From an uncultured Chroococcidiopsis sp. (GTDB lineage: Bacteria > Cyanobacteriota > Cyanobacteriia > Cyanobacteriales > Chroococcidiopsidaceae), in assembly GCA_964248365.1 (NCBI GenBank), contig CAXTYC010000002.1:1-64000 (forward strand): a DNA stretch of 64,000 nt, in the 5' to 3' direction. A program made the translations under genes and the position numbers. How positions within the stretch are numbered: position 1 is the stretch's first letter; every line of letters begins with the position of its first letter. Under the pieces are notes generated by a model, which was not told where the DNA came from, searched no databases, and saw nothing but the letters and a program-made list of their open reading frames with translations. This document shows, piece by piece, positions 1 to 64,000 of this stretch.

Positions 1-2
1 AA

Positions 3-197
3 AACTGTAGTCCTTATCCTGTATACCTCAGAGCTTTTCTTCGTGCCATTCGGACATATTACAAAGAAGAAGAAAGGTTAGACACGATCGCTTTGGCTGG
101 GGAGAGCCTGGGATTTATGCTTGCATTCTCGATACTGCTTGTCCTTGTCCCATTACTTATATATAGTCTTTTTAGCGATCGTCCCTTCATAAGTTAA
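3..197 (+). CDS. 3' end of a hypothetical membrane protein entering from the left edge
   Basis: Open frame from position 3 to TAA at 195-197, ending in a hydrophobic segment (LGFMLAFSILLVLVPLLIYSLF). Confidence 0.5.
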   Translation, partial: NCSPYPVYLRAFLRAIRTYYKEEERLDTIALAGESLGFMLAFSILLVLVPLLIYSLFSDRPFIS

Positions 198-483
198 AAG
201 ACATTTAATTTACTTAGAGCAATTACTGTCAGGTAGCATCGGGCAAGCTCCTTCATGGGATCGATGCAGATTAGCAAAGGCGAAACCGCCCTCTTCGACA
301 AAACGCGGTGGTTGATTTTTGACCAGTAGCCCTCCTTAATTCACATATATTGTATATTTCTCCTCTGGTTAGCAAGAGGTGCGATCGCGCTTCTTCGTGC
401 CAGCAGTCACCTCTTGGCAGAATGACTCCAATCTTACGCTGTGTCATTAAAACTACTTTCTTTTTACTTAACGGTAAATCTGC

Positions 484-645
484 TGCATAAAGCTCTCAAG
501 CCAGTCGTAATAACAAAATGAAGGGGTTTTAAACCAAAATCAACAACCTCCTGCATAAAAGTTATGAGTCATTCGTACTGAATAAATGAAGGAGTTTTAC
601 ACATAACAAAAAAAACTCCTGCATAAAACCAAAAAAGCCAACGTA
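484..645 (+). promoter_or_regulatory. Three tandem TGCATA-N16-CGTA elements (ECF-sigma-like promoters) at a 68-bp period
   Basis: TGCATA at 484, 552 and 620; CGTA at 506, 574 and 642; spacer is exactly 16 nt each time. Confidence 0.7.
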
Positions 646-736
646 ATAAACAACAAAGCTAAGCGTTAGGCAACACACAAAGGGTTCTACCCTTATAAAC
701 CAACCAACGAACTATTTGCAAAGGAAGTAACACAAC

Positions 737-1108
737 ATGACTACTAACACAATCAAAACAATTGCTAACTTACTCAAAGCTGGTTTAATCGGTTTCGTAG
801 CCGCTGCTGGATTCGGATTGCTAAGTGTGCCAGCTAAAGCTGATGAAGTCAATCAAGATAATGTGCAAACCAACCAGCAAGAGGGCAAATTTAATACTGG
901 TATTAACCAAAACGAGCAAAACGCCGCAATCCAAAAAAGAGAAACAAGAATCGGCGGACATTCTACCCGTGAAGGTTACTATGACTCAGATAGAGTTAAA
1001 CAAGGCTCAGATCAGTTAAACGATCAATTCGGTGGTGGTAACACTGCTGTGAATCAAAATCACCAAACTGGCAGAATTCAACGCGATCGCACTTCAATTG
1101 GTCGCTAA
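737..1108 (+). CDS. Secreted Q/N-rich protein with two curlin-like repeats
   Basis: Signal-peptide-like leader ending PAKA|D; two ~31-aa repeats including SDQLNDQFGGGNTAVNQ; AAGGAAG RBS-like motif upstream. Confidence 0.85.
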   Translation: MTTNTIKTIANLLKAGLIGFVAAAGFGLLSVPAKADEVNQDNVQTNQQEGKFNTGINQNEQNAAIQKRETRIGGHSTREGYYDSDRVKQGSDQLNDQFGGGNTAVNQNHQTGRIQRDRTSIGR

Positions 1109-1249
1109 ATCAACAGTATAATCGCCCAATCTGATTATTGGGCAACCATCCTCCTCACTTGGCTAATCTTGTTTTTCTGCAACTGTTGGTGATGGCAGGG
1201 TAAAACCCTCCAAGCCTTCCTCAAATTCAAGGCAAAGGAAGTAATTGAC

Positions 1250-1684
1250 ATGGTAAATATCACTTCAACTAAGACAGAAGTGAAATCTAGTAATCTGCTC
1301 AAAGCTTGTCTGCTTGGCTTTATCACCGCAGGAGGACTAGGATTGATTATTCTTCCAGTTGGGGCTGATGTAGTCAGTTCTAGCAGCGCCTCTAACAGTG
1401 CTACTGCTAGCGGTAACGGCAGCGTTAGACAAAGTATTCGCCAAACTAATATTCAACGCAGTGATGGCAAAGGAAATAGTATCTCTATCCAAGATGCCAG
1501 AAACAATGGCACTGCTACTGGCGACGACAATCATATAGATCAAAATATTGAGCAATCGAATGATACTCAGGTGAGTGATGGTGAGGATCACACCTCGCGT
1601 CAAAATGCCGAGAACAATGCTCATACCAGAGGTAGTAACAACCGCATCGAACAACAAATCAACCAAAATATTTTGCGGCGTTAA
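1250..1684 (+). CDS. Secreted Q/N/S-rich protein with three imperfect repeats
   Basis: Leader similar to 737 and 1817 (NLLKAxLxGF); repeats ATGDDNHIDQNIEQ and TRGSNNRIEQQINQ; same CAAAGGAAGTAA motif before the start. Confidence 0.8.
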   Translation: MVNITSTKTEVKSSNLLKACLLGFITAGGLGLIILPVGADVVSSSSASNSATASGNGSVRQSIRQTNIQRSDGKGNSISIQDARNNGTATGDDNHIDQNIEQSNDTQVSDGEDHTSRQNAENNAHTRGSNNRIEQQINQNILRR

Positions 1685-1732
1685 TTTCCTCCCTCCTGAT
1701 ATTGATGTTGTACTCAAAACCAACTTGAATTT

Positions 1733-1758
1733 TGCATAAAAGCAAGAAAGCCAACGTA
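1733..1758 (+). promoter_or_regulatory. Fourth TGCATA-N16-CGTA element
   Basis: TGCATA 1733-1738 and CGTA 1755-1758, 58 nt upstream of the 1817 start. Confidence 0.7.
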
Positions 1759-1816
1759 GATTACTGTAACGTCACCCAAATCAACTAAAAACAATTTCCA
1801 AAGGAAGTAACACAAC

Positions 1817-2209
1817 ATGACAACTAACACAATCAAAACTACTGCTAACTTACTCAAAGCTGGTTTAATTGGCTTCGTGGCTGCTGCTGGATTTGGATTG
1901 CTCACTGTGCCAGCTAAAGCTGATGAGATTAACCAGGATTCTGTGCAAACCACACAGCAAGATGGTGTCAATAACACTGCTGTGAATCAATCTACCCAAA
2001 ATGCACAAATCAAAGATTCTGCCAGAAGAGTTGGACGCACTGGCTTTGCTCCCTCTGAGCCTGATGTAATTAAACAACGCTCAGATCAGTTGAACGATCA
2101 AATCGGCGAAGGCAACACCGCTGTGAACCAAAACAACCAGGACGCTTCTATCAATAAAAATACCCGCGAGATCAACGTCCGCCGCGAACGTAGACATTAC
2201 CAATACTAA
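1817..2209 (+). CDS. Secreted Q/N-rich curlin-like repeat protein, paralog of 737-1108
   Basis: Leader nearly identical to 737; repeats SVQTTQQDGVNNTAVNQ and SDQLNDQIGEGNTAVNQ. Confidence 0.85.
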   Translation: MTTNTIKTTANLLKAGLIGFVAAAGFGLLTVPAKADEINQDSVQTTQQDGVNNTAVNQSTQNAQIKDSARRVGRTGFAPSEPDVIKQRSDQLNDQIGEGNTAVNQNNQDASINKNTREINVRRERRHYQY

Positions 2210-2568
2210 GTCGCTACCTGGTACGGGCGAACTGGCGACCTTCGCCCCTATATGCCCCACCTAATTTTCTACAACTATGATAATCGCGGGGTTTTTCCTC
2301 TATCTCAACCCCCATTTATAAGACTTCTTGCCCCTTCGCGGGAAAAGGGAAAAGGGAAAAGGGACTTGGTATTAATTTTCCATTTCCCTTTCACCTTTAA
2401 CCTTTTACCACCAGGCACTAATTGCTAGACAATCTTTCTCACGCCCACCCTTAGATAATTGAGAGTAACGCTAAGGCAATACTCATTAGTAGGTTAAAAA
2501 CAGGTTTTGTCGGTTGCCTAAACGAAAGCATAGAAAAACCGATTTCCTATTTAGGAAGGAATCAATTA

Positions 2569-2940
2569 ATGATTACCAAGCAGTCAATTTCATTACTAAT
2601 TTTGTCTGCTTTTCTAGTACTACCAAGTGGAATTGCTAAAGCAGGCGACGTTGATGTTCAAACTGGCAATATGCGGACAACTATTAGTCAGGATTGGGAC
2701 ATTAGCGTCAAAAATGGCGGATCTGAAGTAATTATCAACCGCGATCGCACATCTCCAAATATTCGCCGCCAGCGAATCTACAACCGCATCAAAAATAGAA
2801 CTTGGCGCGGTTATCCTCAAGTTCGCCGCACTCAAAACACTTGTAGAAGTGGCAATTATAGCTATCAAAGCTCTCAAACAACTGTTTCTAGCAATGGCGT
2901 TAGCCGCACTCGCAGTTCTGAATCTACAGTGTGTAACTAG
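2569..2940 (+). CDS. Secreted hypothetical protein (Arg-rich middle, two C-terminal Cys)
   Basis: Signal peptide ending IAKA|G; AGGAAGGA RBS. Confidence 0.75.
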   Translation: MITKQSISLLILSAFLVLPSGIAKAGDVDVQTGNMRTTISQDWDISVKNGGSEVIINRDRTSPNIRRQRIYNRIKNRTWRGYPQVRRTQNTCRSGNYSYQSSQTTVSSNGVSRTRSSESTVCN

Positions 2941-2977
2941 CTAACTTCATTTTTTGGATTTTTACCAGGAGGTAAAA

Positions 2978-3358
2978 GTGTTCAAATTTTTGTCCTTGGG
3001 CTTATTCTCAATTTCGGCTTTATTTACCCTAGCTGCTACCACCATTAAACCCGCGAGTGCTGTCTGCACAACCACTGATGTCAATGTTCAAGTTGCTGTC
3101 TCAAAAAATCCAGCACAACAAGACAATGATGTAGCAGTGGACAGGGATAAAGATTGCTTCAACAACAATAGCACCCACACCTCAACTCAAGTCGGCAAAG
3201 GTGAAAATGTCAGACAAACACGTAGAAGCGAATATCGTCAGGGTGGTAGTGGGTATGATAAACTGCATGAACTAGGAGTAGAAACTCCCAACATTGACAC
3301 TGGTGTCGATGTGAGAGTTAATGTTCCCAATGCAGAAGGCGCTCTGCAACGTCGTTAA
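2978..3358 (+). CDS. Secreted hypothetical protein with two Cys
   Basis: GTG start at 2978 after GGAGGT; signal peptide ending PASA|V; mature region VCTTTDVNVQVAV...DCFNNNSTHTSTQV. Confidence 0.75.
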   Translation: MFKFLSLGLFSISALFTLAATTIKPASAVCTTTDVNVQVAVSKNPAQQDNDVAVDRDKDCFNNNSTHTSTQVGKGENVRQTRRSEYRQGGSGYDKLHELGVETPNIDTGVDVRVNVPNAEGALQRR

Positions 3359-3442
3359 ATTCAAGTTTCAATTTACCCTCCTCTAGTTTCCAGGCGATCG
3401 CCTGGAAGCTTACCTGTATATTGAAGTTTATTCTAGATCTGC

Positions 3443-3479
3443 TGCCCCTTTTTTACCTTAGTTTTTCGTAAAAGGGGCA
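3443..3479 (+). terminator. Stem-loop after the small secreted-protein genes (possible terminator)
   Basis: TGCCCCTTTT ... AAAAGGGGCA inverted repeat. Confidence 0.45.
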
Positions 3480-3631
3480 AGTGGTGTTGTATCTAGTTAA
3501 ATACACGAGGGCGATCGCAACTAAGGAGGCTACCACTTGCTCTCAGGTTCAACCTGGCAGTCAAATAACTAAGGCTCTGCCTTAGTTTAAAACTAATGAA
3601 TTCTAAGTTTTTTAAACTCTGAATAAAAAGT

Positions 3632-4144
3632 ATGTCTATTTCTACAATATTCGCAATTTTCTTGGTAGCTTCTAATTATACTGCTTCGTTTCAAAACTTT
3701 ATAGCCATCAAAGAAAATAATTTTATTAAATCAGTTCACCACAATAAAACTACCATGAACCATTTTAGTAATTTTGCCTATTCAAGCAGTTTTACTACTG
3801 CTCAAGCACAAAGTTCATTTCAACAGCAAACAACTGGTGTAAGCATTAACTTAAATGATTTAAAAACACCTCATATATTGAGTATTAATACTACAGAAAA
3901 TGCTCAATTGAGCGGAGAAGTTACTATAGACAGTGTAGTAATTAAAAAATTGCAAGGCAGTCAAATGAAATTTGACTTATCCCCTTATCTGGCAAAAGGA
4001 GTCAAGAAAGTCGAAATTTCAGGTAATTATAAACCTGCATCGTCCTCAGTTAAAATTGAATTTTCAGGTCTTAGCACCCAGGTAACACAACAAATGAGGG
4101 GTAATGGCACATTAAGACAAACTCTAATTGTTAGTGTACATTAA
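3632..4144 (+). CDS. Hypothetical exported protein with a beta-rich C-terminal domain
   Basis: 170-aa ORF with a hydrophobic N-terminus and alternating beta-strand patterns in the C-terminal ~110 aa. Confidence 0.7.
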   Translation: MSISTIFAIFLVASNYTASFQNFIAIKENNFIKSVHHNKTTMNHFSNFAYSSSFTTAQAQSSFQQQTTGVSINLNDLKTPHILSINTTENAQLSGEVTIDSVVIKKLQGSQMKFDLSPYLAKGVKKVEISGNYKPASSSVKIEFSGLSTQVTQQMRGNGTLRQTLIVSVH

Positions 4145-4259
4145 TTATCTTGTTGTTGGCACAATTAAACAACGATAAGGGCTTACGAATATTAAGGCAA
4201 CGTACTTAATAGTATAGCAGCTCGTCTTATAGATTAGGACAAGTCAATTTACTAATCTA

Positions 4260-4319
4260 CTCCCTCTCTTACCTCGTTCCGCGCCGAGGAAACCTCCGCG
4301 CTTGTCTTCGCGCTACTCC
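4260..4319. repeat. 60-bp small dispersed repeat, copy 1
   Basis: 56/60 identical to 60013-60072; contains a GAGG-AAA-CCTC hairpin. Confidence 0.8.
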
Positions 4320-4354
4320 TTACTCTCTACTTTCTAAAAGTCGCAGGGGTTGAA

Positions 4355-5593
4355 ATGGCTGATGATAGCAATAACTCCAATTTTTTGAGAATTGTCTATA
4401 CTAAGGTAAAAACCAACGGAAAAACAGAATTAGTTCCGCTAAAACTTTATACGGAAGTTCCGCTTGAAGAAATTACATTACCTGCCTCTGTGACAACAGA
4501 AGCAGCCATACCCCTAGGGACAATAATCAGCAACCACTATTTAATTCGGAGAGTTTTGGGGCAAGGTGGTTTTGGTCGCACATACCTAGCATCTGATCTA
4601 CATTGTTTTAATAAATATTGTGTTCTAAAAGAGTTTTTACCGAACTTAATAGAAGAAAGTTATCAACAAAAATCTCGTGATTTATTTGAAAGAGAAGCAA
4701 AAATATTATATCAAATAAATCACCCTCAAATTCCAAAGTTTCAAGCTTGTTTTGAAGACAAGGGACGAATGTTTTTAGTACAAGAATATGTGGAGGGTAA
4801 AACCTACTCGGCTCTTTTGAAAGAGCGCATTTCTCAGCAAAATAAAGCCTTTGATGAAACTGAAATAATCCAGTGGCTAAAGGATATACTACCTGTTTTA
4901 GATTATATTCATCAGCATAACATTATTCACCGAGATATTTCTCCTGATAATATCATCCAAGATAGTGGTAAAAATTTGCCTGTATTGATAGATTTTGGTG
5001 TGGGTAAGCAGAGTATAGAGCAGTCTAACTCAAATTCTTCTTATGCAAGGCAGAAATCAGTAGTAGGAAAACTTGGCTATGCTCCCGCTGAACAAATTTG
5101 TCTAGGGCAATGTTTTCCCAGCAGCGATCTTTATGCATTAGGTGTTACTGCTGTTGTTCTGTTGACAGGTAAAGCACCAGAAGTTTTACTGGATCGGTAT
5201 TCTCTAGAGTGGCAATGGCAAAACTACATCAGTGTTAGTCCCACTTTAGCTGAAGTTTTAAACAAAATGCTAGCGGATAAGCCGAAGCACCGTTATCATT
5301 GTGCAATAGATGTTCTCAATGCTCTTGGGCTTTCAAAATCGACTAGGGTTACGGCTGTAAATCAAGTTGCCCAAAACATAGCATTGGATAAGCAACAAGT
5401 ATTACTTAATTCGGCTTTTATAGAACTTTGTCAACAAGAATTAGCTAATTGTATAGGTCCGATCGCGGGGTTTCTAATTCAAAATATATTAAACAAAAAT
5501 CCAGTCATATCTGCCCAAACATTAGTTGAGGAATTAGTAGCACACATTCCCAATCCACAATCTGCGCTCGCATTTCGCCACCGTGTACTTTGA
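4355..5593 (+). CDS. Serine/threonine protein kinase (Hanks type)
   Basis: LGQGGFGRTY, VLKE, HRDISPDN, DFG and GYAPAEQ motifs; small C-terminal helical domain. Confidence 0.93.
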   Translation: MADDSNNSNFLRIVYTKVKTNGKTELVPLKLYTEVPLEEITLPASVTTEAAIPLGTIISNHYLIRRVLGQGGFGRTYLASDLHCFNKYCVLKEFLPNLIEESYQQKSRDLFEREAKILYQINHPQIPKFQACFEDKGRMFLVQEYVEGKTYSALLKERISQQNKAFDETEIIQWLKDILPVLDYIHQHNIIHRDISPDNIIQDSGKNLPVLIDFGVGKQSIEQSNSNSSYARQKSVVGKLGYAPAEQICLGQCFPSSDLYALGVTAVVLLTGKAPEVLLDRYSLEWQWQNYISVSPTLAEVLNKMLADKPKHRYHCAIDVLNALGLSKSTRVTAVNQVAQNIALDKQQVLLNSAFIELCQQELANCIGPIAGFLIQNILNKNPVISAQTLVEELVAHIPNPQSALAFRHRVL

Positions 5594-5746
5594 GTCGGCA
5601 TAGGATGAAAAATTGCTAATTTTGCTGGCTCTAATCCTGACATGAACTACTACTAAAAGCTAGACTTGAGCAATCTTTTTGTTAGGTGGCGCAAAGGGTG
5701 TAAATCTACCGCTTTGCTATTCATTATTTTATTGGAGAAAACAGCA

Positions 5747-6859
5747 ATGAAATTACATTTGAGCCTGCAAGCAGTAGCGCTCGCTTTGGGCTTGGGCTTG
5801 CTAGCAACTGGAGAAGTTAACGCCAAGCCTGTCAAATATAGCTTTACCCAAATTGCTAACACCAGTGGTAACTTTAGCAGCCTCGGTGTTCCCGTTATCA
5901 ATAACTTGGGAATTGTTGGTTTTACGGCTGGATTAAATCGAGGAGGAAAAGGTGTTTTCAGTAGCAATGGTAATACAACAACTACCATTGCCGACACCAA
6001 TAGCAACTTTAAATACTTAGGTGATGATATCTCGATTAATGATACTGGAACTGTGGCGTTTATGGGTTCCCAGAATCAACCAAATCCTCAGTCAGTTGGA
6101 GTTTATACCAGCAATGGCAGAACATTGAAACCTATCATCACTACTCCTACTACTGATGAAAACGGTGTGGGATTTAGAGCTAATTCTTTTGAAGAAGTAT
6201 CAATAAATAATGCCGGAACTGTAGCTTTGATTGAAACTATCTCATCACGGGTGCAGGTTGTCCTCACAAGTGACGGTAGTAACACTAAGAAAATATCTGC
6301 ATCTGATCCTCCCCGCAAAAGTGGAGTACAGATTAATGATGTTGGTACTGTAGTTTACAGCTATGATATTTTCGGAATTTATACTGGAGATAGCTCTACA
6401 ACTCCTCCCATTGCCACTGCTAGCGGGTTTTCTGACGGCAAAGTGAATTTTGTTGCTAGTCCCTCGCTCAACAATACTGGCGCTTTTGCTTATGTTAGTG
6501 GAGTTGCAGATGAAGCAAAAAATTCAATCATAGAAAGCAAAGTTTTGCTCAAAAGAGGTGATAAAATAATCACAGTTGCTGATACAAATGCTGATTTTAG
6601 TAGCTTTGGTAATACCTCAATTAACGATAGAGGAAAAGTAGCTTTTATAGCTAACCTCGATGCCGGAGGTGAAGGAATATATACTGGTAATAATCTCAAA
6701 ACTAATAAAGTCATTGCTACTGGGGATAGTCTGTTTGGTTCCACAGTAGTAGACTTAGATTTTTCCCCAGAAGGGCTGAATAATTTGGGTCAAATTACGT
6801 TTGTTGCCAAACTTGCTAATAATACTCAGGTTGTTGCCCGTACTAACTTGAAGCAATAG
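5747..6859 (+). CDS. Secreted NxxGxxAF tandem-repeat (probable beta-propeller) protein
   Basis: ATG 5747 after GGAG; signal peptide; repeats INNLGIVGF, INDTGTVAF, INNAGTVAL, LNNTGAFAY, INDRGKVAF, LNNLGQITF. Confidence 0.8.
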   Translation: MKLHLSLQAVALALGLGLLATGEVNAKPVKYSFTQIANTSGNFSSLGVPVINNLGIVGFTAGLNRGGKGVFSSNGNTTTTIADTNSNFKYLGDDISINDTGTVAFMGSQNQPNPQSVGVYTSNGRTLKPIITTPTTDENGVGFRANSFEEVSINNAGTVALIETISSRVQVVLTSDGSNTKKISASDPPRKSGVQINDVGTVVYSYDIFGIYTGDSSTTPPIATASGFSDGKVNFVASPSLNNTGAFAYVSGVADEAKNSIIESKVLLKRGDKIITVADTNADFSSFGNTSINDRGKVAFIANLDAGGEGIYTGNNLKTNKVIATGDSLFGSTVVDLDFSPEGLNNLGQITFVAKLANNTQVVARTNLKQ

Positions 6860-6967
6860 CCGAAATAATACAGTAAAGCATGGCAGTGCCAATGCCCCAA
6901 CTGCCATGCCCGTACCGATAACCAGTTACTGATCACTGGTAACTGGGAAAGACGTAGCACTGCTACT

Positions 6968-8239
6968 CTACTGGTAACTGTTGTTGATGGCTGATTGTGG
7001 ACCTACTAAAGACACATAGGGTTGAAGTAAATACTTACAAGCTGCCTGATTTGCTTCGGCTACTGTCACACTAGCAACCTGTTGCTGAAATTGAGTATCA
7101 AACTCAATACCCAGTCCTAGTATTTCATACCAGCCAAATACTTGGGCAATTTGTCCATTGGTTTGTTTACCCAGGGCATATTGTCCTAATAGCTTGTTTT
7201 TAGCCGTCTGCAAGTCTTCTGCACTCAATTGTTCATGACACAGCAGCTCGACTTCTGTTTGCAGTTTGGTAAGTGCGATCGCTGTATTTTCTGGTGCTGT
7301 CCCTATATATACTACAAACGTGGCTGGTTCTTTGCGTGTCGGATAAAACGCCGAAACTTCGTAAGCTAAACCCAGCTTCTCGCGTAATTCTACAAACAAG
7401 CGACTAGAAAGCCCATTTCCCAAGTACGTAGAAAGTAATTTCAAAGCAGTGTAGTCTGCTTGTTGTACTGGTGGAGTCAAATACCCCAGCATAACTATAG
7501 ATTGCTGAGTCTGTTGTGCGATCTTGCGACTTGTTGGCTGGCTCGTGATTCGGGGTAGTTTCGGCTGTGGTAAGGGAGTTGGTGGCGCTTGCCAGTCGCC
7601 AAAAACTTTTTCTATTAAAGCAACGGCAGCATCTACTGTTATTCTACCAGCCAGACTGATTACTATATTGTCTGGACGGAAATATGTCTGATGAAATTGT
7701 TGGATATCAGTGCGGCTGAGCGAGGAAACAGTTTCTTCCCAACCCAAGCCAGAAGAGGCGTAGGGATGATTTTGGTAGATTGCTTGCCGTAATTGATCGA
7801 AGGCGATGCTAAAAGGCTGCTCTTGCTGGGAACGAATATGTTGTATAGTCAAACGCCGCTCTAGTTCTACTTCCTCATCTGGAAAATTTGGCGATCGCAA
7901 CAAACTCCCTGCTAACTCCAAAATGTTAGCAAAATCCAAGGTTACAGTTTTCAGACTTAGTAAAAAATAATCAGTAGCCGCATCAGCACTTAAACTAGCT
8001 CCTACAGATTCGATTTTCTCGGCAATTTCCATAGAAGATAGTTCATTCGTTCCTTTTGTCATCACTGCCGATAACAGATGTGCCACCCCAGCTTTTTCTC
8101 TTGTTTCCCAACAACTACCTGCTCGGACAAAAATGCGAGTAGCAATAATATCTGCCGCCGAATTTTCTGCCACTAGCACCACCATGCCATTAGGCAAAAC
8201 AGTGCGATGAATAGTTTTATTTTGTAGCGAACTTGTCAC
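6968..8239 (-). CDS. M16 family peptidase, non-catalytic subunit
   Basis: M16 features (LSSRLFVELREKLGLAY); AHLLSAV in place of HxxEH. Confidence 0.88.
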   Translation of the reverse strand: MTSSLQNKTIHRTVLPNGMVVLVAENSAADIIATRIFVRAGSCWETREKAGVAHLLSAVMTKGTNELSSMEIAEKIESVGASLSADAATDYFLLSLKTVTLDFANILELAGSLLRSPNFPDEEVELERRLTIQHIRSQQEQPFSIAFDQLRQAIYQNHPYASSGLGWEETVSSLSRTDIQQFHQTYFRPDNIVISLAGRITVDAAVALIEKVFGDWQAPPTPLPQPKLPRITSQPTSRKIAQQTQQSIVMLGYLTPPVQQADYTALKLLSTYLGNGLSSRLFVELREKLGLAYEVSAFYPTRKEPATFVVYIGTAPENTAIALTKLQTEVELLCHEQLSAEDLQTAKNKLLGQYALGKQTNGQIAQVFGWYEILGLGIEFDTQFQQQVASVTVAEANQAACKYLLQPYVSLVGPQSAINNSYQ

Positions 8240-8483
8240 AGTTACTTATCCGTTATGTGTTAGGGGCTAGGGGCTGGGGGCTGGAGGCTAGGGGAAAGGG
8301 TAAGGGTAAAGGGAAAAGGGAAAGAGTGAAGGGTAAAGGTTAAAGAGGTATTGCGGTAAGATGCAGTTCGAGCTACCCTTACCCTCTACCCCTACCCTTC
8401 ATACTTCACACTTCACACTTCACACTTCACACTTCATCCAATTCCAGCGCCCCTAGCCCCTAGTTCCTAACCCCTCTTTTAGG

Positions 8484-9746
8484 CTAGCAAGATTTTAGTA
8501 CACACGCGGCATAAGAGTAGGGTGAAAGATACTCCTGGGCTAATTGCTGCAACTGCTGAGTGTCAAAGGACTGAATTTGCTGCGGATAGCTGACTGCTAG
8601 CCCAGCTTCGGCAAGGGTGTTGTAATATCCGTATAAACCTGCTATTTGGTTGGGCGTTTCGGTAGAAAACGCATAATCATTACATAGTAGGCGTTGACAA
8701 CGGCTAAGTTCTGCTTGTGTAATTGGTGTTGTTTGTAATTCTTCTAGGTGGGCGCAAATTAGAGATTCGACACGCTCTAAATATTGCGGTTCTAACCAGG
8801 CACTAATTGTAAATAGACTAGACTCTTGTTGCAGCGAAAAATTACTGCTGATTGCCTGCACTAGTTGCTGATCTTCCCTTAACGCTCGTACAAGGCGAGA
8901 AGATCTTCCTTCTGCTAAAAGCACACAAAGCAAATCTAACCCATAAGCACTACGGTAGTATTCTACCCCAGGTCCTGTCCATGCCATCAGTAACCGTGCT
9001 TGCTCTAGTCTAGGTAAATACAGTTCTTGGCGACGAATTCCTGCTATGGGTGGGGGTATTACTTCCACCTGGGGAAAATGTTCGCGCTTTGCAAAGTGCT
9101 GAAAATTTTGGCTTACCAATTCTAAAGCAGATTCTTGATCAATTCCGCCTACAATCACTACCGTCATGTTTTCGGGTTGATAGTGACTGCGGTGAAAATT
9201 CCGCATCGCCTCTGGCGAATGCTGCATCAAATCTGACTGGGTTCCCAGTACTGACCGCCCATAGGGATGATGTTGGTAAACGCTTTCACTCAGAGCTTGA
9301 AAACCTATCCAGTCTGGGTCATCATAGCACGAGCGAATTTCTTCTAGTACTACCTCTCGTTCTCGAATAAATTCATCCTCTGGAATGGATGCGTTTAGTA
9401 ACAGTTCCGCCAAGTATGGCAAAGTATCTTTTAGGTAAGGTGCTGCTGTCGTGAGGAAGTAATGAGCGTAGTCATGGCTGGTAGCTGCGTTTGTCATCCC
9501 ACCTCGGTTTTCAATTTCTTTGTCAAACAACCCTGGTGGTAGCACTTGAGTGCCTTTGAAAATCATGTGTTCCAGAAAATGAGCCATCCCTGCCCATTCT
9601 GCTGGCTCTCGCCTAGCACCTGCCCGCAGCCAAATATCTGCCACCACTACAGGGGTTGTGGGGAGATATTGGTGAATAAATGTTAAGCCATTATCTAGTT
9701 GGAAAACAGCAGCGGGGAAAACCGAAGCATCTAGCAGTTGCAACAA
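8484..9746 (-). CDS. M16 family zinc peptidase, catalytic subunit
   Basis: HFLEH inverted zinc motif, NAATS, EREVVLEE. Confidence 0.9.
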   Translation of the reverse strand: MLQLLDASVFPAAVFQLDNGLTFIHQYLPTTPVVVADIWLRAGARREPAEWAGMAHFLEHMIFKGTQVLPPGLFDKEIENRGGMTNAATSHDYAHYFLTTAAPYLKDTLPYLAELLLNASIPEDEFIREREVVLEEIRSCYDDPDWIGFQALSESVYQHHPYGRSVLGTQSDLMQHSPEAMRNFHRSHYQPENMTVVIVGGIDQESALELVSQNFQHFAKREHFPQVEVIPPPIAGIRRQELYLPRLEQARLLMAWTGPGVEYYRSAYGLDLLCVLLAEGRSSRLVRALREDQQLVQAISSNFSLQQESSLFTISAWLEPQYLERVESLICAHLEELQTTPITQAELSRCQRLLCNDYAFSTETPNQIAGLYGYYNTLAEAGLAVSYPQQIQSFDTQQLQQLAQEYLSPYSYAACVLKSC

Positions 9747-10010
9747 CCGTTTAAGCTCAATTTAAGACTAATTTAAGTTTTAGATATATTACCGCTTTCT
9801 AAAAGCACAAATTGAATAATATGATACAAATTTAAGAGGGGGGAAAGGGAAAAGAGGTATTGCGGTAAAGAAGTCAGGAGTCAGGAGTCAGGAGACAGAA
9901 TACAGAATTAATGATTCTCCCCCTCTCCCACTCTCCCCCTTTCCCCCTAATCCCCACAACGCGAGTGACACCGAGTTCCCCCTCTCCCTAGCCACTAGTC
10001 ACTATTACTT

Positions 10011-10042
10011 AAAAACTCCCTTGTCTACTTGACTAAGGGAGC
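10011..10042 (-). terminator. Intrinsic terminator downstream of 6S RNA
   Basis: Minus strand CTCCCTT...AAGGGAG hairpin followed by TTTT. Confidence 0.7.
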
Positions 10043-10052
10043 AAATGCTTAT

Positions 10053-10237
10053 AAGTTCACCGCAACGCCGTCTTACCTCAGTTTTGACCTGGAAAACCCA
10101 GGTGGGTACCAAGTTGCCTTGCTTAAAGTTTCCGAGTACAAGCTCGGTCTACTGCCGCTAGAACTGTCTGGTTCCCTTATATAGTCAGACATAGATCAAA
10201 AACATTATTGGCAGTCACCAACGCCGCAGTTGAACTT
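10053..10237 (-). ncRNA. ssrS: 6S RNA (6Sa/SsrS)
   Basis: ~185 nt with complementary ends (AAGTTCAACTGCGGCGTTG / GACGGCGTTGCGGTGAACTT); TATAAT at 10243-10248 just upstream; terminator downstream; position downstream of purK is the established cyanobacterial arrangement. Confidence 0.85.
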
Positions 10238-10267
10238 TAACTATTATAGCTTTTTAATTGGTAAATG

Positions 10268-10331
10268 GTAGAGGCGGGTTTATCAGACATACTTGTGAAC
10301 CTTCAGATAAGTCCTTTAAACCCGCCCGTAC
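10268..10331. repeat. 64-bp REP-like palindromic dispersed repeat
   Basis: GTAGAGGCGGGTTT...AAACCCGCCCGTAC; relatives at 40523-40586 and, truncated, 48672-48713. Confidence 0.75.
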
Positions 10332-10433
10332 GGTAGTTGGTAAAAGGGAAAAGGGAAAAGGTAAAAGGTAAAAGGTAAAAGGTAATTTCCCCTTGTCAGG
10401 TTGTCGGGTTGTCGGGTTGTCCTCCCCTAGCCC

Positions 10434-11705
10434 CTAGCCGCCCTTTTGATACCATATTGATTCAATCTTTTGAGCGATCGCCCTCGCCTGATGCCGATTT
10501 TTCTGATCTAGCAATACTGTGACGTGTCCGAGTTTACGTCCAGGGCGGGATGCGGTTTTACCATACCAGTGAACGTGTGCTTGGGGAATCTGCTCTATTT
10601 GCTGTCGTTGTTGCTGGTAATCATTTTCTGAATATTCGTAGCCCAGTAGATTCACCATTACCGCACCTGGAGAGCGAAGGGTGGGATTACCTAAAGGTAA
10701 ACCACCAAGGGCGCGTAGGTGCATCTCAAATTGGGAGACTTCACAAGCATCTAGGGTAAAATGCCCAGAATTGTGAGTGCGGGGCGCAATTTCATTCACC
10801 AGTACTTTACCCTCTGGTGTAAGAAATAGCTCAATACCAAAAACGCCCACTGCTTGTAGGTTATGCAGGAGAGTGTTAGCAATCTGAGTTATTTGTGTTG
10901 CAACATTTGGACTAATATCAGCAGGAACAATCACACGCCGACAAACTCCTTCTTGCTGCACAGTTTCCACAATTGGATAGGTGACAATTTCACCACTGGT
11001 AGAACGAGCAGCAATTACAGCTAACTCCCGCTCAAAGGGTACAAATTCCTCTAATAAAATTAGCGCTTGTCCTTGCTGCTTGCTAGAGAATGCTGCTAGT
11101 TTTTGCTGCAACGTGTCTAAGTCTTTAATAATGAAAGTACCCTGCCCATCATAACCATGCCGACGAGCTTTTAATACTACGGGGAAAGTGGCTAGTGGCT
11201 GGTGGCTAGTGGCTAGAAGTGATAGGCTAGAGGCTAGTGGGGTTTCCTTCCCCTCTGCCAAAGTGCCCCCCTCAAGGGCGATAAACTTGGGAACGGGTAA
11301 ACCCAACTGCTGTAAATAGCAAAGTTGGTCATATTTATCTAATATTTTGGCTAAAACTGGTAACGCTGGACGAAAACAGATGCCTTGCTCTGCCAGAATT
11401 GATAATGCTTCTAGATTTACAAATTCATTTTCAAAGGTAATTAGATCGCAGTGCAACGCCAATGTTGCTGTGGCTTTTGCGTCATCAACTGGGGCGAATA
11501 CGGTTGAAGATGCGATCGCAACAGCTGGATCATTCGCATTCGGTGTCTGAATTATTAGCTCAATTCCTAACTTTTTGGCTGCACCCGCCATCATCCAGGC
11601 TAATTGTCCCCCACCAATCACACCTAAGCGCTTAATTTGGCTATGTTCATTTTTAGCCAAGTCTGTCATTTTCGTTGAATTTTGGGGTTCGGGTTGGGCA
11701 GTCAT
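10434..11705 (-). CDS. purK: 5-(carboxyamino)imidazole ribonucleotide synthase
   Basis: GGGQLAWM, ITFENE, GYDGQG, NEIAPRTHNSGH, RPGRKLGHVT; start may be the ATG at 11669. Confidence 0.95.
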   Translation of the reverse strand: MTAQPEPQNSTKMTDLAKNEHSQIKRLGVIGGGQLAWMMAGAAKKLGIELIIQTPNANDPAVAIASSTVFAPVDDAKATATLALHCDLITFENEFVNLEALSILAEQGICFRPALPVLAKILDKYDQLCYLQQLGLPVPKFIALEGGTLAEGKETPLASSLSLLATSHQPLATFPVVLKARRHGYDGQGTFIIKDLDTLQQKLAAFSSKQQGQALILLEEFVPFERELAVIAARSTSGEIVTYPIVETVQQEGVCRRVIVPADISPNVATQITQIANTLLHNLQAVGVFGIELFLTPEGKVLVNEIAPRTHNSGHFTLDACEVSQFEMHLRALGGLPLGNPTLRSPGAVMVNLLGYEYSENDYQQQRQQIEQIPQAHVHWYGKTASRPGRKLGHVTVLLDQKNRHQARAIAQKIESIWYQKGG

Positions 11706-11943
11706 GTTTTACACCTATTTCGGGTAACTTGTAATCCGTTATACTAATTCCACCAGTTGAGATTTGACGCACGTAATAAGTAGGTATATGTAGTAATTCT
11801 CTCCCAGGTCTGAAAGTTACTTTTTTTAACGAACCGCAGAGGACGCAAAGAACGCAGAGGGAAGAAAGAGAGGGTTTTATGAATGATTGGTTGCTATATA
11901 CTATATATTTTAATAACTTATAAATCTCTAAATCGAGCTACTT

Positions 11944-12801
11944 ATGAAAATAAATATCATACTTTTTGTTTGGAGTAAAATTTTACAGGTAATAGTTAGA
12001 CCAATTGCTATTTTAACAGGTAGGGGAGGAGGAAAATTTGCTTCATTACTTCCGGCAAATCAAAATTATTTAGTTACTAATTATTGTGGGTACAAATTTA
12101 ATGTTAATACAACCTATCCAATGGAGTCGGCTATCTGGCTGGGTGGTGTGTATGAAGTGACTACAACTAAGTTCTTACGCCAAGTCTTACGAGCAGGTGA
12201 TGTATTCTTGGATATTGGCGCTAATTGCGGTGCAGTTACATTAGTTGCTGCTAGTGCGATCGCAAGCGGTAAAATTTATGCATTTGAACCTGGGAATACA
12301 ATTCGTTCTCGTCTGCAAGCAAATATAGATTTAAATCCTTCATTGCAGAATATTATCAAGGTTGTCCCTTTTGGTTTGGGATTAAAAGCAGGCAAACTAC
12401 TATATTATGAAGACGAAAATTATCGAGGGAATGGGGCTTTATTTGACTCGCAAGGAATTCCAGTAGATGTTCTTTCACTCGATGATTGGGTATTGCTGGA
12501 AAAAATAGATAAGATAGATTTCATCAAAATTGATGTTGAGGGGATGGAATATGATGTAATGCTGGGTGGTAAATCAACTTTGGAAAAGTATCATCCAATC
12601 ATTTATTTTGAAACTCTGCCAATTTTCTTTACTAATAAGTCTTATACTATTCAAACCATTTACGAGTTTCTTTCTGGTTTAGGTTATCGAATTGTCAGTC
12701 CCACGAAACCATATAATGAAATTGGGTTTAGTGGAGCTTATCCGGCTAATTCAGTAGCAATTCATCCAAGTCGAGCCGATAGATTAAATTTCATAAAATA
12801 A
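11944..12801 (+). CDS. FkbM family methyltransferase
   Basis: FLDIGANCG, YAFEP, FIKIDVEGME; AT-rich sequence. Confidence 0.88.
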   Translation: MKINIILFVWSKILQVIVRPIAILTGRGGGKFASLLPANQNYLVTNYCGYKFNVNTTYPMESAIWLGGVYEVTTTKFLRQVLRAGDVFLDIGANCGAVTLVAASAIASGKIYAFEPGNTIRSRLQANIDLNPSLQNIIKVVPFGLGLKAGKLLYYEDENYRGNGALFDSQGIPVDVLSLDDWVLLEKIDKIDFIKIDVEGMEYDVMLGGKSTLEKYHPIIYFETLPIFFTNKSYTIQTIYEFLSGLGYRIVSPTKPYNEIGFSGAYPANSVAIHPSRADRLNFIK

Positions 12802-12892
12802 TTATTAATATAATAGTTGAGTTTTTTGTTGGTTTATTAGTTTTATGTGGGCAATGCCTACCCTACTAATAGCTAACCGCTAATTGATAAAA

Positions 12893-13384
12893 TCATCGAC
12901 AACCTAAAGAATCACGAGTTTCTACGCCTGTTTTTGGATTAATACCACTCGCCCGTTCACACAATTGTTTGATTTGTAAGCTATCTAAAATTGCATCAGT
13001 GAAATCAGCCCCAGAAATGTCTACATCAGTAAATATGGTGCGTAATAAAATAGTTTCGTTTAAAACAGCATTGCTTAAATTAGCACCTGTTAACTTAACC
13101 TGATCTAACATAGCAATACTTAAATCTGCTCCATGCAGATTTGCTCCAGTCATGACAGAAGCGCTCATCACTGCTCCCCGCAAGTCAGCATCAGCAAAAT
13201 TAGTCTGTTCCATGTTGGCGTTGGAAAACTCAGCAGCTCTAAGTATTTGTCCAGAAAAGTCTCTTCCTTTCAACTCGGCATTGCTAAATGATAAAGGCGG
13301 GGGATAGTCTAATGCCTGTGCTGGTATTGACCAACACAATAGAATAATCGCTAGAAGGAATGCTGCTAGTTGCTGCCAAAACAT
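12893..13384 (-). CDS. Pentapeptide repeat protein (exported or lumenal type)
   Basis: A(D/N)Lxx repeats; signal peptide from the ATG at 13384; C-terminal NPKTGVETRDSLGC. Confidence 0.88.
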   Translation of the reverse strand: MFWQQLAAFLLAIILLCWSIPAQALDYPPPLSFSNAELKGRDFSGQILRAAEFSNANMEQTNFADADLRGAVMSASVMTGANLHGADLSIAMLDQVKLTGANLSNAVLNETILLRTIFTDVDISGADFTDAILDSLQIKQLCERASGINPKTGVETRDSLGCR

Positions 13385-13516
13385 AGTGTAGAAGTTTATA
13401 TTTATTAATTGAATGCTGCTTTTAAGCTTACTGCACAAATTCACAGATGGCTTGGTAGGTGATGCGATCGCATTCATCAAATCGTGTTAATATCCTGATG
13501 GAGGAGATGTAATCTC

Positions 13517-13864
13517 ATGCCACATTTTTTATTAACTTGGCTCGTGACAGCAATTGCTCTAATTATTACAGCTAATATTGTCCCAGGTTTCGTTGTGACA
13601 AGTTTTGGCGCGGCGTTGCTAGCAGCTGTCGTGATTGGACTAGTTAATGCCATTGTCAAACCAATTTTGATAATTTTGACACTACCGCTGACGATATTGA
13701 CTCTGGGATTATTTCTATTTGTCGTCAATGCCATTACTATTTGGTTAGCCGGAGTGCTGACACCTGGTTTTACCGTTACTGGTTTGCTACCTGCTTTATT
13801 GGGTTCGATTGTGCTAACGTTGGTAGCAAGTGGGATCAACTTTTTGGTTGATAGAATTGTATAA
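13517..13864 (+). CDS. Phage holin family (YvlD/DUF360-like) membrane protein
   Basis: Four hydrophobic segments; LVNAIVKPILIILTLPLTILTLGLFLFVVNA signature. Confidence 0.85.
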   Translation: MPHFLLTWLVTAIALIITANIVPGFVVTSFGAALLAAVVIGLVNAIVKPILIILTLPLTILTLGLFLFVVNAITIWLAGVLTPGFTVTGLLPALLGSIVLTLVASGINFLVDRIV

Positions 13865-13904
13865 TTATCAATGCAGCAATGCTGAATTTATAACGAATAA
13901 TTTA

Positions 13905-15830
13905 TCATTCACCCCCTCTCCCAAAATAACCGCGTGGGGTAATCATCCAATTAGCATGGGTGCGGGTACTGGAATTACCTATCAAAACGGTAGTCAACAT
14001 ATCGACGGGAACATCGAGTAACTTATCCAAGGTAGTGACAGAAATTTGCTCGTCTTGACGATAGGCACAACGGACGATCGCCACTGGTGTGCTAGAGTCA
14101 CGATATTGCAAAAAAATGTCTCTGGCAATGGTAAGCTGGTGAATACGAGTTTGCGATCGCGGATTATAAATAGCCGTAACAAAATCAGCCGCTGCTGCTG
14201 CAACCAAACGCTTTTCAATCACTTCCCAAGGCGTAAGTAAATCACTCAAACTGATAGCACAAAAGTCATGCATCAGGGGTGTACCCACGCGGGCGGCGGC
14301 TGCTTGCAAAGCTGTAATCCCAGGAAAAATCTGGACATTGGGAGTTGTACCATCCCAACCCCCAGCCTGAAGTTCTTCTAACACCAAACCTGCCATACCA
14401 TAAATACCGCAGTCACCAGAAGACACCACAGCCACAGTTAAACCCCACTGCGCCAGTTCAATTGCTCTTTGGGCGCGTTGACGTTCCTGGGTAATTGGCA
14501 GTGCTTCTATAATTTGATTTGGCTGTAAGAGAGAATCAATAAGCTTAATATACAGAGAATAACCAATTACTACATCAGCTGAGGATATAGCAGCAGATGC
14601 AGCGGTCGTAATTTGGTTTAATTCTCCAGGTCCTGTACCAACTAACAATAGCTTACCAGTACGACCAGTATATTCTTGACAAGCCTTGGCAACAGCCACA
14701 GTCACCGCACCTGATTGCCCTTCCGACTTAAAAATCTGCTTAGAAACCAATAAATTAGAGTTCACGCAAAGGCGCAAAGACGCTAAGAAGTCTTTGTTGT
14801 CTTCTTCTTTGCGCCTCTGCGGCTTTGCGAGAAATAAATCTAAACTGGCACACAAAGCAGCGGCTTCGGCTACGCTGGGGGTTCCGACTTCTGCATCAAC
14901 AACAAGCGAAGGGTTGGGTACACTAACAGCACGAAGGACATCAGGTGGGAATGTGCGTAAAGGCAGATTGCGTTCGCGGCACAATTCCCTTATTCCAGCT
15001 TCATCAGCTTTAAGATCAATTGTGGCAATTCCTGCGATCGCACCTAGGGCTAGTTGATGATCTTGACAAACTTGCCCGATTGCTGTCTCAATCAGTTGCC
15101 GTGATGTTCCTCTCTCACAACCAATTCCCACCCATAGTACACGCGGATGCCATTGAATGAGGGGTGAGGAGTGAGGGGTGAGGGGTGAGGGGTAGGATTT
15201 GGGACTGATCCAGATTTTGGCTTTTGTGGCTGGGGATGGTTCAAAGCTGAACGCTGCATTTTTAAGGCTATCTGTCAAGCGCCAAAGGGTAGAACCTGCT
15301 TGTTGAATTACTTCTACTGTTTCACCTCTTGCTACCGCAGCACTCACACCTGTCCAATCTCCCTCGCCTTTGTGCCACCCAAAGGGAATCCCCAACAGAT
15401 CTACCGCTGGTAATCCCGAAACCGATGCACCTGTTAATACTGGTGTTACACCAATAGCTTGGGCAATCAAACGGGCAAGTTTGTCAGCACCGCCTTGATG
15501 TCCACTGCATAGGCTAATTACAAATTTACCAGCTTCATCTATTACGACAACTGCCGGATCAGATGATTTATGCTGCAACAAAGGTGCAATTAACCGCACG
15601 ACTGCCCCAGTTGCGAGACAGAATACAAAGGCGCGGTGTGTCTGCCAAAGATTAGCTATGTGGGTTTTGAGAGAATTTGTATAATACTTTGAGTTGACAC
15701 TTGTTAATGATTGTGGTGTCCACAAAGTAGCACCACTTGTTTGACAAAGGGGCTGTAGGGTTTTTGCACCACTGGGAGTGGTAGCGATCGCAGCTAGGGG
15801 TTGAAAATCTTGAAAAAGCAAGTGACTCAA
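13905..15830 (-). CDS. cobJ: CbiG-CobJ fusion (precorrin-3B C17-methyltransferase)
   Basis: CbiG motifs DPAVVVIDE, SGHQGGA, GIGCERG, SVAEAAAL; methyltransferase motifs VGTGPG, SSGDCGIYGMA, DFCAISLSDLLTPW. Confidence 0.92.
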   Translation of the reverse strand: MSHLLFQDFQPLAAIATTPSGAKTLQPLCQTSGATLWTPQSLTSVNSKYYTNSLKTHIANLWQTHRAFVFCLATGAVVRLIAPLLQHKSSDPAVVVIDEAGKFVISLCSGHQGGADKLARLIAQAIGVTPVLTGASVSGLPAVDLLGIPFGWHKGEGDWTGVSAAVARGETVEVIQQAGSTLWRLTDSLKNAAFSFEPSPATKAKIWISPKSYPSPLTPHSSPLIQWHPRVLWVGIGCERGTSRQLIETAIGQVCQDHQLALGAIAGIATIDLKADEAGIRELCRERNLPLRTFPPDVLRAVSVPNPSLVVDAEVGTPSVAEAAALCASLDLFLAKPQRRKEEDNKDFLASLRLCVNSNLLVSKQIFKSEGQSGAVTVAVAKACQEYTGRTGKLLLVGTGPGELNQITTAASAAISSADVVIGYSLYIKLIDSLLQPNQIIEALPITQERQRAQRAIELAQWGLTVAVVSSGDCGIYGMAGLVLEELQAGGWDGTTPNVQIFPGITALQAAAARVGTPLMHDFCAISLSDLLTPWEVIEKRLVAAAAADFVTAIYNPRSQTRIHQLTIARDIFLQYRDSSTPVAIVRCAYRQDEQISVTTLDKLLDVPVDMLTTVLIGNSSTRTHANWMITPRGYFGRGGE

Positions 15831-15936
15831 GATGAATTAATAAATAATGTTATTACCACCAGGTATTTACAGACTACAGGTAGGGGAAGATTCACAGAAA
15901 ATGTAAGGTGGGCATTGCCCACCCTACTTTTTGGAC

Positions 15937-17541
15937 TTAAATATCAGCTGCTGAATCAAACACAGGTTGCTTTTGTTTCACAGTTCCAACTGTTGGTACT
16001 GGAGTTAGCTTTTGTTTCCCAACAGTGCCTACGACTGCTGGTTGTAATATCGCTGTGTGGGCAATAGAAGTATTAGCCAGAGTAAACAATGGATTTGACA
16101 GAATTCCAGCCAGGGAAGTGGCAATTAAAGTAAGTACCAGTCCCACTTGCAAAGGTCGCATTCCTGGCAAATTCCAGCGTACTTCGGGATAGTTCTTCAC
16201 AGCGTCGGACATTTCAATAGGCTCTTTGACTACCATCATCCTGACTACTCGAATGTAGTAGTAGATTGAGATTACCGTTGTGACTAATCCTAGTAAGACT
16301 AATCCGTATTCTCCAGCTTGCCAACCTGCCCAGAACAGGTAGATTTTGCCAAAGAATCCAGCCAAGGGCGGGATACCTCCCAAAGAAAGTAGACAAATGC
16401 TTAAGCTCAAAGTCAGGAGTGGGTCTTTTTGGTATAAACCAGAGTATTCACTAATTTGGTCTGTTCCTGTCCGTAAGGTGAACAGAATCACGCCGACAAA
16501 GGCTCCCAGATTCATGAACAGGTAGATCAGCAGGTAAAAAACCATACTGGCATACCCCGCATCGCTTCCAGCGACAAGACCAATCATGACGAATCCAGCT
16601 TGACCAATGGAGGAATAAGCTAGCATTCGTTTCATGCTCGTTTGTGCTAGAGCAACGGCGTTACCCAAAACCATACTCAAAACAGCTAGAGCAGTAAAGA
16701 TAAATTGCCACTCGCTTGTAACTAGGGGAAAGGCTGTAGTTAAAAGCCGAATTGCTAGGGCGAAACCAGCTGCTTTTGAACCGACGGATAGAAAGGCGAT
16801 AACTGGGGTGGGAGCGCCTTCGTAAACATCCGGTGTCCACTGGTGGAAGGGGGCGGCGGAGATTTTGAAACCAATACCTGCGATCGCAAATACAAGAGCA
16901 ATTACCACAGCCAACGATTGTCCAGCGTTGGCGGCGGCAATACCATTTGCGATCGCATTTAATTCTGTTTGTCCCCCCGATAGCCCATACAGTAGGGAAA
17001 CTCCATACAGAAAGATAGCTGTACTCGAAGCACCAACTAGTAAATATTTCAGTGATGCCTCATTTGAGCGCGGATCGCGCTTGGTGTACCCTGTCATTAG
17101 GTAGGAGGAGATACTCAGGGTTTCCAGGGAAATAAATAGCATCACTAGCTCATTTGCTCCAGATAGGAACATTCCCCCTAGAGTAGCCGTGAGCAAAATA
17201 GCGATGAATTCTGCTAAAGCCGTGCCACTTTGCTCAACATAGCTAATTGACATCAAAATAGTTACGGTAGCAGATAAGGCAATGATGCCGCGAAACACTA
17301 TACTCAGGTCGTCACTATTAAAACTACCCAAGAAAGCAACTGGAAGAGTGCTATCCCACTGGAAGCAAAGAGCAATTACCGAGCCAAGCAGCCCAGAAAT
17401 CGCTGCATAAGCAACCCAGCGCGAAGAACTACGACCTACAATCAAGTCACCGACTAAAACAACCACGAGGGTAACAATAACTATTCCCTCTGGTAAAATC
17501 GTCCCAGCATTCAGTTGGGCTGCAAGATTGGCAAAATCCAT
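15937..17541 (-). CDS. ndhB: NAD(P)H-quinone oxidoreductase subunit 2 (NdhB)
   Basis: [50 protein letters not shown] at 17541 (MDFANL). Confidence 0.96.
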
Positions 17542-17770
17542 ACTTTTTGTATCAGTTGCGATGATTAGGCACAAAGCCTGACTTTGTTAATTTTATTAAA
17601 TTGGGTGTCAATACAGCGTACCATTGTGGTGACGAATGATAATCCCTTCCCCTTATTTCATTAGAAATCCCACCCTTTTGAGGATGGGATAGTTTACATA
17701 AATACCTATTTTCGATTTATAACTCAAAAGCTACACCAATTTACCAAGAGGCGATCGCCGAATTTATCTA

Positions 17771-18004
17771 TCACCTTGGCATAATATGCCGTCGAGGTGA
17801 CACACCTGGATTGATTACAGATGCAAACTCCTCATGGGACAATTTACTAATTTCATTGTCCAATTCTGCAACGGTAAATTTGTAGCCACGTTCGGTAGCA
17901 ATCTTGATGAAGGTTTCTGGATCATCTGTAGCTTTGAGTCTTGCCTTTAATGCTTCATCTTGATTTACAGCTTTAAAAAAGCGGGCAGCGTTTTCCTGTG
18001 TCAT
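17771..18004 (-). CDS. Nif11-like leader peptide family protein
   Basis: FFKAVNQDEALKARLKA...IATERGYKFTVAEL; AAGGAG RBS. Confidence 0.85.
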   Translation of the reverse strand: MTQENAARFFKAVNQDEALKARLKATDDPETFIKIATERGYKFTVAELDNEISKLSHEEFASVINPGVSPRRHIMPR

Positions 18005-18324
18005 GAGATTAAATCTCCTTTTTCAAATGGAATTTAAATCAGCGGGGAATATAAATACGTGGGTTGGCACTATATCCACCTTCGAGCTATCCCGCGCCCT
18101 GATTTGATGCTATCTGGCTGCACCATCTAACTTTGAGGATAAATCTTCTCTAGCCCAGCTTCATGAAATCTTGATATAAATTTAAGTTTTTGTAAAGCTA
18201 AGAACACATTTAGTCAGTAAACAGTAGTAAATGGTAACTGGTAGTTGGTAGTTGGTAACTGGTAACTGGTAAGAATGAGTCCGAAGAATTTTATAGTGGA
18301 AATGCTGCTAATTTTTAAACTATT

Positions 18325-19518
18325 GTGAAAGCAATTACTCTGCTTGGCTCTACTGGATCTATTGGTACGCAAACACTTGATATCGTGGCGCAGTACCCCG
18401 AACAGTTTCGGATTGTCGGATTAGCGGCGGGACGAAACGTTGAGATGCTGGCGGCGCAAATTCGCTCCTTCCGACCTAAAATAGCCGCTATCTGTGAAGA
18501 AGATAAATTACCCCAACTACAAGAAGCGATCGCACACCTTGACTACAAGCCAATCCTACTCGCAGGCGTTGCTGGGATAATTGAAGTTGCTCGCTACGGT
18601 GAAGCCGAAACCGTAGTTACAGGTATTGTCGGCTGTGCTGGTTTACTACCCACCATTGCCGCAATTGAAGCAGGCAAAGATATTGCCCTAGCAAACAAAG
18701 AAACTCTAATTGCTGGTGGACCAGTTGTTCTACCCTTAGTAGAGAAACATCGAGTAAAACTATTACCCGCTGACTCAGAGCATTCAGCAATATTTCAATG
18801 TCTGCAAGGAGTACCAAAAGATGGCTTGCGGAAAATTCTGCTGACAGCTTCTGGGGGAGCTTTCCGCGATTTACCTGTAGAGAAGTTAGCACAAGTAAAA
18901 GTTGCCGATGCCCTAAAACATCCCAATTGGTCGATGGGACGCAAAATCACCATAGATTCAGCCACATTGATGAATAAAGGGCTAGAAGTAATCGAGGCTC
19001 ACTTTTTGTTTGGACTCGAATACGATCGCATTGAAATCGTCATCCATCCCCAAAGCATTATCCACTCGCTAATTGAGTTACAAGATACTTCGGTATTAGC
19101 ACAGCTAGGTTGGGCTGATATGCGCTTACCTTTACTCTATGCCTTATCCTATCCCGAACGTATCTATACTGATTGGGAAAGATTGGATTTAGTCAAAGCT
19201 GGCAATTTAACCTTTAAAGCACCGGATCATCAGAAGTATCCTTGTATGCAACTAGCATACACCGCAGGTCGCACAGGTGGATCGATGCCAGCTGTATTGA
19301 ATGCAGCGAATGAGCAAGCAGTAGCACTATTTTTAGAAGAAAAAATCGAATTTTTGGATATTCCCCGTTGTATTGAACGAGTGTGCGATCGCCACCAGTC
19401 CGATCACTGTTCCAATCCTTCTTTAGATGACATTGTAGCAGCAGATCAATGGGCAAGACAAGAAGCTTTGGCAGCAAGTGAGATGTTGAACAGAGGCGAT
19501 CGCCTAATCTCCCTTTGA
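18325..19518 (+). CDS. dxr: 1-deoxy-D-xylulose-5-phosphate reductoisomerase
   Basis: [44 protein letters not shown]. Confidence 0.97.
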
Positions 19519-19526
19519 TTATCAGT

Positions 19527-20772
19527 TCAACAGTTGCCAGTGACTGCTAACTGGTAGTTGGTAGTTGGTAACTGATAACTGATAACTGATAACTGATAAC
19601 TGGTATTAGTAATAGCAGTAATAAATTCTTCTAACAAACCTCCTAGCACTTCGTATCCTGCTACTTGTACCTCAACAACTGCACAGGAATCATAAACATT
19701 TTTACGTGTAAATTCAATGATTTCTTTTAATTTATTGTCTGACTCTAGTTTAGTAGTTAAAGGAAAATCAAAACTACCAGATAGTATTTCACTTTCACAA
19801 TCAAGAAAGACTTGTTTAACTTCTATAATTAACTTATGAATTGCTTTTGCTCGGAAATAGACGTTTTCTTTTTTATCAGATTCTAAATGTTCTAATTGTT
19901 CTTTTTTCAAAACACCATAAAGCAAATGACTTGCTTCATCATAAGTAATACACCCCATGCGAAATCCGTCTTCTAAATCTACAATGTGATAACAAATGTC
20001 GTCGGCGGCTTCTACCAAAAAAACCAGCGGAGGCGCTGCACCAGATGGCTAAATTTTATTCTCGACGTATTAATCCTACTTCATTAGCAATTTGTGCGAA
20101 AAAATCTTTATCATCTTGAAAAAAACCGTGTTTTTTAGTACTTTTATTATCTTCAATTGCATTATAATGATTAAAAAATATACTATTAATACCAGCTTCC
20201 CTGGGGTATTTAGTAAAAGTAGCAAGCATAGCACAAGTAAACTGTAAACCCTGAAGATTTGGTCGGCTTAACTTAGTTAATATTCTAAATCCTGGGGCAT
20301 TTCCTTCAAACTTTTGAAAATCGGCTTGTTGCCTTGATGATAAACTTGAGAGTACTGAAACTGCTAGAGGAGACTTAAACCACTCTTGGATAGCATCAAC
20401 ACCTGCATGACCAAAAGGTGGATTTCCGATATCATGTGCAAGACAAGTAGCAGCCAAAATATCACCAAAATCCCTAGAGTCAAAACCTGTTAATTCTACC
20501 GAATACCTTTTAACAATTTCCTTACCAACAAGAGTACCCCTTCTTCCTACACAGCTTGACTCAAGACTATGACTTAATCTGCTACGAACATAATCATTAT
20601 CAACCAATGAAAAAACCTGAGTTTTATCTTTCAACCTTCTAAGATAAGAAGAAAAAATAATTTTATCGAAATCTTTTTCAAACGCAGTACGCCCAGCATC
20701 GGCAATATATTCTACCTCACCCATTAACCGACTACGAGATAAAAGCTTACTCCAGCGCATAGGTAATACCAT
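19527..20772 (-). pseudogene. dgt: dGTP triphosphohydrolase (HD-domain dGTPase) pseudogene
   Basis: RRLKDKTQVF, RSRLSHSLE and HDIGNPPFGH in 20056-20772; VEAADDICY in another frame (19527-20018); premature TAA plus frameshift at ~20020-20058; 3' end runs into heptamer repeats. Confidence 0.85.
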
Positions 20773-21035
20773 TTTGGATTTTGGATTTTTAAACCCTTAT
20801 AATGCGCTAATTTCAGCAATGCATTTGTCTCATTATTTTTACAAATTGGTGTAACATAGCTATTTCTTAATTAAAAATTATGATAATATATAGTTAAATT
20901 CGCTCTCTTGGTGGGGATGGGTGGCATACAGAAAATCTCTTCCTATCTTCTTTGCGCCTTTGCGTCTTTGCGCGACAAAAATCTTAAGAAATTTCAGCTA
21001 TATTCCAAGATAAATACCCTATCCGATGCTGACTA

Positions 21036-21254
21036 ATGCCCCTTGAGTTAATTACTTTAATTGCAGCCTTAATTGTGTCATGGCTGGTATTCACCGCCTT
21101 AATAAAGCTGGTGAAAACAACTATTCCTCCAGCGATCGCAATTGCCGCTATTATACTCATATTACAACTAGCCTTTGGCATTGCTCCTCAAGCGCTTTGG
21201 CAGGAAATTACTCAACTACCTAAAATTGTCTCCCATCTAATTACAGGGAAATGA
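21036..21254 (+). CDS. Small two-TM hypothetical membrane protein
   Basis: 72-aa ORF with two hydrophobic helices. Confidence 0.7.
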   Translation: MPLELITLIAALIVSWLVFTALIKLVKTTIPPAIAIAAIILILQLAFGIAPQALWQEITQLPKIVSHLITGK

Positions 21255-21336
21255 CTTTACGAGTGCAATTGAGCTAGTTAACACACCTAGGGTAAAACAG
21301 ATATACTCTACAAGTGTTCTACTTCTCAAGCTATCT

Positions 21337-22017
21337 GTGAGTTTCATTCCTACGCCGAATTCGCTCAGGAAGTTGGATGCACGACCACGACTACTTATTT
21401 CTATAATAGTCTCTGGATTAGTCGGCATTCTACTACCACACTGGTTACACCTGCCAACTCGTATCATTATCGCCTGGAACTTTGGCGTTATCTGCTTTTT
21501 GGCAATGGCTTGGTCAATGATGATTCGTGCTACTCCTGAAAAAATGCGCCGTAACGCCCAACGACAGGATGACGGGCGCTTGGCAATCTTGGGGCTTGTA
21601 GTAACCGCAGCCTGTATCAGCCTTTTTGCTATTGGTGTAATGCTTAAAAACACCAAAGATCTTACTTTAACTATACTAACGCTTCATGTAACACTTGCGG
21701 GGATGACAGTTATTTGCTCTTGGTTACTCATACACACGATGTTTGCTGGACACTATGCTCATCTCTACTACCGAAATGACAGCGAGAGTGCAAATGACGA
21801 TAATGCTAAATGCTTAGATTTTCCCCAAGAAAACCAGCCGGATTATTGGGACTTTTTATATTTTTCTTTTGTTATTGGGATGACTTGTCAGGTTGCAGAT
21901 GTTAGCATTACATCACGCGCTATTAGAAAATTAGCACTAGTGCATGGGGTGTTAACCTTTTTTTTCAATACAGTAATTCTGGCAATTAGTATCAATATTA
22001 TTGCTGGGTTAATTTAA
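21337..22017 (+). CDS. DUF1345 domain membrane protein
   Basis: HTMFAGHYAHLYY, PDYWDFLYFSFVIGMTCQVADV, FFFNTVILA. Confidence 0.88.
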   Translation: MSFIPTPNSLRKLDARPRLLISIIVSGLVGILLPHWLHLPTRIIIAWNFGVICFLAMAWSMMIRATPEKMRRNAQRQDDGRLAILGLVVTAACISLFAIGVMLKNTKDLTLTILTLHVTLAGMTVICSWLLIHTMFAGHYAHLYYRNDSESANDDNAKCLDFPQENQPDYWDFLYFSFVIGMTCQVADVSITSRAIRKLALVHGVLTFFFNTVILAISINIIAGLI

Positions 22018-22212
22018 AGCGTAGAATCTATTTTTGCCATGCGTCTATTAAGGCAATAAAAAAGCCTCCTATGTAGAGCAGGAGGGCATAGGTTTGTGGT
22101 GTGAGGAGTAGACGTATGTCTCTCATAAATAAACAATAAGTTGTAGATATGGCAATAAAGTGGCATTTACATGGCAATATTGTCACAACTTGATGTTGAG
22201 TAATTGTTACTA

Positions 22213-22980
22213 TTACGTTAGTCCCATCCATTCTTGGGTAGCACTTGTCTGCGCCTGCACTAAGGTTTGTCGTAGTTTCTCCCAATCCACCTGACTATTG
22301 GGTGTATTCAAAATTAACTCACACTCTTGGAGATACAAAACTTGTGTGCAAAATTGCTGTGCTAGCTCTAGTTGGTGATTAACCATCAAAATTGTAGTTT
22401 GACTATTAGTAGCTAGGTGGGTTAAAATTTCTATTAGGTAGGATGCTCGACCTGCATCTAAGGCAGAGGTAGGCTCATCTAATAAAAGAATTTTGGGTTG
22501 AATCATTAAAGCCCTTGCGATCGCTACAAGTTGTCGTTGTCCAACCGAAAGTTGTAATTCTGTCTTCTCTAGCCATTCTAGGGGAATATGCAACTGCTCA
22601 ATTGTGTAAGATAATCGTTGCCCAATCTCTGAACGCGGCAAACCCCGTAAAACTAGGGGATACTTTAATGCTTCATATACTGTCATCCCCAACAGCTTCG
22701 ACTCTTGCAGTACTAGCGTTACCTGTTGGCGTAGCTGGATAACTGGAATTTGCCGATACTCTTGATTTTCTAAATAAATTGAACCAGATGTCGGTTCACT
22801 CAGTCGGTTTAATAACCGTAGCAAAGAAGTTTTACCCGCACCCGATGGACCAATAATTGCAATGCGCGAACCTTTGAACACCTCAAAGGAAATATTAGTC
22901 AATCGGGGCGTACCTATATCCTGAGAACCGACCGATGTAGATAGACTGACTTGTTCTAGTCGCAGTTGTGCTGCTGACAC
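22213..22980 (-). CDS. ABC transporter ATP-binding protein
   Basis: Walker A GPSGAGKT, signature LSVGQRQ, Walker B LLLDEPT. Confidence 0.92.
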   Translation of the reverse strand: MSAAQLRLEQVSLSTSVGSQDIGTPRLTNISFEVFKGSRIAIIGPSGAGKTSLLRLLNRLSEPTSGSIYLENQEYRQIPVIQLRQQVTLVLQESKLLGMTVYEALKYPLVLRGLPRSEIGQRLSYTIEQLHIPLEWLEKTELQLSVGQRQLVAIARALMIQPKILLLDEPTSALDAGRASYLIEILTHLATNSQTTILMVNHQLELAQQFCTQVLYLQECELILNTPNSQVDWEKLRQTLVQAQTSATQEWMGLT

Positions 22981-23008
22981 TTGCTACCCCATCCAAATTG
23001 ACTATTAA

Positions 23009-23572
23009 TTAGGTTAAACTGACAGATGCGATCGCAACTGTAATTGTCCACATATCCACCAACAACAGCAGCCAGGTAAAGCCCAACAAAATGAAATACA
23101 TCCAAGGCTGCGCTAACGGTTTGACATCAGTCGTGTCAATTCCTGTCTTCGCTTGCACAAGGCTTACGAACTTGGCAAAGCCAGATACACGCATCGGTAG
23201 TAAATAAGCTTTCCCCTCCTTACTTAAGAAATAATAAACTAGTCCACCTTGACCAGTAGTACGAGGTTTTAATTCCTTCACCTCAGACCAAGGTAACAAC
23301 CAACCTTTACGAAAAAAACGCTTAACCCAACCAGGATATGTTACCTGAATTCCCTGGTCATCTAAAATCACTCGTTCACTCAATACAGCATACAAAGCAA
23401 CTGCACCCAAACCCAGCCCTACAAATAACAATGCTGGTGGAATAGGTGCTGCTGTTACCTGTGCCAAGAAAGGTAACGGTATAGTCAAAGCTATATATAG
23501 ACTCAACAGCGTGATTCTAATTAAAGGAGACAGACGAAAGATAGAAGGTAAATTATTGGCTGATACTGTCAC
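23009..23572 (-). CDS. Hypothetical membrane protein
   Basis: 187-aa ORF with three TM segments, 28 bp upstream of and co-oriented with the ABC ATPase. Confidence 0.75.
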   Translation of the reverse strand: MTVSANNLPSIFRLSPLIRITLLSLYIALTIPLPFLAQVTAAPIPPALLFVGLGLGAVALYAVLSERVILDDQGIQVTYPGWVKRFFRKGWLLPWSEVKELKPRTTGQGGLVYYFLSKEGKAYLLPMRVSGFAKFVSLVQAKTGIDTTDVKPLAQPWMYFILLGFTWLLLLVDMWTITVAIASVSLT

Positions 23573-23776
23573 GACTTAATCATCTTTGGGTTTAAGTAAA
23601 TACTAACTGCATACCAAGGCATAAAGGTGGCATTGCCCATTTTACATATACGTGCAATCAGTATGCCACCCATGCCCACCATATATATAGGCAAACCGTA
23701 TGTATACTTTGGCATTCGTTTTCTATCAACCAATATTAGCTGCTACCCTACGGTTATCAAGATTTCGAGACTACCA

Positions 23777-24352
23777 ATGACTGCCCTTATTCTCAACTTA
23801 AGCCCCACCATTGAGCTAACAGATGAGCAGTTTTTCCAACTGTATCAGCATAATCGAGATTTGCGCCTTGAGCGTACAGCACAGGGAGAATTAATTATCA
23901 TGCCACCAACGGGATGGAAAAGCGGAAACCAAAACAGCAGACTAACACAGCGTTTAGGAAATTGGACAGACGCTGATGGAACAGGATTGGCTTTCGATTC
24001 TTCAACGGCTTTTATTCTCCCCAATGGTGCAACTCGTTCTCCTGATGCTTCCTGGGTAAGACGGGAAAGATTAGAAGCTCTAAATCCTGATCCTACAAGA
24101 TTTTTACCAATGGCTCCCGATTTTGCTGTCGAATTACGCTCAGCTCCCGACAACTTGAAGACAGTGCAACAAAAAATGCAGGAGTATCTTGAAAATGGGG
24201 TGCGTTTGGGATGGCTAATTGATCCTCCTCATCAACAAGTGGAAATTTACCGATTAGGGCAGGATGTGGAGGTGTTGCGATCGCCTACTAGTTTATCAGG
24301 AGAAGATGTATTACTTGGATTTGTGCTGGAGTTGACATCTTTTTTGAGCTAG
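23777..24352 (+). CDS. Uma2 (DUF820) family endonuclease
   Basis: GELIIMPP, FDSS, RSPDASWV, PDFAVELRS, KMQEYLENGVRLGWLIDP; ATG at 23777. Confidence 0.92.
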   Translation: MTALILNLSPTIELTDEQFFQLYQHNRDLRLERTAQGELIIMPPTGWKSGNQNSRLTQRLGNWTDADGTGLAFDSSTAFILPNGATRSPDASWVRRERLEALNPDPTRFLPMAPDFAVELRSAPDNLKTVQQKMQEYLENGVRLGWLIDPPHQQVEIYRLGQDVEVLRSPTSLSGEDVLLGFVLELTSFLS

Positions 24353-24389
24353 GCGATAGATGCGGCGACATCTGATAAATTGGAAACAG

Positions 24390-26171
24390 TCAAGGAGCCG
24401 TAGTAGCCGGATACGATCCTTTCAGCTTATATACTTTAGCTGCCTCTACATCAAGCGCCCAAGCTTTAATCTTGGCATTTTTTGGCAGAACAGACGTAAA
24501 TGTACCGCTCCAACCAGAGTGTATGTAAGCAGTATTGCCCAGCAACTGTTGCACGTCAAGCCGCTCACCGCCTACTGGTAAAACTTTAAACGCATTTGCC
24601 CCTGTTGGGGTGTCGTAAGTTAGTACTACAGCATCAGCGGGACGATTTGACCTGACCAAGATTGCCCAGCCACTGGCTAGATACTGATTGTTATCTTGCG
24701 GTATCAGAGCGTCGAAAAAGCCGTTGCTAGTGTTATTAGTCGTGCTGTCTTTCAGGTGACTAGTAGTTAATAATGGCGGATGCATTAATCCTAAGTGGTT
24801 GGCAGCATTGGCTACTACCCGCAAGTAGTCAATACCACCAAAGTTGATACTACTGTTGTACATTCCCCAATAAAGCTTGTGTTCGATGCACTCAGCGTCG
24901 GGAGCAACATTAATAAATAACAAACAAGCTTTAGCAAACAGTCGATCCTGTCGCGTCTGCTGCATTTGTGCCACTGCGTAGATGAAAGTAAAGCTGTGCA
25001 AAAACAGCAACACTATAGTTAAAACTGTAGTCACTTGTTTAACCAAGCTGTGGTAGCCTGACAACTTTATGCGCTTGTCGCTAAGTGCGATCGCTACTCC
25101 ATAGATAACAGACACAAACCCGTAAATCGCAAATGTCGTGTATCTAGACGAAAGTGCTTGCTCGCTACTGAAGCCTACTCTACCAACAGTTGCTATCAAA
25201 GCGCTGGCGATCGCATAGACACCTAAGCACAGCCAGACAACTCCCCGTTGCCGCAATTCGGATTCTTAGCAGTATCTCAACCAATAAAGACAAAATAAGC
25301 AGTACAAAGCGAACACCACTGCACCAATAATTACTGCTTGGTGGGGTGCTTGTAGCGCTGTTCCCCAAGCCAATGGGTTGCCTAAAAACGAGAGAAAATA
25401 AACAATAGCTTGCTCAGGCTGTGCTACTGCGGTCAACAGACTGGGATGGTAGCTAGGTTTGCTGTAGTGGTAAAAGTACACAGATACGTTGAAAACTGCG
25501 GCAGCTACCCAACCTAAAGCCAAACAAAGTTTAAGCGCTAACTTCTGACGAGACTCATAAATATATAGTACAGGGAAGACAACTATCCAAGCAAGAATGC
25601 CATTGGCGAAAGAGAAGGTACTGATTGTAGCCAAGAGTACACACGCCACTAGCTTAATTACTGGCGACACAGAACTAGTAGCTACAACCAGACTAGTGGT
25701 AATACAAGCAAGCGATATGTACACAACATTAGACAAACCGTTCAGCCAAGCTTCGTACTGAATCGGGCTAAACAACAATAAGTTAGTCACCAATGCCAAA
25801 GCGCACACTACTGTTAATCGCCGCGATACGGTTAAATAACTCAACCACATTATATTCAGCGACGTGACACAAGTCATAAAAACCGACACTAGCATTTCCG
25901 CTCTGACATCGTAAGCGGTTAAATAAGCTAAAGCAATGTCAATTAAACGAGGGAAAAATTTGCGACTCTCATTGTGTTGCGCCATCAAGTCACTAAAGGT
26001 GATTTTTCCAGTCATCGCCTTGATAATTGTCTGCGTCACCCACCACTGATCCCACACTGGCACGTTGACGCTGTAGTTAAGTACCAGAATGGCTAAAACA
26101 AAGGCGGGAACAACAACAAATAGACACAAAACGAACCGCCGCTGAGTTAATAGACTTGGAACGCGGGACAT
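24390..26171 (-). pseudogene. Polytopic membrane protein (GT-C glycosyltransferase-like) split by one in-frame TAA
   Basis: ORFs 25266-26171 and 24390-25256 are in the same frame (TAC TGC TAA GAA TCC GAA TTG); motifs PVWDQW, QHNESR, SSRY. Confidence 0.75.
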
Positions 26172-26208
26172 AGTAGGGTTGTACCAAGATTCGTAGAAGG
26201 GAGTTGCT

Positions 26209-26304
26209 GCGGGGATAATGGTGATGCGGCACATCGGACGGGCGACAGACATCCACCACACTACCATCATGCGCTCGATTCTAGCATTGGGCATGAGCTA
26301 TTAA
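26209..26304 (+). mobile_element. Decayed IS1-family InsA-like fragment
   Basis: Plus frame reads MRHIGRATDIHHTTIMRSI, resembling the HTH of cyanobacterial IS1 InsA (xRxIxRVTxIHHTTI). Confidence 0.45.
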
Positions 26305-26377
26305 TATGAGGAGCTTACCCGATAATTGAAAGTAGGGGCAAGCGGCTCCCATTTCTTTCGCTCAAACAAAACCAGCC

Positions 26378-27232
26378 GTGTCTAATAACGAACCTCCGCA
26401 ACATTTACATTTGCTCTCAAGTTTTGAGGTGGGATGGAATGGCTTAAACCTCATCTATGAGCTAGAACCCGTTGACGAAACGCCTGAAACTTATTTTGGT
26501 CAGCATTTTATTGTAATTGCTCTTGATAATTTTCGAGCAAGCTATATGCAAAACGGAAGTTGGCAGCACATTGATTACACCAAGGGTGATATTGCCATTT
26601 TCCCAGCTACCCAGCCGTTTCCCAGGACACAGATCGATCGCGTTGTTCCATTAGTCGAGCTATTTCTCGAACCCGCAAAGGTTGCCTCCACTGCGTGTGA
26701 ATTTGTGGATGCAGATAAAATCGAACTGGCTCTTGGGTTGCAGATACGCGATCCTTTGATTCAACATATGGGGTTGGCACTCAAGGCTGAGCTAGAAGTT
26801 GGGGGCGCAGACAGTCGGCTTTACGCCGAATCAATGGCAGCGGCGCTTTCTGTACATTTGCTACGACGATACTCGGTAAGGAAACAGGAGATTAGAAACT
26901 ATACAGGTGGATTGCCCAAGTCTAAGCTCAAACAAGCGATCGCCTACATTCACGATCATCTAGATCAAAACCTCACCCTGGCTTCCCTGAGTAGCGCGGT
27001 GCATATGAGTCCGCATTATTTTGCTAGTTTATTCAAGCAGTCTACAAAACTTACACCCCATCAGTATGTCACTAAATGCCGAATCGATAAAGCAAAGCAG
27101 TTATTGGCTAGGCACGATTTGACACTTGTAGAAATCTGTCACTCTGTCGGCTTTCAAAATCAAAGTCATTTCACCAGAGTCTTTCGCCAATACACCACAA
27201 CCACACCCAAGGCATATCGGGATGCAATGTAA
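26378..27232 (+). CDS. AraC family transcriptional regulator
   Basis: C-terminal double HTH: MSPHYFASLFKQS...VGFQNQSHFTRVFRQ...PKAYR. Confidence 0.93.
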   Translation: MSNNEPPQHLHLLSSFEVGWNGLNLIYELEPVDETPETYFGQHFIVIALDNFRASYMQNGSWQHIDYTKGDIAIFPATQPFPRTQIDRVVPLVELFLEPAKVASTACEFVDADKIELALGLQIRDPLIQHMGLALKAELEVGGADSRLYAESMAAALSVHLLRRYSVRKQEIRNYTGGLPKSKLKQAIAYIHDHLDQNLTLASLSSAVHMSPHYFASLFKQSTKLTPHQYVTKCRIDKAKQLLARHDLTLVEICHSVGFQNQSHFTRVFRQYTTTTPKAYRDAM

Positions 27233-27827
27233 ATAGCTTATTTAACCCCACTAGTGAACCGAAATTAATAACTGGTAACTGGTAACTGGTAACTGATTTC
27301 ATTCGGGTTGCTGTCAGCCGAATTATTAAGAAAAGTTGTGATAGAGGCAATTGTTAAGAAATTATTTTTGAGAAAAATTTACACTTCTTATAAAAAAGGA
27401 GCTTATTGAGGCTATTCTCAAGAGTTAATCGGAATATTTCTTATTTAACTAACGAATTATTAGGGGTTGACCAATTGTAAAAAAACTGTTTTAATTAATT
27501 TCAGTAAAAATTTTTATAATGGAAATCAGTTTGCTTATATAAGGTCATTAAACAGATTAATAATATAAGTAATAATAACACAGGCTATCGACAATATATA
27601 AACAGAAAGACGATTGCCAAAAACTTGAGAAGATTAGAAGAATTTTTGGAGGAATAGGCAAGACAGGGACGAGGGGCGATCGCTAAACTTAGTACCTATC
27701 AGCAATAGCCTGGTGATGATTTCTATAGAAGCGTGTGGTAAGGTTTCCTCACCGCCATAAGCTTCGTAGTTTTCTCGCGCTTGGCGATTGTAGAATTCGA
27801 TTGTTGTAATTCGCTCAAAATTTTGAA

Positions 27828-28334
27828 ATGAACACAGCCATTCCCATATCTACTCTCTTCATTGGGCTTAACGGTCTGACTGCCCTTGTACTCTCATATA
27901 TTGTGGTAATGGAACGGACGAGAACAAGGGTTTGGCATGGTGAGTCAAAAGAGGATGTTGTGATGCAACCTGACCCTCTGGCTAACCCGAAGGCATGGGT
28001 ATCTAGAGTCGAAAGTGTAAGTCAAAAGCTCATCAAAACCCAAACGAAGGATGAGGGTATTTTACAGCGCAAAGTCCGCGCCTTTGGGAATTTTACAGAA
28101 TATGTGCCGCTGGGACTGCTTTTCATTATGACGTTGGAGTTAATGCATTCGCCCTGGGGGCTGTTATGGCTATTAGGAGGTACACTCACCTTCGCCCGAA
28201 TTATTTACGCATGGGGTGTGATCAAGATTTATGGACCGTCTGTAGGTCGAGCGATTGGCTTTTTTGCTACCTGGTTTGTCTATGTGGTGGGTGCGATCGC
28301 CTGTGTTTATTACGGCTTTTTGGGTGTAATCTAA
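27828..28334 (+). CDS. MAPEG family membrane protein
   Basis: RAFGNFTEYVP motif and TM helices. Confidence 0.85.
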   Translation: MNTAIPISTLFIGLNGLTALVLSYIVVMERTRTRVWHGESKEDVVMQPDPLANPKAWVSRVESVSQKLIKTQTKDEGILQRKVRAFGNFTEYVPLGLLFIMTLELMHSPWGLLWLLGGTLTFARIIYAWGVIKIYGPSVGRAIGFFATWFVYVVGAIACVYYGFLGVI

Positions 28335-28362
28335 CGCTTTCTATATCATTTATCAGGACAGC

Positions 28363-28800
28363 TTAGGGTAGATATTTTTGCACCACACTCCAGCCACTAA
28401 GGGACACCCACACCAATCCTATAAATAGGATAATATTTGTCCAAACGTGGAGACTTCGCGCCCAAGTTCGTCCAGCACCAATTTGGGTAGCACTTGCAGC
28501 TGAGAGTAAAACTAACCCCACTACGACTAACCCAGCTATTAGGTGTTGGGAATGACCCAGCGAGCCAAAATGTCCCAGTGTGCCAACAATACCAATACCT
28601 AATAGTAGCAAGACTAAAAGCACCATACTACCACCGATCGCCATATGGAGACTTCGCAACTCTTCTGGGCGTGGACTACGAGTTTTTCTAGCTCTAAACA
28701 TCCAAACGCCAGTCACCGCTAACAGCAAATACGCTAGCAGCGACAAGCCCATTGACCAGGCGGCTATTTTCCACAACCAAATAAACGACGGTAAATTCAA
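28363..28800 (-). CDS. DUF4079 family membrane protein
   Basis: LWKIAAWSMGLS, GTLGHFGSLGHSQH, GWSVVQKYLP. Confidence 0.78.
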   Translation of the reverse strand: MNLPSFIWLWKIAAWSMGLSLLAYLLLAVTGVWMFRARKTRSPRPEELRSLHMAIGGSMVLLVLLLLGIGIVGTLGHFGSLGHSQHLIAGLVVVGLVLLSAASATQIGAGRTWARSLHVWTNIILFIGLVWVSLSGWSVVQKYLP

Positions 28801-28961
28801 CTTTTATGACCCAACCGAAAGACAAGATGCTATTTTTAAACCATAGCTACCTTAGCGCTTCCGGCTGGTCAGTAAGAGTCTTTCTAGCGAAAGAATTTTT
28901 ATGATTTTTTTTATTAGGGTTGCCGAGGGTTAGCAGCCCCTACAATAATGCATCTGATTTT

Positions 28962-29327
28962 CTAATCAACAGTGGTTAAAACAGCGGCTGTAAGATTGAT
29001 AGAATTTTGGCTATTGTTATGGTCGGTTGCTTTTGACGCTGCTTGCTGACTTATATCCGCAGAAGGACTTTCTTCTAGAAGACACAGACGCTCACAGGGT
29101 ATGTGATCGGATAGAATGGCGCTTGCCATCATTCCTGTATGAATTTCGAGCAAAGAATGTGGTGGAGCTTGAAACACAAGTCGTTGACCTGGAAACACCA
29201 CCCGCTCATAATACCAATTGGGAATATTTGATATCCGAGCGATCTGAATCTTGCTGGTAGCATTGACATAGCAGCAAACAAGGTGACTAGCGTGCTCTGG
29301 GGGTAAAGAATCTAAAATTTGAGCCAT
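28962..29327 (-). CDS. DUF1830 domain protein
   Basis: CCYVNATSKIQIARI, ERVVFPGQRLVF, LEIH, IPCERL; start at ATG 29327 or 29342. Confidence 0.85.
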   Translation of the reverse strand: MAQILDSLPPEHASHLVCCYVNATSKIQIARISNIPNWYYERVVFPGQRLVFQAPPHSLLEIHTGMMASAILSDHIPCERLCLLEESPSADISQQAASKATDHNNSQNSINLTAAVLTTVD

Positions 29328-29371
29328 AACTGCACTGGACATGGGAGCTACACTTGGACTATTACACTTCC

Positions 29372-29414
29372 AAGCTAACATTGCTTGATCCCCAGTTGCT
29401 GTAATCCCCACTAC
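29372..29414 (-). promoter_or_regulatory. Candidate NtcA-activated promoter of the DUF1830 gene
   Basis: GTA-N8-TAC at 29401-29414, then 23 nt to TAGCTT (TAN3T) at 29377-29372 on the minus strand. Confidence 0.45.
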
Positions 29415-30019
29415 CAACTGATAATTAACTGATGTTTGCTGATAATTTATTTTTGAACAAAGACAGCGTATCCGATTAGTTTCCGGCACTGGCTAGAAGT
29501 TTAACTTATTTATTTTTGATTCAATTTTTACATTTTATCGTCAATTATTAATTGACTAAATGTAATTTTAATAGTAACACCCAATATATTAATTTTTGCT
29601 TCATTGGTGACAAGCTTTGCCAAGGTAGCTGCGCGTGGCGCTTGTGGGGAAACTTATATTCCCAAGGGCATGGTAGTGCCTTGCTTTGTACTTGCTGCTG
29701 CAATAGCGTCAGCATGAGAAAGTTTGATGCCAAAAAACAATCCACAGGATAGCAAAGTCAATGTTATCGTAAAGTTATATGAAAAATGCTTTCATAAAGC
29801 GTATAAACAGTGGAACCAGTGGAACCAGTGGAACCAGTGGCTAGAAAAGAGAAAGGGGCTAGGGGAGCACTTTAGCAGGGGAGCAGGGGAGAAATTCTCA
29901 TCCAAGGTCTCCAAAATCTAAAATCCGCGCATTCCCTCACCTCTGGCACGAGCGCACGAGCGCACGAGCGCCTTTCCCCTCGCCTCCTTGTTGGCAAAAT
30001 TCTAGTTGAAATAACTCTG

Positions 30020-31591
30020 ATGGAAAACCGTATTCTCTATGTTCGCCTTCCCTGCAATCCCATCTTTCCGATTGGGGTTGTATATCTAGCCGATCATGTC
30101 CATAAGCTGTTTCCCCATATTGAACAGCGGATTTTCGACTTAGGGACAGTACCGCCCCTAGATTTTGCTTCCGCCTTGGATGCTTGTATAGACGAGTTCA
30201 AGCCCACATTGCTGGTATTTTCCTGGCGAGATATTCAAATTTACGCCCCAGTGGGAGGAAGAGGCGGTAATCCTTTGCAGCATTCCTTCGAGTTTTTCTA
30301 TGCAATGAATCCCTTAGTCAAATTCCGAGGCGCAACTGGATTACTTCGCTTGGCAATTTCCTACTATAAAGAACTTTGGCGTAACCAAGGGTTAATTAAA
30401 AGAGGGCTAAAACGCGCTCAAAGACACAATCAAAACGCCCGTGTAGTTGTCGGTGGCGGCGCAGTGAGTGTATTCTATGAGCAATTGAAGCATAACCTGC
30501 CATTGGGAACAATTGTTTCAGTTGGTGAAGGAGAAACACTGCTAGAAAAACTACTGCGAGGCGAAGATTTTCAAAATGAGCGCTGCTATGTAGTGGGAGA
30601 AACTCAACCACGCGATCGCTTAATTCACGAACAACCTACACCTTTGGAAAAAAGCGCCTGCAACTACGACTATATAGAAAGCATTTGGTCGGAATTTCCA
30701 TACTACCTACAATCATCAGACTTTTATATAGGCGTACAAACAAAACGCGGTTGTCCCCACAACTGCTGCTACTGCATCTACACCGTCGTTGAAGGCAAAC
30801 AAGTACGCATCAATCCGGCAGATGAAGTTGTTGCCGAAATGCGACAACTTTACGATCGCGGCATTCGTAACTTTTGGTTTACCGATGCCCAATTCATCCC
30901 CGCCAGGAGATTTATAGACGACGCGATCGAGCTATTGCAAAAAATCCTCGATTCTGGTATGACAGACATCCACTGGGCAGCATACATTCGAGCCGACAAC
31001 CTCACCCCCGAATTGTGCAACCTGATGGTCAAAACAGGGATGAACTACTTTGAAATCGGCATCACCAGTGGTTCCCAGGAACTAGTACGCAAAATGCGTA
31101 TGGGCTATAACCTGCGTACCGTCTTGGAAAACTGCCGCGCTCTCAAAGCAGCAGGCTTCAACGACCTAGTATCAGTCAACTACTCCTTCAACGTCATCGA
31201 CGAACGCCCCGAAACGATTCGCCAAACAATCGCCTACCACCGCGAACTAGAACGCATCTTCGGCTCTGACAAAGTAGAACCAGCCATCTTCTTCATCGGA
31301 CTGCAACCCCATACCCACCTAGAAGAATACGCCTTCAAAAAAGGCATACTCAAAAAGAATTACGATCCAATGAACCTCAAACCTTGGACAGTCCAAAAAC
31401 TCTTGTGGAACCCAGAACCCCTAGGCTCATTATTCGGTGACGTTTGCCTGCAAGCATGGCGACAAAACCCCAACGACTTCGGACGGGAAGTCATAAACAT
31501 CCTCGAAACACGACTCGGTTGTGCCAATCTAGAAGAAGCCCTAACCGCCCCCATCCAAACAACCGAAAAACAACTAGTAAAACTCTCTTAA
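30020..31591 (+). CDS. B12-binding radical SAM protein (photosystem II high-light acclimation, slr0320-like)
   Basis: CPHNCCYC (CxxxCxxC); N-terminal RLPCNPIFPIG. Confidence 0.88.
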   Translation: MENRILYVRLPCNPIFPIGVVYLADHVHKLFPHIEQRIFDLGTVPPLDFASALDACIDEFKPTLLVFSWRDIQIYAPVGGRGGNPLQHSFEFFYAMNPLVKFRGATGLLRLAISYYKELWRNQGLIKRGLKRAQRHNQNARVVVGGGAVSVFYEQLKHNLPLGTIVSVGEGETLLEKLLRGEDFQNERCYVVGETQPRDRLIHEQPTPLEKSACNYDYIESIWSEFPYYLQSSDFYIGVQTKRGCPHNCCYCIYTVVEGKQVRINPADEVVAEMRQLYDRGIRNFWFTDAQFIPARRFIDDAIELLQKILDSGMTDIHWAAYIRADNLTPELCNLMVKTGMNYFEIGITSGSQELVRKMRMGYNLRTVLENCRALKAAGFNDLVSVNYSFNVIDERPETIRQTIAYHRELERIFGSDKVEPAIFFIGLQPHTHLEEYAFKKGILKKNYDPMNLKPWTVQKLLWNPEPLGSLFGDVCLQAWRQNPNDFGREVINILETRLGCANLEEALTAPIQTTEKQLVKLS

Positions 31592-31654
31592 TTAATCTCT
31601 CCTTTCTCTTCCCTCTGCGTCCTTTGCGTCTCTGCGGTTTGTTAAATTAAATCC

Positions 31655-33001
31655 ATGTTACAAGGTTCAATACTACAACAACTAGCAACAGCCCGCCTTA
31701 ATAACAAAAGACCTCTCAACTTCGGTGTTTACTACAAAAACACCCTCGTTGCTCTGTGCCATGCCTTAGAAGACTGCATCCTAACCTCCAACAGCCAACC
31801 CCTAGTCATCACAGCCTTCCAACGAGGGAAATGGTATCTCCAAGAGGCAGAACGCTATCACGCTTTGGCACAAAATTCTCGGCAAGTAGTAATCATGGCA
31901 TCCCCAGATACTGGCTTTGCCTCTCATCCCACCAGCCAGCTACCAAATGTAGACATAGTAGCGTTAGAACCAAATGATCCGGTAGCGCAAGAGTGGCACT
32001 TGATCATATTTGCCCCCAGCTACACAGCAATGGTATTATGTCAAGAGTTGTCAGATGCTGATTACGGCAGTGAGGGAAAACCAACAGCCGACCTAGAGCG
32101 AAAGTTCTATGGATTGTGGACATTTGTACCAGACTTGGTACAAGAAACAGTAGAGATAGCGATCGCTCATATTAATCGCTACAACCGAGAACTTGCACAA
32201 AATATCAAATCCCACCTGGAAGAAGTCGTAAAAGCTACACCATCCGCAACACCCGATGACCTGAATGCGATCGTCTCTCGCGTCGTGGATTATCTTCAAG
32301 TCAGCCAAAAAGATGTTGTTAGCAATATAGACTGTATGCATCAGCAGGAACTAGACACCAACCTACTATCTAATGAGTTACAAGCCTTCCTGCGCCTTGG
32401 TCAACTAATTGATGTAGCTGACACCCGCAACCCAATGGCAGCATCAGAGGTAGCAGCTTTAGCAGAAACGATCGGTCAGCTAATAGACTTACCAGCTTGG
32501 CAAATCAAGCGGCTACGACTGGCGGGACTACTCTACCGCATTGCGCCGATGTCTATGAGTGTTCAATATGCAGAAGCACCGAGTTGTCCTCTAGTCCCAG
32601 CAGCACAAATATTGCGAACCATGCCACGTTTACGAGCGATCGCTAAAATTATCAATCATCTATCCGAATGGTGGGATGGTAGCGGCTTTCCAGGTGGTTT
32701 AGCCCATGAGGAAATTCCGCTGGAATCGAGAATTTTAGGATTGGTTATCACCTTTCAGGAGCGTGTTGCCTTGAATTCCCAATCTCACTCAAGCGAAAAT
32801 GCATTAATTCAGACATTGTCCGAGTTTAAGCAAGAACAAGGTAGCCGCTGGGAGCCGAAACTTGTAGACACCTTGGAACTTCTAGTCATGGGTTTGCAAC
32901 AGGGTTTAACCCTACCAACCACACCTCCTAAAATCAGTAGTGGTATGTGGTTAATTGATACCCAAACCGATGACGAGCGAGTAGCGAGTGGAACCAGTTG
33001 A
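31655..33001 (+). CDS. DICT sensory domain plus degenerate HD-GYP-like domain protein
   Basis: YYKNTLVALCHALED, AFQRGKWY, QEWHLII (DICT); EWWDGSGFP...EIPLESRI (HD-GYP-like). Confidence 0.85.
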   Translation: MLQGSILQQLATARLNNKRPLNFGVYYKNTLVALCHALEDCILTSNSQPLVITAFQRGKWYLQEAERYHALAQNSRQVVIMASPDTGFASHPTSQLPNVDIVALEPNDPVAQEWHLIIFAPSYTAMVLCQELSDADYGSEGKPTADLERKFYGLWTFVPDLVQETVEIAIAHINRYNRELAQNIKSHLEEVVKATPSATPDDLNAIVSRVVDYLQVSQKDVVSNIDCMHQQELDTNLLSNELQAFLRLGQLIDVADTRNPMAASEVAALAETIGQLIDLPAWQIKRLRLAGLLYRIAPMSMSVQYAEAPSCPLVPAAQILRTMPRLRAIAKIINHLSEWWDGSGFPGGLAHEEIPLESRILGLVITFQERVALNSQSHSSENALIQTLSEFKQEQGSRWEPKLVDTLELLVMGLQQGLTLPTTPPKISSGMWLIDTQTDDERVASGTS

Positions 33002-33099
33002 AAGGATGAAGTATAAAGGATAAAAACGGTTAACTGTTAACAGTTCATGGTAAACAGTTAACCTTAATTACAAATTACGAATTACGAATTACAAAAGTT

Positions 33100-33741
33100 G
33101 TGGATATTGAAGCCATTCGTATAGGAAAAATCAAACAGTTACCAGGCTCTCTTCTGGAAGACGAAGATCTTTCAGGAGTCGATCTTAGTGGGATCAATTT
33201 AGCAGGAGCAACCCTAGTCGGGACAAATTTTGCCCACTCCAAACTAGAAAGAGCGCGTTTAGACGGAGCAAATTTACTAGGTAGCCAGCTTTTTGGTGCT
33301 GACTTGCGGGCTAATTTGCTCGGAGCCAATTTAATGCAAGCCGACTTGACTGGGGCAGATTTGCGGGGTGCTAATTTGCGGGGTGCTAATTTGATGGGCG
33401 CAAAACTGTCGGGGGCTTCTTTAGCTGGTGCTTTCTTGAGTGGGGCAAATCTGATGAGTGTCAACTTACAAGGAGTAGACTTGCGCGGAGCCGACTTGCG
33501 GGGAGTAAATCTGAGTGGGGCAAATTTGCAAGGAGCAAATTTAGGCGGGGCAGATTTACAAGGAGCTTTAATTAATGAAGCTAACCTGGAAGAAGCCGAC
33601 TTGCGAGGGGCGAATTTAGCAGGAACCAGCTTAGCAGGAGCTAATCTACTGTGTGCTGAGTTAGAAGGCGCAAACTTGACTGGCGTGAACCTAACAGGAG
33701 CTTGTTTAGTTGGTACTTCTATGGCTGAATTAGCTTCGTGA
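33100..33741 (+). CDS. Pentapeptide repeat protein
   Basis: Continuous A(D/N)LxG repeats. Confidence 0.92.
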   Translation: MDIEAIRIGKIKQLPGSLLEDEDLSGVDLSGINLAGATLVGTNFAHSKLERARLDGANLLGSQLFGADLRANLLGANLMQADLTGADLRGANLRGANLMGAKLSGASLAGAFLSGANLMSVNLQGVDLRGADLRGVNLSGANLQGANLGGADLQGALINEANLEEADLRGANLAGTSLAGANLLCAELEGANLTGVNLTGACLVGTSMAELAS

Positions 33742-33893
33742 AGACTATTCACGAATGGAATGCTGCCTACGTTGCCCACGCGGTGCAGGAAATCAAGCCA
33801 AGAAAACCTAAAATCATCTGGAATCCTCGATCTGCCGTGACCTCCCTCGACGAAGGAATGCGGGTTTCATGAATTCGCCAACAGTGCTGCTAA

Positions 33894-34005
33894 ATATAGC
33901 AATCCTATTTCAGTTGTGAAAGCGAGGCAGGCTTCTTTGCCTGCACAAGGCTTGTATGCCTGTTCCACAAATCACTGTTTCACAAATCACTTAGGATTGC
34001 TGTAT
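33894..34005. mobile_element. MITE-like element with 28-bp imperfect terminal inverted repeats
   Basis: ATATAGCAATCCTATTTCAGTTGTGAAA versus the reverse complement of 33978-34005, ATACAGCAATCCTAAGTGATTTGTGAAA (23/28). Confidence 0.7.
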
Positions 34006-34093
34006 GTGATTAGCGATCGCTTATTGGAGAAAAACTTTTTGGTTACTGACTATACCTCATCTTTATATCCAATTTTGATGGGTTTGACTTACC

Positions 34094-34633
34094 TTAAGAA
34101 CCAGATTTTTGATAAAGTCCTTGAGTGGAGGTAGCTATATTCCCTCCAATTTGCTTAAGTGCAAGTGTTTGCCCATTATTTTGCAAAGAAAATGAATCAA
34201 CTATATACTCATTCGAGTAACGAGAGGTTTTGGGGACTGAGGTTGGGGTTGTAAAAGAATAAGCACAAGACGCAAAATCATTAACAGTAAGAGTTTGCAG
34301 GTGAAATGTTAATTTATTTTCATTTACAGTAAACCTACCCCTTGTAGTCCTAAAGGCAAATGTCGCACACGCATCAACTACACCTCCGGGACGTGTTTCA
34401 ACCATTAATTGATTGTAGTAACTACCATCTGGATTTAAAACAAGTACATCCTTATTTCCGCCCATCTTCCATTCACCTATAAGTGAAGGTGGTATTGGAT
34501 CTGATGCAGATGCGAAAACAGCGGTAAAAGAGGGTGGCAAAACCCCGCCGCTAATCACTTGTGCTACCGTGCCGCTTGCTAAACCAAAAATGCAAGCCCA
34601 ACTCAGGAATGATTTTGAGAGAAGATTGTACAT
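34094..34633 (-). CDS. Secreted hypothetical protein (beta-rich, two Cys in the mature region)
   Basis: Signal-like N-terminus; LIGEWK...LVLNPDGSY motif like lipocalin-type barrels. Confidence 0.7.
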   Translation of the reverse strand: MYNLLSKSFLSWACIFGLASGTVAQVISGGVLPPSFTAVFASASDPIPPSLIGEWKMGGNKDVLVLNPDGSYYNQLMVETRPGGVVDACATFAFRTTRGRFTVNENKLTFHLQTLTVNDFASCAYSFTTPTSVPKTSRYSNEYIVDSFSLQNNGQTLALKQIGGNIATSTQGLYQKSGS

Positions 34634-34680
34634 ATCAGTGCTTTTTTAAGAATAAATTGATTTTTTTCCTTTCTAGTTAG

Positions 34681-35508
34681 TTATCTCTGGAATTTTGCCC
34701 AAGGTATAATGGAAATATCTAGCAAAATTCTTCCGTTTTCGCTTGGTAGAGTCGCTACTAAAACCATAATTCCAATCAAGTTAATCCACCAGCATCCGCC
34801 CCAGCCCCAACCGAAAAAGAAAGATAGCACGAGTTCGAGCGCAAAAATCCCCCCGCTGACTTTAAGGGCAATCTCCTGTCTTTGAAGGTCAGAAGGAAAG
34901 ACGTTCCCGCGCCAAAACCAGATAGTAAGTGCTAGAGGGAGAAGTGGTCCTAATACTCTGACCAAGATGTAAGCAACTGCACCTGGAACAATTTTTGTTG
35001 ATGCAATTCTTGACGCAGTTTTAAGGAATTTGGATTTACTAGTAGGATCGGTCTGCCTAGGACTTCTGACTGGGGTAGCGGGTGGTAAAGTCGGTTGTTC
35101 GCCTTTCTGGTGTAATTCGTCTTGTACTTCAGTGGTAGGATTAACGGGGCGTGGCGGTAGCTGTGTCGGAGCAACATCAACAGAGATCGCAACAACCTTG
35201 AGTTGCATTTCTCCTAGAGCAATAGTGCTATTAGGTCGTAGTTCCACTTCTTCTTGCTGTAATTGTTGCCCATCCAAAACTAGAGAATTGCCCATTTGCA
35301 GGTTCCGTAAGTAGAAGCAATGCTGCTGAGGGTGGAAGAATATCTCTACGTGTAGCCTCGATACAGTTGGATGGGATAGCACAATGTTACACTGGGCGGG
35401 ATCTCGACCGATGCGAACTGTGCCTCGATTTTTGCTCAGCTGTTGCTCGTAAATTTTGTAAGTATGGTTGCGACCTGCTTCAAGCCACTCTAAAGTCAGT
35501 TCGTTCAT
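34681..35508 (-). CDS. FHA domain protein with Pro-rich linker and C-terminal TM helices
   Basis: IGRDPAQC, VSRLH; ATG at 35508 (MNELTLEW). Confidence 0.85.
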   Translation of the reverse strand: MNELTLEWLEAGRNHTYKIYEQQLSKNRGTVRIGRDPAQCNIVLSHPTVSRLHVEIFFHPQQHCFYLRNLQMGNSLVLDGQQLQQEEVELRPNSTIALGEMQLKVVAISVDVAPTQLPPRPVNPTTEVQDELHQKGEQPTLPPATPVRSPRQTDPTSKSKFLKTASRIASTKIVPGAVAYILVRVLGPLLPLALTIWFWRGNVFPSDLQRQEIALKVSGGIFALELVLSFFFGWGWGGCWWINLIGIMVLVATLPSENGRILLDISIIPWAKFQR

Positions 35509-35611
35509 TGTCCTTGCCTTTGAACTCACATCCACCTATTTACTACTTCACGCTATATCTGTTAGATACATAACACGAAAACGGAAATCTAAATTTTAAG
35601 AATCTTAATCA

Positions 35612-36502
35612 TTATTGCAGCTTGCACAAACAAATCGCTCGCTTTCTGATTCCAAGAGCGATCGCACTTAAAAATAACAACCCCATCACGCCAGCCAAGG
35701 GGTTACGGTCAACTCCCGTGATCCAATCAGGAACTCGACCAGAATATTTTACTAGTTGTCCAACATTAATAATGTAATAGCCCCAAATCAAACCCGCGTG
35801 GAGTCCAATCGGTAAAGCGAGGCGATCGCCACCTATTCGCTTGGCACACACTAAAGTTAACCCCAACAGCACTAACGCTGGAAACTGAGGTAGTGTACGG
35901 ATAATCTCTGGCAGTGGTTTAATAAAATGTAGCAGGGCGAATATCAAAGCATTTGCCCTTCGTGCCACACTAGGACGATAATCTCGCTGCAACTCCGAAA
36001 GCAGCCAACCCCGAAATAACAATTCTTCCGCTAAGCCAAATGCCAGCGCTACAACTAATCCTTCAATAATTAATCTAGGTAAAAAAATATTGGGTCGTTG
36101 CCATAGCAACCAGCCCAACCATCCTTCTACTAAAAACAGGCATAGAACAACGGTTATTCCAGTTCCCAACCCGCTCAGTAGTTCTGTACCACTACGCCGC
36201 GTTTTTGTCAAGCCATAACTTTGCAACAAATGAGGCTGGCGGTAGACGTATTTCCCCCACAGCCGCACCAAGAGAATAAATTCTACGTATAAAAGCGGCA
36301 GGGTGAGAATATTAACCAAATTCTGGTCGTGTACTAGCCAGTAAATTGGTGCAGCTATTGGCAGCCACAAAAGCAGCAAAGCCAGAATAAAAATTCCCAA
36401 CCGGATGGGGGCTGGGGAATTATTAAGCAGGGATAGGGGGGAAAGGAGGAGACTTGCCTCTTGCCCCTTGCCTCTTGCCCGCCTCTTACTCATCCGGTTC
36501 AA
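35612..36502 (-). CDS. CPBP (CAAX/Abi) intramembrane metalloprotease
   Basis: EELLFRG, FALLH, IGLHAG. Confidence 0.9.
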   Translation of the reverse strand: MNRMSKRRARGKGQEASLLLSPLSLLNNSPAPIRLGIFILALLLLWLPIAAPIYWLVHDQNLVNILTLPLLYVEFILLVRLWGKYVYRQPHLLQSYGLTKTRRSGTELLSGLGTGITVVLCLFLVEGWLGWLLWQRPNIFLPRLIIEGLVVALAFGLAEELLFRGWLLSELQRDYRPSVARRANALIFALLHFIKPLPEIIRTLPQFPALVLLGLTLVCAKRIGGDRLALPIGLHAGLIWGYYIINVGQLVKYSGRVPDWITGVDRNPLAGVMGLLFLSAIALGIRKRAICLCKLQ

Positions 36503-36767
36503 TTGTGCTGGTTAAACCATGATTTTTCAATGTTTCACAGTAAAACTCAGCGTGTTCCTGAGCGCAAGTAATTACTAAAGCCATTCCATTCGTATGGGCT
36601 TCCATCATGATGCTGACAGCTTGCGGCTGGGTGATGCTCGGCACCGTATGCATTAAAGTCTGCACCACGTACTCCATACTGTTGAAATCGTCGTTATGAA
36701 GTAAAACGCGATACCGAGGTGCGAGCTTGCGAGTCGTTGAACTCTTCGTAAGGGTTTCGACAGACAC
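36486..36767 (-). CDS. clpS: ATP-dependent Clp protease adaptor ClpS
   Basis: YRVLLHNDDFNSMEYV, MMEAHTNG. Confidence 0.95.
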   Translation of the reverse strand: MSVETLTKSSTTRKLAPRYRVLLHNDDFNSMEYVVQTLMHTVPSITQPQAVSIMMEAHTNGMALVITCAQEHAEFYCETLKNHGLTSTIEPDE

Positions 36768-37047
36768 TGCTCTCTACTCCTGGTGTTCGTTACTAACTAC
36801 AGTTGTGTTTTTGTTAAAAAGTTGCTTCATACTTATTAATCTCTATTTATAGCATCCAAATGAGTAAGTGTGGGCGATCGCTTGGGGAGAACTCAACCGA
36901 AGAGAGGCGCGCGTGAAAGCTGGGGGATCTGGGGGGGAAATAAAGAATTAACTATTGTGTCACCTGTCGTGGGTTGTGGGTCTCCTGCCTCCTGTCTTCT
37001 AAAATAAAAAGCAGCAACAAGTGTGCGTTGCTGTGGAATCAATATCA

Positions 37048-37425
37048 ATGGACTTTAGCTGTAACTTCCAACCACGACAAATTGTTTATTTAGAACATCT
37101 TGCCACTCGCCTATATGCCGAAGTCATTCAAGTGGTAGCATCGCGTCAGGTAGGCTGGGTTAGACCATTACTGCTGGCAGAATTTCCCCTAGACAATCAA
37201 CCGGATGGGGAACCACTAATCTATGATTTACGTTCTGGTGCTGATTTACTTTGGTCGCTAGCAGTATTCCGTCCTGCCCTCGATACAGAAGTCATGCCCC
37301 TATTATTGCAGCTATTAGACGAGGAACCACCCCTAGACCGTGAAGCAGTTGCCTTTACTCAACTCAATCACTTCATTCGTCAAGCATGGCTTGCCCAAAA
37401 GGAGGGGCTAGGGGCTGGGGGCTAG
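37048..37425 (+). CDS. Hypothetical protein
   Basis: LYAEVIQVV...WVRPLLL...DLLW...FRPALDTEV; ATG at 37048. Confidence 0.72.
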   Translation: MDFSCNFQPRQIVYLEHLATRLYAEVIQVVASRQVGWVRPLLLAEFPLDNQPDGEPLIYDLRSGADLLWSLAVFRPALDTEVMPLLLQLLDEEPPLDREAVAFTQLNHFIRQAWLAQKEGLGAGG

Positions 37426-37550
37426 GGGCAAGAATTGGATGGGGAGAGGGGGTGACAAGGAGAGGGGGGGAAAGAGGGGGGTTTGAATACTTCCCCTTGT
37501 CCCCTTGTCCCCTTGTCCTCCCCTAGCCCCTAGCCCCTAGTCCCTAGCCC

Positions 37551-38723
37551 CTAGTTATAGCGAATACCAGCATCCTTCATGCGTTGAATTGCTTCATGCA
37601 TCCGTTCGTCAGGTACTGTGAGGGCAATGCGGAAAAAGCCTTCCCCTGCTTCCCCATAGCCATTACCAGGAGGAACAATGATGCCGCACTTATCTAGTAG
37701 CAATGTAACAAATTGAGTTGAGGTATAACCCTTGGGAACCCGAACCCAAACGTAGAGTGTGGCTAGTGGTGGTTCAATGGGAAATCCTAGCGATTGTAGT
37801 CCTTGGACAATTATATCTCGCCGTTTTTGGTAAACTGACATCAAGCTTTGCAGGTCTGCTTCTGAGGTCGAGTAAGCAGCGATCGCCGCATTTTGAATTG
37901 CCTTGAATACCCCAGAATCTACATTCGTCTTAACTTGACCCAATCCTTTAATTCCTTGGGCATTTCCTACCACAAAACCAACTCGCCAGCCAGTCATATT
38001 GTAAGACTTCGACAAACTGTGAAACTCAATTGCCACATCTTTCGCGCCTGGGACTTGCAAAATGCTGGGAGGTTTATATCCGTCGTATGCCATTTCTGAG
38101 TAGGCGTGGTCATGACACAGCAAAATGTCATACTGCTGGCAGTAAGCGACTAGTTTCTCGAAAAACTCCAGCGTTGCTAATGCCCCAGTTGGATTGTTGG
38201 GATAGTTAATCCATAACAACTTAGCCTTACGGGCGACTTCTTGGGGAATTGCTTCTAAATCTGGTAAAAAACCATTTTCTGCTAGCAATGGCATAGTATG
38301 AAACTCGCCACCAGCAAAAATGGTAGAAGTGCGATATACCGGATAACCAGGATCTGGAATCAAAGTATAGTCCCCACGTTCCACAAATGCCAAAAACGTA
38401 TTGTGAATAGCTTCCTTGGAACCAATGGAAGAGACTACCTCAGTGTTCGGGTTCAACCCCTTCACTCCAAATCTCCGTTCCATCCACTGCACTGCTGCTT
38501 CTCGAAAATCTTTCGTGCCTTGGTAGGGTGGATAGTTGTGGGTAGCGGGGTCATCAATCGCCGAATGCATTGCCTGCACAATATGATCCGGTGTGGGTCG
38601 GTCTGGATCACCCACTCCCATGTTGATAATATCAACTCCTTTGGCAACTAATTCATCCCTTTTGCGGTCAATCTCAGCAAACAGGTAGGGAGGAATTTTT
38701 TCTAAGCGTTTGGCAAATTGCAT
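37551..38723 (-). CDS. PLP-dependent class I/II aminotransferase (LL-diaminopimelate aminotransferase-like)
   Basis: PPYLFAEID, GSKE, NYPNNPTG, SLSKSYNMTGWRVG; ATG at 38723. Confidence 0.88.
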   Translation of the reverse strand: MQFAKRLEKIPPYLFAEIDRKRDELVAKGVDIINMGVGDPDRPTPDHIVQAMHSAIDDPATHNYPPYQGTKDFREAAVQWMERRFGVKGLNPNTEVVSSIGSKEAIHNTFLAFVERGDYTLIPDPGYPVYRTSTIFAGGEFHTMPLLAENGFLPDLEAIPQEVARKAKLLWINYPNNPTGALATLEFFEKLVAYCQQYDILLCHDHAYSEMAYDGYKPPSILQVPGAKDVAIEFHSLSKSYNMTGWRVGFVVGNAQGIKGLGQVKTNVDSGVFKAIQNAAIAAYSTSEADLQSLMSVYQKRRDIIVQGLQSLGFPIEPPLATLYVWVRVPKGYTSTQFVTLLLDKCGIIVPPGNGYGEAGEGFFRIALTVPDERMHEAIQRMKDAGIRYN

Positions 38724-39127
38724 AGCGATGTACAACTTCAACAGATGTAGTGAGTAGGCGCAAGGCTGACCAAAGCCAGCAGCATATATTTTGCAACTAT
38801 CTTGGGTGTTATTTCAAATTGTTCAACATCTTGTATGGTATTTTCGGTATAAAATACTAGCCAGTCTAAATAACGTTTGTTTTTTCTCAAGACAGCTTGA
38901 GTATATTTATACATCAGAGCAGGGGAAATGTATGCTATTTAACCAAATGTTTAAGCAGCAACACCATCAAACCAGTTTACTGCTATTCCTAGCAGGCTTT
39001 AAGAATAACTGTATTTGCCTTACTTTCAATTTATGCCATTAGTAATTTCAATACTTTGTTGTTGCCATTATGATAGTCAGCAAGAAGTATTGAAAATTGA
39101 GAATTTCGATGTTTAAAGCTTGCTTTG

Positions 39128-39177
39128 ATAATTGGGGCGTAGAGCTTCGCTCTTGCCTTCGGCATCGCCCCAATTAT
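39128..39177. repeat. HIP1-centred palindrome interrupted by a 24-nt insertion
   Basis: ATAATTGGG-GCG[TAGAGCTTCGCTCTTGCCTTCGGC]ATCGC-CCCAATTAT. Confidence 0.7.
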
Positions 39178-39647
39178 TCATAACTGACTAAAAAACTTTC
39201 ATTTTGGAGTATTTATATACTGTTTTCATAGCAACAACACATAAGATATATTTCAGCTTGATTATTTATTTGAGGTAATCTCTACCAAATGACAGATGAA
39301 TTATTAAGTCACAGGTGTCGTAATATTCAAACAACTCGTCGACCCAATCTGAAGGTTTGACATTACCGTTTCTGATGAAGAGGAATTGTAGTAACAGTAA
39401 CTAGATGTCAGAGCTATTTATTTAATTACATATATCAATTTGGCAGTAGACAGTTTATGTGAATTAATAATAAAAGAGAAGTGTATAAAAAAGTACTTGC
39501 TCTATAAGAAAAAAAATTCTAAATGAACAGAAAAAATTAAAGAAAAAATTAAGAATAATTTTAGGTGGTTTAGGGTAAAATTTCAGAATTTAACTACTGA
39601 TTCATGTCTAAGCGATTGTATGTAATTGAGTTAAAAAGGATCGAAAG

Positions 39648-39986
39648 ATGAAAACGCTTACTGCCAATCCAAAGATTACAGTGATTCGCCCCAGTGGTCC
39701 ATTTAATGCTTCAAATGCAGCCGCTTTTGGGCAACATATAAGAAAAATAGTTAGTGGGACAGAGCATAGTAGTGTCTTAGTAGATTTAGCTTTGGTAGAG
39801 TCTATAGATAGTGCTGGGCTGATGGCGTTAATACATAGTCTAAGGTTGGCTCAGTCTCTAGGTAAACGTTTTAGTATTTGCTCAGTTTCACCGTCAATTC
39901 AAATTATTTTTGAACTAACGCAGCTAGACAAAGTGTTTGAAATATTTGATTGCCAAGCAACATTTGCAGCGGCGATCGCAGCCTAG
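39648..39986 (+). CDS. STAS domain anti-sigma factor antagonist
   Basis: VLVDLALVESIDSAGL, IFELTQLDKVF. Confidence 0.9.
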   Translation: MKTLTANPKITVIRPSGPFNASNAAAFGQHIRKIVSGTEHSSVLVDLALVESIDSAGLMALIHSLRLAQSLGKRFSICSVSPSIQIIFELTQLDKVFEIFDCQATFAAAIAA

Positions 39987-40110
39987 TCAAACCTAGCCAA
40001 AAAGGTAAAAATTAACAATAGTAAATCTGCTCAAAACAGAGGCTGAACTAAGAAACGCTAATTAATGTTAAGGTGGAAGTGAAGCCGAACGGGAGCAGAA
40101 AATTAGCAAA

Positions 40111-42915
40111 GTGGCAGTTGGGCAAGAAGAGTTATTAACAGCCAAGATCCAAAAACCAGCTCGTTACTTAGGTAACGAGTTAGGATCTGTACATAAAACA
40201 TGGGACACGGCAAACGTGCGTTGGGTATTAACTTACCCAGAAGTTTATGAAGTGGGTGCATCTAACTTAGGGCATATTATTCTCTACAACATACTGAATG
40301 CCCAACCACGCTCCTTGTGCGATCGCGCCTACTTACCAGCACCAGATCTAGCAGCGCTCTTAAGGGAAACAAACACTCCCTTGTTTGCCGTCGAGTCGAG
40401 AAAGTCGCTCTCCAAATTTGATATTTTGGGCTTCAGCCTCAGCTATGAATTAGGAGCAACCAACATTTTGGAGATGTTGGATTTGGCAGGAATTCCTCTC
40501 ACATGGCGCGATCGCCAAAACAGTAGGGGCGGATTAACTAAAGATACCCTGTGCGACACAAACAATTCTGAAAAACCCGCCCCTACCTCATACCCCCTGA
40601 TTTTCGCAGGTGGACAAACAGCCACCTCCAACCCAGAACCCTACGCCGACTTCTTTGACTTTATTGCGCTGGGGGATGGCGAGGAACTGTTACCAGAAAT
40701 TGGTTTGGTACTCGAAGAAGGCAAAGCAGCCTGTTTGAGTCGAGAACAACTGTTGCTCGATTTAGCACAGATACCAGGCGTTTACGTACCGCAGTTTTAT
40801 GACATGGCGCGAGATGGATCGGTACATCCAAATCGTCCCGATGTGCCAGAACGTATTATTAGACGTGTTGCCACTCCCATACCAGCTTACTCAATTGGTT
40901 TGGTTCCCTACGTCGAGACAGTACACGATCGCCTGACCATTGAAATCAGACGCGGCTGCACCAGAGGCTGTCGCTTCTGCCAACCTGGTATGCTAACTCG
41001 TCCAGCACGAGATGTAGAACCAGAAAAAGTGGTTGAAGCAATCGAGCAGGGAATGCGGGTAACTGGCTACAATGAGTTTTCGCTATTATCCCTGAGTTGT
41101 TCTGATTATCTATCCCTCCCATCTGTGGGAATGGAAATTAAAAATCGTCTTAAGAACGAAAATATTTCCCTATCCCTACCTAGTCAACGTGTAGACCGAT
41201 TTGATGAAAATATCGCCAACATTTTGGGAGGAAATCGCCAAAGTGGGCTAACCTTCGCCCCAGAAGCGGGAACCCAGCGAATGCGCGACATCGTGAATAA
41301 GGGGTTGACGAATGAAGAACTGCTGCGGGGTGTGAAAACTGCTTGGGAGCAGGGTTGGGATAAGATCAAGCTTTATTTCATGATCGGCTTACCTGGGGAA
41401 ACCGACGCGGATGTATTGGGAATTGTTCAAACAGTCAGTTGGCTGCAACGGGAGTGTCGGGCAAATGGTAGAAAGCGGCTGAGTTTTAATTTGACAATTT
41501 CTAACTTTACGCCCAAGCCACATACGCCGTTTCAATGGCATAGTGTTTCAACATCCGAGTTTGAGCGCAAGCAAGAGTTATTACAGCAAGAATTCCGCCG
41601 CATGAAAGGAGTGAAGGTAAACTTTACCGACGTGCGGCTTTGTGCAATGGAAGATTTTATCGGACGAGGCGATCGCCGTCTAGCTTCTGTAGTACGACGC
41701 GCTTGGGAATTGGGCGCGGGTATGGATTCGTGGTATGACAATGTAGAACGTGCTTTTAAAGCTTGGGGAGATGCGATCGCTTCTTCTGGTTTGACTTGGA
41801 AATACCGCCAAATCGAAAACGGCGAATGGAACCTCTTTTTAGAGCAGGGGAGCAAGGGAGCAGAGGGGCAGAGGGGACAACCCGACAACCCGACAACCCG
41901 ACAAGGGGAAACTACATCAATTCTCCCCCCCTCCTCTTCTAGCCCCCAGCCCCTAGCCTCTAGCCCCTCACTTGATGCGCCATTGCCTTGGGATCATATA
42001 GATACTGGAATTGATAAAAAGTGGCTAAAAGCAGATCTAGAAAGAGCTTTAGCAGCAGCGATAGTGCCAGATTGCTCTTTTGATGGTTGTTCTCACTGTG
42101 GTGTCTGCGGCGTGGACTTTGGTCATAACGTCGTGATTTCTCCGCCTGCAATTCCTCAGTTTGCTGGACAGTTTGTCCCCAACAACACAAAAGTTCAAAG
42201 ATTGCGAGTTTGGTTTGGTAAGCTTGGTGATATGGCTCTAATTAGCCATCTCGATTTACTGCGCCTATTTGAGCGTGCTGTACGCCGTGCAGCATTGCCG
42301 ATTTCTTTTACAAACGGATTCCACCCCAGCCCCCGCATTTCTATCGCTCAAGCGCTACCACTAGGAGTTACTAGTAGCGGTGAAATCGTGGATTTTGAGC
42401 TAACACAAATCGTTGAACCGGAGGCTTTCAAAACAAAGCTAAGCAGTCAGCTACCCGCAGAGCTACCAATAACCCGTGTTGAGCCAATTGAATTAAAAGA
42501 TCCCTCTGCTACACAGATATTGTCCGGCGCTGAATATCTAATTACTGTAGCAACCGATGCTGGGATAAATTTGGAGCAATGGCAGGAATGGGTAGAAAAA
42601 ATAAAGGGTTTGGATACATTTTGGTGGGAGCAGACAACCAAATCAGGCAAGAAGCAAACAGTGAATTTGCGCGATCGCTTGAAAGAGCTAGAAGTAATTG
42701 AACCGCATAGCCTGGGGTTTAAACCCCAGGGAAACAGAGAACACACAGGAGAACAGGAAGATTCTTCAGTTGTTCTACGTATTCTTGGCAGTTGTCAGCA
42801 GGATGGAAATAAACTGCGACCAGAACACGTAATATTTATGTTAGAGCAAGTCGCCCAGCTAGAATTTCAACTAGGACCTATCCACCGCCTGCGGCTCATA
42901 CTAGATACTAACTAG
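40111..42915 (+). CDS. TIGR03960-type B12-binding radical SAM protein with C-terminal DUF2344-like domain
   Basis: KPARYLGNE, YPEVYEVGASNLG, RGCTRGCRFCQ, ISHLDLLRLFERAVRRA. Confidence 0.9.
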   Translation: MAVGQEELLTAKIQKPARYLGNELGSVHKTWDTANVRWVLTYPEVYEVGASNLGHIILYNILNAQPRSLCDRAYLPAPDLAALLRETNTPLFAVESRKSLSKFDILGFSLSYELGATNILEMLDLAGIPLTWRDRQNSRGGLTKDTLCDTNNSEKPAPTSYPLIFAGGQTATSNPEPYADFFDFIALGDGEELLPEIGLVLEEGKAACLSREQLLLDLAQIPGVYVPQFYDMARDGSVHPNRPDVPERIIRRVATPIPAYSIGLVPYVETVHDRLTIEIRRGCTRGCRFCQPGMLTRPARDVEPEKVVEAIEQGMRVTGYNEFSLLSLSCSDYLSLPSVGMEIKNRLKNENISLSLPSQRVDRFDENIANILGGNRQSGLTFAPEAGTQRMRDIVNKGLTNEELLRGVKTAWEQGWDKIKLYFMIGLPGETDADVLGIVQTVSWLQRECRANGRKRLSFNLTISNFTPKPHTPFQWHSVSTSEFERKQELLQQEFRRMKGVKVNFTDVRLCAMEDFIGRGDRRLASVVRRAWELGAGMDSWYDNVERAFKAWGDAIASSGLTWKYRQIENGEWNLFLEQGSKGAEGQRGQPDNPTTRQGETTSILPPSSSSPQPLASSPSLDAPLPWDHIDTGIDKKWLKADLERALAAAIVPDCSFDGCSHCGVCGVDFGHNVVISPPAIPQFAGQFVPNNTKVQRLRVWFGKLGDMALISHLDLLRLFERAVRRAALPISFTNGFHPSPRISIAQALPLGVTSSGEIVDFELTQIVEPEAFKTKLSSQLPAELPITRVEPIELKDPSATQILSGAEYLITVATDAGINLEQWQEWVEKIKGLDTFWWEQTTKSGKKQTVNLRDRLKELEVIEPHSLGFKPQGNREHTGEQEDSSVVLRILGSCQQDGNKLRPEHVIFMLEQVAQLEFQLGPIHRLRLILDTN

Positions 42916-43013
42916 AAAAGGACAACCCAGCAACCTGACAACCCGACAAGGGGAATTAAATATTCCGACTTCTGTCTCCTGTCTTCTGTCTCCTGTCTTC
43001 TGTCTTCTCTTGA

Positions 43014-43512
43014 TTGCTTTTTCTCAAGCTTGAGTTAAAATTAAGTCAAGAGAAATTTTCTAGCGCTGCATTGGTTACTCTGCGTCACTTCCCTGGTTAT
43101 CAGGATTTAAGCGAAGATAATTGAAGAGCGGTTTCGACGATTCTTTTGCATAGAAGCAAAAGGCTGATTGATAACTCTCTTTTCGGTTGCGATAGAGTAG
43201 TTGTTGTAACTAATAGTAGGCGCAACAGGCTTTTCTAGGTGTCTGTTATTGAAGATGGCGCTTTTGCCTGATCCAAAGGACAGGATACAAAAGAGCGAAA
43301 ACCTACCACAATTGCTTAATTCAGGAGCCTACTACTATATATATGCGGCAGTTCTGAAATCATATTCTTCCAAACTGTGAGCATAAATAGCTTTTCGCTC
43401 TTGAGCAAGGGGAAGCGCAATCTTTATTATCAAGCAGCGCCTACCTACGGCTAATTAAAGCGAGAGAAACTTCCTCAAAGCTTTTGAAGCTGCAAATTTT
43501 TGAGGGAATTGA
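43014..43512 (+). promoter_or_regulatory. Candidate rne promoter and long 5' leader
   Basis: TTGCTT (43014) - 16 nt - TAAAAT (43036), then ~465 nt with no long ORF before the rne start. Confidence 0.5.
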
Positions 43513-45672
43513 ATGCCAAAACAAATCATTATAGCAGAGCAGCATCACATTGCTGCTGTTTTTTCAGAAGATCAAATTCAAGAACTCGTAGTTGCCACAG
43601 GGCGACACCAAATCGGCGATATTTACCTGGGTGTAGTTGAAAATGTCCTGCCAGGAATAGACGCTGCTTTTGTCAATATTGGCGATCCAGAGCGCAATGG
43701 TTTTATTCATGTGACTGATTTGGGACCATTGAAGCTAAAGCGCACTGCTGGGGCAATTACAGAACTTTTAGCGCCACAGCAGAAAGTGCTGGTGCAAGTG
43801 ATGAAAGAGCCTACGGGAAATAAAGGACCCAGGCTCACAGGTAACATTACCTTGCCCAGTCGCTATGTAGTGCTGATGCCCTATGGACGGGGTGTAAATT
43901 TATCGCAGCGAATCAAGAATGAAAACGAACGCAACCGCTTACGAGCTTTGGCGATTCTAATTAAACCCGCAGGCATGGGTTTGCTAATTCGTACCGAAGC
44001 AGAAGGCAAGCCAGAAGATGCAATCATCGAAGATTTAGAGGCGATCCAGAAACAATGGGAGGCAATTCAACAAGAAGCTCAATCTAGGCGACCACCCGCT
44101 TTGCTTAACCGTGATGATGATTTCATCCAGCGAGTACTGCGGGATATGTACGGCTCAGATGTGAACCGGATTGTGGTTGATTCCAGTACGGGACTCAGAC
44201 GAGTGAAGCAGTATTTGATGAACTGGAGTGGAGGGCTTTCGCCGCAGGGATTGCTAATTGATCATCACCGCGATCGCATCTCCATTTTGGAATATTTTCG
44301 CATCAATGCAGCAATTCGGGAAGCGCTCAAGCCACGAGTTGATTTACCTTCTGGCGGCTATGTCATCATTGAACCGACTGAAGCCTTAACGGTCGTAGAC
44401 GTTAACTCTGGCTCGTTTACCCGTTCTGCTACTGCCAGAGAAACGGTTTTGTGGACAAATTGCGAGGCAGCTACAGAAATTGCCCGACAACTGCGCTTGC
44501 GTAATCTTGCAGGCGTGATCATCGTAGATTTCATTGATATGGAATCGCGCAAAGATCAGCTACAGGTGCTAGAACACTTCAACAAAGCCCTGAGAGCAGA
44601 TAAAGCTAGACCGCAAATCGCTCAACTGTCTGAACTGGGTTTGGTAGAACTAACTCGCAAGCGTCAAGGTCAAAACATTTATGAGTTGTTTGGTCGTACC
44701 TGCCCCACCTGTGGCGGACTAGGGCATATAGTACATCTGCCTGGGGAACCAGAAGAGCGCGAGCGCGATCGCCTGGAAATGCCATCACGAGAAACCGAAT
44801 GGTCTGTAGCACCACCTACCAGGGAATCCCCCCGCGTAATTCCATCTAATCGATTTGCCGAACCGCGAGAAACGTATTCGGGACTAGCCGAGGCTTTCAA
44901 TCCTGACTTAGATAGCGATCAGCAAGACCTAAATCTCTTAAATCACCCTAGCTATCAAGAGCTTGGGGATGCAAATAATAATCGTCGTCGTCGCCGTCGC
45001 CGTTTGTCCATGGGTGAGCCTACCCCAAGAGAAGATCGGATGCCTTCTACTCCAATGGCTTTGCTGAATGAACAACAGACGGATCTAGATGCGGAAACAG
45101 AACTACCGACAACTTCAGAAGTGTCGTTTTCAGCAAATAGTAAGGCTGGTTGGATAGAAAAACCTGAGCGGGCTAAACCGATTAAACCAGAGCCAGTCAA
45201 ACCTGTTATAGATCCACCCCAAACCGTTTATGTAGAAATGACACCGGAGGAACAGGAAGTTTACGCTTTGATGGGAGTTTCTCCCTTGGTGCGATCGAAC
45301 CAAGAAGTCAAAAATCCCAAGTCTGTGATTGTTCATGTGACTTTGCCTGGGCAAATTCCAGATACCAGCACTGTTAATGAAAGCATGACACCTGCGCCAT
45401 CAACCATAGAATCGCCTGTGCCATCAATCATAGAATCGCCTGTGCCATCAATCATAGAATCGCCTGTGCCATCAACTACAGAATTAACTGCCCCCCAAGC
45501 CGACAACAGCACGGTTGTGCCAGATGAGCAAGTTGAACTCCCAGACACTCCTAGCGCTGACATATCGCCTGTTAGTACTACTGATAATGAGAGTGAAGCT
45601 GATAACAAGGTGACAGTAAATCGTCGCCGTCGTCGTCGCTCTTCTGCTACTGAAAATAGCCCTGAAGAGTGA
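43513..45672 (+). CDS. rne: Ribonuclease E
   Basis: GDIYLGVVENVLPGIDAAFVNIG, KGPRLT, VDVNSG, IIVDFIDM, CPTCGG; poly-Arg microdomains in the C-terminal half. Confidence 0.96.
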   Translation: MPKQIIIAEQHHIAAVFSEDQIQELVVATGRHQIGDIYLGVVENVLPGIDAAFVNIGDPERNGFIHVTDLGPLKLKRTAGAITELLAPQQKVLVQVMKEPTGNKGPRLTGNITLPSRYVVLMPYGRGVNLSQRIKNENERNRLRALAILIKPAGMGLLIRTEAEGKPEDAIIEDLEAIQKQWEAIQQEAQSRRPPALLNRDDDFIQRVLRDMYGSDVNRIVVDSSTGLRRVKQYLMNWSGGLSPQGLLIDHHRDRISILEYFRINAAIREALKPRVDLPSGGYVIIEPTEALTVVDVNSGSFTRSATARETVLWTNCEAATEIARQLRLRNLAGVIIVDFIDMESRKDQLQVLEHFNKALRADKARPQIAQLSELGLVELTRKRQGQNIYELFGRTCPTCGGLGHIVHLPGEPEERERDRLEMPSRETEWSVAPPTRESPRVIPSNRFAEPRETYSGLAEAFNPDLDSDQQDLNLLNHPSYQELGDANNNRRRRRRRLSMGEPTPREDRMPSTPMALLNEQQTDLDAETELPTTSEVSFSANSKAGWIEKPERAKPIKPEPVKPVIDPPQTVYVEMTPEEQEVYALMGVSPLVRSNQEVKNPKSVIVHVTLPGQIPDTSTVNESMTPAPSTIESPVPSIIESPVPSIIESPVPSTTELTAPQADNSTVVPDEQVELPDTPSADISPVSTTDNESEADNKVTVNRRRRRRSSATENSPEE
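45391..45486 (+). repeat. In-frame 24-bp tandem repeat (~4 copies) in rne
   Basis: CCTGTGCCATCAATCATAGAATCG units encoding PAPSTIES / PVPSIIES / PVPSIIES / PVPSTTEL. Confidence 0.85.
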
Positions 45673-45675
45673 ATC

Positions 45676-45741
45676 AATTTTGGATTTTGGATTTTAGATT
45701 TTGGATTAGAATCTAGAATCTAAAATCTAAAATCTAAAATC
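45676..45741. repeat. Inverted heptamer tandem repeats (STRR-type) between rne and rnhB
   Basis: (TTTTGGA/TTTTAGA)n followed by (TCTAAAA)n. Confidence 0.7.
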
Positions 45742-45758
45742 GACCTCCCCTCTCAAGG

Positions 45759-46394
45759 TTGGTTATGAAAACTGAGTACATAAGCTTAGATTTTGATACA
45801 GCACTCAACGCTGAGCAGTCGCTTCTGATTGCTGGGGTGGATGAAGTAGGGCGAGGATCTTTGTTTGGTCCTGTGGTAGCAGCAGCAGTAATTTTACCGC
45901 CTTCTGCTTTGCCGGAACTAGTGGCAGCGCAAATCCGAGACAGTAAAAAATTGTCCCCCCCTCGCCGTCTCAAGCTGGCTGCTAAAATTTCTCAAGTAGC
46001 TTTGGATTGGAAAATTGGTTTTGCTTCTACTGCCGAAATTGACCAGATGAATATTTTACAGGCATCGCTTTTGGCAATGAAGCGGGCTGTGCTTAAACTC
46101 AAGGTTCAGCCAGGATTATGCTTGATTGATGGCAATCAACCGCTAAAAGACTTGTCAATACCGCAACAAACATTGGTGAGGGGAGACTCGCTATCGCTGT
46201 GTATCGCCTGTGCTAGCATTGTCGCCAAAGTCTGGCGCGATCAGCTGATCGTTCGCTTTGCTGCCAAGTACCCTATGTATGACTTAGTTGCTAACAAGGG
46301 TTATGGAACCCAAAAACATCTCCAAGCGTTACAAGAGTATGGTCCCTCACCTTTACATCGGCTGTCTTTTCGTCCTTGCCAAACCAGGGGCTAG
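45759..46394 (+). CDS. rnhB: Ribonuclease HII
   Basis: IAGVDEVGRG, DSKKL, LIDG, ASIVAKVWRD, NKGYGT, HRLSF. Confidence 0.95.
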   Translation: MVMKTEYISLDFDTALNAEQSLLIAGVDEVGRGSLFGPVVAAAVILPPSALPELVAAQIRDSKKLSPPRRLKLAAKISQVALDWKIGFASTAEIDQMNILQASLLAMKRAVLKLKVQPGLCLIDGNQPLKDLSIPQQTLVRGDSLSLCIACASIVAKVWRDQLIVRFAAKYPMYDLVANKGYGTQKHLQALQEYGPSPLHRLSFRPCQTRG

Positions 46395-46527
46395 GGAAAC
46401 AATTAGCGATTAGGTTTTAGCGAGTAGCAACTGATGACACACTATCTATTAAAGATTTCAAAAGCTAGAAACAAAGAAGATCTACTAACAGCTAAAAGCT
46501 AACAGCTAACAGCTAAGAGCTTATTGA

Positions 46528-47115
46528 TTAGCCGATTGGGCTATTAGAGGGTAATACGGTCGCCTGCTCAGAGCTTGTCACCCCAGCACTGTCATTAACC
46601 CAGTTGCTATAATCGGCTAAAAGTTGTTGTAGCAATCTTTGCTTGATTGTTAATAGAACACTTTTGAGTAAACCGTTACCTGTAGCTTCCACAATTGGCT
46701 TGGGGGTTAGCGAAAACGGGAGGGGCAGTTCAACTTGTACTTGTAAGTTAGCTATACCCTTGAGGATTGTGCCGCCGTTACTTTGGCAAGGAGACAAATG
46801 CCCTTGAAGATTTAGAGCAAAGCGCTCGTTTATATATTCAACACCTAGGATTTCACAAGCGAGCGATCGCAAATGAACTGTGCCATTCGGTTCTGCCCAC
46901 ACTTTCAAATCGGCAGTTGGTTGAATGCTCAGTGTCATAAACACCAGTGGGCGTATTTTCAACCGAAAAACTTCCTCATCCAGCTGCTCAATTCGACTGG
47001 GATCAACCAAAGCTTTTACCAAGCGTTGAGGCTGGCGCAGGTAATGCTGTATGGGAACAGGTTGCTCTGGTACAGCAATTTCAACCGATTGGGAGGCAGC
47101 AAACCGAGTATGCAT
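46528..47115 (-). CDS. DUF1997 domain protein
   Basis: IQHYLRQPQRLV, GNGLLKSVLLTIKQRL. Confidence 0.82.
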   Translation of the reverse strand: MHTRFAASQSVEIAVPEQPVPIQHYLRQPQRLVKALVDPSRIEQLDEEVFRLKIRPLVFMTLSIQPTADLKVWAEPNGTVHLRSLACEILGVEYINERFALNLQGHLSPCQSNGGTILKGIANLQVQVELPLPFSLTPKPIVEATGNGLLKSVLLTIKQRLLQQLLADYSNWVNDSAGVTSSEQATVLPSNSPIG

Positions 47116-47369
47116 TGTTGGGTAAATATACCTATTTACTATTTGTTATTTTTATTAATCAGTTGCTTTATGGGACTTGCAAACAAGCACCAAATGCTTA
47201 GTAAATATTAAGCACTTTTCACAACTGTAAATAACTATAAACTATTGTGAAAAATTCTGCCTCCTACTATCGCCAGAGAGTCAGAAAAACTGAAATTTAA
47301 ATGAAAGCTTTGAGCGATTAGCGATTAGGTGTTAGCGATTAGCAGTCATTGGTCATTGGTAAAGGACAA

Positions 47370-48702
47370 ATGACAAAGAACAAACAAAAGACTTGGTGCA
47401 TCTATTTGCTGTGCTTGGGAATGGCGATCGCCTTCTTAGTCAGTCCGCCCCAGTATCTAACAACTAGGTCTTTTCCCCCACCAACAACCGAGTTACGGGG
47501 TGTTTGGCTAACTAACTTTGGTGGTGCAGCTCTATTTTTCCCCCAAGGTGTCAACCGAGTCATGTACCAACTTAGGCAACTGAACTTTAACACCGTATAT
47601 CCGGTAGTTTGGAACCGAAGCAACACTTTTTACCCTAGTGCTGTGGCAAAAAGAGAAGTTGGTCAATCTCAAGCAACCCTGCAAGCAATAGTAATGCTAG
47701 GACGGAACGTGCTAGCCCAGATAGTCAAGCAGGGACATCGAGAGGGTTTACGGGTAATACGCTGGTTTGAGTATGGCTTTATGACACCATGCAATTCCCA
47801 ACTGGCAAAGCCTCACCCAGATTGGCTTACACAGCGTCAAAACGGTAATAAGCTTTTGAAGGATGATTTGCATCAACAGGACGATCGCAATGCCAATGCT
47901 AAAAGGCAATATCCACGTAACAAAGCTGTAATTAAACAGGTGTAGCTTAACCCTCTCCACCCAGCAGTACAGCAGTTTATTCTTGATTTACTTGTTGAAG
48001 TTGTGACAAAATATGATCTAGCTGGTATTCAATTAGACGATCACTTCGGTTTGCCAGTTGAATTCGGATGTGATCGCTTCACACTAAAGCTGTACCAGCA
48101 AGAACACCAGGGCAGAAAACCCCCCTAATAACTATCTAGATCCTGAGTGGATGCGGTGGCGAGCTAATAAAATTAGTGATTTTATGCAGCGAGTATTTCA
48201 GGCTGTTAAATCTGTTAAACCAGATTGCCTAATTAGCTTGTCTCCTAATCCTCAGTATTTTGCTTACAGCGCTTATTTGCAAGATTGGCTGACTTGGGTG
48301 CAGCGGGGTTTGGTCGATGAGTTGATATGCCAGGTGTAGCGAAATGATTTGAAAACATTTCAAGCTGAACTAGCACAGCCAGCGCTTCAGATAGCTCGGC
48401 GGCGAATTCCAGTGAGTATAGGGATATTAACCGGATCTTGGAGACAACCGATTGCGAGTTCACAAATTCAGCAGCAGCTGCAAACCGCACGAGAACAAGG
48501 TTTTGCTGGGGTATCCTTTTTTTACTGGGAGACTTTATGGGGTTACATCACGTCCGAATCTCCACAGTCACGCCGCAACGCCTTTCAATCACTTTTTAAG
48601 AGAGAGGCTAGAAGAGAGATGGGGGAGCTGGGGAGGCTGGGGAGGCTGGGGGAGAAAAACTACCAACTACCGTACGCGCGGGTTTATCAGACATACTTGT
48701 GA
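47370..48702 (+). pseudogene. Glycoside hydrolase family 10-like (GHL10/DUF187) pseudogene
   Basis: ELRGVWLTN, FNTVYPVVWN, LNPLHPAVQ, GIQLDDHFG, LQDW, GVSFFYWE; TAG at 47943, frameshift at the A/C run ~48116-48125, TAG at 48337. Confidence 0.85.
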
Positions 48703-48903
48703 ACCTCCAGATACTCGTTAGTAGGTTTAGCTATGACATGGATGATAGTAGCTGCGATGACAGGAATTAGCCTAATTTGGTTGCTGCGCGATGTTGATAC
48801 TCAAGACGCAAATAAAGCTAAAAGTAGAATTTAAATATCCTTTCTCGTAAATATTACAACACACAAAATAAGTGTTTTAACAGTGCAGTATATGATAAGG
48901 AAT

Positions 48904-49035
48904 TTAGATGGCGTTGCACAATATAAAAAATAATCTTCTTTGTTTTCCTTAGCGCCTACTCTACGAGAAGCTCCGCTTTGCGTCTTTGCGTCTTTGCGTG
49001 ACACTATCATACAGATTTTATGCAACGCCATTTAA
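48904..49035. mobile_element. MITE-like element with 15-bp terminal inverted repeats
   Basis: TTAGATGGCGTTGCA ... TGCAACGCCATTTAA (14/15); internal CTTTGCGT octamer repeats. Confidence 0.65.
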
Positions 49036-49059
49036 TCGGCAAATAAAGAACGAAAAGTC

Positions 49060-49923
49060 ATGACTGTAACCATTGCCCATTTAGGACCTGTTGGCACGTA
49101 TACAGAACAAGCTGCTTTAGCTTATGCCAACTCGGTACAACAAGAAACAGGACAGGAAGCCATCTTAAGTCCATGTTCGAGCATTGCTCAGACTCTTAAG
49201 GCTGTCGCACAAGGGACGGCACAGCAAGCTGTCGTGCCAGTAGAGAATTCTATTGAAGGGAGTGTTGCTGTTACTTTAGACTTACTGTGGCAGTTAGATA
49301 GTTTGAAAATTCAACTGGCTCTTGTTTTGCCCATTGCTCATGCGCTATTGTCCCATGCTCAGAGCTTGTCAGCTATCCAAACTGTTTATTCTCACCCGCA
49401 GGCTTTGGCACAGTGTCAGTTATGGTTAGAGCAGTTTCTGCCGCACGTACAATTAATTCCTACTAATTCGACCACCCAAGCACTAGAGTATTTGGAAAAA
49501 GACGCAAAAACTGGTGCGATTTCTTCTTTACGTGCAGCAGGGCTTTACAACTTACCTATTCTCGCCAGTGGAATTAATGACTATCCCGACAACTGTACAC
49601 GGTTTTGGGTAGTAAGTCGGGAGCAGTCCCCATCTGTTGGCACTCACACTTCGCTTGCTTTCAGTTTACGGGCAAACCTCCCAGGAGCGCTGGTAAAACC
49701 ACTCCAAGTGTTTGCCCAAAGAGATATTAACCTGAGTCGAATTGAATCACGCCCCACCAAGCGATCGCTCGGTGAATATCTGTTCTTCATCGACTTAGAA
49801 GCCGACACCAACTCTCCCCCTGTGCAATCAGCCTTAGCAGAATTAATTACCTATACTGAAATCTTAAAAAATTTTGGCAGTTACAACATTATAGGGGTTA
49901 GGGGCGCTGGGGCTAGAGACTAG
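49060..49923 (+). CDS. pheA: Prephenate dehydratase
   Basis: LGPVGTYTE, VPVENSIEGSV, SHPQALAQC, NCTRF, NLSRIESRP. Confidence 0.95.
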   Translation: MTVTIAHLGPVGTYTEQAALAYANSVQQETGQEAILSPCSSIAQTLKAVAQGTAQQAVVPVENSIEGSVAVTLDLLWQLDSLKIQLALVLPIAHALLSHAQSLSAIQTVYSHPQALAQCQLWLEQFLPHVQLIPTNSTTQALEYLEKDAKTGAISSLRAAGLYNLPILASGINDYPDNCTRFWVVSREQSPSVGTHTSLAFSLRANLPGALVKPLQVFAQRDINLSRIESRPTKRSLGEYLFFIDLEADTNSPPVQSALAELITYTEILKNFGSYNIIGVRGAGARD

Positions 49924-50026
49924 GGTTTCCACTCGTAGTCTTCGCACTTGGATTCAAAATCTTTGCTTTCTACTAAAAGCTTTCAGGCTAGTTCTCCAGC
50001 CCCAGCGCCCCAGCGCCCCAGCGCCC

Positions 50027-50668
50027 CTAATTTAAGGTATCTTTCAGTACAGTACGAGCTGCCAAGTGATTGCGGGTAGAAGTAAGGATTTCTGCTTCCC
50101 GTTCTAGACGAGCGGCAGTATCCTGCATTTCTAGCAATGTTTGTTGTTCTGCTGCTACACCATAAAGGTTACTTGCCACCCAGTAAGACAGTTCTCTAGG
50201 TAAATCTGGGATATTTTCTGGCAATTCAATGTTTTGTTCAGTTAACTTGGCTGAAAGACGCACTACGTCTCGCAGCAGTTGTTCTACTTCTTTTGCCAAA
50301 GCTTTCAAATCTTTTTGTGGCGGTTGGTCTTCAATCCATTCGACCAAACCAACCTTATAAGGCTTTTCACGCACATATTCTAATACGCGAAATCGCTGCT
50401 GCCCCAAGGTTAAGACCTTCATGCGGTCATCTGGTAAGCGCTGATATTGAATAATTTCAGCGCAGCATCCTACTTTAGCTGGTTGACCTTGTACTGGGTC
50501 CCAAAGCAACACCCCAAAGCGGCGATCGCTTTCCAGAATCGTGTTCATCATAATTCGGTAGCGAAACTCAAAAATGTGCAGAGGTAGGGGTCGATTGGGA
50601 AAAAGAACTACCTCTGGCAACGGGAACAGCGGGAGTTCTCGCACTGCTATTTGGGAAGAAGATGTCAT
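50027..50668 (-). CDS. LON peptidase substrate-binding domain protein
   Basis: LPLFPLPEVVLFP...LPLHIFEFRYR, GQQRFRV. Confidence 0.9.
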   Translation of the reverse strand: MTSSSQIAVRELPLFPLPEVVLFPNRPLPLHIFEFRYRIMMNTILESDRRFGVLLWDPVQGQPAKVGCCAEIIQYQRLPDDRMKVLTLGQQRFRVLEYVREKPYKVGLVEWIEDQPPQKDLKALAKEVEQLLRDVVRLSAKLTEQNIELPENIPDLPRELSYWVASNLYGVAAEQQTLLEMQDTAARLEREAEILTSTRNHLAARTVLKDTLN

Positions 50669-50895
50669 CGTCTGTCAGTAAAAACTGTAACTGCGCGTTC
50701 TGTTTTTACTTTAGCCGATCTCTTCATCATTAGCTTTTAGCTTTTAGCGATTAGCTCTTAGCTTTTAGCTAGGTAGCAACTGATAGACTAATGAATATCA
50801 AAGACCACCATCTGCAAGGGAACTATGGATCAGTGGTTAGCAGCTAACAGCTAACCGCGCGAGCGCGTTCTCGCAACCGCTAACAGCTTTATCAA

Positions 50896-51213
50896 TTAAA
50901 GTTTTACTTCGATGTCTACACCCGCAGGTAAATCGAGTTTCATCAGAGCATCAATAGTCTTAGAAGAAGGTTGGTAAATATCAATAATTCTGCGGTGAGT
51001 ACGAGTTTCAAAATGTTCTCGTGAATCTTTATCTACGTGAGGCGAGCGCAGCACACAATAAACTCGACGCTTTGTTGGTAAAGGAATTGGACCTATAGCT
51101 GTAGCATTAGTTCGATTTGCTGTATCGACAATTTTCTCGCACGAGGTATCAAGTAAGCGGCGATCAAAAGCCTGTAGACGAATGCGAATTTTTTGCTGTT
51201 GAAGAGTTGCCAT
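50896..51213 (-). CDS. rpsJ: 30S ribosomal protein S10
   Basis: [30 protein letters not shown]. Confidence 0.98.
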
Positions 51214-51279
51214 TTTAAGTTTTCTTGGTTCTGTTTTCTGGGAGGAAAAGCTAACAGCTTTGTAAATAACGAAATTGAA

Positions 51280-51324
51280 GGAGCAGAAAAGTATTCTACC
51301 TGTTCGGCATTACTTTTCTGCTCC
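51280..51324 (-). terminator. Strong stem-loop between tuf and rpsJ
   Basis: GGAGCAGAAAAGTA ... TACTTTTCTGCTCC 14-bp inverted repeat; no long U-tract, so it may be a stability or processing hairpin. Confidence 0.5.
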
Positions 51325-51343
51325 TAATTAGTTGCTGGCAGTT

Positions 51344-52573
51344 TTACTTAACGATTTTAGAAACTACACCAGCACCAATAGTGCGACCGCCTTCACGGAT
51401 AGCGAAACGCATTCCCTGTTCAATCGCAATTGGGTTGATTAGTTCTACGGTCATTTTAACGCGATCGCCTGGCATCACCATTTCAGCTGTGCTACCGTCA
51501 TCAGCGGTAAAAGCTGTAATTGTGCCAGTTACGTCAGTTGTCCGCACGTAGAACTGAGGACGATAGCCAGCAAAAAATGGTGTCTTACGACCGCCTTCTT
51601 TGTCTGTCAGCACGTACACTTCAGATTCAAACTGGGTGTGGGGGGTAATGCTACCAGGCTTAGCCAGCACCATACCACGCTCGATATCTTCTTTCTTTAG
51701 ACCTCGCAGCAGTACGCCGACGTTATCCCCAGCCAAACCTTCATCCAAGGTCTTCTGGAACATTTCTACACCCGTAACTGTAGTGCTACGTGTGCCTCTG
51801 ATCCCCACTAGTTCGACTGTTTCGCCAACTTTGACTTTGCCGCGCTCAATTCTACCAGTGGCTACTGTACCACGACCGGAAATTGAGAACACGTCTTCTA
51901 CCGCCATCAAGAAGGGCTTGTCAATATCTCGCTCTGGTGTTGGAATGTAGGAATCTACCGCATCCATCAAGTCGTAGATCTTATCGACCCACTCATTGTC
52001 ACCCCGCTTGGTTCCTGGGTTAGCGATCATTGTTTCCAAAGCTTGCAGTGCACTGCCTGCAACAATGGGAATATCGTCCCCTGGGAAGTCATAAGAACTC
52101 AACAGTTCACGTACTTCCAGTTCCACCAGTTCCAGCAGTTCTTCGTCATCCACCATGTCTTTCTTATTCAGGAAGACAACGATGTTGGGAACGCCCACTT
52201 GCTTAGCTAATAGAATATGCTCCCGTGTTTGGGGCATTGGACCATCCGCAGCAGATACCACCAGGATTGCACCATCCATCTGGGCTGCTCCGGTGATCAT
52301 GTTTTTTACATAGTCTGCGTGTCCTGGGCAGTCTACGTGGGCATAGTGCCTGTTTTCTGTTTGATACTCTACGTGAGCAGTATTGATAGTGATGCCCCGC
52401 GCCTTTTCTTCAGGTGCAGCATCGATTTCGTCGTATTTTTTAGCCTTCGCCTGACCCAAAGCAGCTAGGGTCATGGTAATTGCTGCCGTTAGAGTGGTTT
52501 TGCCGTGATCAACGTGACCAATCGTACCAATGTTGACGTGGGGTTTATTCCTTTCAAACTTTGCGCGTGCCAT
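51344..52573 (-). CDS. tuf: Elongation factor Tu
   Basis: [34 protein letters not shown]. Confidence 0.99.
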
Positions 52574-52692
52574 GAGAGTAGTTTTGCGTTTTGAGTTTTA
52601 ACTTTAGTTAAGAAGAGTTTTGAGCAAAGTAACAAGGATTTCGTGTTTAATTATTTCCCACTCACCCCTCGCCCCTGCTCATTGCTCCTCTC

Positions 52693-54768
52693 TTAGGCGT
52701 TCCCTTTGCTCTTAGCAATGATTGCCTCAGCCACGTTGCGAGGCACTTCATCGTAGTGGCTAAACTCCATCGAGAAGATGCCCCTGCCTTGGGTTTTAGA
52801 GCGGATATCCGTAGCATAGCCAAACATTTCTGCCAATGGAACTTTAGCAGTTACTTTGGCGATGCCTTGTTCAGATCCCATCCCTTCAATTTGACCACGA
52901 CGAGAATTAAGGTCTCCCATTACATCCCCAAGGAAGTTTTCGGGAACTTCAACCTCAACTTTCATCATAGGCTCTAATAGGACAGGATTCGCTTTCATCA
53001 CTGCTTCCTTAATCGCCATTGAGCCAGCAATCTTGAACGCCATTTCCGAGGAATCTACGTCGTGGTAGGAACCATCAACCAGGGTTGCTTTGATATCAAT
53101 CACCGGATATCCAGCTAAAATACCGGATTCAGTGGTTTCCTTCATTCCCTGTTCGGCAGGTCCGATGTACTCTTTGGGTACTACACCGCCGACAATCTTG
53201 GAGACGAATTCAAAGCCGCTACCTGGATCTCCTGGTGCTAACTCAATGACTACGTGACCGTACTGACCTTTACCACCACTTTGGCGGATAAACTTACCTT
53301 CTGCTCTGACAGCCTTACGAATTGTTTCTCGGTAAGCTACTTGTGGTGCGCCCACGTTAGCTTCTACCTTAAACTCTCTTAGCATTCGGTCTACCAGAAT
53401 TTCCAGGTGTAGCTCACCCATTCCAGCAATTACGGTTTGGTTGGTTTCTGGGTCAACGTTTACTCGGAATGTAGGATCTTCCTCAGACAGTGCTTGCAGC
53501 GCCTTGGACAGTTTATCCATGTCCTGCTTGGTTTTAGGCTCTACTGCTACTGAGATAACTGGCTCTGGAATGAACAGAGATTCTAGGATCACTGGTGCAT
53601 TTTCGTCACACAGTGTATCTCCTGTAAAGGTGTCTTTCAGTCCTAAAGCTGCTCCTAAGCTGCCTGCACGTAGTTCATCTACTTCAATGCGATCATTAGC
53701 TTTTAGAACAACCAAGCGGGAAATCCGTTCTTTTTTGCCTTTAGCTGAGTTGAGAACATAGCTACCTTGCTTCAGGACACCCGAATAAACCCGAACAAAG
53801 GTGAGGCGACCATATTTATCAGACATGATCTTAAACGCCAGAGCGGATAATGGCTCTTCGTCGTCTGCATGGCGCTCAACTACATCACCGTTGGGCAGTG
53901 TACCTTGAATTGCTGGCACATCAATCGGCGCAGGTAGGTAATCTACGACAGCATCGAGTAACAGTTGCACACCTTTATTTTTGAAGGCAGAACCGCACAA
54001 AACGGGAATAATTGTCCCAGCAATCGTCCCTTGACGCAGCCCTTTACGAATTTCAGCTTCGGTAAGTTCTTCGCCTTCGAGATATTTTTCAATTAGGGCT
54101 TCATCTGTCTCTGCTACCGCTTCAACTAGCTGCGCACGATATTCGTCTGCCTGAGCCTGCATTTCTGCTGGAATCTCGGTTTCCTGAATATCAGTTCCTT
54201 GATCATTGGTGTAGATGAAGGCGCGCATCCTTACCAAGTCAATAATTCCTCGTAGCTCATTCTCGCTACCAATCGGCAGTTGAATTGCTACTGCGTTTGC
54301 CCTCAAGCGATCGCGTATTTGGTTAAATACTTTGAAGAAATCTGCTCCAGTGCGATCCATCTTATTTATAAAGACAATTCGCGGCACTTTATATCGATCT
54401 GCTTGCCGCCAAACTGTCTCTGTCTGTGGCTGTACACCGCCAACAGAACATAAAACGGTAATCACACCGTCTAATACTCGCATCGAGCGTTCTACTTCAA
54501 TCGTGAAGTCAACGTGACCTGGTGTATCGATAATGTTGACTGCATGATCTTTCCAACTGGTGCTAATAGCAGCAGCTGTAATCGTAATGCCTCTTTCACG
54601 CTCTTGCTCCATCCAGTCGGTCGTTGCCGTTCCTTCGTGGACTTCACCAGTTCTGTGAACGATGCCTGAGTAAAACAAAATGCGTTCGGTTGTCGTTGTT
54701 TTGCCCGCATCAATATGAGCCGCAATTCCGATATTGCGTACTTTTTCAAGCGGAACGGTACGTGCCAC
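52693..54768 (-). CDS. fusA: Elongation factor G
   Basis: [39 protein letters not shown]. Confidence 0.99.
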
Positions 54769-54914
54769 AGCTACCTCCTTGAGTCTTTGCCGCAGGTCTT
54801 TCTATGTTACTATCTGTTAAGATTCTATACTTTACGGTAAACCGTCCTAAAGATTTATGGACATCACTTTTTACCTGCCCTAGGGCAGTTTTTTTTTATC
54901 TGCCCTTAATTAGT

Positions 54915-55385
54915 TTAGTACCGATAGTGAGCAAAGGCTTTGTTTGCTTCAGCCATCCGGTGGGTTTCTTCGCGTTTGCGAATTGCATTTCCAGTTTCGT
55001 TGGCTGCATCCATAATTTCATTTGCCAACTTCAACGCCATAGTGCGACCTGAGCGTTGTCTAGAAAACTGGATCAGCCAACGCAGTGCAAGAGCTGTACC
55101 ACGCTCGGATCTTACTTCCATCGGGACTTGGTAGGTTGCTCCTCCTACCCTACGGGCTTTCACTTCTACCAAAGGCGTAGCATTACGCACTGCTCTTTCA
55201 AAGGTTTCGAGCGGATCTGAGCCTGTCCGCTCTTCTATTGTTTTCATGGCATCATACATAATCCCCGTAGCGATTGATTTCTTACCACTGTGCATTACCC
55301 GTCGCACCATCATGCTAATGAGGCGACTGTTATACACGGAGTCGGCGGGAACAGGGCGCTTTTGAGCTACAGTACGACGAGACAT
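54915..55385 (-). CDS. rpsG: 30S ribosomal protein S7
   Basis: [26 protein letters not shown]. Confidence 0.99.
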
Positions 55386-55850
55386 AAGTGAGCCTTCAAA
55401 TTAATTGGCAACAATTGAACTAAATCGGATGAGATAATGATTTCTTTGCTTAAAACGCCAAAGTAACTTCCACAATTGGCAATTCAAAAGCGTGGAAGCG
55501 CGAAATTGAAAGTGATACAAGTCCTGCGCCCCGTTAGGTCGAACATAAAAATGCCTTGCATTTTTATCGCAGCCCCTGCCTTGGGCGTAAAGTGATAATT
55601 TGAATGTCGAATTTCGCGCTTCCTTGTTTGAGTTGACTGGCTTAGCTGTTAGACAAGCCTACAAAACCTAGCATAATGCACAAAACTGTAATGCCAAAGG
55701 GCTGACATTCGAAAGCAATGTCTATTATTTTTGCCCTTTGGTCTAATTTGTCAGTTGTACCACACAGTCAGTTTCAATCAGCATAAACTTCATCGGTGCT
55801 GTCTTGGGCTAACAGCACTGTTTTTATCTGTTTAAGGAAGGGGCTTATGC

Positions 55851-56222
55851 TTACTTTGGTCTTTTTGTTCCATACTTCGAGCGACCTTGGCGACGGTCTT
55901 TGACTCCGGCGGTATCCAAGGTTCCACGAATAATGTGATATCTCACTCCTGGTAAGTCTTTAACCCGCCCACCGCGAATCATGACTACTGAGTGTTCTTG
56001 TAAGTTGTGACCGATACCTGGAATGTAAGCTGTTACTTCAAAACCAGAGGTCAGACGTACCCTGGCGACTTTCCGCAAGGCTGAGTTGGGTTTTTTTGGT
56101 GTGGTTGTATACACTCTGGTGCAAACGCCCCGTCGTTGTGGACATTGCTTCAGAGCTGGCGACTTGGTTTTCTTACTAGCTATCTGACGTTCGTTGCGAA
56201 TAAGCTGCTGTATGGTTGGCAT
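55851..56222 (-). CDS. rpsL: 30S ribosomal protein S12
   Basis: [22 protein letters not shown]. Confidence 0.99.
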
Positions 56223-56269
56223 GAGTTACAGCACGTAATTTTTTGCTGCTTTAATTTTAACGATCTATG

Positions 56270-56299
56270 ATTATATCGATTTTGTTGATTTTATGTCAA
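56270..56299 (-). promoter_or_regulatory. Consensus sigma70-type promoter of the rpsL operon
   Basis: Minus strand TTGACA (56299-56294) - 18 nt - TATAAT (56275-56270). Confidence 0.8.
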
Positions 56300-56458
56300 A
56301 CTACCAAATTATTTAATCTTGACTAAAAAAGGGAAAGGGGGAAAGGTGGTAAGCACTCATCTTCGCTTCGTTGGTAGCTTCATACTTTCATTTTTAAAGA
56401 ATTAGTTTAGCAACAGATCACCCCTACCTTTTCCCTTTCCCCTTTTCCCTTTTCCCTT

Positions 56459-56788
56459 TCATTGGCTGATAGAGAAAGAATTGCCACAGCCACAAAGGGC
56501 GATCGCTCTGGGATTGTGAAAGCGAAAACCACCGCCCATCAAATCCTCGGAGTAGTCTACTGTCATATCTTTAACATAATTCAAACTTTCGGCATCTACT
56601 ACTAAGGCAATACCAGTAGATTTAAAAATTTGATCGCCAGTCCTTAATACTTTATCAAACCCCATATCGTAGAACAAGCCAGAGCAGCCCCCAGTTTGAA
56701 CCTGTAAACGAAAAAAAACCTCTGGGTTATTCTGCTTTGACATCAGACGTTGAATTTCTTTAGCAGCAGATTGACTAAGATAAATCAT
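56459..56788 (-). CDS. HesB/IscA family Fe-S cluster assembly protein
   Basis: GGCSG, GGFRFHNP, CGCGNSF. Confidence 0.92.
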   Translation of the reverse strand: MIYLSQSAAKEIQRLMSKQNNPEVFFRLQVQTGGCSGLFYDMGFDKVLRTGDQIFKSTGIALVVDAESLNYVKDMTVDYSEDLMGGGFRFHNPRAIALCGCGNSFSISQ

Positions 56789-56935
56789 CGGTATATTTGT
56801 GAAGACAGAAGAAAGGACACAGAAGACAGGAGCCAGAAGTCAGAAGCCAGAAGTCGAAATTCGGAATTCTCCCCCTCTCCCCTGATTCCCTCTCTCCCTC
56901 TCTCCCTAGCCCCTAGCCCCTGCGCCAGCGCCCCT

Positions 56936-57352
56936 CTATTTAGTGCGAGAGTAGTCGTCTTGAAATCTTACAATGTCATCTTCGCCTAAATATTCACCAT
57001 TTTGCACTTCAATCAAAACTAGGGGAATTACACCAGGGTTTTCCAGGCGATGACTTGTACACTGTGGTACATAAGTAGATTGATTGTTACTGAGCATGAT
57101 TTCTTGATCACCGCAAACAACCTTGGCTGTACCAGAGACAACAATCCAGTGTTCACTGCGATGGTGATGCATTTGCAAGCTAAGGCGATGTCCAGGCTTG
57201 ACTTCAATTCGCTTAATTTTATATCCTCGCCCTTCTTCTAGGATAGTAAAGGAACCCCAAGGTCTTAGCTCTGTAGCAGCAACACCTTTAGAAGCAACAT
57301 TTGCTGGTATAGATAGAGTCGGTGCTGGGGAAGTTTCTTGAACCTTAGCCAT
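56936..57352 (-). CDS. Mannose-6-phosphate isomerase type II C-terminal cupin protein
   Basis: RPWG, LSLQMHHHRSEHWIVVSG, HRLENPG, IEVQNGEYLGEDDIVR. Confidence 0.9.
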   Translation of the reverse strand: MAKVQETSPAPTLSIPANVASKGVAATELRPWGSFTILEEGRGYKIKRIEVKPGHRLSLQMHHHRSEHWIVVSGTAKVVCGDQEIMLSNNQSTYVPQCTSHRLENPGVIPLVLIEVQNGEYLGEDDIVRFQDDYSRTK

Positions 57353-57615
57353 GATTTTTTACTCCAGAAAACTGCTATTTGTGGTAAAAGATTGTGAAAT
57401 ATTGACGAAGAATACAGTTGCGGTACTAACCCAAAAAATAACTAAGCTAATGTAGCCATAGCCAAAGATAGCAAACTCTTACTGATGAGTGTCATTAGTA
57501 AACGGGCTTTTGCCATACGTTACATCAAGTCTTCATGAGTGATGAGTCAGCTTTAAGAAAACTTTAACTAAGTGGTTGTACGTATAGTGTTTTTACTGAT
57601 GTGTGAAGCGATGCT

Positions 57616-59700
57616 TTAACGAGGCTGTAGGAAAATACCAAGACCATTGTGGACACGAGCAGCAGTTAGGGGCGAGCGATCAAGCAGTTGACCACCTAGG
57701 TAAAGACTCGTAGAACTACCACCATCCAAGTTTAAAGCATCCACACACCCCAGTTGCTGCATAATTTTTGCAGTTTCCGCCAAAGTGGGTCCCGCTCCAC
57801 CAGCACGGTTATGAACAGCAGCAATGACTAAGTTACCTGTTGCAATTGTGCCAATAGCGCTACGAATAGCTGTCTGGTGAATGAAAGCATCGCTGAACCC
57901 TTCAGCTTTGGCATTGAGGACAATTTGCCGATTTTGAACTAGAACTGGTCCTGCGCCTAATATTTGTGGGTAATGGGCAAAGTCTGCTGGGATGGTAGCG
58001 CTTTCTTGGCGGATGAGTGTACCAACTGGTAGGAAATTAGCGGTATTGGTAGCGCGTAAGGCTAGTAAGTAACCGTTGAGTGGAATTGGAAAGGCAGTTT
58101 TACCCGCGACACCTCCAGGTAGTTGAGCAGTGACAGAGTTATTTTGGACGACTACAATAACTTCATTGTCGATTAGGGGAGTATAGGTAGATCCCCAGTC
58201 GGCAGAGTAGAGAGCAATGCCAGAAGAGACATAACCACTGTTGAATGTTACAACGGGTAAACGCTGTCCGCTTGAGGTAATTAAGTTTTCCTGCATCGCC
58301 AGATGACCGATTTTTATTTGTCCAGAATTATTCAACGCGATCGCTCCTCGGTTGAGAATTGGACTGGACAACCAGCGACCATTTCGTCGAATTGCTCCCA
58401 GAGGTAATTTATTTTTCCGATTAAAAAATCCCCCATTAATTGCAGCAGCAGCCCAATAATACTGAGCAGTTTTGAGAATAGGAGCGATACCTACCAGAGT
58501 ATTGGTTTGACTCGAAATCGGTTTGAGTGTTAATCCGACAGTACGCGGGTTAATTTCTAGCCAAACGACGGGAAAGCGAGAATTGCCCAAATTGATATAC
58601 TGTTGTCGCCAGCGCAAGCCCTCAGCCCAAAGAATATCACGTTCTACCATCGCGTCTGGTCGCAAATCAATTACTATCCGATTGGGGAAGGCTAGGGTGC
58701 TAATACGAGGAGATATACCAACAGGTAAGCCCAGGCGGATAGTGGTAAGGTTGGGATCGGCTTTCAGTTCTAGGCTGGAGATGGATGAGCTTGGGGTAGT
58801 ACCCATTGCTACCTTGTCAGCTATGGCATCAATTGTAACTAGCCATTCTTGCTGGCGGGGTGGGAATTTGTTTAGAATGCCTTGGGGTGTCAACTTGGTA
58901 GCATTGGGGTCGTCTAGAAGTTCGACATGGGGAGTTTTTGGTTTAGCTGCTGGCTTTTGTCTAGTGAGTTGCCACGCAGTTGGGCGGTCTAAGTCTACTA
59001 CAATGCGATCGCCTTCTTTTTGCTTTCCTTGACGAATTCCTCTCACTCTAGCCGCTGGTAACGTAATTTGCAGGGTGTCACCATCAGCTTGCATTTGCCA
59101 AAGCGCCATACTCGCTAGCTGTGTAATATTCAAATAGCGATACATTCCACTGTGCCAGCTATCTAGGACAAGCGGCGAGGGGAATGCCCCAGAAAACCAC
59201 CAGATTGGCTGTTTTTCCGCGTCACTTGTGTTTAGCAACTCCACTCCAAGTAGTTGCATTAATCCCGCGTCACTAATCGCTGTGCTAAGCTTACCTGTGT
59301 TTTTATTCAAATTCCATTGATGCCAAGGGGCAGGAAAAGTTCGACCATTTAAAGAAATTTGCTTGCCAGAATAGATGAACTGTGGTATATGGGTGCGAAG
59401 GTTAGGAGCAGAATTATTTGGTTTAATCAGTGGTTTTGTAGGTATCGTTTGGGGCGGCTGGGCGATGCTAGCACTTACCGATACTAACCATAATGAAGTT
59501 GTCAGGAGGGATAAGATAATTGGGGCAGGCAAAAAGAGTAAACTTGTTGTGAAATATATTTTTTGTCTGGGCAGCAGGGGAGCTTTATGATCTGGGAAGC
59601 ACTTAAAAAATCCTCTCCTGTGGCCCTTGCCCCTCTGCCCATCTGCCCCTCTGCCCCTCTGCGGTCTAAACTGACAAAATATAAAGCGTTTCTGGCTCAT
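57616..59700 (-). CDS. Phosphodiester glycosidase (NAGPA-like) family protein
   Basis: AAINGGFF, GAGP, RSAIG, ALNLDGGSST; start uncertain. Confidence 0.88.
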   Translation of the reverse strand: MSQKRFIFCQFRPQRGRGADGQRGKGHRRGFFKCFPDHKAPLLPRQKIYFTTSLLFLPAPIILSLLTTSLWLVSVSASIAQPPQTIPTKPLIKPNNSAPNLRTHIPQFIYSGKQISLNGRTFPAPWHQWNLNKNTGKLSTAISDAGLMQLLGVELLNTSDAEKQPIWWFSGAFPSPLVLDSWHSGMYRYLNITQLASMALWQMQADGDTLQITLPAARVRGIRQGKQKEGDRIVVDLDRPTAWQLTRQKPAAKPKTPHVELLDDPNATKLTPQGILNKFPPRQQEWLVTIDAIADKVAMGTTPSSSISSLELKADPNLTTIRLGLPVGISPRISTLAFPNRIVIDLRPDAMVERDILWAEGLRWRQQYINLGNSRFPVVWLEINPRTVGLTLKPISSQTNTLVGIAPILKTAQYYWAAAAINGGFFNRKNKLPLGAIRRNGRWLSSPILNRGAIALNNSGQIKIGHLAMQENLITSSGQRLPVVTFNSGYVSSGIALYSADWGSTYTPLIDNEVIVVVQNNSVTAQLPGGVAGKTAFPIPLNGYLLALRATNTANFLPVGTLIRQESATIPADFAHYPQILGAGPVLVQNRQIVLNAKAEGFSDAFIHQTAIRSAIGTIATGNLVIAAVHNRAGGAGPTLAETAKIMQQLGCVDALNLDGGSSTSLYLGGQLLDRSPLTAARVHNGLGIFLQPR

Positions 59701-60012
59701 TGTTAAAAGCAAGTCTAAAAAGATTAAGTCCCTTTGGGCAAGATCGACTGTACCATAAGGAACTTTTCGGCAAAAATTAAGAAGTAATGACTTTTATTTG
59801 GGTTGTTAACGTCATAATGGTATAAGTGGCAGGAGAGCGCTTGTTGCTAACACTTGCAAGCAGCGTTAAGCCTTGCCCAGTAATTTAGACATAAGTAAAA
59901 TAAAAAACTCGGCTAACACTCAATAGGGGTACTAGGAGTGTCGGTGAAAGGGTAAAGGGACTCGGGACTGGGTTAATTTCCCCCAGATCCCCCAGCAACG
60001 CCTGCTTCCCCT

Positions 60013-60072
60013 CTCCCTCTCTTACCTAGTTCTGAGCGGAGGAAACCTCCGCGCTTGTCTTCGCGCTACTCC
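60013..60072. repeat. 60-bp small dispersed repeat, copy 2
   Basis: Matches 4260-4319; perfect GCGGAGG-AAA-CCTCCGC hairpin. Confidence 0.8.
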
Positions 60073-60614
60073 CGAATCCCTGCTATGCCGGAGTTGGTGA
60101 TTGTCAAAACAGGGTGTTTCATAATAGCCTTACTTTGGTGCTGATTGCGTACATACCAAAAGTGGCAAAAGCTGGGGAAGCGTCATTATCATCCCTTGAC
60201 TTGTGAAGCGACCAGAGTTTAAGCAAGCGTCAATAGTCTGGGTGGCACTTCCAATAGTTATGTATAAATATAAGCCTTGAAAGAAAAGTTAGGTGTGCAA
60301 GAAAGCACATCATAATATGAGTAAATATCTGTAAATGCAAAAATTACAAATAGGGGCAGCAAAGAGCTTGAGAAACGAGTTAGGGGGAAAATTGACGAAG
60401 ACAGGGAGGCAGAAAAATCTGACTCATCCTAGCACTGTCATTCGTGGCTATTTCAGCATTGAATCGCATCCGCGTAAAGCTAAAGAAGTTTGAATAATTT
60501 TTTCTTTTTGGTAGTGCAGCTGTCTGTAATTTTTTAACCGCTGTCTACAAAATTAAGCACACGTTATATATTTCCAAAATTTTGTCAGCACAAGCGCTCT
60601 TGTAGGATCAGCCT

Positions 60615-63600
60615 ATGGATAACAAACTCATGAATCAAAATCAACAATCAAATCTGTCCCAGCAAAGCTTAAATGAAAATACTGAGTCATTAAGAACTTA
60701 TGCGGGTCCACGATGGTTAGTAGAGGAAAGGGATGCTTGTGGTGTTGGTTTTATTGCTAACCGCGAGAACCTGGCAAGCCATGAACTGGTTTTGACAGCT
60801 TTGTCTGCTTTAACTTGTCTAGAACACCGAGGCGGTTGTAGTGCTGACTCTGATTCTGGTGATGGAGCTGGTGTTTTAACGGCAATTCCTTGGGAATTAT
60901 TACAACAGTCGTTGAACTGGCAGGGCATAGAAATACCGCCGCAAGAAAATTGTGCTGTGGCGATGGTTTTTTTACCCCAAGAGCCAGAAGTGGCACAATC
61001 CGGTCGTAAACTAATCGAGCAAGTTGTAGCCCAGGCTGGGCTTTCTGTAATCGGTTGGCGAGTAGTTCCAGTACAATCGCAGTTACTTGGTATCCAGGCA
61101 CGAGAGAACCAACCGCAAATCGAACAGGTAATTGTTAGCTCACAGGACAAAACCGGAGATGATTTAGAGCGGCAATTGTATATAGTTCGTCGTAGCATAC
61201 ATAGAGCAGCGGGGAAACAAAGCGATCGCTTTAAAATTGAAAATTTCTACATCTGCTCTTTCTCTAGTCGCACAATTGTTTACAAAGGCATGGTGCGAAG
61301 TGCTGTGTTGGGAGAATTTTATACAGACTTAAAAAATCCAGCTTACAAGAGTGCTTTTGCTGTTTACCATCGCCGCTTTAGCACTAACACTATGCCCAAG
61401 TGGCCCCTGGCTCAACCAATGCGTCTTTTGGGTCATAACGGTGAAATTAATACCCTGCTGGGTAACATCAATTGGATGATGGCGCGAGAGGCAGATTTAA
61501 AGCATCCGGTGTGGGAAAACCAATTAGATGCGCTCAAGCCGACTGTCAAAATTGATAACAGCGACTCAGCAACTTTAGACAACGTGTTTGAATTACTGGT
61601 ACACTCTGGTAGAAGCCCACTGGAAGCCTTAATGATTATGGTTCCAGAAGCTTACCAGAATCAGCCAGACTTAGACAAATATCCTGAAATTGTTGACTTT
61701 TACGAATACTACAGCGGTATTCAAGAGCCTTGGGATGGACCTGCACTGCTGGTATTTGGCGACGGTAAAAAAGTCGGCGCAACACTTGACCGCAACGGCT
61801 TGCGACCTGCTCGTTACAGCATTACTAAGAGCGGCTTGATCGTTGTAGCATCCGAGGCTGGTGTTGTAGATCTACCAGAAGCTGACATTATAGAGAAAGG
61901 TCGCTTGGGACCTGGGCAAATGATCGCCGTAGATTTAGAAACCCAAGAGGTACTGAAAAATTGGGAAATTAAGCAGCGGATTGCGAAGCTGCAACCATAC
62001 GGTCAGTGGCTGAAGCAATACCGAGTCGAATTAAAAGTTAAGAATGAAGAACAGAAGCGGGAATTAGTCGTAGGGAGTATGGATAACCAAGGAGGAGCTA
62101 GCCCAACTACTCCTCTACCCGAACCCTTAGCCCCCAAAACTTCTCTACTACGCCAGCAAATTGCTTTTGGCTACACCACAGAAGATGTGGAAATGGTGAT
62201 TCAGCCAATGGCAAGCGAGGGGAAAGAGCCAACTTTCTGTATGGGAGATGATATTCCCCTAGCGGTATTGTCGGAAAGACCCCACTTACTGTATGACTAC
62301 TTCAAGCAACGCTTTGCTCAGGTGACAAACCCAGCGATTGACCCCTTGCGGGAAAGCTTGGTGATGTCGTTAAAGATGGAACTGGGTGAAAGAGGAAATA
62401 TATTAGAGGCAAAGCCAGAATATGCAAGAAGGCTAAAGCTAAATTCACCCATTTTGACCGAGCCAGAGTTGGAAGCTATCAAGCAATCAGGGTTTGAATG
62501 CGCTTGTTTGTCAACGCTGTTTGAAATTGCAGCAGGTCCTCAAGGTCTAGAAGCAGCAGTGCGCTCTTTACAATCAGCAGCGGTTGAGGCTGTACGGGCT
62601 GGGAAAAAAATTCTGATTTTGAGCGATCGCACTTCTCACGATGTCGGTACCCAATACACATACATTCCGCCACTTTTAGCCGTAGGTGCAGTACACCACC
62701 ACTTGATCCGCGAAGGATTGCGGTTGAAAGCATCTTTGGTTGTAGATACAGCCCAATGCTGGAGTACACATCATTTTGGTTGTCTAATCGGTTATGGAGC
62801 AAGTTCGGTTTGTCCATATCTGACTTTGGCAACCGTAGAAAGTTGGTGGTCTGATCCCAAAACGCAACAATTTATGGAGCGGGGGAAAATCCCAGCAATT
62901 ACCTGGGAAAAGGCAAGAGAAAACTACCGTAAGGCAGTAGAAGGAGGATTATTAAAAATCCTGTCTAAGATGGGTATTTCCTTGCTTTCTAGCTACCAGG
63001 GAGCGCAAATTTTTGAAGCGATCGGTATTGGTCGAGATTTGTTGGATTTGGGCTTTTATGGCACAACCTCTCGGCTGGGTGGTTTAAGTGTCAGCGAACT
63101 TGCTCAAGAGGTGTTATCGTTCCATCAACGCGCCTTCCCAGAACTAACAATTAAGAAGCTAGAAAACTTCGGCTTTGTCCAGTATCGTCCAGGTGGCGAG
63201 TACCACATGAACAGCCCCGAACTAGCAAAGGCGTTGCATAAGGCTGTAGCAGATCCACAAAACTACAATCACTACGAAGTTTACAAGCAGCAACTGGAGA
63301 ATCGACCAGTAACTGCATTGCGTGACTTGTTGGATTTCCAATCAGATCGTTCTCCCATTCCATTAGAAGAAGTGGAGTCGGTAGCAGAAATTGTCAAACG
63401 CTTCTGTACGGGTGGGATGTCATTGGGGGCGCTATCGCGGGAAGCTCACGAAGTATTAGCGATCGCCATGAATCGACTTGGCGGTAAATCTAACTCCGGT
63501 GAAGGCGGAGAAGATCCAGTTCGCTACAAAGTTCTAGACGATGTGGATCAGTCGGGACATTCCCCACTACTACCCCATCTAAAAGGATTGCGCAATCGTG

Positions 63601-64000
63601 ATACAGCATCTAGTGCAATTAAGCAAGTAGCATCAGGACGATTTGGAGTTACGCCTGAGTACCTGATGAACGCAAGGCAAATTGAAATCAAAATTGCCCA
63701 AGGTGCGAAGCCAGGAGAAGGCGGACAGCTACCAGGTACAAAAGTCAGCCCCTACATTGCCATGTTGCGGCGTTCTAAGCCTGGGGTGACACTGATTTCA
63801 CCACCACCCCACCACGACATCTATTCGATTGAAGATCTGGCGCAGCTAATTTTTGACTTGCACCAAATTAATCCCAAAGCACAGGTGTCGGTGAAGTTGG
63901 TAGCAGAAGTTGGAATCGGGACGGTTGCGGCTGGTGTGGCTAAAGCCAATGCTGATATTATCCAAATTTCTGGTCACGATGGCGGTACGGGTGCATCGCC
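60615..64000 (+). CDS. glsF: Ferredoxin-dependent glutamate synthase (5' part; runs off the window)
   Basis: [64 protein letters not shown]; the frame from ATG 60615 agrees with the frame at the window end (GHDGGTGAS). Confidence 0.93.

Follow-up and report, generated by a model that had tools for sequence, protein, structure and literature searches.

A scattered cyanobacterial cluster of six small exported proteins with a candidate cross-beta fibre subunit, curli-like in plan and unrelated to curli by descent

Known fibre amyloids and organization of the locus

The fungal HET-s(218-289), which acts in signalling inside the cell, consists of two loop-joined repeats, shorter than those described here, that provide two rungs per subunit. 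In curli, the accessory proteins CsgC and CsgH fold as small beta-sandwiches. Curli repeats measure 23 ± 5 aa and follow each other end to end, according to PMC10192328. FapC of Pseudomonas has a small number of long, imperfect repeats with flexible linkers between them, every repeat building a single cross-beta layer with a conserved Asn/Gln network (PMC12392863). In cyanobacteria, EbfG1-3 of Synechococcus elongatus PCC 7942 are small secreted matrix proteins from a short operon whose amyloid nature has been shown and whose secretion is attributed to the C39-peptidase transporter PteB (PMC9981879). They are the sole cyanobacterial matrix amyloid found in the literature searched, and little is known about the proteins that scaffold sheaths, crusts and biofilms in cyanobacteria.

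We analysed a 64,000-nucleotide stretch (the window) from an uncultured Chroococcidiopsis sp. Six ORFs, all on the plus strand and running from 737 through 4144, constitute a previously undescribed cluster of six small exported proteins that is scattered among cyanobacteria; no description of it was found in a literature search that included locus tags and eggNOG ids and covered mostly papers outside subscription. The first gene, A1 (737..1108, 123 aa), encodes the major-subunit candidate, with a Sec-type leader (737-841) and two repeats separated by a linker at mature residues 36-50. The core of repeat 1 (854..919, mature Q5-Q26) comprises a strand, a G-x-x-N arc and a second strand, and the core of repeat 2 lies at 1001..1066 (mature Q54-Q75). 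B (1250..1684, 144 aa) is a diverged A-family protein with three arcs, and A2 (1817..2209, 130 aa) is a paralogue 64% identical to A1 with repeat cores at 1934-1999 and 2075-2140. D (2569..2940, 123 aa) is exported and basic, E (2978..3358, 126 aa) is exported and starts with GTG behind AGGAGG, and F (3632..4144, 170 aa) is an Ig/Fn3-like beta-sandwich protein that is optional in the cluster. The initial annotation had assigned Sec leaders to 737, 1250 and 1817 and probable export to the three proteins downstream. The leaders of 737 and 1817 were recovered, but that of 1250 has no AxA-like end in the scan; export likewise stands for 2569 and 2978, whereas the atypical leader of 3632 includes a hydrophobic segment but lacks both a basic n-region and an AxA end, and therefore export of F is less certain than that of 737, 1817, 2569 and 2978. 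Rfam gave no match within positions 1-6000 of the window, and sigma-70 and terminator scans gave signals at or below chance.

The A family and its relation to curli, Fap and other amyloids

Both A proteins contain two copies of the repeat Q-x3-Q-x3-[Q/I/V]-x-G-x-x-N-x3-Q-x3-Q, and two full repeats appeared in none of 200,000 shuffles of mature 737 or mature 1817. As first described, mature 737, 1250 and 1817 are free of Cys and rich in Q (10-15%) and N (12-15%). Two repeats of about 31 aa had been proposed for 737 and 1817; the copy number holds, but the copies lie 49 residues apart in 737 and 47 in 1817, and the linker varies (median spacing in the family, 44.5). Across 61 aligned sequences (~25 effective), the consensus of repeat 1 reaches 1.00 at Q9, 1.00 at G15, 0.97 at N18 and 0.96 at Q26, and repeat 2 gives near-identical values; these Q, G and N columns are near-invariant despite ~20% pairwise identity in the family. 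Three segments indeed fit the CsgA-type pattern S-X5-Q-X-G-X2-N-X-A, one in 737 and two in 1817, and the pattern was found in only 3 of 6051 genome ORFs of at least 90 aa; it is lineage-specific, occurring in 7 of 72 family members. Moreover, the fourth Q-x-G-x-x-N repeat of E. coli CsgA contains the six-residue stretch found at mature 62-67 in 737. Q-x-G-x-x-N is present twice each in 737 and 1817, whereas at least two copies are found in only 25/72 members. Of the conserved QxGxxN spacing that had been postulated, the arc and glutamine spacing thus persists, but the Q preceding the arc glycine is conserved in only 25% of the family and 1250 lacks the motif.

With facing taken from the prediction, the mean frequency of charged residues is 0.005 at 16 variable inward positions versus 0.245 at 26 outward positions, and the strands of the A repeats contain no proline. 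On sequence grounds, this alternation fits a buried polar zipper. Sizes of facing residues are complementary at one register (rho -0.86), a value that is descriptive only because it follows from the 4-residue period and a register chosen after looking. Scans of the six proteins and the A alignment against Pfam and NCBIfam yielded no convincing match, the best domain match in the A family being pectate-lyase-like (E 3.6e-5, 5 of 61 A members). Profile searches of solved-structure sequences with A, E and F gave nothing significant, and in the ESM Atlas the only clusters to come up were cyanobacterial ones that were unnamed or weak. Two other candidate identities were dropped on sequence features: RiPP precursors, since the leaders appear Sec-type and modifying enzymes are absent nearby, and pilins, since the prepilin Glu5 is absent.

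The A family shares with curli Sec-exported, Cys-free subunits with imperfect Q/N-rich repeats, two strands linked through a G-x-x-N arc, adjacent subunit paralogues, a candidate small beta-sandwich accessory (here F) and, as predicted here, head-to-tail stacking of beta-arches. In contrast, its glutamine-based repeat differs from the N-x-hydrophobe-x-hydrophobe-x-Q of curli, its strands are 15-19 residues long, and most members have two repeats ~45 residues apart, whereas CsgA has five repeats 22-23 apart. QX10Q occurs once in the A protein, at unconserved positions, compared with 7 times in CsgA and 10 times in CsgB. Curlin_rpt (PF07012) was detected in none of the window proteins, the genome or the 61 family members, although the E. 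coli control matched, and the A-family profile scored -1.9 bits on CsgA and -5.8 bits on CsgB. The initial annotation saw no csgG-like pore in the window, and this absence extends to the whole genome (G000, 99.97% complete), where CsgE, CsgF and CsgG were all missing while the controls matched. CsgG was also not found in the cluster-bearing genomes G002, G005, G011 and G035; a CsgG-family gene is present in 4 of 8 cluster-bearing near relatives, far off or on another contig. The curli-like label therefore survives as a working plan and not as homology: the A family resembles curli in how it would work without belonging to curli, and the two are unrelated by descent.

Fap resembles the cluster in its few linker-joined long repeats, in a conserved Asn/Gln network, in the single cross-beta layer of each repeat, which for A is a prediction, and in its compact set of small exported accessory proteins. 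However, the three FapC repeats adopt a five-strand Greek key, whereas A is predicted to have two long strands per repeat. FapC gave no sequence match to A among solved chains, and no gene for a C39 peptidase or FapF-like barrel was seen in the clusters read. A genome search with PF13557, which we take to be FapF-linked, had no match, though its control matched nowhere either. EbfG1-3 are likewise small secreted cyanobacterial matrix proteins of amyloid type, properties that are only candidate ones for the A family (secretion, matrix role and amyloid alike); by description they are set apart by the PteB route, as against the Sec-type leaders and Q-ladder repeat here. Like HET-s(218-289), the A monomer has two loop-joined repeats and two predicted rungs.

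Accessory genes, distribution and the upstream element

B contains no Q-x-G-x-x-N; its arcs, three in number and looser, lie 36-37 residues apart at mature positions 16, 52 and 89. As a diverged A-family protein it scores 12.3 bits versus 6.8 for the best of 2000 shuffles, and orthologues occur in loci L021-L023, L025 and L027. It is a candidate minor subunit or nucleator. D has N-terminal amphipathic strands, an Arg-rich linker and a C-terminal S/T-rich segment flanked by two invariant Cys 30 residues apart. E is the best-conserved marker of the cluster, with an alternating beta-strand pattern and invariant C2, Q10, C32, Q43 and Q52 (mature numbering). D and E each probably carry a disulfide-closed segment. 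Profile-profile comparison of A with D and E gave probabilities of 0.1 and 0.4, not significant, within a range of 0.1-6.7 over A-E, A-D, A-G and E-D; as the A profile aligns significantly with neither, D and E are viewed as fibre subunits by analogy. F consists of an S/Q-rich segment followed by a beta-sandwich with two long C-terminal strands. Its fold search returned a generic beta-sandwich, with unrelated proteins at the best Z scores of 6.1 (rmsd 3.5, 84 aligned) and 6.9 (rmsd 2.7, 79 aligned); CsgC and CsgH were absent from the best 50 fold matches listed, and the F profile scored 2.3 bits on CsgC. Pfam scans of the E, F and G alignments found nothing convincing, and the candidate membrane gene G was absent here and from three other cluster-bearing genomes tested.

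E is present in 32 of 401 sampled genomes, across the class, and no relative was found in the viral contigs or plasmids searched; an RNA holder was likewise absent from the listing. Cultured carriers include Chroococcidiopsis thermalis PCC 7203, CCMEE 29, Leptolyngbya boryana and Nostoc spongiaeforme FACHB-130. In the 29 E-centred loci, an A gene lies within ~1.5 kb in 22, D in 15 and F in 16, counted with family profiles that had been iterated on these very loci. The proposed linkage of the six genes is thus seen as a recurring cluster in relatives, and these data support a conserved and linked order of repeat genes followed by D, E and F.

A conserved DNA element, TGCATAA-N15-CGTA, lies upstream of A genes. 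The initial annotation, whose range opens at 484 with the first copy, does not mention it. Here, three plus-strand copies precede 737: the first, at 484..509, is ECF-promoter-like and falls below the score threshold of the genome-scan matrix, and those at 552..577 and 620..645 are the fifth and second best sites of the genome. A fourth copy before A2 (1733..1758, +) ranks fourth. With a matrix built solely from relatives' elements, the top five sites of this genome are all in front of A genes, and the sixth precedes a gene whose family name we take to be manganese catalase. A genes are often multiplied with upstream elements of their own, and solo A genes with the element and no adjoining D, E or F occur in L010, L029 and L030. 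Among the sigma region-2/region-4 matches inspected, none was a SigI-sized ECF.

A Ser/Thr protein kinase gene, named from motifs, lies behind F (4355..5593, +) and is syntenic there in nearer relatives. A degenerate element precedes it at 4181..4204 (+), with intact copies at the same place in L024 and L028, and the kinase is possibly co-regulated with the cluster. Its N-terminus matched only loci of nearer relatives, though most of the distant loci extend just 1.5 kb. The kinase reads as cytoplasmic, whereas the fibre-candidate subunits bear export leaders.

A distant A member, P0046 (WP_250122792.1 of Chroococcidiopsis sp. CCMEE 29), scores 45.6 bits on a leave-out A profile versus 16.9 for the best of 2000 shuffles, while showing no pairwise similarity to 737 (E 0.17). 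Under perchlorate this protein changed by log2 +5.35 at 24 mM, +4.91 at 12 mM and +0.74 at 2.4 mM, and two adjacent accessions rose too (PMC12990341, supplementary table). One family member is therefore already up ~40-fold under chaotropic salt; these data concern strain CCMEE 29 and bear on the present genome only indirectly. The element marking A genes and the link to published perchlorate proteomics are new here.

Predicted assembly and competing explanations

The AlphaFold2 monomer of A shows four long strands and places turns at the arcs, at low confidence (pLDDT 56.7, pTM 0.34). Searches with it gave no match in Foldseek at E 0.001 or in VIA at Z 2; amyloids filled the first four Foldseek rows (FapC, E 0.097, TM 0.17; HET-s, E 2.1; TM 0.13-0.17 overall), none significant, and we gave these rows from a pLDDT-57 model no weight. 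As the stacked beta-arch check foresaw, the ESMFold2 model of four copies is head-to-tail, in register and open-ended, with a score of 0.55 versus 0.00 for the best of three controls. The runs share at least 92% of their contacts, the pLDDT of the partners is at least 74, and residues 49-87 contact residues 1-39 at an offset of ~49. Of the proteins solved as pairs, 20 of 30 attained the 0.55 mark, as did 1 of 23 known as single chains; this calibration set is unlike the present job with its four copies and custom alignment. The pass may also reflect likeness to solved beta-solenoid amyloids.

We consider it fairly probable that, under stress, the cluster makes a cross-beta fibre from Sec-exported subunits of two rungs each, with minor subunits besides. 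Such a self-assembling beta-arcade fibre would have evolved apart from curli and Fap. Judging from conservation and the models, each repeat would form one beta-arch rung of two long strands and a G-x-x-N arc, with Q/N ladders and small residues inward, charged residues outward and linkers looped out. Repeat 2 of one monomer is predicted to stack in register with repeat 1 of its neighbour, so that the fibre would be polar, have open ends and gain two rungs with every monomer. By analogy, B, D and E could be low-abundance nucleator, cap or anchor subunits, and F, a soluble beta-sandwich, could serve as a helper or form part of the tip. Given the element shared by A genes and the perchlorate induction of a distant member, the fibre would probably strengthen the envelope or sheath when salt or drying stresses the cell. 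Since CsgG is missing, subunits would take a general path through the outer membrane or else form polymers within the periplasm or cell wall; we lean slightly towards a location outside the cell. The amyloid may even be deposited inside the periplasm or cell wall, stiffening the envelope of stress-tolerant cyanobacteria. Somewhat short of an even chance is the broader view of a third independently evolved Gram-negative fibre amyloid beside curli and Fap, dedicated to cyanobacteria, with two-rung Q-ladder subunits, its own nucleator and caps, a stress promoter and no CsgG/FapF pore. If the fibre exists, it represents a new beta-arcade architecture and raises the question of how, in the absence of CsgG, amyloid subunits exit the periplasm or are tolerated inside it. 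The mature A subunit, with 88 residues and no Cys, is easily expressed and tested.

The same stacking could instead make a stress-induced envelope complex, a short hetero-oligomer of the periplasm or cell wall in which D, E and F cap A and B. The absence of CsgG, CsgE and CsgF, the presence of D and E beside A in most loci and the general enrichment of periplasm and envelope reported in the perchlorate study (PMC12990341) agree with this, but the predicted interface leaves both ends open, the multiplied A genes with their own elements suit a bulk subunit, and the solo A genes have no D, E or F alongside; we regard such a capped complex as unlikely. A reading of the A proteins as soluble, disordered, LEA-like hydrophilins protecting the periplasm in salt or drying stress draws on their hydrophilic, Gly/Q/N-rich composition, the low monomer pLDDT, the perchlorate induction and the element before the presumed manganese catalase gene. 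Strict alternation and near-invariant Q, G and N at ~20% identity would be unexpected for a disordered protectant, and with four copies modelled pLDDT climbs to 74-76, making this reading more doubtful still. It is quite improbable that the two-rung amyloid, in place of forming a structural matrix, serves to nucleate mineral or ice or to send a signal to the kinase next to it: the loop-linked layout recalls HET-s and the kinase is syntenic with the same element in L024 and L028, but the outward face lacks a conserved Thr ladder (mean Thr 0.116), exported subunits are paired with an apparently cytoplasmic kinase, and kinase matches are confined to nearer relatives, albeit with most of the distant loci spanning just 1.5 kb. 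That the A proteins are diverged CsgA/CsgB orphans using a CsgG-type pore is largely refuted and very improbable, since the Q-x-G-x-x-N arc common to this lineage and the CsgG-family genes of some relatives are outweighed by the missing Curlin_rpt, the negative profile scores, the failure to find CsgG in five cluster-bearing genomes and its remote position elsewhere, and the different repeat number and spacing. Close A homologues carry the JGI label 'major curlin subunit', an automatic name that the preferred reading of a separately evolved fibre would correct.

Gene content and distribution of the cluster

ORFs 737 (A1), 1250 (B), 1817 (A2), 2569 (D), 2978 (E) and 3632 (F) were confirmed as collinear on the + strand of the window, and scans of both Pfam and NCBIfam gave no convincing family for any of the six proteins. 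A1 and A2 are paralogues (64% identity). A third A copy lies alone on contig C52 (27312-27904; locus L010), adjoining a transposase-like ORF; it has two copies of an upstream element, TGCATAA-N15-CGTA, and some of the same 3′ flanking sequence. Since solo copies were also found at loci L029 and L030, it seems that the A gene is duplicated together with its element. Contig C2 of this genome (5.58 Mb, 99.97% complete) begins with the window, and because bases 1-55 are multi-copy sequence present at several contig ends, the context upstream of the cluster is lost. Between A2 and D (2320-2410) lies a dispersed repeat whose core is an inverted repeat and which has about 10 matches in the genome.

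The cluster is real, conserved and expressed in a relative, and is undescribed in the literature searched. Relatives of A1 occur in 8 of 61 near genomes. The initial annotation had set linkage of the six genes as a check, and this linkage is borne out by the order kept in assembled near-relative loci (A-B-A-D-E-F-kinase or A-A-D-E-F-kinase) and by A in 22 of 29 E-centred loci read about 1.5 kb either side, where D was found in 15, F in 16 and G, a further gene of some relatives' clusters, in 7. Seven of the E loci lack A: in one of these it lies 4.5 kb off, another stops at a contig edge and the other five carry small exported two-repeat genes below threshold. An alignment of five near E sequences matched 30 of 401 class genomes (18 genera); broader profiles, which include sequences of genomes then counted and for which about 12 candidates were scored per genome, matched 32 (E), 34 (F) and 30 (A) of the 401. 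Two of the 32 E matches were weak, each at most 0.5 kb from an F match, and 24 of the 30 A-carrying genomes also have E.

The distribution is patchy, with named carriers including C. thermalis PCC 7203 (Chro_5045, E), Nostoc spongiaeforme FACHB-130, Leptolyngbya boryana and Myxacorys almedinensis. Among named sequences, those closest to E are Chroococcidiopsis proteins (65-66% identical) and one from a MAG record titled Leptolyngbyaceae (77%). The sole non-cyanobacterial record title seen was Rhizobium (L034), yet this locus holds a typical cyanobacterial version; the title looks like a mislabel, so the record is no evidence of spread beyond cyanobacteria. No relatives of E were found in viral contigs or plasmids. 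Besides its cluster of the window type, genome G011 has a second, distant one (A-D-E-A; L026:8592-10350) about 190 kb away, and G218 has three E and three F genes. In five loci of one genus (L063-L066 and L068), where no D was detected, genes upstream of E encode small exported proteins that have two repeats and a variant G-x-x-N turn (arc) and were missed by the A profile; these may represent another repeat type within the same cluster layout.

Repeat pattern and predicted assembly of the A proteins

The A consensus, drawn from 61 sequences (about 25 effective), comprises Q5 (0.84), Q9 (1.00), [I/Q/T]13, G15 (1.00), N18 (0.97), Q22 (0.76) and Q26 (0.96) in mature A1 numbering and recurs at +49. 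The spacing of arc and glutamines is conserved; the initial annotation had set conserved QxGxxN spacing as a check. Two full repeat copies appeared in none of 200,000 shuffles, for A1 and for A2. In 72 distinct A proteins, a strict pattern detected two arcs in 44, three in 3, one in 21 and none in 4, at spacings of 20-56 residues (median 44.5). The aligned family conserves the arc and a glutamine period of 4 residues and does not conserve the curlin kernel; the CsgA-pattern match claimed for the repeats is real but local, occurring in 7 of the 72.

When the inward face was assigned by parity of the conserved Q and N, independently of any structure model, charged residues made up 0.005 at 16 variable inward positions versus 0.245 at 26 outward positions, and the strands contained no proline. 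This alternation of charge, together with the lack of proline, points to strands that bury one face, free of charge. AlphaFold2 placed strands of the A1 monomer at 2-16, 19-37, 51-65 and 68-86 with low confidence (pLDDT 56.7, pTM 0.34), and fold searches with this model were uninformative. A four-copy model scored 0.55, while the best of three controls scored 0.00; among proteins of solved structure, 20 of 30 pairs reached the score mark, as did 1 of 23 single chains, counts that are only rough here given four copies and an analyst-built alignment. Runs agreed in at least 92% of contacts (partner pLDDT at least 74), with residues 49-87 of one copy on 1-39 of the next (e.g. 71-22, 75-26 and 79-30), an in-register stacking of repeat 2 on repeat 1. 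The predicted geometry is an open-ended beta-arcade, and the model may lean on solved solenoid amyloids.

Relation to curli and the accessory proteins

Profile searches with positive controls found no Curlin_rpt, CsgE, CsgF or CsgG in this genome, so that the absence of a csgG gene noted for the window holds genome-wide, and tblastn with six E. coli Csg proteins gave no match at E 0.1. Of 61 relatives, 16 have a CsgG-family gene, including only four of the eight near cluster carriers, there far from the cluster. CsgG was reported in 41,041 of 43,279 CsgA genomes (PMC10192328). CsgA has arcs every 22-23 residues, in agreement with the 23±5 aa repeats with a QX10Q kernel given in PMC10192328, in contrast to the A-family median. 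Curli are described from at least four phyla (PMC3521004). The JGI name 'major curlin subunit' on close homologues is that source's label, which the curlin and Csg searches do not support. The cluster does not belong to curli, and probably not to Fap either. On balance, we consider that it most likely works like them, forming a secreted beta-arcade polymer that includes minor subunits; of the curli-like amyloid system first proposed, this predicted mode of working is favoured.

B is related to A, weakly but genuinely (12.3 bits on the A profile versus 6.8 for the best shuffle). E has invariant C2, Q10, C32, Q43 and Q52 and alternating strands, and D has two invariant Cys 30 apart, the same spacing as in E; the A profile aligned significantly with neither. 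F was modelled with confidence (pLDDT 90.9) as a beta-sandwich whose two C-terminal strands are long, and its best structural matches are generic Ig/Fn3-like domains (Z 6.1-6.9). G (L057:253-666, - strand; also L058, L060-L062, L067, L069 and L089-L091) is exported and has no Pfam family. It has a half arch like that of A, a coiled coil and an amphipathic segment of two strands, and is a candidate small pore or outer-membrane anchor for the subset of clusters that carry it. It occurs in 4 of 251 phylum genomes, in three beside E and F, and was not found in this genome, G003, G011 or G035.

The Ser/Thr kinase (4355-5593) has a conserved 50-residue N-terminal segment that is present in near relatives' cluster loci. 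A pentapeptide-repeat gene behind F in L063 seems to have a C-terminal end similar by eye to this segment, which tblastn did not confirm. Behind the kinase, an exported protein with NxxGxxAF repeats (TIGR05002, DUF7453; 5747-6859) is syntenic in L028 too. Genes that we take from their motifs to be FecR-like, sigma-70-like and CHAT/TPR-type adjoin the cluster in unrelated lineages (L021:13871-18041, L052:2411-3331, L054, L067 and L069), and a related sigma-like gene lies at C64:1904-3112 of this genome.

Induction under perchlorate and the upstream element

P0046 (WP_250122792.1) of Chroococcidiopsis sp. CCMEE 29, whose A membership is not visible by pairwise BLAST, scored 45.6 bits on a leave-out A profile versus 16.9 for the best of 2000 shuffles. 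Under perchlorate it rose by 5.35 log2 at 24 mM, 4.91 at 12 mM and 0.74 at 2.4 mM (PMC12990341, supplementary table), the top rise at 24 and 12 mM among 14 'contains SignalPeptide' rows, and accessions ...791 and ...790 rose by 4.3 and 3.49. The authors class such proteins just as uncharacterised signal-peptide proteins (PMC12990341, supplement 2). From accession order, we infer that ...791 and ...790 are D and E. Neat TFA at 70 °C would dissolve amyloid, so proteomic detection after such lysis cannot tell soluble from fibrous forms. These were the conditions used for CCMEE 29 cells (PMC12990341).

The upstream element, a new observation for these genes, stands in three copies before A1, in one before A2 and also before the C52 paralogue. 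Bare TGCATA-N16-CGTA occurs 10 times in the genome versus 2-7 times with other spacers; this count alone is weak, and the evidence is the placement before A genes. In a distant family, three loci (L057, L058 and L060) have similar elements ahead of their A genes; none was found in the other clusters of the same genus as the window (L021-L023, L025 and L027). The layout resembles an ECF promoter. Among the sigma region-2 and region-4 matches read in this genome, there was no SigI-sized ECF; cyanobacterial SigI has a predicted -10 CGTA and -35 CATCC (PMC8155712). With a matrix built from 10 instances in relatives only, seven sites in this genome passed the threshold, and the five best lie before A genes. 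The sixth (C4:265977) lies 238 bases before a 321-aa gene, presumably for a manganese catalase, and so hints that the element may serve a small stress regulon.
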